From assembly GCF_009914755.1 (NCBI RefSeq), contig NC_060934.1: a stretch of DNA of 64,000 bases, one strand, 5' to 3'. The notes under the pieces are model-generated. The model saw only the letters and a list, made by a program, of their open reading frames with translations, did not search any database and was not told where the DNA came from. Positions 1-64,000 of this stretch are shown one piece after another. Within the stretch, counting starts at the first letter, position 1. Every line of letters begins with the position of its first letter. A program made the position numbers and the translations under genes. This DNA is from the human T2T-CHM13v2.0 reference genome, Homo sapiens.

Positions 1-2102
1 TGAGAGAAAAAAACATCTACCAAGAATTCTACATTCAGCAAAACTATCCTTCAGAAATGAAGGAGAAATCAAGACACTTTCAAATAAGCAAAAAAACTGT
101 GGTAACTCATTGGCAGCAAATCTGCTCTTCAAAAACTACTCAAGGAAGTCCTTCAGGCTAAAATGAAAGGTCAATAGACTATAATTTGAATCCATATGAA
201 GAAATAAAGAAAACTGGTAAAGATACCTAAAAAGTAAATATAAAAGAAAGCACAAATTTCTTTCTGTTTGTAGCTCTTTATCGGATTTGAAAGACAACTT
301 TAGAAAGTAATAATTATAAATCTGTGTTAATGTGTATACAATGTACAAAGATGTAATTTGTATGACCAAGGAAGCACAACAAAACAGGGAGAGACTGGAG
401 CTATATAGGAGCAGAGGTTTGGTATACTATTGAAATTAAGTTCATATTAATCCAAACTAGATTGTTGTAAATTAAGATATTAACTGCAAGCCCCAGGTTG
501 ACTACTAATAAAATAACTTTAAAAAATATATTAGTATTAATAATATAATAAATGACAAGAAAATTAAAATGATACACTAGAAGAATTCTACTTAATACCA
601 AAGAAGGCAGTAATGGAGAAATAGGGGAATAAAAAATGACTTAAGACATATAGAAAACAAATAGCAAAATGGCAGACATAAATCCTATCTTATCAGGAAT
701 TACATTAAATGTAAATTAATTAAACGCTGATTTAAGGCTTAGTTTGGCATAATGGATTAAAAAAAAAAAAACCTGATCCAACTCTATGCTCTCTATAAGA
801 GGTGCACTTTAGATCCTAGGTTGAAGGTAAAAGGTTGGGAAAAGATATACCATACAAACAAAAACTAAAATAGAACTAGAGTGGTTACACTAATACCAGA
901 AAAAATAAAATTTAAGAAAAAATCCCTTACTAGAGACAAGATTATTTTATAATAATAAAAGGGTTAATCCACTAAGAAAATATAACAATAATACACAAAT
1001 GTGCACCAAACAACAGGGTCCCAAAATACATGATGCAAAAACTTACAGAAGTGAATGGAAAAATAATATTTGAAGACATCACTTTCCCACTTTCAATAAT
1101 GGATAGAACAGCCAGACAGAAGATCAATAAAGAAATAGAGGACTTGAACAACACTATAAACCAATTAAACCTGACATGCATATACAAAATATTTCACTCA
1201 ATAACAGCAGAATAATACATTCTTCTCAAGTGTACATGAGACATTCTCCAGGATGAAGCCTGTGTTAGGCCATAAAAAGAAGTTTCAGTAAATTTAAAAG
1301 AATTAAAATGATAAAAAGCATGTTCCCTGGTAGCAATGAAATGATATTAGAAACCAATAATAGACAGAAACATAGACAGAAATTTGGAAAATTTACAAAT
1401 ACATGTGAATTAAGCAACACACACCTAAATAGGACAAAGATCTAACAAGGGACGTTAGAAAATACTTTGAAATAAATGAAAATGAAAACACAATATACCA
1501 AGCCTTACTGGATGTAGGTAAGCAGTGCTTAGAGTAAAATTTGTAGGTGTAAATGCTTATATTAAAAGAAAGAAAGATCTTAAATCAATAATCTGACATT
1601 CCAACTTACAAAACTAGAAAAATAAGAGCAAAATAGGCCCAAAGAAAGCAGAAGAAAAAAAATAATAACTATTAGAATACAGATAAACAAAATAGAGATA
1701 GAAAACAGAGAGATCAATGATTCATAGATCCAACACAATCGCTATAAAATCCCTGCTGCTTTTATTTTGCAGAAATTAACAAGCTTATTTTAAAAGTCAT
1801 ATGAAAATTCACACAGCTAAAATAGCCAATACAATCTTGAAAAAGAAAAAAAAAAGTGAAGGACTCACACTTCCCAATTTCAAAACTTACTACACAGCTA
1901 CAGAAATCAAGACAGTGTGGTACTGGCCATAAGGTAGACATCTAGATCAATGAAATAAAATTGAGAGTCCAGAAATAAACCCATATATCTATAGTAAATT
2001 GATTTTGACTGGGGACCAAGACCACTCAGTGGGGGAAATAATGGTCTTTTTGACAAATGGTTCTGGGGCAACTGGATATCTACATAAAAAAGAATGAAGC
2101 CA
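1..2102 (+). mobile_element. Old LINE-1 (L1M, L1MB-like), part 1: ORF1 3' end, endonuclease region, then a jump to late ORF2
   Basis: Begins with an ORF1-end motif (ccaagaattctacattcagcaaaactatccttc). ORF 1030-1215 reads like L1 endonuclease (PLSIMDRTARQKINKEIEDLNNTINQL). Many stops and frameshifts. Confidence 0.85.
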
Positions 2103-2654
2103 TGTTTTCGTACATGTTTTTAAGATTATTTGGGCATGGCAAGGCCAACAGATCAGAAGATGACTGCCATTGCAAAGACAGTTTGTTATACTCATAGATC
2201 CCAAAAGAAGAGGCACACCACACCACGGAAGGCCACACATGGGAGATCCAGGATCAACAAGAGGCAGAGGAAAAGGGAAAATTGTGAACAAGAGCCTTAA
2301 CTGTAATTTTTGTGAAAGGAATAAGTGAGTCAGGGTAAGCAGATGTAGGATTGGCTACTTTGAATAATTTTAGTGGGCTTTGGAGCATAGGGGAAGTCCC
2401 TAGTTGTATGGTACCTGGCCTTAGGCAATTAAGGTAGGTGGATAGTGGCCCAGAGTGTGAGAGCTGGTTAAAGAAGATGGTTGAGGTTAAAAGCTCTGGA
2501 TTGGGTGATTAGCATTTGAAAGAAATCCTCATGGGCTGGTGGTTTACTATATCTAAGAATTGACTAACTCTAAAAGGGTCAGTTCCTCCAGCATCATCAG
2601 GGCCCAAGACACTAAAACATCAGAATATAGAAAATAAAAGACATGGTTAATACA
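2103..2654 (-). mobile_element. Solo ERVL-type LTR (MER74-like) inserted in the L1M
   Basis: The minus strand starts TGTATTAACCATG and ends in CA. It interrupts L1 ORF2 between 'aagaatgaag' and 'gtggatatctac'. The family name is from memory. Confidence 0.65.
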
Positions 2655-3822
2655 AGGTGGATATCTACTTTACACGGTCTACAAAAATCAACCCAGAATA
2701 GAGCAAAGATATGAATGTAAGAGCAAAAACTATAAGACTCTTAGAAGAAAACAGGCATAAATTTTCAGGACCTTGGCTTAGGCAATGGTTTGTTAGGTAT
2801 CAACAGAACAAACAACCAAAGGGGGGCAAAAAGATAAATTGGACTTCATCAAAATTAAAAACTTTGTGCTTCAGAGACTAGAAACAAGAAGTTAAAAAGT
2901 CAACACATTGAATAGTAAAATATTTGCATATCATATATCCAATAGGGAACTTCTATCTAAAATACACAAAGAACTCTTATAATTCAATAATAAAAACATA
3001 AATAACCCAATTAAACAGTGGACAAAAAATCTGAATAGATGTTTTTTCCAAAGATTATAAACAAATGGCCAAAAAGCACATGAAAAGATGCTTAACATCA
3101 TTAGTCATTAGGGAAATGGAAATCAAAACCACAATGGCATATCATTTCATACCTCCTAGGATGGCTAAAATCAAAGAGACAATAACAAGTACTGGCAGGA
3201 ATATAGTGTCATTGGAACCCTCATACATTGCCACTGGGAATATAAATGGTACAACTCCTTTGGAAAACAATTCCTCAAAAAATTATACATAGAGTTACCA
3301 TATAACTTAGTGATTTCACTCCTAGGTGTATACCGAAGACAACTAAAAAGAAATGTTCAGACAGAAACTTGTACATGAATGTTCGTAAAATTTTTATAGC
3401 AATAATATTTATAATAGCCAAAAAGTTGAAGCAACCCAAATGTGCATTAATTGATGAATGGATAAACAATTACGGTATATCCATACAATGGAATATTATG
3501 CAGTCAGAAGAAGCAATGAAGTACTCATTCATGCTATAACATGGATGATCCTTGAAAATATTATTCTAAGTGAAAAAAAGCAGACACACAAGTCCACAAC
3601 TGTATTATACAAAACATCCAGAATAGGCAAATGCATAGAAACAGGAAGTAGATTAATGGTTGCCAGAGGTGGGAATGGAGAGTAACTACCAATGGGCATG
3701 GAGTTTCTTTTTGACGTGATGAAAATATTCTAGAATTATACAGAGGTGCTTGTTACACATCTCTGTGAATACATAAGGGTGATTTTTATGGTATGTGAAT
3801 TATATCCCAATTTTTAAAAAAG
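2655..3822 (+). mobile_element. Old LINE-1 (L1MB-like), part 2: ORF2 C-terminus and 3' UTR
   Basis: ORF 3065-3292 (KHMKRCLTSLVIREMEIKTTM) matches the ORF2 C-terminal region. The 3' end reads 'ttttatggtatgtgaattatatc...aaaaaa'. Confidence 0.85.
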
Positions 3823-3832
3823 GACAATGGGT

Positions 3833-4290
3833 TGGTATTAGCTCCCTGTGGTTGCTACTTGGTGGCTTAAAACAACAGAAATTTATTTTCTTAGAGTTCT
3901 GGAGTCTATAAGTCAGCAGTTTCATTGGGTAAAAACCAAGTTGTTGGTAGGGTTCACTGTCCCAGAAGGATCTAAGGGAGAAGTTGTTCCTTGACTCTTC
4001 CAGCTTCCGGTGGCTGTCAGCATTCCTTGCCTTGTGGCTATTTCACTCGAATCTCTTACTCTGTGGTCACATTGCCTCCTCAGTGTTTCTGTCAAATCTT
4101 TCTTTGCCACTCTCTTATAGGGACACTTGTGACTGGATACAGGGCCCACCTGGATGATCCAGGTTAAGCTCTCCATCTAAAGATCTTTAACTTAATCACA
4201 TCTATAAAGACCTTTCCTTCCTTATAAGGTAACATTTACAAGTTCCAGAGAATAGAATTTAATATATTTGAGTGGCCCATTATTAACCTG
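3833..4290 (-). mobile_element. MaLR LTR (MLT1-type)
   Basis: Typical MLT1 antisense motifs: ggtggcttaaaacaacagaaatttatt, gggcccacctggatgatccagg, ttaacttaatcacatct. Confidence 0.8.
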
Positions 4291-4369
4291 TGGGGTTTCA
4301 TAGGATTGAAAATTACCAATCTACAAGATAGAGTCTCTTTAGCATGACATACAGGAATCCCTATTTTCC

Positions 4370-4760
4370 TTTGATCTCCCTTTGTAGCTTCATTTATTTC
4401 CTCCTCAGATTCTCTGGTCTAGTCACATTGAACATAATGCAATCTTTTGTCATACATCCATGCCCTTGTATATACTGTTCACTCCACTGAATATACTCTT
4501 TCCTCTTTGTCACACTTCCAATCTTTCGGGACCTTATTAATCACCTCTCTGTGAGTACTAGGAAGTGATATCTCTATCCTCTTTACTGTGTGCTGCTTCC
4601 ATTTTGAAACATATCATATGACATTTTATGAATCTGTTTACATTCCTGGTTAATCTACTAGACCATATTTGTCAAATGCAGGGATAACATCATATTAACT
4701 TCCTTATGTGTTAAGAACGGGGCTTGACATATAAAATACATGTATCTTGAATGAATGACT
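4370..4760 (+). mobile_element. L2 3' fragment (degenerate)
   Basis: Pyrimidine-rich L2-like body ending in 'ttgaatgaatga'. Confidence 0.45.
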
Positions 4761-6359
4761 TAAGAGTTTATTATTGATGTGCCATTTTAAGTACCCAAGC
4801 ATCAGGAACAGGCATTTATTAAATTCTACTTATTTAGGACTTTTGCTGCTTATGGGAGGGTCCTTGTTTCTCAATTTTGAGAGTTTTCAATGCCCCTATG
4901 TGACCTAGATTTGTTTAGAAGAATACCTTAACTTTTTACAAATACAGATATGTAACTCAAATTCCTTAATGTACTATTCAATATAATTTATTGAATATTA
5001 TTTCCTAGATATTATAATTTTTAAATAATATTCAGTTCTTCTGTCCTTTAATGAACATTTTAATTTTCCTTCAGAAAACAATAATTCAAATTGTATTGGA
5101 TGTTGAATTCCAGGAGTTCTCCCAATTTCCCCCCTACTCACCCCTTTTACCATAACCTTATGGTTGCCATTGATTTGTAAGGTAAATTTCACCTTTAGGA
5201 AAGACACACTTCAGAGAAATGCACTTCTGATTATTCTGAGAAAAATCAATTGAAAAATCAATGTGACAAAAAAGAAAAATCAACATGCTTTCCATAAACC
5301 AGAAGTTATAAATTCTTTCTAAATACAGTAAACATATTCTTAGTAAATTAACCATAATAAATATTGAGACAGGTCTTTATAACATATATGTTGAAATTCG
5401 GTCCTAGAAAACATTGGACTAGTTGAACAGAACTCAGTTACTCTTAGCATTCACAGCCTCAGAATGTCAAAATACTAAACACCAGAATAGAGTGTTCTAA
5501 TTATTTATTGAAAATGAGTTTTTTAGTAAATTAAAAGTTAGTCAGAGACTTTCTTTTTCTGATGGTTCAAGATTTTGCATTGCCCAAGTGTTAGAATTAT
5601 CATGAGCAATTCTCTTGCAGTTCTACTGTAGGTTAAAAGTTTTATGGCTAAGGACTTGGAAATACCACACAAAATGATGTCTTATATCATCTTTTTGTTG
5701 TTGATTTGCTTATTTTTAAAAGATAATGTGGGGCAAAATTCTGGGCAGATACAGTATAGATGTACTTACATTCTACAAAAATAGAACAACTAAGATAGCA
5801 AAATCAAAGGCCCGCAGACAACATCTAAAGCAAAATGAGGTGACAGAATGTATGTGCATAAATCATACATGGCTGCTGAATTGGGAGGGTGTTTTGCCTA
5901 ATCCAACTATGGGTAGTGCACAGTGTCTGTGACTCATTAAGGTCTTATGGTGCTAGATCAATCTGGGCCAGACAAATTCTTAAAAGCATTTAACCAAAGC
6001 CCCCTAACAAGACAGGATCCTATTCCACACTATGGAGAAACTCCTGGGAAGAGAATCCAAATTGAATAGGACTGGAGCAATAAGATACAGAAAAGAGAGG
6101 GTCTAGTTAAAAATGGGGTAGGAGCAGGGAAAGCACATTTCAAAGAATGAGGATTTTTTTATCATGCCTTTCAAAAGAGGGAGCTCTAGAGTTCTGAATC
6201 AAAAAAATTTATTCTTGCCCGCACCTCCCTTCTCACAGTACAGAAACACTTACTCACTGAAACCAACTGAGCAGCAGAATAAAACTGTCCATACAAAGGC
6301 ATTATAAGACAAAATAGAAAGGGCAGAATAACTTCTCTACAGATGATGAAAGTATGCCA

Positions 6360-6860
6360 GAGAGACACATATGGGAGTTCCAGAAGAAGAAAATCAGAGC
6401 AATGAAACAGAACAAATACTAAACTTGTTTTTTAAAAGAAATATGATCGATATTACACATTGAAAGAGTGTATCATGTCTCTGGAAAAAAAAACCAATAA
6501 CAGCCATTGCTGAGACATACTCTAACAAAACTAGGAGACTTTAATAGTTTTACAGCTAAAAGTTTCTTTTTTATAATACTAATAAATCGTTGGGGTTTCC
6601 AGGCAAAAAGACCAAGTCATTTATAATGAAAAGAAACTCAGATTATTATCAAACTTTTTGACAGCAACATTTTATGCAGAAGACAATGTAGTGTAAGCCA
6701 GAGACTTTATATCTAGCCCAAATGATATTTAAGTAAAAAGATGACATTCTATTTTATAGAATGTTCTAGAAAATTCTATCTTATAGAATGTTCCTGAGTT
6801 CCTGCACCGTTACTGAGTAATCTCTAAAAGTACAAGCTATAGACAAGCAGTTACGAATGA
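6360..6860 (+). mobile_element. Ancient L1 ORF1-region fragment
   Basis: Degenerate ORF1 motifs: ggagttccagaagaagaaaatcagagc, cattgaaagagtg, ctcagattattatcaaactttttgacagcaac. Confidence 0.55.
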
Positions 6861-6959
6861 GATATTGACAAAAGTACTGACAAGTGGGCAATTAGTTAAC
6901 AAGTGGAATGTTCTTTAGAAACATTCTAGCGAATAAAGTAAAATATATTTTTTGCAATT

Positions 6960-7700
6960 CCTAATGAATTAACAGACCTCAGCAATAGTTAATAACAGCT
7001 TATCTCCTGATAGAATAATACAATACTATAAAGTAGTCTCTCACGGCCCCCAGTGAATCTGATCAAGCCTCTGGACATAACCATCAATTTATAGGAAATA
7101 CAAGACTCAGATGAATGTTAAGTGACATCATGGGGATGTTTTCAGCCAAATGCAGACCACAGAAACCATACAGGGCAAAAATAATCCCTGGTTTCTTCAA
7201 CAAAAGATTACAAGGGGAAAAATGAGAAAAAAAACCTGTAGAATAAAAGAGATTTAAGAGACATATCAGTTAATTACTTATATTGCAATTGCATTTCTAT
7301 TACAAAACCTTATTTTGATCTTGATCAAACATACAAACTTATATATACATGTGCACATATGAAGATCAAAGAAATATGAACATTGGCTGGCTATTTGATG
7401 ATATTAATTTTGTGATGGTGTACATGGTAAATAGAAATTATTGTTAATATTTGTGCCTGTGATAACTTTTGTTATGGTTTAAAACAAGTACCTTTATCTT
7501 GGAGAAATATACACTGAAATATTTACAGATGAAATAATATGATGCCTGAAATTTCCATCAAATAATTTTGGGTCACATTGGGATTATAGATAAAACAAGG
7601 TTGACTATATGTTGACAATTGCTGAATCTAGATTCAATATTCTGTAATTTCTATATTTGCACACACTTGAAGATTTATATAATAAGCTTTAAAATAAAAG
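6960..7700 (+). mobile_element. L1MC/L1ME-type 3' UTR fragment
   Basis: Contains gaatctgatcaagcctctgga and gagaaatatacactgaaatatttacagatgaaataatatgatgcctg. Confidence 0.6.
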
Positions 7701-7806
7701 ACAATTTAGTGGGAAGGACCCATTTTAATTAATTAAAGGATTCTTGTAGCTTTTTTTTTTCCTGGCTAACTAAAATACATAAATTTGTCTAGTTTAATAC
7801 AGGATG

Positions 7807-8122
7807 GGCTGTGCCTGGGGGCTTCACCTGTAATCCAGGTGCTTTGCAAGGCCGATGCAGGAGGATCACTTGAGCTCAGGAGTTTGAGACCATCCTGGGC
7901 AATATAGGGAGACCCTGTCTCTACAAAATAAAACATAAAAAAAAAATTAGTTGTGTGTGGTGGTGCATGGCTATAAGACCCAGTTATTTGGAAGGCTGAG
8001 GCAGTAAAATCACTTACGCCAAGGAGTTCAAGGTTACAGTGAGCTATGATCACACCAATGAACTCCAGCCTCGGCAACAGAGCAAGGCCTTGCCTACAGA
8101 AAACAAAAAAGGACAAAAAAAA
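7807..8122 (+). mobile_element. AluJ
   Basis: Dimeric Alu with an A-rich linker and tail. J-type diagnostics: ggaggatcacttgag, gtgagctatgatcacacca. Confidence 0.92.
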
Positions 8123-8289
8123 TGGAAGTCTAGTTCTATAATCCATACTATTTACTGATAAGATTGTGGAATTTACAACAAAAGCAGTTTTCTGTTAAAT
8201 TCCTTTAAACTTCTAATTTTCATATCATTCTCATCGGCAATCCTAGCTTGTTAACTTTGTTATTATACATGAGGTATGGTTGAAAGGCT

Positions 8290-8440
8290 TCAGTGTATTG
8301 TAGAAAGTGCATGCAACTGAGAATCAATTGATCTTGGTTTCAATCCTGCCTCTGTTCCCAAGAATCTTTGTGACCTGGGACAAATTGTTTAATCATTCTA
8401 AGCCTGTTTCATCATCTGGATAATGAAAGAGTTCTGTAAA
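8290..8440 (+). mobile_element. MIR
   Basis: MIR core: tgtgacctgggacaaattgtttaatcattctaagcctgtttcatcatctg. Confidence 0.65.
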
Positions 8441-9386
8441 CTTCTCTACAATTCAGATATTACCACCTCTAAGGTGTTTTTCTTTCCCCCAGACATTTTA
8501 TTCTGCTGAAAAAGTACTATGGGATTTTCCTAACGTCAAATAGGTAGAAGTTTAAAATGAGGTCTAAACCCCTAAGTCATAGGCCAAGTGACAATAGAAT
8601 AGTAATGTATCCAGGAGACATAATTTTAAGTTAGAAGATGAGGAAAACATGGCTTAAGTTTGACGGGAAAGCTCTAAATATAAGAATGGATCCTAAACTT
8701 ATGAGGAAGTAGCAAAATAATGCTACTGTGGAAAAATGAAGCTTGGTAACACAAGATGAATAAAGAACTGCAGCAAAGAGAAACCAGGAGGTTACCCAGA
8801 CACTTGACTCAGCACTTCCCAAATTCTACCTCGTTTATTCTTAGGTATTAAGTGAAATACAGTGTACTTGGGAATGGCAGGCATGAACCTGTCAAAAAGG
8901 TCACAAAATAGGCAAAGCTAAGGCAACTAAGATCACTTGGCCCAGGGAATGCTGAAGTGGAGGGAAACTACAAAAACAATTCTTCAAATTGGCAAATAAA
9001 TATTCTCCAGATGAAGATAAGCAGCTGTTTTAGTCAGCTGGGTAGTATCTGGGCTTATATTACAGAAGAGAGAATTATAGTTAGGCTTAGGAAAAACTTC
9101 CTGGTACCTGGCAGTTGGAAATGTTCCTTCTCTGGGGATCTTTAAGCACAGGGCCGAATACTGCCTTGAGATGATTTTAGTGTAGCCTTCTTGAAGTTGT
9201 GAGGATAACCAAATGTTGCATATCTAGTGATTTACATTCAAATCTCATAGATGTGGGTAAAACTAATTGGTTTGGTGCAGATACAATTCTGGCAGATACA
9301 ATTCGGGCAGATGTAGATCAGACCTCATTTCCTTCTCTGATTATTTCAATTTCCTACTCCCCTGAACTATCATAATTATCAACATC

Positions 9387-10622
9387 GTTTCTTAGGTCTA
9401 TCAGCAATTGTTTTATAAATTTGGGAGCTCCAGTGTTAGGTGCATATATGTTTAGGACTGTGATATTTTCCTGTTGGACAAGGCCTTTTACCATTATATA
9501 ATGTCCATCTTTGTCTCTTTTAACTGCTGTTGCTTTAAAGTTTATTTTGTCTGATATAAGAATAGCTACCCCTGCTTGCTTTTGGTGTCCTTTCGCATGA
9601 AATGTCTTTTTCCAACCCTTTACTTAAATTTTTTTGAGTCCTTATGTGTTAGGTGAGTCTCCTGAAGGGTGCAGATGGTTGTTTGGTGAGTTCTTATCCA
9701 TTCTGCAGTTCTGTATCTTTTAAGTGGAGCATTTAGGCCATTTACATTCAATGTTAGTATTGAAATGTGAGGTACCATTGCATTCATCATGCTCTTTATT
9801 GGCTGTGTGCTTTGGGTTTATTTTTATTTTTTGTTCTTGCTTTTTAACTTGTATTTTTGATTTATAGGTCCTGAGTGATTTATACTTTAAAGAGGTTCTG
9901 TTTTGATGTATTTCCAGGATTTGTTTTAAGATTTAGAGCTCCTTTTAGCAGTTCTTGTAGTGGTGGCTTGTTAATGGCAAATTATCTCAGCATTTGCTTG
10001 TCTGAAAAATACCTCATCTTTCCTTCATATATGATGCTTAGTTTCGCTGGATACAAAATTCTTGGCTGATAATTGTTTTGTTTGAGGAGGCTGAAGATAG
10101 GGCCCCAATCCCTTCTAGCTTGTAGGGTTTTTGCTGAGAAATCTGCTGTTAATCTGATAGGTTTTCCTGTAAAGGTTACTTGGTGCTTCTGTCTCATAGC
10201 TCTTAAAATTCTTTCCTTTGTCTTAACTTTGGATAACCTAATGACAATGTGCCTAGGCAAAGATATTTTTGCGATTAATTTCCTGGATGTTCTTTGTGCT
10301 TCTTGTATTTGGATGTCTAGGTGTCTAGCAAGGCTGGGGAAGTTTTCCTCGATTACCCCCCAAATATGTTTTCTAAGCTTTTAGAATTCTCTTCTTCCTC
10401 AGGAACATTGATTATTCTTAGATTTGGTTGTTTAACATAAACCCAGACTTCTCAGAGGCTTTGTTCATATTTTCTTATTCTTTTTTCTTTGTCTTTCTTG
10501 GATTGGGATAATTCGAAGACCTTGTCTTTGAGTTCTGAATTTCTTTCTTCTACTTGTTCAATGCTATTGCTGAGACTTTCCAGAGCATTTCACATTTCCA
10601 AAAATGTGACCAAAGTTTCCTG
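9387..10622 (-). mobile_element. L1PB inverted 5' segment (mid-ORF1 to ORF2 endonuclease)
   Basis: Minus ORF 9982-10260 is L1 ORF1p (PRHIVIRLSKVKTKERILRAMRQK...YQPRILYPAKLS). Confidence 0.9.
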
Positions 10623-11256
10623 ATGTGGTGATCAGGGAACACTTCTACACTGCTGGAGGGAATGTAAACTAGTACAGCTGCTATGGAAAACAGTGTGGAG
10701 ACTCCTTAAAGAACTAAAAGTAGAACTATCATTTGATCCAGCAATCCCACTACTGGGTATCTACCCAGAGGAAAAGAAGTCATTATTCAAAGAAGACACT
10801 TGCACACGCATGTTTATAGCAGCACAATTCACAATTGCAAAATCATGAAACCAACCCAAATCCCCATCAATCAACAAGTGGATAAAGAAACTGTGGTATA
10901 TGATGAAATACTACACAGCCATAAAAAGGAATGAATTAACAGCATCTGCAGTGACCTGGATGAGATTGGAGACTATTATTCTAAGTGAAGTAACTCAGGA
11001 ATGTAAAACCAAACATCGCGTGTTCTCACTGATATGTGGGAGCTAAGCTATAAGGACGCAAAGGCATAAGAATGATACAATGGACTTTGGGGACTTGGGG
11101 GGAAGAATGGGAGGAGGGTGAGGGATAAAAGACTACAAATATGGTGCAGTGTACACTGCTCAGATGATAGGTGCATCAAAATCTCACAAATCACCACTAA
11201 AGAACTTACTCATGTAACCAAATACCTCCTGAATCCCAATAACTTATGGAAAAAAA
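10623..11256 (+). mobile_element. L1PB 3' segment (ORF2 end and 3' UTR)
   Basis: L1PB-type 3' UTR (ctcacaaatcaccactaaagaacttactcatgtaacc) with a short A tail. A residual TSD core tcaacatc sits at 9379-9386 and 11260-11267. Confidence 0.9.
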
Positions 11257-12375
11257 TAGTCAACATCAAAAACTTCTCAAACTCCGTGTGCATGTGGAAT
11301 ACGCCAGCCCACTACCAATGAAAAGAACATAATATCTATCCTTTTGAGTATCTAGTCCCTATCCTCATGAAAAAAATGCAACATTTATTGTTTTTGTTGC
11401 TAGTTTGGTTAGGTTTGTGATTCATTTTTCTATGGCTATGCTCTCTTAGATTCCTTTATGATGAGAGGGTGAGAAAAAGGTGGTTATATATGGATTGATG
11501 TGAGAGGAGAAATTTAATAAATTAAATTAATAAAAAAATTAACAATAGTACAAAGAAAGAGAAGGGAGTGAGAATTAAGGTAACTAATTATCATGAGAAA
11601 AAAAGGCAGAGAAAATAGCAGAAATGAAGAAAGGACAACTCTAACTCCTTCGGTAGGTCAAGAAATACTTACTAGTACCAGAAGTAAAAGGGTAAATAAA
11701 ACAGTCACAGTTCTACCCCTTGTGGTACCTACTGCTGCCCTACTACAGTTGCTGGCCTAACCTAGGGAATCACAATTGTCAGAGCTAAAAACAATAGCTG
11801 GTCCCTGCTTTGAAAGTTATTATTAGGGCACTCTGATTTCATTATTAGTATTTGCTCTGTAGCACATGGAAATCTCTTTGTGTGCAAAACATAAATGACA
11901 CAGGTGACCTGACTTGCAAATTGGGTTAATATATAGCATAAAATGCTTCCATCTAAGGAAATAATTATGAATATAAACTTTGACTCTGCTGTCCTCTCTA
12001 CTTTTGTGCTGGATTTTTAATGTACTTGTCTTTACCCCCACCTCCCACCCTCATTCCCAGTAGTGTGCTGATGAAAGATGAAAGAAAAAGCAAGTTCTTA
12101 AAGAGATAGGGCACATATTATATACATGCAATTATTAAATGTGTTTAAACTGCATATAGTTCTGCACCTCAACTAAGGATGTCTGGAAATTGTCCAAAAT
12201 ATAGTTTAAAAACATAATCATGGCGGCTTTATGTAGAGAAGAATTGTTCAATTGAATGTGAAAGCTTTTATTTCTCCATTTCCTTTTTATTTTCTTCCTT
12301 TTTTTGTTTCCTCTATAAGCATTATGCAATGAGATGAAACTTCTCCCTTTCCACATTTTAGACACTGAATAATAC

Positions 12376-12690
12376 TGTTGCTATGGTCTGAATGTTGGTG
12401 TTCCTCCAAAATTCATATGTTAGAACCTAATACCAAATATGATAGTAGTAAGAGGTGATGCGTTTTGAGAAGAGCCCTAATGAATAAGTTTAGTGCCCTA
12501 ATGAAAAGAAGTCAAAAGGAGCTGCCTTGCCCTCACTGCCACATGAGGACACCCCAAGAGAGAACCATCCTGCCTCAGCCTCCTGAAGTACTGAGGTTAC
12601 AGGTGTAAGCCACTGCACCCGGCCAATAAATTTTTTTTCATAAACTACTCAGTCTAAGGTATCTTGTTACAGAAACCCAAATGAACTATT
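12376..12690 (+). mobile_element. MaLR LTR (MST/MLT1A-type) with an internal antisense Alu fragment at 12569-12624
   Basis: The LTR starts tgctatggtctgaatgttggtgttcctccaaaattcatatgtt and ends cagtctaaggtatcttgttacag. Its interior is replaced by ctgcctcagcctcc...ccactgcacccggcc. Confidence 0.8.
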
Positions 12691-12780
12691 ATCAATTTGG
12701 TGTTTTATATAATGCAATTTATTTATTTGGAATTTTTTTTGGCATACTATTTTTTTATAAACTTCTTTGTTTCAAGCATA

Positions 12781-13060
12781 ATTTTTAGTAAATTATATTT
12801 CTCTATGAAAAGTTTGATTTGTTTTCATTGGGATTATGTTTTCTTAAATAATATGTTGAGAACAAAATCTTAGTGGAGACCTATTTCTGAAAATGCAATT
12901 TAAATAAATGGTAAAATACGATTATTAGCAAATTATATTTCTCTATGAAAAGTTAGATTTGTTTTAATTAGGAAAATGTTTTTAAAAATGATGTGTTGAG
13001 AACAAAACCTTAGTGGAGACCCATTTCTGAAAATGTAATTTAAATAACTAGCAAAGTATG
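12781..13060 (+). repeat. Tandem duplication, 2 x 140 bp
   Basis: 12781-12920 aligns without gaps to 12921-13060. A manual count gives 20 mismatches in 140 (about 86% identity). Confidence 0.95.
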
Positions 13061-13138
13061 ATTCACTTTACAAAAAATGTTACTTTATACCAAATTATGT
13101 TAAGGAAATTATTTACTGTTTAAAATTTTTTCACACAG

Positions 13139-13157
13139 ATGATGTAGATGAGAACAG
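13139..13157 (+). other. Candidate 19-nt micro-exon of an unidentified host transcript
   Basis: aaaattttttcacacAG|ATGATGTAGATGAGAACAG|GTaaaa: a purine-rich island between an acceptor and a donor, in non-repeat AT-rich sequence. One open frame reads x-D-V-D-E-N-R/S. Confidence 0.4.
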
Positions 13158-13947
13158 GTAAAAATCTATACACAATATCCTTTAGTCATTAGTTGAATGT
13201 GCACCAAAGCCACCATTTTCAATCAGAGGGATCACAAATTACTTCTCAGTTTCAGGTATTTTATATGAATATTTTCACAGTAATGCAATGAGAAAGTTAA
13301 TTTAATTAGCCCTATTTACCATTTGGGATACAAAATTGAGAAAAGAACATGTGCAAGAACACACATCTAAAAGCGTTAAACATGCATTTCTCCACCTTGT
13401 GCTATAAGAACAAAGCACATACGCTAATATTAGATGAATCATGATTCTTTCTTACTTCTGCAAGAGCTATCACATATATGAATCATTAATTTCAGTTTCA
13501 AATGATTTAAATAGAACTCAGAAAGATTCTGTGAGTCATGAGAGTCTCTAACTTAGTGATTTTACATCTTATCTCCATTTTCCTACAAGAAAACAGTTCT
13601 AGATTGCAGTCCATATCCCCCATATTTGAAAATGTATGTTACTTAAGATTTTCAAAGGATTATATAAAATAGTGGAGCCAAATAACTCACTTACTGTGCT
13701 CATAAAATGCCAGTCATTAATCTTCTAAACATACATGGTGGTGAGTAAGAAACTTCTGTCCATTAGTTGTTGGAAAAAATTAATGGCAGAGCTGAAATTC
13801 ATTTCTGATGACTGGCAACTTTTGTTTTAAAATCTTTTTATTTTTCATTTTTTAAGAGAAATTGCCTTTAAGTTTGTCAGCCTAGTAGCTCTGTGTTGCA
13901 TATAATAAAGAGGAAGCTTTATTTGTTTTAATATTCATTGTTAATAT

Positions 13948-14172
13948 TAAAGGTCAGGAAACTTTTTCTGTAAAGTGTCAGACAGCAAATACTTTAGGCA
14001 TTGTGGGACATACAGTGTCCCTTGCAACTACTCAGCTCTGACATTAGATCATGAAAGCAGCCACAGACAATGTGTAAATGAATGTGTGGCTGTGTTCAGC
14101 AAAACTTTACTTACAAAAGCAAGCAACAGGCTGGATTTGGCCCACTCAGCTGTAGTTGACAACTTTTGATCT
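13948..14172 (+). mobile_element. MER58A-like hAT/Charlie MITE
   Basis: About 220 bp: ggtcaggaaactttttctgtaaag...caactactcagctctg...gctggatttggccc. Confidence 0.8.
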
Positions 14173-14613
14173 ATATTAGGACAATAGTCACAAAACAGTA
14201 GAGAATATAGGAAACGTTCTATGCCAAGTTTAACAAAGAATAAAAGTTCAAAGACCTTTTAAATAAGTTTTTAAAAATATTCATAGTTTTATTATTCAAA
14301 TTAATTCAATCAGAGAATTTGAAATTTCGACCATAATTTAATATCAGAGTTAATGATTTTTACCATATAATTGTTTTCCTTATTATACTTTACTTTATTC
14401 TTATTTTCATTGTAACTTCAGAAAATAAAACTTGATTTTGGACCATACCAGTATAAAAGCCCCAAAGAGTTAAATTTATAAATTATCAGTATACTCTCTT
14501 GACATTTTGTTACTAAGTTCAAACAAGAAATGTGCTGTAACAACTGTGGTGAAATAATAATTTCAGTTCCAGGGAATCACAAAATGAACTTGTCCCCATA
14601 AATATATGATGAG

Positions 14614-14848
14614 TTATTGATTATCCTAACTTTGTTAAAACTCCAACCTTCCCTGGTTTTCATCTCAATGGTATAATGAGTTCTAAACATTTATCAACTG
14701 AGTTTGGAACCACAGAGATATTAGTGTAGATCTCATCTTTGTCATCTTGTGAACCTGAGCAAATTACTTAACCCAAGTCAGTGAGTTTCTTCATCCATAA
14801 AACTAGGTGCTTGTATCTTCATTCAACACCCCCGCTTACACTGTTGTT
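14614..14848 (+). repeat. Inverted repeat, left arm (contains MIR sequence)
   Basis: Reverse complement of 16370-16604. No indels and 4 mismatches in 235. Perfect match over 14672-14848. Confidence 0.97.
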
Positions 14849-15246
14849 ATTAAAGAATAAATAAGAAATAAATTCACTAAGAAATAAATTCAGTGGTCAA
14901 TGCTAAAATATAACAGTTTGAGACTTAACAATACAACATCACTAGCTCTTTCTTGTGTATTGAGGTACTTCAAGGGAATCTTTATAAGAGAGTTAAAGCC
15001 ATGGAAATGCACATGGACACACATGATTTCAACATCATTCTCCTCTTGGTGCTGTTACATGGCTAGGCTCAGAGTTCCTTCTCAAAGGAGGCTAAATTCT
15101 CATGATTCCACAAGACAAGTCTATTTCCTGTAACGGCCTTTGCTATTTCTCATCTCAGCCAACGAGCTCTACAGGAGTTGGTCACTGCACAGTCAATTAG
15201 CCAACCCCATGGCTCACATTATTGATTACATGTGAGCATTTGATTA

Positions 15247-15322
15247 CATTGAGATTATGTTTTCTTAAATGATATGTTGAGAACAAAACCTTAGTGGAGA
15301 CCTATTTCTGAAAATGCAATTT
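15247..15322 (+). repeat. Dispersed 76-bp third copy of 12826-12901
   Basis: cattgagattatgttttcttaaatgatatgttgagaacaaaaccttagtggagacctatttctgaaaatgcaattt has 3 mismatches against copy 1. Confidence 0.95.
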
Positions 15323-15649
15323 TCAGAATTGCAATTGATTATTGCTCCATGTTCTAGAACTTAAATATGCCCCTATATATTTATTTGCTTTTGAAAAAGT
15401 AGAAACTGTTTCCTCAGCGGACCACAGAAAAAAACACATATGTTGTACACATGTTTGTTATTAGGCAGAGTCTAATTCTGTTTCATACTGCCTTCATTAT
15501 TGATTTTGCAAATCTTCCCCTTTACTCTTGGTTCATTCACTCTCACATTTGGACTGACTTAAGCCCCATCTTCTGTTTTTTTTTTTTCCACTTTTCCAAT
15601 TCTGTTTTGTATGCCAAAGCACTAACACTCACACTTATGTAATTAGGCC

Positions 15650-16290
15650 AACAAACATGTATTGAACATACTAGGTTTCAGGCTCTATGAAAAGAACTGG
15701 GAGCAAACATACAGTCCCTCATGGAGAACATACCTAAATGGGAAGACAGATAAGCAGAACTAATGGTTAAAACATAATGTATGCATTAGATAATACTGAA
15801 CCACTTCAGAGTGAGATCTAACTCTGTCTGTTTTGGGAAGAAGTAAGAAGGATATAATGGTGAGCTGAATCCTGAAGAACATACAGAAGTTTTCCAGGCA
15901 GAAAAGAGTGTTCCAAGTAGAACATGAGTCACATGCGATGACATGGAGCTGTGTGAGTGCACAGAGCAGTCTGGGAACTAGGATCATTCAACATGGCCAT
16001 AGTAAAGGGCGAAGGAAGCTTTTGTGGTTAATGTGGGCAGAGATGAGCCTGGGTCACATCAGGTTTAGGAGTTTGAGCCGTTTATCTGACAGGTCACTGG
16101 ATTCCACTGATGAATTTTAAGAAGGATGGTGATATGATCAGATTTGCATTTTGGAAAGCCCCTAGGTGGAGAGTAGAATGAAGCCATGAGAGATTGAAGG
16201 CAGGGGGGTCAGGTGAGAAGGCCGCTGCAATAATTCAGAGAGGAGGGCCTCAAGTTATGGCAGTAGTAGTGCAGATAGAGAAAAGGGGAA
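15650..16290 (-). mobile_element. L2 fragment
   Basis: Antisense L2 motifs: caacaaacatgtattgaacatacta, tgatatgatcagatttgcattttggaaag. Confidence 0.75.
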
Positions 16291-16369
16291 CCAAAATGGA
16301 ACTCTTACGTGGATCCTATTATTTTACTATGTGCCAGGTACCAGGCTTTAACTTCATAAAATCCTTAAA

Positions 16370-16604
16370 AACAACAGTGTAAGCGGGGGTGTTGAATGAA
16401 GATACAAGCACCTAGTTTTATGGATGAAGAAACTCACTGACTTGGGTTAAGTAATTTGCTCAGGTTCACAAGATGACAAAGATGAGATCTACACTAATAT
16501 CTCTGTGGTTCCAAACTCAGTTGATAAATGTTTAGAACTCATTATATCATTGAGATGAAAACCAGGGAAGGTTGGAGTTTTAATAAAGTTAGAACAATCA
16601 ATAA
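16370..16604 (-). repeat. Inverted repeat, right arm (antisense MIR running into L2-like sequence)
   Basis: Reverse complement of 14614-14848. MIR-like sequence continues leftwards (tactatgtgccagg at about 16325) and L2-like sequence continues rightwards to about 16760. Confidence 0.97.
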
Positions 16605-19600
16605 TATCAAGTGCTGCAACAAAAGTTGAAAAAAAAATACCTGAGCAAAGTTCAAAGAATTAGGCAGTCATATATGGCGTCATAGGAAGGTAGTTTCCAA
16701 GTAGCCAGGAGGCTCGAGTCAGATGGCATAGGGAAGAGAAATGAATGAGAGGTGAGATGATGTGTAAACCTTAAGACACTTAGCAATAATAAAAATAAAG
16801 TGATCCTAAATATTCTGTAGCTTCCCAATTGCTTTCTATAGATTGTGTCTCAAAATAGTGAACTACTCAAAGTAAAGGGTAGTTACCCCTGCCTAGAATA
16901 ATATCTGGCAAATAGCAGATGCTCCCTAAATATTTGTTGAGTGAATAAACTTTCATCCTTAGCACTGATTCAGAAAAGAAACTAGAAATACTTAAAGCAT
17001 ATGTTTTGGACACAGATCTGTTGATGATGTCCAGCCCCAAAGGAAAAGTATCCATTCACTACTGTGTTTAAGGAATCTCTTATGCTCCCTTAAAAGTGGG
17101 AGAGAATGTCAGTAACAGGAAAATATGAAGTCAGATTAACTGTCTGAGGTCATATAATGCATCGAGGTGGAGGGTTGAGACAAAGGTTTCCTGGTTCCCA
17201 CTCAAAAGCTTCCAGATACCTTGCTCCCATATCCTTCTGCTCTAGTAGTAAATGTCTTTCTTTCTTTGATCTTTTCTTATGCTCTGCTCTTCACTAATCT
17301 TGATCTTATGTCCCAGCTCTGTTAATAGCTTTTGATGGCCTGAAGCTTCTTTCATTTATCACATGTGCAAATTGGAACTTAATTCCCAACATTACCTGAC
17401 ATGCATCCATTCACTTATTCTACAAATATTAAGTGCCTTTGTGCTAACAACATTGCTTCTGGCACTGTGAAAATAGCAAAGGACAGCGTGTTTCCCTCTC
17501 TCATAAAGCTAAGTCTACTTTTAAGGATTTCTCACCTACTTGGTATTATACCTACTGGATTTTACATCAACTGGATCTTACGTCATCCCTGCTTTGTGTT
17601 TGTGGTCTTCCTCCAGGCAGCTGACCAAATGCTCGCTGTTCTATTTGTAGCTAGGTCCAAACTATTAAGCATCACTGAGGTGAAATGATGGGGGTTGTAT
17701 TTTCCACTTAATTTTAAAGGCCTCTTCCTTCCTCTTTCAGATAACTCTTTTCAGATATCTTCAGTGGTTCTTTGGTTGACAGATAGGATTTGTTTTCATT
17801 GTCTCCAATCCTTCTGCTCAGAAATGTTTCAATTTATGAGTGGATCTGCCCTATTTTATTCTCTATTACTTTTGAGGGCAGTGAAGAAGTTTTCCTATGT
17901 CAATACTTCCTACTCATCATTTGAGTATAATAGGTAAACTACTGAGAACCTGGACCTTATTTTGTTCCTCTAATTTTATCTTTTGTACCAAAAATAAACA
18001 GCCTTCACAATCACATCTGTACCAAAATTAAATACATGGGAAACACTTTCTATCTGAAGGTATTAATATAAATATCATGTCATTTTCTTATTTAGGTTGT
18101 TTCTAGTATACATACTTTCCATTTTAAAGACATTTTAGGAAGTTTTTGTTTGTTTATTTTTTGACACCTCTTCACCATGAAGCAAATATTCTGAATCTAT
18201 GTGGTCTTCTGTTAACTTGTCTTTAGAGATTGTATCATTACCATTGCAAGAGTATAATAAAAACAGGCTTTCTGTGAGCATACGAAAAAAAGTGGTAAAA
18301 AAAAAAAGTCCTAGAGTTGACAAAACATGAGAGATTAGGAAATTTGAATGGCTTCATTTTAGGAATGAGGAAACCAGGTTGGAAGGATGAGGCTGTTATT
18401 TAAAGACTGGTGTTAGGGTATAGTTTCCATTTCTTTTCTTTACAACTGCTCACATGATGGGATCTTATTGCAGTATTTCTATGTGTGTGTATATATAACT
18501 CTTATCAGATTCTTGAAGAAGATTAAAAACTACCATTTGAGACTATTGATTTTAGAGTTCAGCTTGGACTATGATGCCCTCTTATGTGAAATCTGAAAAT
18601 ACATTTATGGATTTTGCTCACTGTGTGCATGGAAAAATTGCAAAAGCAGAAAGGCCCTTTTGAAGTTAACAATCAAATGTGGCCACTGGCAACCTTTTGG
18701 AGCTTTTTGACTCTTATTTGAATAATATATAAGATGGGAGTTGGAAGTATTGTTAGTATTGAGAAAATTTTCTTGCTCCAGAAATGGTCCGTTCTATCAA
18801 CCTGCCCATTAGGGATTCATTTAGTTAACCAAAATTGTTTTTTAAATTGATTATAATTTGTTCACCAGATTGATTCTGTGCCTCTCACATCTACTGCAAT
18901 GAATAAATAGAAGTTTGGTCTTGGCCAGGGAGGAATTCTTTTGAGAGGAGCATTCAGGAAGTCAGCCTGTGGGTATCTAGAGCTCTGAGAAAGATGGGTA
19001 GAGAGAAGACTGAAAAGGTGCCCCAAAACTCTGGGTTTTGATGCTGCCTTCAACCAAAATACTGCTTATATTGAAAGAAAGCGCACAGATACTGTATGTG
19101 TGAGCTCTTAGCAGACAATGCTCCTGGCATGTAGGATGGTCTTGCTTTGAACAAAGATACTCCAGGGTGTTGGAAAGGTAAAAGATTCACTGAGGATCAG
19201 GGTAAACATTCCTGAGCATATGGGCAAATGAACCTGAGAAAGGGTTTTGTGGAATGCTAAAATATTTATTTCTCCTTGCCTATAAACAATGTCAGCTCCT
19301 AACCTCTCCCCAAATAAACAATTGATGTTGGGAATAACTGGAGCTCATTAAGAAGGTTAGGAAAGGTATATGGCATTTGAAAGAACTGGCATTCAAGAGT
19401 GCATTGAGGTTGTGTTTACTTCAAAAGACAGATTATTAATTTTGACTGAATTGGCTAGACTGATGATTTCTTATCCAAAACAAAATCTCAACCATCCTAT
19501 TTATTAGACTGGTGCTTTTTTAAATGACTTTTTTCCCCCCTCAACAAACTGGTCAATATAGTGAATATAGTGACACTGGTTTGTGTATCTATAGAAAAAC

Positions 19601-19619
19601 TAAAAAAATAAAAGTTAAC

Positions 19620-19812
19620 TTCATTATCATTTATTGGTTATGTGATTGAGCAAATTACTTGATCTCTTTAGGCCTAAGTTTTGCCATTTGTAAAATGGTG
19701 CTAATAATAGTCCCGTCTCATTGGGTTGCTGTTAGGATGAAATGAGATATGCATGTATGCTTCTTAGAATAGTATTTGGCACACAGTAAGTACTCAGTCA
19801 GTGTTAGCCATC
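19620..19812 (+). mobile_element. MIR
   Basis: tgtgattgagcaaattacttgatctctttaggcct...tgtaaaatgg...ggatgaaatgagat...tggcacacagtaagtactca. Confidence 0.8.
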
Positions 19813-20271
19813 ACACTGTAAAGCCTGTCTGTTCTTGCTCCCAGACTAGAGTGCTCACACAGCACTCTAGTGCCATGCACAGATGGGTTAACCTGAAAGT
19901 TAAGATCAGGTGGTGGAGGAGAAGATATTAAGGTTTTCTAGCAGTCTTGTTTTCTCCTCCCTGTGACTGATCTGACTTCTGAACTCTTCTGTGGGTCTGA
20001 TCTGTGGGCTCCTCCTTCCTTGCCCTCCTTCCACTTTCAGTGTTCTGATGGCAGTTAGCATGACAAAGCCTATTTCTGACCTTCATGACCCCTACTTCCA
20101 TTCTTGTTTCTGTCCTAATGAGTAGGGCACATTAAAAAACTCCTACTCTCCTTTGCTTGGAGAATACTATACAATGAATTCTAGGTAGGTGAAGTTTTCA
20201 AAATTATTCAGTTGCTACCTGATAACCTGACCTTATTTTTTCTCTTTGTTCTATGAAAAAAATATATCTGA

Positions 20272-20605
<334 letters not shown>

Positions 20606-22160
20606 CTGAATTATATTAATTGGCAAAGTCTATTAGATTTCTTTTGAGGACTTTCATTATTTTATTTTTATATGTGTTTCTTTCTTCAAATGTTTTACAA
20701 TAAGCATATGCCATTTTTGTACTTGAAAAACCCCACATATGCAAATATAATCATATTACTCCTCTGCTTAAAATTCAATTTGTCCTATGTGTCCTAGCTC
20801 CCATCCTATTGAAAACTGGATTAAAAAGGATGTGGCAATTTTACAAATATCCTATTGTCTTTTTATGGCAATGCAGTTGCTGAATGACTGACTGAATTCT
20901 TGGAAACCCAGGAAACAGAATATTGGGGCCCCAAGATGATCTCTTCCCACTTAACATCTGGAGCTTAATTAAGGGCAAAGATCAAATCTTAAAAAAGTTT
21001 ATGTTTATTGTTTATAAACCAGATTCTTGTCCTATGTCTCTCTATGAGAATTTCCGCAAGGAAAGTTTCTGAATTCTTTCACAGATTTCCCTGTGGGAAT
21101 TCTCAGAGAGTTATATAGGATGAGAATCTGGCCTTCCTAGACTTTATGATATGTTTGGAAAGGGGAGTGGGAGCCCAGCTAAGTTATTTTTATTTTCTGC
21201 AGTATTCTTCTGGGAGAAGTTGTAATTTTTGAATCAAGATTTTATATGTTTTGAAATTTCCAAAGCCTTTTGAACAGCAGGGTCTAAACACTATTGTATT
21301 GTTTAGTAGCCTCAAACTTGGATTTGTACTTGTGGTTTGAGAAGATATTTCACAAATTTTTTAAATTTGGTGTTTCCTTTTATATGCTTCCTACAGTTAG
21401 AAAACCTTGGTATAAAATGCCATATTTATGTTGGAATTTGGATTTAAAAGCCTTTGATTAATAAAGTGGTTCTTTTTAAAACAGCAAGAGTCCACATTTA
21501 TGGAGAATTTTTATCAGTAAAACTTTACATAAAACAGCTGTAAACAGTCTACTACGTTAATTTGACAGGCAAATTAAAAAATGGTATAACAGTGTGAAAG
21601 ATAATACAGCATGTTTCCCAAAAAGGTCAAAGTGCCAACAGAGCTGAATAAAATGGTACTCTTGTTCCTTGAGGCCACTCAAAGGCCAGCTCCTGAAATA
21701 TGAGCCATAGCCCTTTAAATATCTGTGTTATTATGACAATGCCAAGGACTTTAGCCATAACTTCCACATCTAGCCTAGAGGATGGGAACAAAGAAAGTGC
21801 ATTAAAAATGTTCTTCAAGCTTAGGACATCAGCAAGTTATTTTCTTTGGAATCTTTACCGTTTTGGCTTTTTGTTGTTCATGTGTCACAACTTTATGCAC
21901 TATAGAAGCCTTCTCTTTAAGATGCAGATACGAATACTGTTTTAAGTGATCATGTTGACATTCCTGCCTCACTCTATGTTGTATAATTACTCACTTTCCC
22001 TTTTGGAGTTAGTGATCTGAAACTGATTTCTATTGACTTTTAAAATACATAAAAATATTCACATAAAATGAAGCCAAGTTTTAGTAAGAATGTCCAGAAT
22101 GGAAAGTTCAGGATGGAAAAAGTGAGCTTTTGTCTTTTTTTTTTTTTTTTAAATTCCTAG

Positions 22161-22301
22161 GTGGAGATGTAGGAAGAAACAGCCACATTTTTGCCTCATC
22201 GAAGCTAAAGATTCAACAGAATTTTTTTACTGCATGCCTATATGTGCTAAATGCTTTCCCATGTTATCTTGTTTGTTTCTTGCAATAAATTAGTTATCCT
22301 G
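22161..22301 (+). other. Candidate 141-nt exon, 3' part derived from an antisense MIR
   Basis: Long T tract followed by aaattcctAG| as acceptor, and a consensus CTG|GTAAGT donor. Confidence 0.35.
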
Positions 22302-22450
22302 GTAAGTAAGGATAACTAACTTGGAGTTAAAGTTCAGGAAATAAAAGCTCAGAGGTAAAATGACTTTTCCTCAGTCACTCAGATGTATGTGGCCCATTTG
22401 AAACTTGGATCTAACCTTGACTCCTAACACTGGGCTCTGCTCACTATAAT
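22225..22450 (-). mobile_element. MIR (degenerate)
   Basis: gtgctaaatgctttcccatgttatct and ggaaataaaagctcagaggtaaaatgacttttcctcagtcactcag. Confidence 0.55.
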
Positions 22451-23698
22451 ACAACATAAAACTTGAAGACAGTATATTAGTTAGTTTAGAAAAGATGCAT
22501 TGTTAATCCATCACATTGTGCTATACCTGTGAATACTTCTTTCATTATGATGTTATTGAAAATAGCAGTGTTTCCTCAACTTTAGCCATCCAAAATGGCT
22601 GTTTGTTTCATCAAAGCCTTACAAAATCTGATGTTAAAAATATCCTGAAGAAATAGCTAAAAAGGCTCTCATTTGAGATAAGAATCAAACATACAATTTC
22701 TTTCTTCTGTCTCTATTAGCAGAGTTCTCATGGAATTGCACAAGTGGTTCAAGCAGTCAGGATAAGTTGGTTACACCTCTCCATCTACTAAAACTTAACC
22801 ACATCTCGGGGTATGTGTGTATACAATGGAGTATATACTACAAATGGTGTTTAAGTTCCTGGGATAAAGAAGTCTTTACAAATGGTATGGAGAACCTAGG
22901 AGTTTTCTATTACAGCAGATAACCTGTTGGTTCCAGGGAAAGAGAGTCCTTTCTGTAAAGGACTGTATATACTACAGATACCCCTAAAAAGCAATTTTCT
23001 TAATGACTTTGCTCTGAGAGCCTGGCCTACTTTCTCCTGTTCTCTCTTGCTGAGCCCTGAAAGGTGAGCCCCAATTTGCGCAGAGTTGCTTAACCACTCC
23101 ACTGGCCAACCTTAAGGTTAGGGAGGCCTAGATTCCTTAGGATTCCCTTTAAATCTGACCTCAGATTGTTTGCTAAAGCCTATTGCAGGGTTCATATGGT
23201 GCAAAGTGGGGCATTAGCAGCCCCCTCCCACCCACAGACATACTATCTAAGTGCAAATGGTGTCCTTGCTGTGCAAATGGTATTTAAAGGAAGTCTCCTA
23301 GCTCTTCCTTCCAAGAAAGCTGATGCTTCTGAAACCTCTAAACCCAGAACTAACTCTAGCCAAAAGGAATCTAGAAACATAATGCAAGAATTCTGTCTTA
23401 GAGATCATTCATATGGCCACTGCCAGAAGACTAGTCTATCAGGGGCCACTCTCCCAGGATCTGAGTACTCCTCTGTCCATCAGGAACTCTGACTTCACCA
23501 TGGAGAACAAGAGGTGAGGAGAGTCGAGGAAAACAAGACTGATTCAATGTTTTCTTTTTTTTCCAAGTCACGATCTTTATTTTTCAGGTTTAATTCCTGT
23601 TTCTTTTTATTCTTTTGCATTTTTAAAGATGTAACAATCAGAAGGAAAAAACTATTAAACTATTCAGTTGCCTTTTGAAAAAAAATTTGATTTCTTCA

Positions 23699-24196
<498 letters not shown>

Positions 24197-24395
24197 TCAT
24201 GTCTATTAAGATCCTGGAGGAGGGCTAGTATATAATAGGCGTGCAATTTATAGAGCCAATATTTTTATTATTATACATAATATCATGTAAAGACTAGATC
24301 TTTCTTTTTGGTCACCAGAGTGCCATATAAACTGTTAAGACGTACAGTCCATTAAATATAAAGCTGGCTGATGCTAACTGATTTTTCAATACAGC

Positions 24396-24835
24396 TATCT
24401 TAGTTTTCTAGGTCTATTGTACAAATTATCACAAATTTGATGGCCTAAAACAATATAAATTTATTCTTACACAGTTTTGGAAGCCAGAAGTCCAAACTCA
24501 AGGTGTTGTAGGGTCATACTCCTTACAGAGGCTCTAGTGGCAAATCTGTTCCATAGCTCTTCTAGTTTCAGATGGTTGCTGGCTTCTTTACTTGCAGCTA
24601 TGTCACTCAAGTCTCTGCCTCTTTTATCACATTGCCTTCTTCTCTGCGTATCTCTTAGGAGGACATTTATTGTATATAGAGCCCACCTGGATAATCCAGA
24701 ATGACCCTCATCTCAGGAGCCATAACTTAATTACATCTGCTAAGACAATTTTTCCAAATAAGATAACATTTACAGATTCCAAAGGTCATAATGTGAACAT
24801 ACGTGGGGAGGAAGCATCCTTCAATTTACTACAAT
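24396..24835 (-). mobile_element. MaLR LTR (MLT1-type)
   Basis: gcccacctggataatccag, aacttaattacatctgc, aatttattcttacacagttttggaagccagaagtcc. Confidence 0.8.
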
Positions 24836-25539
24836 AGCAGTTTGAGTTTAGGCGCTAATGCTATGTTTGAATTATAAGGGTGTGTCTGGCTTTGGTTATG
24901 TTTTAGAAAGTTACTTGTGCCTGAGCACATCACCTGAATGCCTGGCTACTCTTAATCAGATCAAGTCTATACCTATAACCCTAAAATAGAGAGGGCCCAA
25001 AGGGCCCCTTCTTGGGAAGTCTCAGGCAAGCCCTTGCATGTGGTCCAAAATGTTTCTGAGGCATATGCTGAGACCACTGAGGAACGTCCCACCCCTGTTT
25101 CATGGGATAAGAAAAGTATCAGTTCCTTGGGAGATGAGAGGCTGCAGGAACAAGCCTATCACTCTCTGCCAGCAAAGTAACAGCTTGGAGAGGTAACCAA
25201 ACCCTTAACTCCCCCTTTCTGCCAAGGGTCCTCCCTTTTCTTCATTACTTGGTTTCAGGTGAACAGGAAGCGTTATTAATATTGTTGATGATATTTTACC
25301 CATAGCCTATGATTCTGTGTGCCCTGTCCTTTCTGTGTAAAGCCCTACTCATAGAATAAAAAGAAGCTTCTCTTTATTCACCTCTGAAAGAAAAATATGT
25401 AGCGTTTAATCAGACTAGCAAACGCTAACAATTAAGGATCCAACATATTGCTGTTTACCCAAGCTTTAAAAGCTAATCATCTGTGACACGGCCTTGTCCC
25501 TCATGCAGTCACTCTGTAGGCAGTTCTAATATCTTCAAA

Positions 25540-26230
25540 AAGCTTCTCATATGTGTTCATTTCACTGCCATCTCCCTGGTGTGTGCTGTCTACAAGTCTG
25601 GACTTGTGAAGTGGTCTTCTAATTAGATCACCTGCCTCTAATCACTCTCCTTTCTAATCCATATTGTATCTTATTATTGAATTAATCTTCCAAAAATACT
25701 CCTCCTTTGCCCCATTACATGTATGATCAGTGAAAAACCTCCGATGGCTGTCTTATTGGCTACAGAAGGAAATACCAATTTTATATCATGGCATTTAAGG
25801 TTCCATATAACCTAGATATAACCTGTTGCTCCAGCCAGTCTGATCCACTGTCCCAATTACGTTTCCTCTGACCTTTGCTGCTGGTCATTCTTCCACCTAG
25901 AACATTCTTTATCTTTGACTCCTCCTCCTCCTCTCTTAAGAAGCTCCCCGCAAAAGCCCCACACATCGCTTTCCTCTTTACTGCTCATTATACAAGATCA
26001 CACCATATTGTGATTCATCTTTGATGTACATGTCTTGTCTTATCTGTACTTGGTTTCTCAAGGGCAAGGTTGTGTTGGTTTTTTAAGAATAGCTTTCTAC
26101 ACTCAACACTTCTACTGTCCTAGCTAACTCTTGAGAAGGATAAAGCTTCTGGAGGGAGAAGCTCTATCTTTATTTCATTAACTTCTGCTCTGTTTAAAAC
26201 AGTTACTTAAACATTAAATGATAGCTCCAA
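25540..26230 (+). mobile_element. L2 fragments (degenerate)
   Basis: L2-like motifs such as ctgcctctaatcactctcc, tcatggcatttaaggttcc and ctcaagggcaagg. Confidence 0.5.
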
Positions 26231-26813
26231 ATACTAAAGGTAGCCGTCCTATCGGAAGAATGAAAATGCACTATTCCCTTATATCTTACCTTGTTTTCTG
26301 CTAACACTGCCTTATTCAGTGCACTTATGCTTTAAAAACCATTTTATATGGAAGGATGGGGGATACGAATTCGAAGCCTGAAAGAAAAAAGGAGCTTCCC
26401 AAGTTATATATAACACTTTATATTTCAAAACCAATCTATACCTTATAGCAAATCACTAAAAATATTTCAGTATTTCCTTGAAGGAATTAGAAATGGAATT
26501 TTGTGATGGCCTGGATTTATTTCCTTTAATGAAACAGGGTATGCTGCTTCCTTATACTTTCTTTCGGGTAACTGGAAATTTTGAGGTTTAACAAATTGAG
26601 TTTCATTAGGGTCTTCTGTTTACTAATTGTGGCTAAACCTCAGAACCTTTGGTTCAAAAGTGTTGCTATTTCGTGATTTGGCCCTCCTCAAGTGACAAGT
26701 TTGATAGAAATCCCATAAAAGATAAGATTAAGAAAAAGAACAATGGAAGAAATTATTTTCTTTCTGTGTTGTTGCCATTATATAGTTATTGCCATTTTTC
26801 CAATTAGATGGCC

Positions 26814-27100
26814 CTTTTTTTTTTTTGACACAAGGTCTCATTCTGTCATCCATGGTGGAATGCAGAGGCATGAGGCATGATTGTTGTTTATTGCAGCCTC
26901 AAACTTCTGGACTCAAGCAATCCTCCCGCCTCAGCCTCCTGAGTAGCTAGGACTACCACCACGTCCATCTGGTTTTTAATTTTTTTAAAGAACGGTCTTC
27001 TATGTTGCCCAGGTTGTCTCAAACTCTTGGCCTCAAGTGATCCACCCACCTCACCCTCTCAAAGTGTTGGGATTATAGGTGTGAGCCACGGTGCCTGGCC
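26814..27100 (-). mobile_element. AluJ
   Basis: T tail, then gcagcctcaaacttctggactcaagcaatcctccc, ending gtgcctggcc. Confidence 0.9.
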
Positions 27101-27944
27101 TAGTAGGCTTTTATAAAGAAAACACTTTTCGAAATGCAACAAACAATAGTTATAAATCCAAAAATCACTGAATACTAGTTCTGTTTTAAGGTAAGGCATT
27201 CTATTCTCTTCATGCTTCCAAACCATCCTACATGAAATCTAATTTCTATTTTCCCTAGTGGTACTGTTAATGACCCTGACTTGTAAAGAATGGCATGATT
27301 AGGCTTGCTTTGCGTTTGCATATATGCTACACGTATGCTGACATACAACCTGTCAGCATTTTCCATATCTCTTATATCATTAGAACAGGTTCTGTTCATT
27401 TGGACCCAGAAGTTTTATTAATAGACACTGTTGTATAGCCAGTGCTTTTAACACTTCTTTAGAAACTAATTTCATGGAAGTGGACAAAGATTAACTTTGT
27501 TAAGATTAATTACTCAGTATTCACCACATCTGAAGGAATATTGACCAAGAGATTTGCTTTACTGAACAAGGAGTGTGGTGCTGAGTTTATGGGTTTAAGA
27601 ATCTCCTGAAATTAGCACAATTTATACTTGCAATAGATTTGTCAGATGCAATCTCAGATTTCAAACTGAGGCTTTTATGTAAATGCTTACAAAGCCTACT
27701 TATTGGATTTATAAAAAGCTGACTATATTGGCAATCTTGCTATTTATCTGTTAAACCTTGTTTGTTGGTTGATCTGCTTTCAATAAATAGGACTATGCAT
27801 TGGTACTCCAAATTCTCCTCAATTCCTTGTGTCCTCACACTGTGTTAATTCTTATTGCAGTGCTATCTACAGCAGGTATGGACCCTTCCCCTGGAAATAC
27901 TCTCAGCAATCCACTACAGAATGTTGTGGGGTCAAGAGCACAGC

Positions 27945-28320
27945 TTGGTGCAGTGTTGAAGAGCTCTTGAGCCAGGCATCTGGGCTTTGAATCTGGCTTG
28001 GTCACTCACTGTGTGACCTAGGGACAAGTGTCCCTCTCATGTCTTGTTTTTCTTATCTCTCATGTAAAGTCTTGTCTCACCACCTCATTTCCACCCCCTG
28101 CCCTCCCTTACCCTGTTATATTTCCCTTCATGGCTTTGATTACCACATGGCATGATGTGTGTTTGTCTACTTTGTTAACTCTCTGAATCCCTCCATCGGA
28201 ACTGAAGGTCCATGAATGCTGAAGCTTTGCTTGTTCCACCAACATGCATAATAGTGCCTGGCACATACCAGGTGCATCTATATAAGTTGACAGAGGGATG
28301 AATAAATGAGTGAATGGAAA
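27945..28320 (+). mobile_element. MIR fragment followed by an L2 3' end
   Basis: MIR: ctgggctttgaatctggct...tgtgacctagggacaagt. L2: tagtgcctggcacataccaggtgc...gaataaatgagtgaatg. Confidence 0.7.
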
Positions 28321-29624
28321 ATGGAGATAGCGGCTGAATGTGCAAAATATCAGTTCTTTTTGACACTCTGGAAGACTGGATGAAGCAAGGAAAAACTGGA
28401 AGTTCAACACTGGATAAAGGAAATAATCCAGGAATGGTAAGAAAAGGTGTTTGATAACTAGAGGAGAGGAATAGGTGGCTTGAATGTAGTTTCATAAAAA
28501 TGCATGGACTATGCATCTGTCAGATGCAGACCACAAGAAAAGCAGCATGCAAACTGAGCTGAAGTAGAGGTTACCTAAAAGAGATGGCTCTATGCCCAGC
28601 TGATGACTTGAGGCAGCCCACACCAATCATAAAGTGTTCTATCACATCTAAAAACAAATGGGACTTGATTCTCCTTTATGGATATACAATCAAAGGCAAA
28701 TGTCAATAGGGTAACGAGTAAAAGAAGCTGCTAATCTAGCCTCCATATAATGCTGACACATTACTCAGATGATAGTAAATACACGATGACTAGATATAAA
28801 AATTTTTAACGCGTGAATGCAGAGTAAGGAAAATGCATAGGACCCGAGCTGTTGAGCACTGGGGCAGAGGAAGTGTTCAGTATAAAAGACAACCTTGGTC
28901 CTTGGCACAAGATCTTTGTGCTGCTCTGAGATTTGGAGCAACGTTTGGTCATGCTTTTTTCTTCATCTACATTTTTAAAAGACTCATTCACTAGAATATA
29001 AAATATGTAACAAGAACTTACATGACCTTCCAGCATCCTGCTCGTTTTTCACACTGCTTTGGATTTGGTAGCTCCATGTATTAAGATAATCAGGATGCTC
29101 AAATATATTGCCACACACCGTAAAACTGGGTGATATCCATGCCACAGCCATTGGCAGCATGTTACTGAAAGTTTTGAAGGGGAGGAAGGGAACTGTGCAT
29201 ATAATATTTCACCCCCATCTATTCTTTCCCCACGCTTCATCAGAACAGATGGCAGAGATGCATTAGTTGTCTCGTTTTGTTTTGAAATGTTTCATTGTAA
29301 AATAAACAATTCTTCAGTAGAGTTTTTGTTAGTACATAAAACTAGACTTAGAGTAAAGTTAAATGCCTTTTCCCCACTACCCCTGCCCCAAAGCATAAAT
29401 AAAACAAAAATTAAAAGATGCATCAAACCAAATACAAATAAAGCAAAAAGTCAAAAGGAGCTAATAAAGTTGAAACTGCTGGCAACTTCTGTCTTTGTCC
29501 TAATGTGTTTCTGTACAATGAATCTTCCTATTTACCCACAAATTAATGTTTTCATTATGCTGCATTTAGTTTTATATTGCCTGGCAGTATGTCTAAGGTG
29601 GCTTTGAGTAAGCCACCTCATTAA

Positions 29625-30280
29625 CAATGATTTATTGGGTATTCCACCTAGTATGAGGTACAGAAGTATAAGACATGATCATTGCTCTCAAGGAATTTAA
29701 AATCTGTTTAAGTATTTTTCTTAAAAATGATAGCTAAAAATACAAAACTGTATGTGTTAAGTGACAGCTAATTGGTTTAGACATCAGCTGCTATAGAAGG
29801 TTAGAAAAAGGTGAAATGACTTACACTTAGGGTAGAGAAAAAAACGTTGATGTGAGGTGTGAGCTAAAGATTCAGATAAGTAGAAAAAGACATTCCAAAA
29901 AGAATGGTAAGAGTAGGGCACAGATACAGGAAAACACAAAGTGTGTTTGGAGTAGGGGGTCAATGAACTGTGGCAGGAATGATAAAATTAGGGAGGGAGA
30001 AAGACCTAGAATAGAATGCACAAGTGTCCCTGAAAATTTTAAAGTTCCAGAATTATCCCAAAACTAACTTGGAAGTTTACTCTGTTGCTGGACAGAGGGC
30101 TAGAATAGTATACTTTCAATATGACTTCATTCATTCATTTAGTTTGTTATATGGCAGTTTAGCGGTATGTGTATTAGGTGCTGTAGACACAATGAAATTA
30201 GAATATGGCTCTTTGTACTCAAGAAGATCACAGTCTAATGTGGAACACAGAGAAGTACACAAGAATTAAAACCCATACTG
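29625..30280 (-). mobile_element. L2 fragments
   Basis: ctctcaaggaatttaaaatct and ttcattcattcatttag...ctcaagaagatcacagtctaatg. Confidence 0.55.
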
Positions 30281-30624
30281 AAGGTCATACCATGTCAAAC
30301 TTGGGGCACATTTGGCAGTTCACCAAAATCCTGTTCCAATGAAGTAGGCTCATGTGAATAGTGGGAAACACAGAATAGAGGCCAAGGAGGGAGTCATCAT
30401 CATTTATGTCTTCAATATTGTAACATAGGACATTTGTACTGACAACTTATGAGGGCTGTAAGTTATATATAGAAAACATTCCCCCCAATTCCCCCTTTTT
30501 TTACTGTTGGGAAAAAGAAAAGGAGGAGATACAGGGAAAAAAAATTCACAAGAGGAAGTCAGGCCCCCTTAATAAGCAAATGTTTTTAGAAGAGAAAAAA
30601 GATGAAGAAATTTTGTTATTTCTA

Positions 30625-30850
30625 ATTGCTAGCATTTAATCATAGCTATCACTCACAGATCACATACTACTTGCCTGGCACTGTTCTAGATGCTTTGCAT
30701 GTATTAACTCAGTTACCACAACAACCCCATGAGACAGGTACTATTATTATCCCCTTCCATACATACCTTCTTAGAGATGGCCAAGGCACCAAAGACAGTA
30801 AGGAGGAGGAGCCAGGGTTCAAGTTCAGCCCTGTTCTTAACCAGCACATA
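30625..30850 (-). mobile_element. MIR
   Basis: tactacttgcctggcactgttctagatgctttgcatgtattaactca...caaccccatgagacaggtactattattatcccc. Confidence 0.8.
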
Positions 30851-31064
30851 ACACAGCTTTCTCATAAGTGTGAAGATCCTAGGGGGTAACAGTAGTACAT
30901 GGGGAGGGGAAGCCCTCAGAAAGATGTCAGATAAAGATCAGTTAAACCTAAGAAAAGCTAAAATGGGTGGAGTAAATTGATGGGAAGAGCCTACATTATT
31001 TTACTTTGTAATGGTGGTTAGAATTACATAAACAGGAAATGGTTTCCTTTTAGTAACTAATAAA

Positions 31065-31250
31065 AACAGTATCTAATATTGATTAAGCATCTATATGTGT
31101 CTGGTACTCCCCACAGGTACCATTATTACCACCATTTTGCAAAAAGAAAATTGGAGATTCGTGGTTAAATAGAAAGAGGTTTGTTTAATCTTTATCACAA
31201 TTCACACAGTTAGCAAGGACTAGTGCGTCTAATCTTTACTACCACACTAT
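31065..31250 (-). mobile_element. MIR
   Basis: taatattgattaagcatctatatgtgtctgg...caggtaccattattaccaccattttgcaaa. Confidence 0.6.
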
Positions 31251-33164
31251 ACTCATTATCCCTACAATTACCTTATGGTTATCAGCCTTGTGGATTCTAC
31301 TGATCTGTTAGAATGCCAAAAGTCCTACTGTGCTGGAGTGGAATCAGGGTATGGCATTGAGGGGTAAGTCTATATTTCTTTGACAGGGTGGCTGGCTCTT
31401 TATGGCATTTCAGAACAAGAAGAATTATTTGAGATTTTGGATAATCCATGTCTCTGCCTCCATCCAAGGGTGGACAATTGTTGATCTCTTTCCAATATCT
31501 AATATTTGCATATTAACTGCTCTTTCTCTTAAAGTAAGATATTTCACCTACCTGACACATTTCAACTTGTAAACTCCAGATGCAGGCATGAAAATCATAT
31601 CTCTTTTCAAGTTCAAAGAACAGAAAACCATAATCAACTATAGTACAGGAATTGGAGATTGCATTATTCCTGTTGAATTCTGGTGGCCAAATAAAAATCT
31701 ACTTACTATTTGATACAAATAAAGGAAAATGTATCAACAACTCCATAGAACAGAGAGAAATCAGTCATATTCTTAAAGTCATTAAAGGGAAAAGATACAA
31801 ATGATGTTGATTGGATATCTTCCATATGCTGTGCATTTGACATACTTTATAGTAACTCATGTTGTTCTCAGAATGATCCATGGCTTATGATCTCACTTCA
31901 TATAGGAAGCAACTGAACTACAGCATGGTTAAGTAAGTTCCTCCCAGTCAAAAAGCTGAGTAGCAGAGACAGCTTAGATATGCTTACGTTTTCTTTGTAC
32001 TATGTTGCCTTTACTAGGAGACAGTAGAGTGGAAATCAACTCTCTGTTTCTGTCAGAATTGTTATGAAGACTGGACATACCTTGAACAATAAAAAAAAAG
32101 ACTAGAGGTTTAAAGGCAGAAATAATGCAAAGCAAAAGGGCAAAGACTGTTGTTAACATTGGACAAAAGATCTGTATGTTAGCATTTAAAAGAATTTTAT
32201 TTCTGATCATAATTTCCCGAATCTCTCGCTCCATTTCCATTTCTCATGAAGATGTGCAAGTGTAACACTGAATTTATTTTCCAAGGAAAAGAGCTAGGAC
32301 TATTACTAATAAGAAAACACACTTTTGCATTTCTGTAGTTTTATAAAGTGTCCCCCACCTCCTTCCAAATGTTAAATGCTTGACTATAATGTGAAAGGTT
32401 CACTTTTATTCATTTACCTTTCTCAAATTTGTCTTTTGCAAGAAATGTGCTGGTCTAAATTTGATTCTGTTAACGACACTCTACTTAGGCTTTAAATGGC
32501 TTAACTGTGTCTAAGAGCACAACCGAAGACTAATCTGACTGAGACTGATAAGACTGTCCATGTGGTTTTGACCCTTGGAGAGGATAGTGGGAGGATATTA
32601 TCCTTTCTACTTTGTGCTGTTCTCAGAGGACAGTCACAAATGTGTAAACAAATGTGAAAGAGAAATAAAGGGGACAGCCAGATTGCCAGAGATCCATTAC
32701 TTTACCCCTGGGGTATGTGGCTATTATAGAACTGGGGCAAATGCCAAGAGCACTGAATTCAAAGGGACACTCCCTGAAGTGATTCATCTATTTAGACAAC
32801 ATCAGAGGAATATCAGATCAGATCCTACTGTGTGAAGAGGTTACACCATGGGCATTTGGTAGTCACTTTGGGAATTATATTAATTTACAGCAGCCTGAGT
32901 ACACAGTGCCAATGTGTCATTAAAGGTGAAGGCAGAATCTATTTCTATTCAAGATGGAAAGGGCAGTTGGTTGTGCATTTTTTCCTTTCAGCCACACTTG
33001 CAAACATGGATGGTAGCCATGGTGAGTTTGAAAGATAAAGGCTTACTAAGTAATATTCTGGTGTCTTAAAAGAGTTAATGCTTTCATTAATCTCATCTAG
33101 TAAGAACTGACTTAAAGAAGCTTTAAAAAAAATCAGGGACCAATTCACCATTCTGTAAAGAGAG

Positions 33165-33412
33165 GCAAAGTGAAACAGGAGAAAAACAACCAGGCTCTGA
33201 AGTCAGGAAACCTGGGTTGGAGCCAGGGCCGCCACTTTCTAGCAGTGGAATCTTGGACAAGTAATTAAACCTATCTGAGACTTAGTTTACTCATATGTAA
33301 GATGGACATACTAACAACATCCTCTTTACAAAGCTGCTGTGTAATCAAGATGATATATAGAAAATCCATCTATAACTTGAACTCTGCTATACAAAGTTTA
33401 GTCATTACTGCT
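33165..33412 (+). mobile_element. MIR
   Basis: ggctctgaagtcaggaaacctgggtt...tcttggacaagtaattaaacctatctgagacttagttt. Confidence 0.8.
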
Positions 33413-33584
33413 ATATTGGAAAATAAAAACATACAAACAAAAAGAATTCCTTTGAATGTAATTCAAATTTTAGTTTCCTGAACAGGAATGTTGAATAAAT
33501 TTGGAGTTCACGTTCATCATCTGTCTTCCAGGGTTCAAAAAGACAAAGGTGGCTGGAGTCATTTCCTGACCCCAAATCCAATGA

Positions 33585-36500
33585 TCAATTTGTTCTTTTA
33601 TGGATCATATTTTTGGTGTTATACCTAAGAAATCTTCACCTAATCCCAAGCCATAAAGATTTATTTTCTATGTTTTCTTTTAGAAGTTTTGTAATTTTAG
33701 GTTTTATATTTAGGCCTGTGATTCACTTTGAGTTAATTTTTATACATTGTGAGATAAAGATCACAGTTCAGCTTTTCATTTTTTATTCTATAATTTTTTT
33801 CATGCATATAGCCTTCCAATTACTCCAGCACAATATGTTGAAAAGACTGTCATTTCTCCACTGAACTGCTCTCACATCTTTGTCAAAAATCAATTGTCTA
33901 TATACAAGTGAAATGATTTCTATTCGGTTCCGCTGATCCTGTCTATCTGTATGCCAATACCATATAGCTTTATGATATTCTTGAAATCAGGCTATGTTAG
34001 CTCTCCAACTGTGTTCTGTTTTCAAATTGTTTTCCCTATTCTAGGTCCTTTGCATTTACACATGAATTTTAGAATCAGTTTTCAATTTCCACAAAAAACC
34101 TGTAGGGAATTTGATTGGGACTGCATTAAATGTATAAATCAATATGGGGAGAATATTGATTCTTCCAAGCCATGAAAAAGGTATTTTCTTTTATTTGTCC
34201 ATTTACTTAGGTCTTCTGTATGTCTTTCAATAATGTTTTATAGTTTTCCATGTATATATCTCATATATCTTTTGTCAGATATATTCCTATGTTTCATTTT
34301 TAAATGCTATTATAAATGTATTCTTTTAAACATTTTTATTTCTAATTGTCATTACTAATATAAACAAATACAGTTAAATTTTGCATATTTCTCTAGTAGA
34401 TAGCAGCCTTGCTCAACTCACTTATTCTACTAGCTGCTTTTGTGGATTTCACTGAATTTTCTATATAGACACTTGTGTCATCTGTAAATAGAGACAGCTT
34501 TACATCTTCCTTTCCAATCTGGATACTTTATATTTCTTTTTCTCCCTATTGTACTGTCTAACCCCCCTAGTTAAATGTTGAACAAAAGTAGTAACAGCAG
34601 CCATCCTTATCTTGTACTCAACAGTAGTAGGAAAGAAAGCATTTGGTTTTTTTACTACGAAGTATGGTGTTGGTTTTTCACAGATGGCCATTGATTGAGA
34701 AAGTTCCCTTCTATTCCTGGTTTGCTATTCCTGGTTTGCTAACAGTTTTTATCAGAAATAGATATTGGATTTTGTTAAATGCTTTTCCTGCATCTACTGG
34801 GATGATCATAGATTTTTCTAGTTTTTTAATATGGTGAGTTAAATTAAATTTTGAATGTTAGACAAACCTTCCATTTATGGGATAAACCCCATTTTGTCGT
34901 GGTCTTTTGTATATGTTGTTGAATTAAATTTGCTACAATGTTTTTCAGAATTTTTTTTCTCTTTTTATAGAGATATTGACCTGTAGTTCTGTTTTCTTGC
35001 AATGTCTTTGTTTTTGATATTTGAGTAATGCTGGCTTCATGAATTAGGTTGGAAAGTATTGCCTCTAGTACTTCAATTTTCTGGAAGAATTGTGTAGGAT
35101 TGGTATTATGTCTTAAATATTTGGTAGAATTTTTCCAATTAAACTATATGTCCTGGAATTTTCTTTGTTAGAAGGTTTTAACTACAAATTCAATTTCTTT
35201 AGTAGGTCTAGGGCTGTTCAGGTTATCTATTTATTTTTGAGTGTGCTTTGGTAATTTGTGTTTTTCAAGAAATGTGTCCATTTCATCTAAATGTCACATT
35301 TATAGGCATAAGCTGTTCACAATATTTCTTTATTGTGTAGATATACCAGTATCTCTACAGACTTGGTAATTACGTCATCTCTCTCATTACTGATATTAGC
35401 AATTTGTGTCTCTTATTTTCATGATCAGTCTGGCTAGAGAATTACTAATTTTACTTAATCTTGTCAAAGAAGCAAATTTTGGTTTCACTTGTTTTTCTAT
35501 TGTTTTTCTGTTTCCTATTTCATTAATTTCCACTTTAAGCTATATCATTTCATTTCTTCCTCTAATTTTGGGCTTTCTTTGCTCTTTAATTTCTATCTTC
35601 CTGAGGTAGAAAATGAGGTTACTGATTTGAGACCTTTCTTCTTTACCAAGATAAGCATTTAGCACATAAATTTCCTCCAACATATTGGTTTAGCAGTATC
35701 CCAGAAATTCTGATACGTTGTATTTTCGCATTAATTCAGTTCAAAATACTTCCTAATTTCCCCTGTTGACTTTCCCCTTGAGCTATTTGGAAGTATGTTA
35801 TGTAGTTTTTCAAATATTTGAGGATTTCTCAGAAATGTGTCATTGATTTTAAATTTAATTCTACTGTATTTAGAGAACATACTTTGTATTACTTGAATCT
35901 TTTAAAGTTTACTGACAATGTCTTTATGGCCCAGGATATTGTCTATAATGGTAAATTTTTCATGTACATTTGAAAGGAATGTGTATTCTGTCGTTGTTGA
36001 GTGAAATGTTCTATAAATCAATTGGGTCAAGTTGATTGATAGTGTTATATCATTGATGATTTTATATCTTCTTGTTCTATAAATTATTGACAAAGGGGCT
36101 TTGATAACTCTAGCAATTATTGTGGATTTTGTCTACTTCTTCTTATGGCTTTATCATTTTTTTTCCTCATTATCATGTATTTTGCAATTTGGTAATTAGG
36201 TATACATGTATTTAGGACTGTTTTGTTCTTTTGAATTAGCCCACTTATCATTATGAAATTATCTCCTTTAACCCTTTTAATATTCTTTGTTCTAAAACCT
36301 ACTTTGTCTAATGTTTATATAGCCACTTCAGCTTTCTTTTGATTAGTGTTAGCATGGCATATATTATTCATCCTTTTTACTTTTAATCTAGCCGTATCTT
36401 TATATTTAAAGTGTGTTTGTTTTTGGCAGCATATAGTTATGTCCTGATTTTAAAAATCTAATCTAACAATCCTTGTTTTTTTATTGGAGCATTTAGACCA

Positions 36501-36710
36501 CTTACATTTATTGTCATTGTTGGTATAATTAGGTTTAGGTCTATCACTATCACTATTTGTTTTCTATTTTCACCATATATTCCTTGTTCCATCTTTTCTC
36601 TTTTTTTTCTGTCTTCTTCTGGATTAACCAAGTATTTTTTATGACTCCTATTTTATCTCCTTTGTTGATTTATGAGCTATAGCTCTTGGTTTTGTTATTT
36701 TAGTGAATGT
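33585..36710 (-). mobile_element. Old LINE-1 (L1M) ORF2 region, degenerate with internal deletions
   Basis: Continuous T-rich antisense L1. Minus ORF 35902-36093 (IYRTFHSTTTEYTFLSNVHEKFTIIDNILGHK) matches the L1 endonuclease. Confidence 0.85.
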
Positions 36711-39299
36711 AAAGCATTTTTTAAAGTGAAAGTTTTCCAACAAAATGCCAAGGAAGATACAAATCTGACTCTCTGTAAGACTCTATGGTTATGTATTTTG
36801 TCTTCAATTTTTGGAGGGGCATTCTATGAATGGGCTGAAACCTCAAGATGAAATGAATGCTGGCAATTAACAATCTCTTAAATGGGGCCAAGATTCCAGA
36901 ATACATCTTATTGTTTATAAGCAAATTCAATCATAGCTACTGCAGAGCTGAAGTGAGATTTTTTTCAACTAGCTGAAAATTCCTATTTTTAAATGATGTA
37001 TAGCTCTTAGTGATGCCATGCTGAATTTCTTAATAAGTATTAAACATTAGACATTGTGTTTACTCAGGCAAAAGATTAATAGCTGGCACTTAAAATAACT
37101 GACTAAAAAGTCATGTTAACCTAAAGGTCACAGGAAGAAAATTATTTTTGGTAAAATAAAGAGAAACTCCAGATTGTTTTACATATTTCTGTGATTTTTT
37201 GCTGGATATACAGGTCTGATGACTTGAGGTAGAAGGACAGAACAGAGAAATTCCAAGAGTTCTGTGATGTCAGTGAATGCTAAGACCCAAATATCTGTAA
37301 GGTGGAAGGTCCCTTTCTGAAAGATGAAAAATTCCAGTAGTCCAGAGTTGTTCTTCTGAGCATTGCTAGGGAAGCAAGGCAGTGTGGTATAACCATGAGG
37401 GTTCAGAGAGAGATGGCTAGAGTATGAGTTTTGGTTTCATCATTTGATCACTTGCAAGCAGTGCTACCCAGAGAACGTCACTTAACCTTTCAGAATATAT
37501 TCCCTTATCTTCCTATCGAATTATCATAATTTAGATATCATCTAAATACCATAATATTTATTTTACAATATTTTGATTGGAGTTAAAAGAGGCAATTTTA
37601 CTAAAAATTATCTATAATTAGGCAGTTTCAAATGTAAATGATTGTTCCTATTAATTTACTTCCTTTGCTTTTCATTAGTACAACAACAGAAGTTAGGTAG
37701 TAGGAATGTAATGAATGCAATGTAATATTAGCAATCATAACTAATGAAGGGAGTAAGTGAGTACTTAGATCAAACCTGTTTTTTCAGCAGAGGCAATGGC
37801 ATTTACTTCAGCCACACCCGTCATCACTGATATTTAATGCTTTCTGCCTTTATACTCTTCCACTGAGAGTAAAAGGACCTAGGTTACAGTGCTGAAATCA
37901 AAATAATGTAATGCAATATGCTTATAATTATTTCATCCCAGGCTTGCTATTTTATCTCTGGTTGATAGTGACAGTCTTTTGGAAGCAAGCAGTGCAATGT
38001 TGTTGCTTAAGAGAAGCTTGGTGTTATTTGAAGTGTCTAGAGGCAGCCTGGTCTACCAGACTCCCCAGTTGAATAGATTCTTTAGTAAGTTTCTGACTTG
38101 TTGAGGTTTTCTCTTTGATACAGCTGGCTCTTTCTCTTTTATTTCCAAGCATGTTGCACAACTACCTTAAAACAAAGATGTATAACTTTTGGAGCATCGA
38201 GGCCATATTGGAAATCTTTTGCAAACCTAAGGGCTAATTCTTTGATGTATGCTTGCATGAAACATCAATGCACTAGTCGATGTAGTCATATCGAAAACAA
38301 GCCAGGTTTTGCCACTTGCAATCTCCCAACAGTGTAAGGGTGTGTGTGGGTGTATTAACAAGATAATTTTGAAAAAAGAATAACAACAGGACCAAGGCCT
38401 AATATAAACATACATAAACTGGTTGAGAATTAGGAAATTTGAGCTCTACTTTGGGTTCTACACTGTGAGGTTTTGCAGTGTGGAGGCAAAGCTTTTTTTG
38501 GTACCCAGAGTTCTTATTATGTGGTGTTAATTATTTGATGCATGTGTAAAAATATTTGCTACATGACACTATTAAATGTGAGTTTCTGAGCTAGTTGCTT
38601 AACATTGCTGAATCTGTTTCCTTATCAATAAACTGGGATAACAGTCATGGTATTATACCTTACAGGTAATACTGTGTGGATAAAACGAGCCATTGTATGT
38701 GATTATACATAAACTTAAAAGCCTGTATTAAAAATCAGAATACATATTATTTGTGCACACAGGCTCTAGCATCAGAGGATTTGGTTAGAATAGCTAGAGT
38801 TTGAGATTCTTGGGTACATTCTTTAAGCTAACTAAAGTTATTTAATCTGTGAAATAGGAATAAAGATTGCATTAAAATAGTTGATTAAATCAAGGAATCT
38901 CTGCCTCTTCCCATACAAAATTCCTTGAGTGATAGAAAAGGTATTAAAAAATATTAAACCACATAGCAGTAGAAAATAGGAATTTGTGCCAATAAAGGGC
39001 TAGAGATTTTGAATCATTAGTGAAAGTCAGAAATCAGATGAAGACTAAGACTGGAGGAAACTGTGCCCCCAAATACAAGCAGAAGAGCACTTTGTAAAGG
39101 ACAGAGCAGTTAAAAATGTGCTGTGTACTTAGTGTAAACCAATATAAGTAGCAGAAGCATCTCTGTGTGACTAGTCAGTGAACTAAATTCTGATCAGCTG
39201 TCTTGTTACTTTCCTTCTCTGCCTCTTCCATTTGCTGAAATACAGAGAAAGGGCCCTGGTACTTGGCAGACAGGCACCACTCAGTATAACTGGAGACCT

Positions 39300-39760
39300 T
39301 TAGGAAATGCAAGGCACCTCCAAACCTAGAGGGAAAGTTTCCAGCACACTGCAATGAGCATACTTATTTCCTTTTCCTTTTATTTTAGAGCACCAATAAT
39401 TAGAATCTACATCTTCTCCATACCACCCCCACCAAGAAGATTTCCAAAAGCTAAGAGACAGAAATCAAATTACCAAATATTTGGGGGTAAACCAAAAACA
39501 TTAAAAAAATAAAAAAAGACCAAAAAAATTAAAATTATAAGTAAACAGTAGAACTAGTAGAATACTTCAGTACTTTAAATAAAAACAACATCCTAAGAAT
39601 CTTGAGGGTAGCAGAGGTATAAAATAAGAAAAGCCTTAAGAAAATGAAACATTAATGCATCTGGAATTAGAAGTTTCCAGACAACACAAAAACTATCTCA
39701 ATAGATAGCTGGATAGCAAAAGGGACACAGCTGCAGGGCAAAAGGAAAATAATATTCAGG
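39300..39760 (+). mobile_element. Very old L1 5'/ORF1-like remnant
   Basis: A-rich strand with cagaaatcaaattaccaaatatttgggg and gaattagaagttt. Heavily decayed. Confidence 0.35.
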
Positions 39761-41699
39761 CACAAAGTGGAGATAATGATAGTGACCCCTCATAGTTCTG
39801 CTGAGAGGATTAAAGAAGAGAAACCATGTATGATCACCTAGTCCAGTGGCTACCATGTGGAAACCTTATAATAAAAGCAATTTTATTATTATTGTTGTTA
39901 TCCATGTTGTTGTTACAGTCATACTCCATACTCCATTCCTGGTTACTAATGTTATAACAATTATAATAATTATTATATTATCAGTAAAATGAAAGGGTAT
40001 CAATGAGTGATCTCTCTGCAAAATCCCAGATTTAACACTAAGAATTGATGACATTAGGAGGGAGATTGAGGTGGGAAGGAGCCAGGGAAGTGGGATGAGA
40101 GGATCCTGGGGCAGAATGATGACACTCATGAGAGTGTTGGTAAGGGACTGTAGGAAGCCAGATGTGAGGACAAGAAAGAAAGGGACATGGGAAAGTAAAG
40201 AGTAATCCCTTGCCTTATATTCAGAGAGGGTCAGCCACTGGGTTGGTGTTGTGGGCTCATTCTGAGTTCTGATAAGGTAACTTACCTTTACTAAGTAAAA
40301 GTGTGATGAGACCCAGGGGCTGGATGGAGGCCCTGCATGTGTAGGATGCCACACAGAGGGTCAGCAAGAGACTCATCCGGCAGCCTCTTATTCCCTATCC
40401 TACAAAGATCCATATTGCTACTTTCAATCAGGTATAACCTCGGGCCAGGGCAGTTCTGAATCAAAACCAAATTCTAGCCCCCTGTTCCACAGCAAATCCA
40501 CAGATTTATGCCAGTTGTATATTTTATACCTGTCAAGATTGACAAAGCCACTCACAATGATATTTCTTAATCAATCCAAGCTTTTACCATTTAATATGTA
40601 TATTGGGAGCAATGAAATTTTCAGTTTACTAGTGAGAAATGTTGCCAGGATACAGACCATTATATGCATCCACAAAGTCCCAAATACAGACAAACCTCTA
40701 AGTGCCTTTTAACAGATTTGTTTCTATAAAACTATTCTTTGGGCGTCAAGTTGGTCTTTGTCCCTCAGAATTCTATCATTTACCCCTATAATTAGATAAA
40801 AGTCTTTTTTTTTTTAAAGGGAATGCAGGAAAGCTTGGGACCCATTTTTATATTTTCATAAAGAAGTCAGCCAACTAAACATTATACTTTATTACCATTA
40901 AGTGCCCAATAATAAAATCAGTTTGCAGATACAATCTACATTTCCATATATTATTGATACAAGCTTGCGCTTTGTAATTTCAAGACCAAAAAAATGTTGG
41001 TAGAAATTTGCATATTATTGAAATGGCATGATTTATTGATGAAACACACAAATAATAGAGGTGATGCTTACAGCAGTTTGGGGGCTAATGTATAATTTAC
41101 AATACTAAACAACTTCATGAACAAGAGTGAAAATTGCACATTATGCCCTGCCTGAAAAATACTAGCTATAAAACTAAGACATTTTAGCATTATTTTTTGT
41201 AACAAGGATCTCTTGATGGGAAAGTGATAGACTGTTGGCCTTCAATCTGTGAGTGGTATAAAGAAGTATCAATCTGCTTGAAGAGAGAAGGCGGGAAGTC
41301 ATCTTCCTGCCTGCCTGCCTCTCCAGTCCAACCTTTCATTAACATTTGCTTGCAGAAAAGATATCAATAAAAGATTGCATTTAATGCCCCAAATAGATGG
41401 GGCAGAATTTTAAATCAACAATATTGCTCAAAACCAGACAAATTTATGGTACAATTTATTTTAGAACCAAGATATTTATCTTATAATAAGAATTATTACA
41501 ATCATTGTATCCAAGCTTTATGTCTTAGGGGGAAATCCAATTCAAGGTTTACCCAGTGGACCAGTTTTCTACAAAGCATTTCCAGATTCCAGGATAATGG
41601 ACTGTGCTAGACACAGTTGGAAGCCTTCCCAATTCTTATTTCCACACCCTGTTTTCAAATAAAACATTGATTCCATTCATTAACCCTATGTAACTCATG

Positions 41700-42500
<801 letters not shown>

Positions 42501-42529
42501 AAACTTACCTACAGATCATTTGTCATTTT

Positions 42530-43012
42530 TTGACTGCCCAGCATTTGTTCCCCCATCTGATGCCAGCTTTTAGGAATTTGTTTATTACTGTTGTGTAAGA
42601 AGTAATCTTGGTAATAGAGTAGGCTTCCAATAAAGAAGCAGAAAAGGTCAGATCCTTTCTTTCCCTCTCTCTCGAGAACCACAGAATGGGTGGGTGATCT
42701 GAGTTTGGGTGAATGTTTCACCCCTTGCCTTTAAACAGCTGGCATAAGAATAAAAGAATACAGGTGATAATATTTATTTCAACAGTGTGGGCTGACCAGA
42801 AGTCTACTGGAAACTTTGGTTGCTCCTCTTGGCTCACTGGAGGTTCCTTGGTCTCTGTGCATTCCCAAGCCCAATCTTCTAGTCTTCTTTTAATTCTTCA
42901 GGCTGCACTTAATATATATATCCATATTATCATAATAAATTCCCTTTTGCTTAGGTTAACCAGAATCGATTTCTGTATTTTGCCAAGAACAACAACAAGT
43001 AACTGACTGATA
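42530..43012 (+). mobile_element. Old ERVL/MaLR-like LTR remnant
   Basis: LTR-like 3' end: aataaattcccttttgcttaggttaaccagaatcgatttctgt...aactgactgata. Family and 5' boundary are uncertain. Confidence 0.45.
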
Positions 43013-43659
43013 TCACCGGGGGCGGGTGGGAGTGGGGGCGCCTTAGTTGCAGCACCAACAGGCAAAAGTGAACTTGTACTGATACACACAGGTCAATCCA
43101 ACATATTCTCATGTGCAGCCCAGTAGTTTTGCTCCCTATTACATCTCGTTTTGTTTATTTCCCCTTTCTCATATATCAAAACCCATTTTAACCTTAAAAG
43201 CACAACACTAAACTCAAGACTCTTTTCAGTCATAAAAGATTAGACAGTTATTGTTACTGTGGCTGCTTTAAATAAATCTCAAAGGGCTGCTAGTGGATAT
43301 TCAGTAAGAACATGTAATCTTAAGCTCCAGATGTTGCTGGTGTAATTTAATTTAACCTTCTAATTATTGCTGGCATTATAAGCCCCAACACTTCCAGGTA
43401 AGTATATCAGATAGTAGGAAATATAACAAATGTCTTCCTGTTTTCCTCAGAGCAATTTTAGGCTCTGAAACCAACAAAGGGACATCCTGCCACTATGCTT
43501 TTGTTTATTAACTGGTGAAAACATTTTTGTGAGTTAGGGTGGTTTTGAGGACCTATTCAAGCAGCACAAACTTTAAAAAGGAATATATAAGTATGATTAG
43601 GGTCAACTTTTGGCCAAAGAATAAAATTCATGGTTGTGTATAGCATTGGCATCTCTTGA

Positions 43660-44190
43660 GACATTTGTAGAATCATGACACGCTGGAGTTGGAAGATCCC
43701 TTACAGGTGACCCACTCAAATCCTCAATTTACAAATAAGGAAACCAAGGTGCAGAGTAGTACACAGTGATTTGCCCAAAGTGACAGATGAAACTCAGACA
43801 CAGGTTTCCCAGCTCTGAGTCCAGACTAACACTCCACATCCAGGTCTTGCTTTATTGTTTCAATTAAATTCACTGTAAGTTTCAACTGTCTGGACTGTCC
43901 TTTCCCCATTTCTTGAAGTCCTATCTACCCAGATCCAGGGCAGATGTCATTTCCTGTCTGAAATCTTCTCCAATTCCTCCTGTAAGAAGTAATCAAGGCT
44001 GTTCTCAAGGCTCTCTATGGCACATTGATTCCTTCATGAACTGCTTGTTATATCACTGTGTGCATATCTGTCACTCCCACTAGATTATAAATTTTTTGAG
44101 GGCAAGGGCTATATCTTCATCTTCAATCTTATTTTCTTTATAGGTCCTAACAGGATTTATGTGATAAATGTTTGTTGAGTCTCTCTGAAG
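43660..44190. mobile_element. MIR (minus) then L2 3' fragment (plus)
   Basis: MIR: ttacaaataaggaaaccaaggtgcagag...gatttgcccaaag. L2: cccactagattataaattttttgagggcaaggg...taaatgtttgttga. Confidence 0.7.
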
Positions 44191-44479
44191 TGTACTCAAC
44201 AAACATTTGTACTCTCATAAATGTTTGTGGGGAATTAATGGTTGAAGATGTCAGTCCTCTTGACATCTTAACAAGCACCTCCATGGATACACAGTGCTTT
44301 AGGCTAAAGTAGTCATTAATGGTCAGGATTTCATGTCTGGCATTAGACTGGTAGAAAAGATCATCTGTGGTTGATACTCCTCCAATCAAAGCACTAGAGT
44401 AGTCACTGACTTCAATTACCAGCAGTCTTCCCAGACATACATATAAAATGGTAATCACAAATGTATAATTCAAGATACC

Positions 44480-44960
44480 TTCAGGTGCAAAGAAAGAAAA
44501 GTGCTACTCACTTTGACTTAAATAATAATGATATAAATTATCTCATACAATGGGAAGCCCCCATGGAGGAAAGACTTCAAGTTTAGCTGATTCACTGGCC
44601 ATATCATGTCCCCCTAGGCTAAATTCTTTGTATCCCTTACCTCTATAATCCTTGATGTTGGCTTTTCCTCAGTCAGGTTTGCCTGCTGGTGATGAGATAT
44701 CTTCTGGTAGCAATGAGGACTACACACTTCCTTAGTCAATGTGAAGCAAGAGAAAGGAAACCTCTTTCCCAACTAGGCAATAAAAATCTTTCCATTTAGA
44801 CTGAATCTAGGGCATATGACCAACACTAGACCAGTTGCAGTCACTACAGGACAGTATGACCCTGCCTGGCTGAGAAATTCAGAACTGTCCCTGGCACTAG
44901 TTAGTGTCCCCTTAGTCTGCTGAGATGCTTGAGGGAGGGGTGGATAAACAAACAAATTCA
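44480..44960 (-). mobile_element. Old MaLR LTR (MLT1-type)
   Basis: tactcactttgacttaaataa and ctgaatctagggcatatgaccaacactagaccagttgcagt. Confidence 0.5.
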
Positions 44961-46634
44961 GGTTCTGTTCAGGAGAAAGAAAGAATGGAAGGGAATCATC
45001 AGTGTACACGATCTAAGGGTGACAATTCTTCAAATTATAAATTAGCACAAAAAAATCCTTTTATGGAATTATGAGTCGAGTTGAGAGAAATAAATCAGTT
45101 TCCTTTTTTAAAAACTCATGTGTTATAAATAATAGATATTTCAGTGTTATCTTTTCATTGGATCGAGTGACTTATATCCTAGTTACTTACAAACAGATCA
45201 GGGGAAAATTCTTCTTTTCTATGCCTATTAACGTGCTTTTGGGAACCCATGGCAATTTATAAATCCCTACCTTGAACAATCATTGTATCAGAACATTCAC
45301 TTGACTGTGCCTTCCTATTCTTCTGAGTTTCTATCTATGCAGCACTTATTTAGAGCAAGCCCTTCCTTCCCACCTACGTATACACAAGTTGATGGTGATT
45401 CACTGAAATCGTGCTTTGCTAATCATGATGATTAAAGAATGAGAGGAACACATTATTGTGCTGGGAAGTAGGCATTTTTCTCAGGATAAAACAAATTGAT
45501 ACTGAAAGGCACATTACTTATGAGTCTGAAAAGTCTCCTAGCATATCTGCAGTGTTCAGTGCTGACCTCTCTATACAGAGTAGGTAAATGCTAGGTTTGG
45601 GATGCCTGTTGCTTCATGATTGGGGATATTTAGAATTAATTCTATTTTCACAGTGAAGCCTGGGTGCGCTCTCTTCAGTCACAGAATGCTTAGCAGGCAT
45701 AGCAGTGAGGGCTGCCTTTCTATGGTATGTGAAGTAATTCAAGGGGTACATTTCCTGGGGAAGAAATTGTTCTGTAAGCATCGGAAATACAATCAAACAA
45801 ACATCTAAGATGGGCCGGAGATGCAATGGCTGCTCTCAAATGTTACCGTGTTTATTCTAGGATTAATAAACATAGAAAGGAAGTAGAAAACCTTGACAGG
45901 TCTTAATGGGGTTCCTGAGGAGGGCAGCTCCTAGCTGTGATGCCTTCCTTTACCCATGCAGGCAACTTGAAAATTCTATGTGCAAGGAAGAAAATAGTTT
46001 CTTTGAGGCAGAGGCAGCCGGGTTACTATCCCCTATGGTGATGCCCTCCCAAAAGGTTCTCTGCAACAGGAATGACAGGCTCACATAACACGACAGGAGG
46101 CTGGGAACATTTCTTTGGAATTTGGAAAGATTTAGAAGCCCTTCTGCAGAGACAGGGATCCTCATAGGTCTTCAATCACATGATATATAAACAGAAAAGG
46201 AGTTATAATTCTCTTATATGTAGGATAATATGTTTCAATGTAGGATTTTGTTGTTACTTAGCATTTCCAGAAGGTAAAGAGAAAGCAAATAGTTTACAGC
46301 TGTGGAATATTTTTCTCTTAAGTATATTGTTTATTTATTATACCAAAACTTCATTCACTTAGAAAGGGTGTCTCTATATGAAATACCAAATTAAACTTCC
46401 CTTATATTCACATGATTGGTCATTCAGCTGATTAAAACTTGGTTAATTCAGAATATGGTTTAAAATTAAAAAATGGATTTCTAATCCCTCCATTAATTCA
46501 ACACCTCCACTTTTGTTTCTTGTTAATCGAGAAAAAGCAGAACTCATTACCTATTCTCTCCTTATGCCAGAGCCCTGATGGTTTTAATCTTCACTTGCTT
46601 CCTAATTTTTTTTTCTGTTTTTATTTTACAGGTC

Positions 46635-47360
46635 TCTGCTGACCACACTTTTCTTACCTCTCTCACCCCTGGATTTTGTGCCCTATCTCCTTGGCTCTCC
46701 TCCTTTCCTCTCAACAGTTCCTTCTTACTTGCCCCTGAGGATTCTTTTCTTCTGCCTACACCACGTTCCCTAGGATTTTTCCCTCTGCCTTTGACTTCTC
46801 CTCCTTGCCACAGTCCTCCTGATTGATCATCTTGCCCACACGCCTGCTGTCAGCAGTCACTTTTATGTTAGCTCGTATCAGTACTTCCAGCTCCAACACT
46901 TGGCTGAGCCACAGATCCTAACATGAGGCCCTCCACCAGACATTGCTATTTCATGTCCCTTGGGTATGTCAAATTTAATACAGCCAGATCTGAACTTGGT
47001 ATTTCCCCTTAAATTTGGCGTTCCCTGTTCCAGAGATTGAAAGTATTTTCACAATTGCTCAATGACTTTAGAAACTTCAGTCTCATTTTCCCTCTCAACT
47101 TCCACATCCAACGCCTGAAGATTTAATCTGTTAAACATCTTCTATTTCTTCCCCTCCTTTGTATTCCACTGTCTTTATTTGGGTTTTTACCACTCGCTAT
47201 ACAAATTTTACAATTTTATGACTTTTGTCCCTTTTAATTTGGGATTTTCCATAAAAATGCAATCCAATTTTTTACATTTTCTACACTGCGGCCAGAGTGA
47301 GTTTTCTAAAACTGCGTATTTTATATGACACCACCCTCCTGAAAATCCTTTTGTAATATT
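46635..47360 (+). mobile_element. L2, portion 5' of the L1PA insertion
   Basis: ctctccttggctctcctcctttcctctc, gtcaaatttaatacagccagatctgaact, ctacactgcggccagagtgagttttctaaaac. Confidence 0.75.
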
Positions 47361-47384
47361 AAGTTTTCAAAGTTAAATTCCATG

Positions 47385-53230
<5,846 letters not shown>

Positions 53231-53234
53231 ACAA

Positions 53235-53685
53235 TGTTTAATTCAAACTAATAAGCACAAAATGTCCTCTGGATCTATTTATTGAATACTAATCTCATCT
53301 CTCCACTGCCTTCCTCTCTGATCACCAAAGACTCCTTACTTCTTCTAGGCACAATTAAATGCTTGTTATTCCCAAACATACTTCCATTTATTCATGTATC
53401 CAGATCCCTGTGGATGGAATAAAACTCTTTTCCACGTGTTTAATTAGCTGAACAGGCAAAACCCAGCTCAAGTGTCACCTTCTCTAGGAAGCTGTTTTGG
53501 ATTCCTCATTCTGATTAATTTATAGCCTTCTCCTCTGAGTTATCTTGGTTTTAACTTTCCACTTTCCTTAGATTAACTAATAATAATTTTTATTAACTCA
53601 TGAACTCATGAAGGGCAAGGACTCTCATTTGTCTTTTTGTCAACAGCTCTTAGTACTCAATAAATATTTGTCTAACAAATCAATC
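53235..53685 (+). mobile_element. L2, continuation 3' of the L1PA insertion
   Basis: cccagctcaagtgtcaccttctctaggaagc, gaactcatgaagggcaaggact, tactcaataaatatttgt. Confidence 0.7.
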
Positions 53686-55939
53686 CAGGTGCTCTGAGGA
53701 ATATAAAAGACGTCTCTGACTTCTCTGCCCTAAGGAATCTTAAATTTTTAATACTAGAGTTAAGACATTAGAGGACAATTAAAAAATGCAAGGCCATATA
53801 ATTAAAAGTAGAAAACTGGCATGAGCTTCTAGTATAGCAAAATATTATAAAATAAAATATATTGTTCCTTTTATTAATTTTTTAAGTATCTTTTGGTGTT
53901 TCTAACATTAAACTAAAGAATGTTGGAGCTCTCTGCTTCTGGGAGGGTAGGACACAAAAGAAGCATCAAGAACAAAATGTCCAATTCTTGGCTTTGAGTT
54001 CCAAAATATGTCCTTGAAATTCATGACAGAGTTAACAGTTTTGAAAGCCAAGGAGCTCTTGATTTGTAAGAGCTGGGCCTTTTGGGAGGAAAAAAAAAAA
54101 AGATCTGTAAGTTGTAGTAAAGTCTGGAAGCCTTAACATGTGGAAGTTATATAAGAATCTTACAGTAGGGTAAGCTACAGAACATGATACAGGACGTAGA
54201 AAGGAAATCAACACCCTCTAGGAACAAGGGGTGGGGATTGGAGAGAGAATGTCAAAAGATGGAAGAAAGGCTAGACATGAGCATGGGCTGCCTGCTCTCT
54301 GTCTCCCACTCTAGGCTGAGTTCTTTAGAACTAGATGTCATAACATATCAGATAAGTTGAGATAGGTGGTAGAAGAGAATCACAAGGTAGAGCCAGGGAA
54401 GCCTGTGCTTATCAGAAAATCCTCATTCTGATGTGCCATTTGTGAGGTAGTGTCAGGGCAGATGAATCTCAGGTCAGACTCACAGGATTCTTCACACTCC
54501 AGCAGGGTGTGAAGAGAGCAGCTGAGAGGTTTTCTGTTTCCTTTATGGAAGGTCCATAAGTACTGAGAAGGCCATAAAACCGGAAGTCAAAGGAGGACTA
54601 TGAATACTAGGAGATACCAATACATAGTGGTACAGACCACATAAAACTGTCATTGGTCAGTGAGGAAAACGGGGGCCTACAGGCCAATCCCTTTGTTGGA
54701 ATGCAGATCATCAACCAAAAGAAAGAGAAGAAAAGGATGGAAGGGAGTCTTGAATCAATAACATGAAAAACTTAACTGACCCTGGAAATGACTTGTTTAC
54801 AGTAAGTTGACAGGATTAACACTATTAGCAGAAATGGAGGTTTATGTGCAAAGATATATTTAGTTAAAAATAATTAAAGAATATCATATCTTTGTACATG
54901 AGTTGTGAGTATAAATAACAACAAACAGGAGAGGTTAGGATAGGGAGAGTTGTCAGAGAAGGGTTTGTGAAGGAAGCAGAATTAGATGGGGCTGTTTAAA
55001 AGGCAGGAAGAACTTGGCTCAGGAGGAGGAAAGAATGTGACAGGAAAAAAGTTGTCCAAAGGCCTAAACCTGGGACTAGCAGGAGTCAGTAGGACTAATA
55101 GGAATACAGAGGCTAGGATATGAGAGGTGAGATGCAAGTGTCAGATTACGAAGGTCCTTGGGTGCAAAGATGAGGGGCATAGACCCTTCAGGACTTAAGC
55201 AGTCTGAGTGGCATTTGGGAAAGGATTCATTCATTAGAGGTCTGCCTAGCAGGAAGAAAGATAATCTACCTCCCAAATGGCAACTTTCCCTCTGCCTTCT
55301 GGTATGCACACTCCTCCCATATCATGGAGACTGAGATAGAGGGAGTTTTATTCACCAGAATTTGTAGTTGGGGATAGAAGTGACTGGAGAAGACAACGTG
55401 GTTTGGCTGCCCCATCCCCTGTGAGAGAAGCCCCCACCGCATGGGGCTTTGTAGCGTACGTCTAGAGCCCAGGTTTTGGAAGGGACTGGAACATAAGGAA
55501 CTGATCCATGAGATGGAAATGTCAAAGAGAGAAGGGAGCCCCACTGAGCAATGCAGCCAAAGAAAGACTTTAGGGAGCATTCAGATGTCTCATGGGATCT
55601 TGAATTGTCTTCTGGGTAATATGCAATGTAAATTTTCTCATATATCTCCCACAATATCTTCAATAAAATCTATAATTCTTTAAAGTGGATGTAAGAAGTG
55701 CAGAGTGTAGTTTCAGGGTTGGTGCTTCTGTAAAAGCTGTAGGTAGCACTGAATCAAGAGGGTCTATTCTCTGCCCCACCCATCAACCCTCAATATACAC
55801 ATATAAAACAAGTAACTTGACCCTATTGCCTATATGGCTTAAAAGTTAAACATCACAGAATGATCTACACCCACTACCTTTATTTTTCCTTTCTTCTCCG
55901 ATACTTTTCTCTGATGCTAGGTTGACACCATGGCAACTA

Positions 55940-56415
55940 GTACAGTAGAAAGAACTTGGGCTTCAGAGTCAGGCTTTTGTTCGGGTCCCAGGTGAGCCAC
56001 TTCCCAGGGGCATAACCCACTGCAAGTTGCCTAACTAGAAGGAGTCTCTGTCTTTTCATATGGAGAACAGGAATAACACATATTTTACAATATCCTCGTA
56101 AGGATTAAAAGAGATTATTATATGTGTGGAGGTTAAGCAATACAGTAGAAAGGGCCCTAACTTTAGAGTAGGTCTGAATCTTGGCTCTCACAATTATTAC
56201 TTTATGTGACACTGGTGAAGTAGAGAACTCTTTTGAGACTCAGATTCTTTATCTGTAAAATGTGGGTAAGAGATGACTAATGATAGTCTAGTACAAAGAT
56301 CATATCAAGTGGTCATGATCTTGTTAGGGTTCAAAAGTGGGAACTACGGTGATGTAAAGTGCCTAGTACACTTTGAAGGCACATTGAAGGTACACATAAA
56401 TGGGATCCATTACTA
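55940..56415 (+). mobile_element. Two adjacent MIRs
   Basis: First: gggcttcagagtcagg...aaggattaaaagagat. Second: tgaatcttggctct...ctcagattctttatctgtaaaatg...gtaaagtgcctagtaca. Confidence 0.7.
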
Positions 56416-56559
56416 TAATCACACACTGCATGCTCTGGAAGTTCTGGCTTGACAGAGTAATAAAATGGTCTGTTGAATGTACAGTTTGAGGTAACATTTT
56501 AGGGAGAATTCCCTGAAAGGAAGAGGTTCCATCCTTCAGGATGTAGTGTAGACTTTATG

Positions 56560-57226
56560 TATGTCCCCAGTAGGAATAAAACATGGGAAGGTGTAAAAGT
56601 GTAAGTGATCCCACTTATCATCACTCCTAAGTGACCCACAGCTGTTCCTACAACTCTGGGCTCTGCGACTTAGAAATCCTGGTTTCTAAAGGGGAAATGC
56701 TTCATCTAGATAACACAATAAGAAGCCCATTAAATCTCAAGCTATGGCTACCACCCCGTCACGTCATGTTGCTTGAGACAAGACCCAGGAAGTGAGAAGG
56801 GTCAACATCCTGGCAAATATAACCAACATGGATCATCAGGCACAGGTTCGGCTGCTGCTACAGAATGAGGGCAGGAAATATGTTCACCAGTCAAGTAATT
56901 CGGTGTCTCTTGGTACTCTCTTGCTCAATTTTGATGATAAAAATACAAGTTCAGTGTTATGGTCTGAAAAGAATGTGGTGATCATGGGGCTCAAAACCAT
57001 GTCCAGATCATCCCATATGTAAGCCACCTAAACAGGCAGAGGTGCTAGTTGATGGTGAGGGGAATTCTGAATGGTTGGATAGTGGAGGAGAAGGATAATG
57101 AGTATTTGTTAAGGCCATGAGACCAGCTGCAGTGGCAGGAGCTGTAGCTCATCTCACTAATCCACCTGAAGGCCTAGAACTTATTATAAGAAGCAAGCGG
57201 GTATGAATGGTTGCAAGGAGTACACC
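56560..57226 (+). mobile_element. ERVL internal fragment (3' end) attached to an LTR16-like LTR
   Basis: Decayed ERVL 3' internal motifs (aagctatggctaccacc, ggatcatcaggcacaggttcggctgctgctacag, agcaggtgctag-like 'agaggtgctagttgatggtgaggggaat') running directly into an LTR. Confidence 0.65.
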
Positions 57227-57664
57227 GTAGTGGATACCATGGAATACTGCCTAAATTTCTACCTCCAAAACTATAGTACTTACACCTCCAGCTGCAGGAA
57301 GTTTTAGAAACCAACAGCTCTTAGTGACATTCCCTCTAAGGGTCATATGTTCAGCTCAAGAAAACCGCCTTACCCAAAGTCATGCTCCTTCCCGGCGGTA
57401 GCCCACATCCAATGACTGGGTGATAGAAGGGTCTAAAGGCCTGTCCCTTTGCTTCCCATTTAGGGAACTTTAAGGAGTTATTGCAGCTGCAAAGGTCTCA
57501 CTGGGATCATCAGAGACTTTGTTGTGATTGAATGGCAGTTCAAGCTCCCTTCAGCCCAATCCAGTTTCTTTCATTCTCCCATAGGTATCCAGCCAAGAGC
57601 ATCCCCTCTTCCTGCATGCAAATCTTGTCCAGAGCCTGCTTTCTGGGAAACCTAACCTGTGACA
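57227..57664 (+). mobile_element. LTR16-like ERVL LTR
   Basis: Starts (c)gtagtggatac, has internal gcccacatccaatgactgg, and ends cagagcctgctttctgggaaacctaacctgtgaca. Confidence 0.75.
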
Positions 57665-58019
57665 AACATGCTATTTCTGAGTATCTGCAGATCATTCATG
57701 TGGAGAAATTTGCTCCTTATTTATGTGTTCTCTGCTGGTATTACTCCTTCTACTCTCGTAACAAAGCTGTTAACTAGCATTTTAGAATCACTGATGACAT
57801 CCTTTCTTTCTAAGTTCTTCCTCTAAATTTCCTGGTTTGATCTGAGTTTTCTTATTTAGTGCTTTCAAAATATTCTTGAGTATTACCACTGCACTCTGTT
57901 TATATTACCTGTTTTTTAACAGCAGAGACTCTTTGTATTCTCACTGTTTACTATGACACAGTAACTTGTTGAATATTTGTGGAATTAAAAACAAACAAGA
58001 ACATATTGATCTAGAATAT

Positions 58020-58390
58020 GAATAGTGATCTGGTTGGCAATATCAATTTCACAGAGTTATTGGAATACAGACTAGAAACTATGGGAGTGGATGAGATTCC
58101 TGATGGATTATGGGTAGAATTAGAAGAGAAGATAGCTTATCACAGAACCCTGAGAAATACCAACACTTATGGGCTGAAAAGAGAAGAAAGAGTCCATGAA
58201 AGAATGGTTGGTGAGAGAAGAGATAATCCTGGAAGCCTAGGGTAGAAAGAAATTCAAGAAAGATGTATTCAACAGAGTCAAATAACAAATTGAGTATCAA
58301 ATAAAACAAATGACTATCAGATTTGATAATTAGGAGGCCTTGGTGCCATTTTCCAGCCATATTTTGATGGCATTGTGGGAGGAAATATAC
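58020..58390 (-). mobile_element. L2 fragment
   Basis: gaaactatgggagtggatgagatt...acagaaccctgagaaataccaacactt. Confidence 0.7.
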
Positions 58391-58974
58391 AGGATCAATT
58401 TTGTATGTAGATCCACCTTTTCCCTTAGGTAGTTGCTGTATCCATGTCTGGAGAAGTCAGAGGAAGCATGGACTTCAGCTTCCTGTTTAAGCCATGTTCT
58501 CACATCCCATTTTAGCAGGGGCTTTGTTCTTTAGGAGTCCACAGGGTTCCATTAATAATGCTGTGATATCCACTTGGCTCTTTGTATCTGTTAGAATTTA
58601 TAAATGGCAGGTAAATGATTATGACCTTCAAACCTCCAACAAGGTCAACTCCTTACTGAAAGTTATAAAGCCTAACCAACAATTACCCAGAGCTCAAATA
58701 AACCAGAGGTGCTTAAGTCACTCAGGGGAAACATATTAAAGTCAATTACAACTCAATCTGGGTAGATTTATCAGACATCTTTCCCCTGTGACCAAAGAGG
58801 CAAGAAGTAGAACTTGTTCCAAAGTGTGGGGATAAACGTAGGGGTGTATGGAGGTCTGGTAGATAACACAGAAGCAAGGAGAATAGATGATTCCTGCCTA
58901 TTCCCCTAAGAGTTAGTTAAGCAAGTCTGGACATATTTCCTGAATTGGAACTATTTGATCTATATAAATACTCA

Positions 58975-59250
58975 TTTTTATTCAATTCAACAGCTATTTA
59001 TTGAATACTGTTATCTGTCAGGCAGATAACAGATATACTAGGAACTGAGAAACAAGATTGAAAGAATAAAAACAAGCATAAAAATAAACAACATATGTTC
59101 TGTTCTCAAGAAGTTCACAGACTAGTAGCTAGAGAAGCACACAAACTGCCATATAATTTCAAAGGCACTGTGAGAGTAGTATGTACTAAGTACTATGGAG
59201 CCACAGAGAAGTGGGCAATTCAGCCAGCCTTAGGAAGAAGGTATAACCAG
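58975..59250 (-). mobile_element. L2 3' fragment
   Basis: ttcaattcaacagctatttattgaatac...ctgttctcaagaagttcacagactagt. Confidence 0.7.
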
Positions 59251-59455
59251 GATGGCTACAGGTGTGGATGTATCTCTTGCAGGTTGATTGGAATGATGGA
59301 CAATCAAAGTAAAGGGAAAAAAAAATCAATTGCTTTCTAGAAAATTTATAGAAATAAACGTTCCAAACCTACTAGGGCAACTAGTTCAGATATTTAAAAA
59401 CCCATGCAAGCAAGGAATTCTTCCTGTAATTACCTCTAACTACATGGCCTTATAA

Positions 59456-59757
<302 letters not shown>

Positions 59758-59880
59758 TGTAATTAATTTTAAATCCTCCCTTTTCTCTTTTTCCTCATGA
59801 GAAAAAACTGGGAACAGATAGTCAACACAGTATTTACATTTCTGTTAGAAAAAACTCCCAGTGACTTGGTTATTTCCCAC

Positions 59881-59905
59881 AAAACAAAACAAAACAAAAC
59901 AAAAA
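59881..59905 (+). repeat. (AAAAC)n microsatellite
   Basis: aaaacaaaacaaaacaaaacaaaaa. Confidence 0.85.
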
Positions 59906-62399
59906 TCGCTTTATCCCAATGCATGCCCACTCATCATTTGATCTTTTTGTTTTAAAATGAATAGTAATCTACCTCCATTAAAAGCCTCCCAAGAGGACTT
60001 AGCTCCAGTGAGCATCGAACAGTTTTAACTGATGGGCTCAAGGGATGGAAGAAGCTGGATGAGATGTCAGCAAGAACATTCTTTGACAAAACCCAGTCCT
60101 AAGCCAAATTCTTAAGATTTGGAAAGAAAATAATTTTGTCTTACTGCCAGCAGACTCTCCTGTTTTCTGTTTCAACTAAGCAAATTAGGAATGGTTATTT
60201 CCATGCAATGTCTCCCCATGCTGGGCACTAAAACTCAAGGTACTCCAAAGTATCTAAGAAGGTTGAATAAACACCCAAAGCTTTAGCAAAACTAAAATTC
60301 TTATGGGTTTCCTGAGTATACTTTCAGTTTACTTTTATTACTATTACAACTTTCCTTAATTTTATATATATGATATATTTTATTTCTATCATATATTTTC
60401 TTGATGATATATATAATATTTATTTATTTATTCTCACAATGTAATAGAGGGTATATTGTATAGAAGGTAAAAATATGAGTATGAGAAAATGTTAGAAATT
60501 GTAGGGACCATGGTGATTACTGGCAGATAACGCAAAACCAAAGTTACACAAATGTCAAAGGTCAAGTAGCAATTTAAGAGCAGAGCTGAGAATAGAATTC
60601 AGGTGAGGAAATCAGGTCCTGTGCCTGTGACATCACAGGTAGGGCCGCCCACTATACAACTCAAAGGGTAGCATTTATACAGAATGGGCAACATACAGCA
60701 AGGGCCAGGCCTGGAACTGACCTTTGTGGGGACTCTCATGAGTCCTATAATGCAGCAGCTTCAGTCACCAGAAACCTTGTAATTGTCTCATTATTCTTAA
60801 ATTTGAGGGACCTGACCAATTTTTTAAAAAAATTCAAAGTGAGCAGTGTACTGTCAGTTTTGGTCCCACTATAGGGTTGGTTTCCTCCAGAAATGGAGGC
60901 TTTGTGGTGTACCTCACCATCAGAATTCTTAAGATTTAAAATGTTTTCTTCACGGCCTTCTTGCACAATATCAGTGGCTTTTAGAAGGATCGTATTGAGT
61001 CATACTTGTAGGATTTATACAGCATAAACCTTCCAAATGGTCGGTGAAGCAAAATAGAAAATAAAGGCAGCCTCCCTCCTCCACCCACATTTTTTAAAAA
61101 TCCACAAGTTTTAGGAAAAAATCCAGCTCTAGCTAAAATCCCTGAAGCCCTTGTGAAACCTCAAGAGTTTTTCTTCCTCACCATGACCCATGAATTTTCA
61201 TTTGGTGGTGTGGCAGTGGCTTGAGGGATTTTAACTTGAAGCAGTTTACCCCATTTACTCTGTTGTTTGGGTGACATAGTTGATACTAAACAACAAAATT
61301 GCTGTACCTCCCTAAAACATGAACATATAATGGTTGTTTTTGTAAAGAGTTTGGGGATATGTGTGGCTAAAGGAGGTAATAAAGTATAACAAGGTCACAG
61401 TAAATGCTAGTTCATTATCTGAAGCACTGGTCCACCTCAGTGAGAAAAATATCAGAAGCGGGGTGGCAACAATGAAGATAAAGATGATGCAAATCATTAA
61501 AGAAAACCATTTGCCACCTCAACTGCATAATAAACTCAATACAGCCTGCTGTAGTCCTACATTCATGGTAAACCTAACAGATTTTCTGCTGAAAAATGCA
61601 ATGACGTTGAAACCAATGCAATGCACTGTCTCTGGTGTGAGGTACCTTACAAGGTAAAGGATTTAGGGTTTATGAGGTTTCTGTTGTTGATATTTTATAA
61701 TTTTTAGCAAAGCATTTGAGTTTTAACTCAGACCCAGGAGGTGCATTTTATTAGAACGTTTAATCCTTCCAAAAGGCTTTGTGAAATCCCTCTCCTCTGA
61801 TGTCTCCCTATCCCTATCAGTCTTCAGCATCTAGGTGTCCCAATCAACAAAGCCTCCTGAACTCTCAAACAGAACATTCTGTAGCAGCTGTGAATGTCTT
61901 GAAGCTAGATTTGACGTCACAGACAGCAGGCAGCACAGAGGAGACATGCCACCTGTTGGTGCCAAGCGTGTCCTACCTTGGAAACATGAGCAATCAATGT
62001 GCTGACCTTTCTTCCTGGAGAGTTTGAGGTCAGGCAGACTCCTTGAAAACAATGCCCCATTTAATATACACCCTTAAGCCTGAATGGTAACATTTGCATA
62101 TTTTTACTGATTCCTCACCCAAATTATTTTCCTCTTCAATGAACCTGTCCTTCCAGGACATCCATCATGGGTTGGATGCCACCCCATCTCCCATCTGGGT
62201 TAGCTTTCCCTTCTAGCAGGACATGTTAGCCAAGTAGGTTTCAAATTGTTCTCATTGGTCATTCCCCACAATCTTCCAACTAGGTAGTGCCACATCCATT
62301 CTGCAGAACATGTGTGGCAGAAGCATAGCAAAACCTACCAGTGCCAAGATTCCACTCTGTTGGACAGATTCCAAATGGAGCTTCCTTTCTGTGAAGCAA

Positions 62400-62790
62400 G
62401 GACCCTCACGCACAGTTCCTTCCTCCTCCGGTAATGTCTTCCCCCTCCTCTTTGCTTCTTTCCCATCCCTCTATCTCTAAACACTTCCTACATTCACACC
62501 CACCCAATCTCTCTGAAGAATTCATCCTGCCTCTCCCTAGCTGCACCAGCCTGCAGTTCTTTCTGCATTCTCTGCTGAATTCTTACTGGCATTTGTGGTA
62601 ACTGTGCTGGTAACTGTCTTATACTGGACGTAGTACTTGGTGTGGTTAATTTTCTTTTTCTATATAGAGGTATTGAGTTCAGTATGCTATCAGCTCTGAA
62701 AAATGGGGCCTTGTCTACCTGTCCCTACAGGGTCGAGAAGAATACTGCACACAAAGGTTCACAAGAAGAATAGTATTTGTGTATGGATTA
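62400..62790 (+). mobile_element. L2 3' fragment (degenerate)
   Basis: cacgcacagttccttcctcctccggtaatgtcttcccc...ggggccttgtct. Confidence 0.5.
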
Positions 62791-64000
62791 TGTCAGGAAA
62801 AAAAACCCATGATAACAGTCCTCAACCGGGCTTTGAAAACAGCAAGTATGTTCCTCAATTCTAGTTTTGCTTTGGTTTATATTTTAGATGTGAACCTCTA
62901 GCTAGAAATCTAAGGGCATATTTCACAGAAAATACTAGAAAATGGCATATAAAAATGGATGGCAGAAAACTTTTTCAAGTGGAAAAGGAAGAAAGGAAGG
63001 AAAGAAAGAAGGGCAGACTACCTGGTGGTATAGGCCCTTATATCTAGAACTCTCACTCAATGCTTCCAACACTTTTTCATAAACCACAAAACCAGAAATT
63101 TACTGTTCAATAACAGAAACATATGGTGTGGAGCTTTCTAGCTTTTTCTTTTTTCTTTTTTTTTTTTTTGATGGTAAAGAGGTAGCAAGGAGAGAGGATC
63201 TAGTTGGGGAGGTGGGTAGGACAAGAAGAAGTGGGAGTGAATGTTTTCAAAAAGCTTTTGGTAGATAAGGACTTTCTCTCATTCATTTTTAAATTTTCCT
63301 ATTAAAATATGTACTTTATAGCTTCTCGACTTTACAAGAGGCATGTTTTTTGATGGAAACATATTCTGGTGTGCACAGTGATTAGGTCCATTAGTGGATA
63401 AATTCAGCGTTCACTCAAGAGACCATGCCACAAGACCAAATCCACTACTTTTATTGGAAATACTGGGGCTGAGAAAGAGAGTAAATTCATTAATGCTAAG
63501 CCTATACAAAGCAGTTTGCTCTTTTTGTCTGTTTCGTATTGTACCATTGCAGAAAGGTTGAGTGTACCTCCGCTACTAAAACAGTCCATGTATCCAGGGA
63601 GCTTGCTAATCAATTTTAGAGTCAACAGAGCCCCAGGACACCGTTAAGAAATTCAAGGTTTTCAGGGATAGTTGAAAAAGAAAACAAATGACTGGGCATG
63701 TTCCTCTCTGTGTTTCCCTTCCACTGCTTGGAAGAGGACAAACAGTGTTCACTGGCGACGGACAATGTGATGCTCCATTGACTTCTTTCCAGCACAGTTT
63801 AAGCTATCAGGTCAGCCTTCTGTTCACTGAAAGACATTTGTGTTTCTACATACCTGTACTCACGATTAAAGGGCACTGAATCACTCTAGACCTTTAACAG
63901 CACTAAATGGGCTATTAGGCAAAATTGAAATTGAATTCCCTACAATTCACAGCTGAGAAATACATGGCCACTGAATAATTACCTCATATCCCAGACACTT

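What the first reader, a model, noticed from the sequence alone, without database searches (positions are those of the whole stretch)
14614..16604. 235-bp near-perfect inverted repeat made of ancient MIR/L2-type sequence flanking a 1.5-kb potentially invertible segment
Seen: 14614-14848 is the ungapped reverse complement of 16370-16604. All 4 mismatches are transitions in the outer 58 bp, leaving a 177-bp perfect core. The spacer is 14849-16369 (1521 bp). Known: independent MIR or L2 copies are heavily diverged from each other, so two separate insertions cannot explain this identity, and close inverted repeats are substrates for recurrent inversion and gene conversion. Inference: a perfect core with diverged edges suggests a local inverted duplication later homogenised by conversion or repeated flipping. 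The spacer could therefore be a polymorphic or recurrent micro-inversion.
Basis: partly seen in the sequence, partly recalled or inferred. Interest (0 to 1): 0.8.

Follow-up and report, generated by a model that had tools for sequence, protein, structure and literature searches.

The report
Small fixed inverted duplication in RNLS intron
A 235-base piece of an old repeat plus its neighbouring sequence was copied backwards 1.5 kb away inside an intron of the human RNLS gene, which is a common and ordinary kind of small rearrangement with no sign so far that the segment between the copies flips.

Summary
14614-14848 is the ungapped reverse complement of 16370-16604, with 4 transition mismatches, a 177-nt perfect core and a 1521-nt spacer. 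The pair is unique in the genome.

The arms are about two-thirds a MIR-type ancient repeat (name recalled) and one-third non-repeat flank. They are therefore a local duplication, not two separate insertions. The repeat runs on past the inner edge of the right arm but not the left, so the right arm is parental and the left arm is a truncated inverted copy.

This matches the commonest "inversion-type" variant class in the 1000 Genomes map: stretches under 1 kb inserted inverted within 5 kb of the source. My best mechanism is fold-back or template-switch repair synthesis without any inversion of the spacer. The main rival is a footprint of one staggered-break inversion.

The perfect core with diverged edges is non-random (P about 0.017, or 0.002 if the tract is 243 nt). 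It fits arm-to-arm gene conversion, but error-prone synthesis near the junctions fits too.

No inversion is listed at this locus in a T2T-coordinate call set (abstract: 41 genomes) or in a human-chimpanzee list. Low interest.

The parts
14614..14848 (+). Left arm: the derived, truncated inverted copy (non-repeat flank plus the 5' and central part of a MIR-type repeat).
   Evidence: Searches give the identity to the right arm. In one search the profile match ends at profile position 192 (window 14856). In one search the 60 nt inward of this arm show no similarity to the repeat family beyond shuffles (85 of 300 shuffles reach the real score).
16370..16604 (-). Right arm: the parental copy, part of a longer MIR-type repeat on the minus strand plus its flank.
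   Evidence: In one search the profile match covers 38-238 = window 16516 down to 16331, which is 39 nt past the arm's inner edge. In one search the 60 nt inward of this arm resemble the 3' parts of 20 independent copies (206 against a null of 176.9 +/- 8.2; 0 of 300 shuffles reach it).
14849..16369 (.). Spacer of 1521 nt. It holds unique sequence, an 85-nt local duplicate (15238-15322), an L2-type fragment (name recalled) and the 3' end of the parental MIR-type repeat.
14672..14848 (+). Perfect 177-nt core (its partner is 16370-16546).
   Evidence: Searches give the chance of so long a perfect run.
14614..14671 (+). Outer 58 nt holding all 4 mismatches (its partner is 16547-16604). Three of the four lie within 21 nt of the outer junction.
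   Evidence: In one search, 4/58 against 0/177 gives Fisher P = 0.0034.
14849..14856 (+). Eight nt just inside the left arm that match 6 of 8 with the reverse complement of 16362-16369. This is either an imperfect priming microhomology or the diverged inner edge of a 243-nt tract.
   Evidence: In one search the chance of >=6/8 is 0.007-0.013, while the outer junction matches only 1 of 8.
16331..16516 (-). Parental MIR-type repeat as aligned to the 20-copy profile (envelope 16311-16536).
   Evidence: 38.8 bits, E = 9.5e-13.

Best explanation
This is a small, apparently fixed inverted segmental duplication, and as far as can be seen it is inert.

A 235-243-nt stretch was copied in reverse orientation and inserted 1.5 kb upstream, between what are now positions 14613 and 14849. 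The source was 16362/16370-16604: the 5' two-thirds of a MIR-type repeat plus about 70-90 nt of its unique flank. The spacer was never inverted.

Inferred mechanism: a break at 14613|14849 was repaired by fold-back (snap-back) or template-switch synthesis.
1. The 3' end at 14849 annealed to its own strand 1.5 kb away, at an imperfect 8-nt inverted microhomology.
2. It copied about 235 nt.
3. It was joined to the other end without homology.

After that, one of two things produced the perfect core with diverged edges. Either the arms diverged and the central 177 nt were re-homogenised by arm-to-arm gene conversion, or the edge mismatches were introduced by error-prone synthesis at the time of the event.

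Consequences today: a 232-bp duplex can form in RNLS pre-mRNA, and 177 nt of perfect inverted homology could in principle support rare inversion. No function is indicated.

Shown: the duplication, its uniqueness, its direction, and the mismatch pattern. Inferred: the break site, the priming step, the absence of an inversion, and the age.
For: - Identity and geometry.
- Only two copies in the assembly.
- The arms combine repeat and non-repeat sequence. The 17-mer count is 760 against 2 for the control. The profile built from 20 independent copies starts matching only at 14702, envelope 14682.
- Direction: the repeat continues past the inner edge on the right only. The right continuation scores 0 of 300 shuffles and the left 85 of 300. 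A 15-mer of the right continuation is found in 4 of 20 family copies.
- The inner junction has 6/8 inverted matches (chance 0.007-0.013). The outer junction has 1/8.
- No target-site duplication.
[quoted passage not shown] That is exactly this geometry.
- Replicative repair (BIR/MMBIR) is described as error-prone, with point mutations at rearrangements (passage read). Here 3 of 4 mismatches lie within 21 nt of the outer junction.
- No inversion call at the locus in the T2T call set or in the human-chimpanzee list.
Against: - No outgroup or second human haplotype could be examined, so the orientation of the spacer before the event is inferred, not seen.
- The 6/8 inner match can equally be read as the diverged inner edge of a 243-nt tract. 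In that case it says nothing about priming.
- In the priming model the 3'-terminal base would have been mismatched (worked out from the sequences printed).
- The profile-score advantage of the right copy is small (38.8 against 36.3 bits). A search of the continuations alone with the profile found nothing on either side, so the direction call rests mainly.
- Snap-back insertions described for end joining are, as I recall, usually much shorter and closer to the break than 235 nt at 1.5 kb.
- The absence of this locus from two published lists is weak evidence. One used a 2005 draft chimpanzee assembly, and the position in its build was derived by me from a shared landmark.
Confidence: 0.5

Rival explanations
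1. Footprint of one staggered-break inversion. The ancestral order was flank - arm - (spacer reversed) - right flank. A staggered break across the 235-nt arm, together with a second break 1.5 kb away, was filled in and rejoined with the middle piece inverted. This left the arm duplicated in inverted orientation at both ends. On this reading the repeat is the result of an inversion, not its cause.
For: The geometry is what this model predicts. In Drosophila, 17 of 29 fixed inversions carry such inverted duplications. Their median is 321 bp, with a range of 46 bp to about 1.9 kb, and 12 of the 17 are duplicated from one breakpoint only (passages read). The requirement that the repeat be continuous across 16369/16370 is met. 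Neither outer junction shows homology.
Against: In human data the same geometry is mostly a plain inverted duplication. The 6/8 inverted match between the two ends of the spacer is not predicted by end joining of a staggered break. No human-chimpanzee orientation difference is listed here, although an older inversion would not show up in that comparison.
Confidence: 0.25
2. The repeat pair is an active substrate: the 1.5-kb spacer flips recurrently or is polymorphic through homologous recombination between the arms, and this, with the associated conversion, keeps the core identical.
For: There are 177 nt of perfect inverted identity only 1.5 kb apart. The clustering of mismatches at the edges is non-random (P = 0.017; 0.0024). 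The outer-edge divergence (4/58) equals that of a neighbouring 85-nt duplicate (5/85; Fisher P = 1.0), as expected if the pair is old and its core was later homogenised.
Against: There is no call at chr10:89.29 Mb among 373 inverted regions in the T2T call set (abstract: 41 genomes), although chr10 calls of 338, 357, 977, 1560, 2168 and 2562 bp were made. None is found in the human-chimpanzee list. As I recall, validated repeat-mediated human inversions have much longer repeats, from several hundred bp to many kb. Gene conversion does not require inversion. Only 4 mismatches carry the whole argument.
Confidence: 0.08
3. Terminal inverted repeats of a DNA transposon, or two independent insertions of the same repeat.
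For: Inverted arms flank a 1.5-kb body, and the arms contain a dispersed repeat.
Against: Only these two copies exist in 3.1 Gb. There is no target-site duplication. The arms include 68-88 nt outside the repeat profile. Independent copies of this repeat are far more diverged: the best is 79% over 75 nt.
Confidence: 0.01
4. Assembly artefact (a chimeric fold-back read built into the assembly).
For: None was found. The possibility stays open only because reads could not be inspected.
Against: The arms differ at 4 positions and are separated by 1.5 kb of unique sequence, unlike a fold-back chimera. The T2T-versus-GRCh38 orientation table that was read lists no discrepancy here.
Confidence: 0.02

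Closest known systems
'Inverted Dup' class of human structural variants (1000 Genomes phase 3; PMC4617611, passages read)
   Same: A stretch under 1 kb is inserted in inverted orientation within 5 kb of its source, and is not associated with retrotransposition. Here the stretch is 235-243 nt at a distance of 1.5 kb, and it is not a transposon insertion.
   Different: Those variants are polymorphic. This one is in the reference and appears fixed and older (1.7% arm divergence). Its mismatches are confined to the edges.
Inversion-associated inverted duplications from staggered breaks (Drosophila; PMC1885836, passages read)
   Same: An inverted duplicate of non-repetitive sequence flanks a segment. 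The size is within the reported 46 bp-1.9 kb range, and only one breakpoint is duplicated.
   Different: Those flank inversions of many kb to Mb whose inversion is shown by an outgroup. Here an inversion of the 1.5-kb segment is not shown.
Inverted-repeat-mediated recurrent human inversions (PMC3961182, passages; PMC10150506)
   Same: High-identity inverted repeats bracket a segment. Exchange is expected within the stretch of highest identity.
   Different: Both orientations have been seen for those inversions and none has been seen here. As I recall, their repeats are far longer.
Sex-chromosome palindromes kept identical by arm-to-arm gene conversion (recalled, not looked up)
   Same: Inverted arms, a unique spacer, and identity higher than the age would suggest.
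   Different: Those arms are kilobases to megabases long and gene-bearing. This one is 235 nt and intronic, and conversion is only suggested by 4 mismatches.
Short template-switch mutations and MMBIR/fold-back rearrangements (PMC4352052, passages; PMC3907307, title and abstract in the listing)
   Same: An inverted copy of nearby sequence, a junction with little or imperfect microhomology, and point differences near the junctions.
   Different: Short template switches, as I recall, involve tens of bases within a few hundred bases. Disease-associated fold-back duplications are kb to Mb in size.

Membership tests
Local inverted (segmental) duplication | Two copies in inverted orientation, near each other, with no other close copies in the genome. 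| tested here: met
   only two copies in 3.1 Gb. The next best match is 79% over 75 nt.
Local inverted (segmental) duplication | The duplicated unit crosses the boundary of a transposable element into unique flank. | tested here: met
   the profile of the repeat matches from 14702 (envelope 14682). The outer 68-88 nt are duplicated but lie outside the profile.
'Inverted Dup' variant class (1000 Genomes) | Duplicated stretch <1 kb, inserted inverted within 5 kb of the source. | tested here: met
   (235 nt, 1521-nt spacer) against the definition.
'Inverted Dup' variant class (1000 Genomes) | The allele without the insertion has the spacer in the same orientation. | not testable with these tools
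   No other human haplotype or primate orthologue is held.
Template-switch / fold-back repair product | Microhomology at the priming junction. | tested here: inconclusive
   6/8 at the inner junction (chance 0.007-0.013). It could instead be the diverged edge of a 243-nt tract, and the 3'-terminal base would be mismatched.
Staggered-break inversion footprint | Inverted duplicate of breakpoint sequence at both ends of the segment. | tested here: met
   The size lies within the range quoted.
Staggered-break inversion footprint | An outgroup shows a single copy and the opposite orientation. | not testable with these tools
   No outgroup sequence is held. The human-chimpanzee list has no entry here.
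Repeat-mediated polymorphic or recurrent inversion | Both orientations are observed among haplotypes or species. | tested here: not met
   This was tested only through published lists. There are 0 calls at the locus among 373 regions, 20 of them on chr10, and 0 in the human-chimpanzee list. Rare alleles are not excluded.
DNA transposon with terminal inverted repeats | A multi-copy element with a target-site duplication. | tested here: not met
   two arms only; the flanks differ.
MIR-type ancient repeat (content of the arms) | Similarity to many dispersed, diverged copies. | tested here: met
   760 against 2; E = 1e-12 to a profile of 20 copies. The family name MIR is recalled, because no repeat library was available.

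The most novel reading that the evidence does not exclude
At only 235 nt, the pair behaves as a miniature palindrome. Its core is kept identical by ongoing arm-to-arm gene conversion, possibly with occasional flipping of the 1.5-kb spacer over primate evolution. Its 232-bp near-perfect duplex in RNLS pre-mRNA is a non-Alu substrate for double-stranded-RNA editing or sensing, in a gene that I recall as a type 1 diabetes risk locus.
Probability: 0.07. Interest if true: 0.5.

Novelty: new member of a known kind. Interest (0 to 1): 0.2.

Why it matters
The practical importance is small. The locus is a clean reference-genome example of the commonest "inversion-like" variant class. Its source and copy can be told apart from sequence alone, and its junctions are well preserved.

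It could serve as a test case for three questions:
- whether such inverted duplications arise with or without inversion of the spacer;
- whether 200-nt inverted repeats 1.5 kb apart undergo gene conversion;
- whether a long non-Alu intronic duplex is edited.

None of these would overturn current understanding.

Tried and rejected
- Repeat annotation without a library was difficult. blastn of 13900-17400 against the rest of the window found no other copy of the arm's repeat. Single-sequence nhmmer found none. A pairwise alignment with the one distant genomic copy gave no usable boundary. I therefore built a profile from 20 genomic copies.
- Searching the two 80-nt continuations alone with that profile gave no hit on either side, which is uninformative.
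- Own-genome searches of both flanks and the spacer found no repeat family spanning any junction. The ancestral adjacency could therefore not be read from a split element.
- Literature searches:
  - 'RNLS' + 'inversion' returned 48 papers. The 15 listed were irrelevant by title and abstract.
  - 'RNLS' + 'RNA editing' + 'dsRNA' returned 3 papers, none about this locus by title and abstract.
  - The supplement of the 65-genome study (PMC12350169) gave only unrelated numeric matches and was cut when stored.
  - The supplement of the ape T2T paper (PMC12058530) was not readable.
- Rfam found nothing in or near the repeat.
- Transposon termini, independent insertions and assembly artefact were considered and rejected (see the rival explanations).

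Full report
**Observation**

The inverted repeat is exactly as described. A position-by-position comparison shows that 14614-14848 equals the reverse complement of 16370-16604 over 235 ungapped positions. There are four mismatches: 14623/16595, 14625/16593, 14634/16584 and 14671/16547. All four are transitions, and none is in a CpG.

The perfect core is 14672-14848, paired with 16370-16546 (177 nt). The spacer is 14849-16369 (1521 nt). The repeat finder extends the pair to 243 nt at 98%, because 6 of the next 8 inner positions also match. Beyond the outer edge only 2 of 24 positions match.

In the whole assembly the arm has three matches: itself, the other arm, and a 79% match over 75 nt on another chromosome. 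A 281-nt query from the right side gave the same three. In the 64-kb window, 20 self-matches reach E <= 1e-10. Only two of them have at least 90% identity over at least 80 nt, and this pair is one of the two.

**What the arms are made of**

No repeat library was available, so I tested the repeat content against the genome itself. A 17-nt stretch of the arm (14757-14773) occurs 760 times at up to one mismatch (373 forward, 387 reverse). The same letters read backwards occur 2 times. It is therefore the conserved core of a high-copy dispersed repeat. I recall that core as MIR, but the name comes from no call.

I fetched 20 of the exact-match sites, aligned them and built a 275-position profile.
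- The left arm matches profile positions 38-192 at 14702-14856 (36.3 bits, E = 5.5e-12; envelope 14682-14879).
- The right side matches positions 38-238 at 16516 down to 16331 on the minus strand (38.8 bits, E = 9.5e-13; envelope 16536-16311).

Two things follow. First, the outer 68-88 nt of each arm lie outside the repeat but are still duplicated. The pair is therefore a duplication of a locus, not two insertions. Second, on the right the repeat runs 39 nt (alignment) to 58 nt (envelope) beyond the inner edge of the arm into the spacer. On the left it stops at the edge.

Because the score difference is small, I tested this second point separately.
- The 60 nt inward of the right arm are more similar to the downstream parts of the 20 copies than any of 300 shuffles (summed local score 206, null 176.9 +/- 8.2).
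- The 60 nt inward of the left arm are not (206, null 201.2 +/- 8.2; 85 of 300 shuffles reach it).

A 15-mer from the right continuation recurs in 4 of the 20 copies at up to 3 mismatches. The left-continuation 15-mers tested recur in at most 1 copy. A search of the continuations alone with the profile found nothing on either side, which is uninformative.

I conclude that the right arm is the parental sequence and the left arm is a truncated inverted copy. A short family match lies at 16096-16158, with 4 hits of 79-87%; the name L2 is recalled.

**Junctions**

There is no target-site duplication around the whole unit or around the left arm.

The outer junction shows 1 of 8 matching positions. 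The inner junction shows 6 of 8: 14849-14856 against the reverse complement of 16362-16369. The chance of 6 or more of 8 is 0.007-0.013 from random local pairs.

The inner match can be read in two ways. It may be an imperfect microhomology at which a 3' end at 14849 primed on its own strand 1.5 kb away. Or it may be the diverged inner edge of a 243-nt tract.

**Which known kind this is**

The 1000 Genomes phase-3 structural-variant paper states that only 20% of sequenced inversions were simple and that 54% were inverted duplications. [quoted passage not shown] The present structure is a 235-nt copy placed inverted 1.5 kb from its source, which fits that class exactly.

My best explanation is therefore a templated inverted insertion by fold-back or template-switch repair synthesis, with the spacer never inverted.

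The main rival is the staggered-break model. In that model an inversion leaves an inverted duplicate of one breakpoint at both ends. In Drosophila, 17 of 29 fixed inversions show this, with a median duplicate of 321 bp and a range of 46 bp to about 1.9 kb. Twelve of the 17 are duplicated from one breakpoint only (passages read).

Both models require the repeat to be continuous across 16369/16370, and it is. They differ in which outer junction is ancestral. I could not decide that, because own-genome searches of both flanks and the spacer found no repeat family spanning any junction. The families found lie only at about 13941-14163, 16096-16158 and 16889-16956.

**Perfect core with diverged edges**

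With four mismatches placed at random in 235 positions:
- the chance that all four fall in a given terminal 58 is 0.0034;
- the chance of a perfect run of at least 177 anywhere is 0.017;
- if the tract is 243 nt with six mismatches, the chance of such a run is 0.0024.

The pattern is therefore probably not chance, although it was noticed after the fact and rests on very few sites.

Two explanations fit.
- *Gene conversion.* The pair is old and the centre was re-homogenised between the arms. In support, the outer-edge divergence (4/58) equals that of a neighbouring 85-nt local duplicate (5/85; Fisher P = 1.0).
- *Error-prone synthesis.* The edge differences were introduced when the copy was made. 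Replicative repair is described as error-prone, with point mutations at rearrangements (passage read). Three of the four mismatches lie within 21 nt of the outer junction.

The two explanations give different ages. I assumed rates of 1.0 and 0.5 x 10^-9 per site per year (assumed values, not from a call).
- The whole arm gives 8.6-17 million years.
- The outer 58 nt alone give 36-72 million years.
- The perfect core implies identity within the last 8.5-17 million years (95% bound).

**Is the spacer a polymorphic or recurrent inversion?**

I could not examine other haplotypes or species directly, so I used published lists.

[quoted passage not shown] The abstract says 41 genomes, and Table S1 has 44 sample columns. 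Coordinates were lifted to T2T v1.1/v2.0.
- A search of its three supplementary files for numbers beginning 8929 found none.
- Listing all chr10 rows gave 20 calls in Table S1. The nearest are at 88.19-88.31 Mb and 92.327-92.329 Mb.
- Those rows include assembly-based calls of 338, 357, 977, 1560, 2168 and 2562 bp. An event of this size was therefore within reach of the method.

*Human-chimpanzee list (PMC1270012).* This list holds 1,576 putative inversions from 23 bp to 62 Mb (abstract).
- To place the locus in its build, I used an inversion in HECTD2 that appears in both papers. It is at 93,193,325-93,195,766 in this list and at T2T 92,326,942-92,329,385 in the other.
- That landmark puts the locus near 90.16 Mb. 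This conversion is my own inference.
- No number beginning 9015, 9016, 9017 or 9018 occurs in its eight supplementary files.

*Limits.* These absences argue against a common polymorphism and against a human-chimpanzee orientation difference. They do not exclude rare alleles or older flips. The supplement of the 65-genome study gave only unrelated matches and was cut when stored. That of the ape T2T paper was unreadable.

**What it can do now**

The window lies in an intron of RNLS, on the minus strand (hub annotation). In either transcript orientation the two arms can pair over 231-232 of 235 positions, with a predicted energy of about -416 kcal/mol. With shuffled partners the energy is about -92 kcal/mol. 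In the RNLS-sense RNA, two of the four mismatches become G-U pairs and two become C-A mismatches.

A duplex of this length is the kind of substrate that double-stranded-RNA editing enzymes act on (general knowledge). I found nothing in print about this site: 'RNLS' + 'RNA editing' + 'dsRNA' returned 3 papers, none relevant by title and abstract. Rfam has no match in or near the repeat.

The 177 nt of perfect inverted homology 1.5 kb apart could in principle support rare recombination. No function is indicated.

**Verdict**

- The local inverted duplication is right, and its direction can now be given.
- Homogenisation by conversion is plausible but has an equally good rival.
- The invertible-segment idea has no support in the two lists that could be read.

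This is a new example of a well-known and common kind of small rearrangement, so interest is low.

Noticed in passing
window 12781-13063 and 15238-15322: A 140-bp tandem duplication (1.9 copies, 86-88% alike) lies 1.6 kb upstream of the left arm. An ungapped 85-nt direct copy of its first unit sits inside the spacer. That copy is 94% identical to unit 1 and 85% to unit 2, with 5 mismatches, 3 of them in the first 15 nt. These three places are the only copies in the genome. With the inverted repeat, that makes three local duplications of different ages within 4 kb. They account for both of the window's only two self-matches above 90% identity over 80 nt.
   Followed up: partly
window 14862-14892: A perfect 16-bp tandem duplication (1.9 copies, 100% matches) begins 14 nt inside the inner junction of the left arm. 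It could be a slippage footprint of the same repair event or a later, unrelated event.
   Followed up: no
window 13941-14163: A high-copy dispersed repeat of about 200 nt. The first look found 2415 candidates, of which 40 were scored: the window itself, the other arm, and 38 copies at 74-80% identity. It ends about 450 nt before the left arm. The family was not named.
   Followed up: no
window 16889-16956: A short dispersed-repeat core of about 55-60 nt with 17 matches of 80-94% on other chromosomes. The family was not named.
   Followed up: no
window 12556-12623: A weak match to the signal-recognition-particle RNA model on the minus strand (27 bits against a gathering score of 70, E = 4.6e-4). 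This is what an Alu fragment gives (inference).
   Followed up: no
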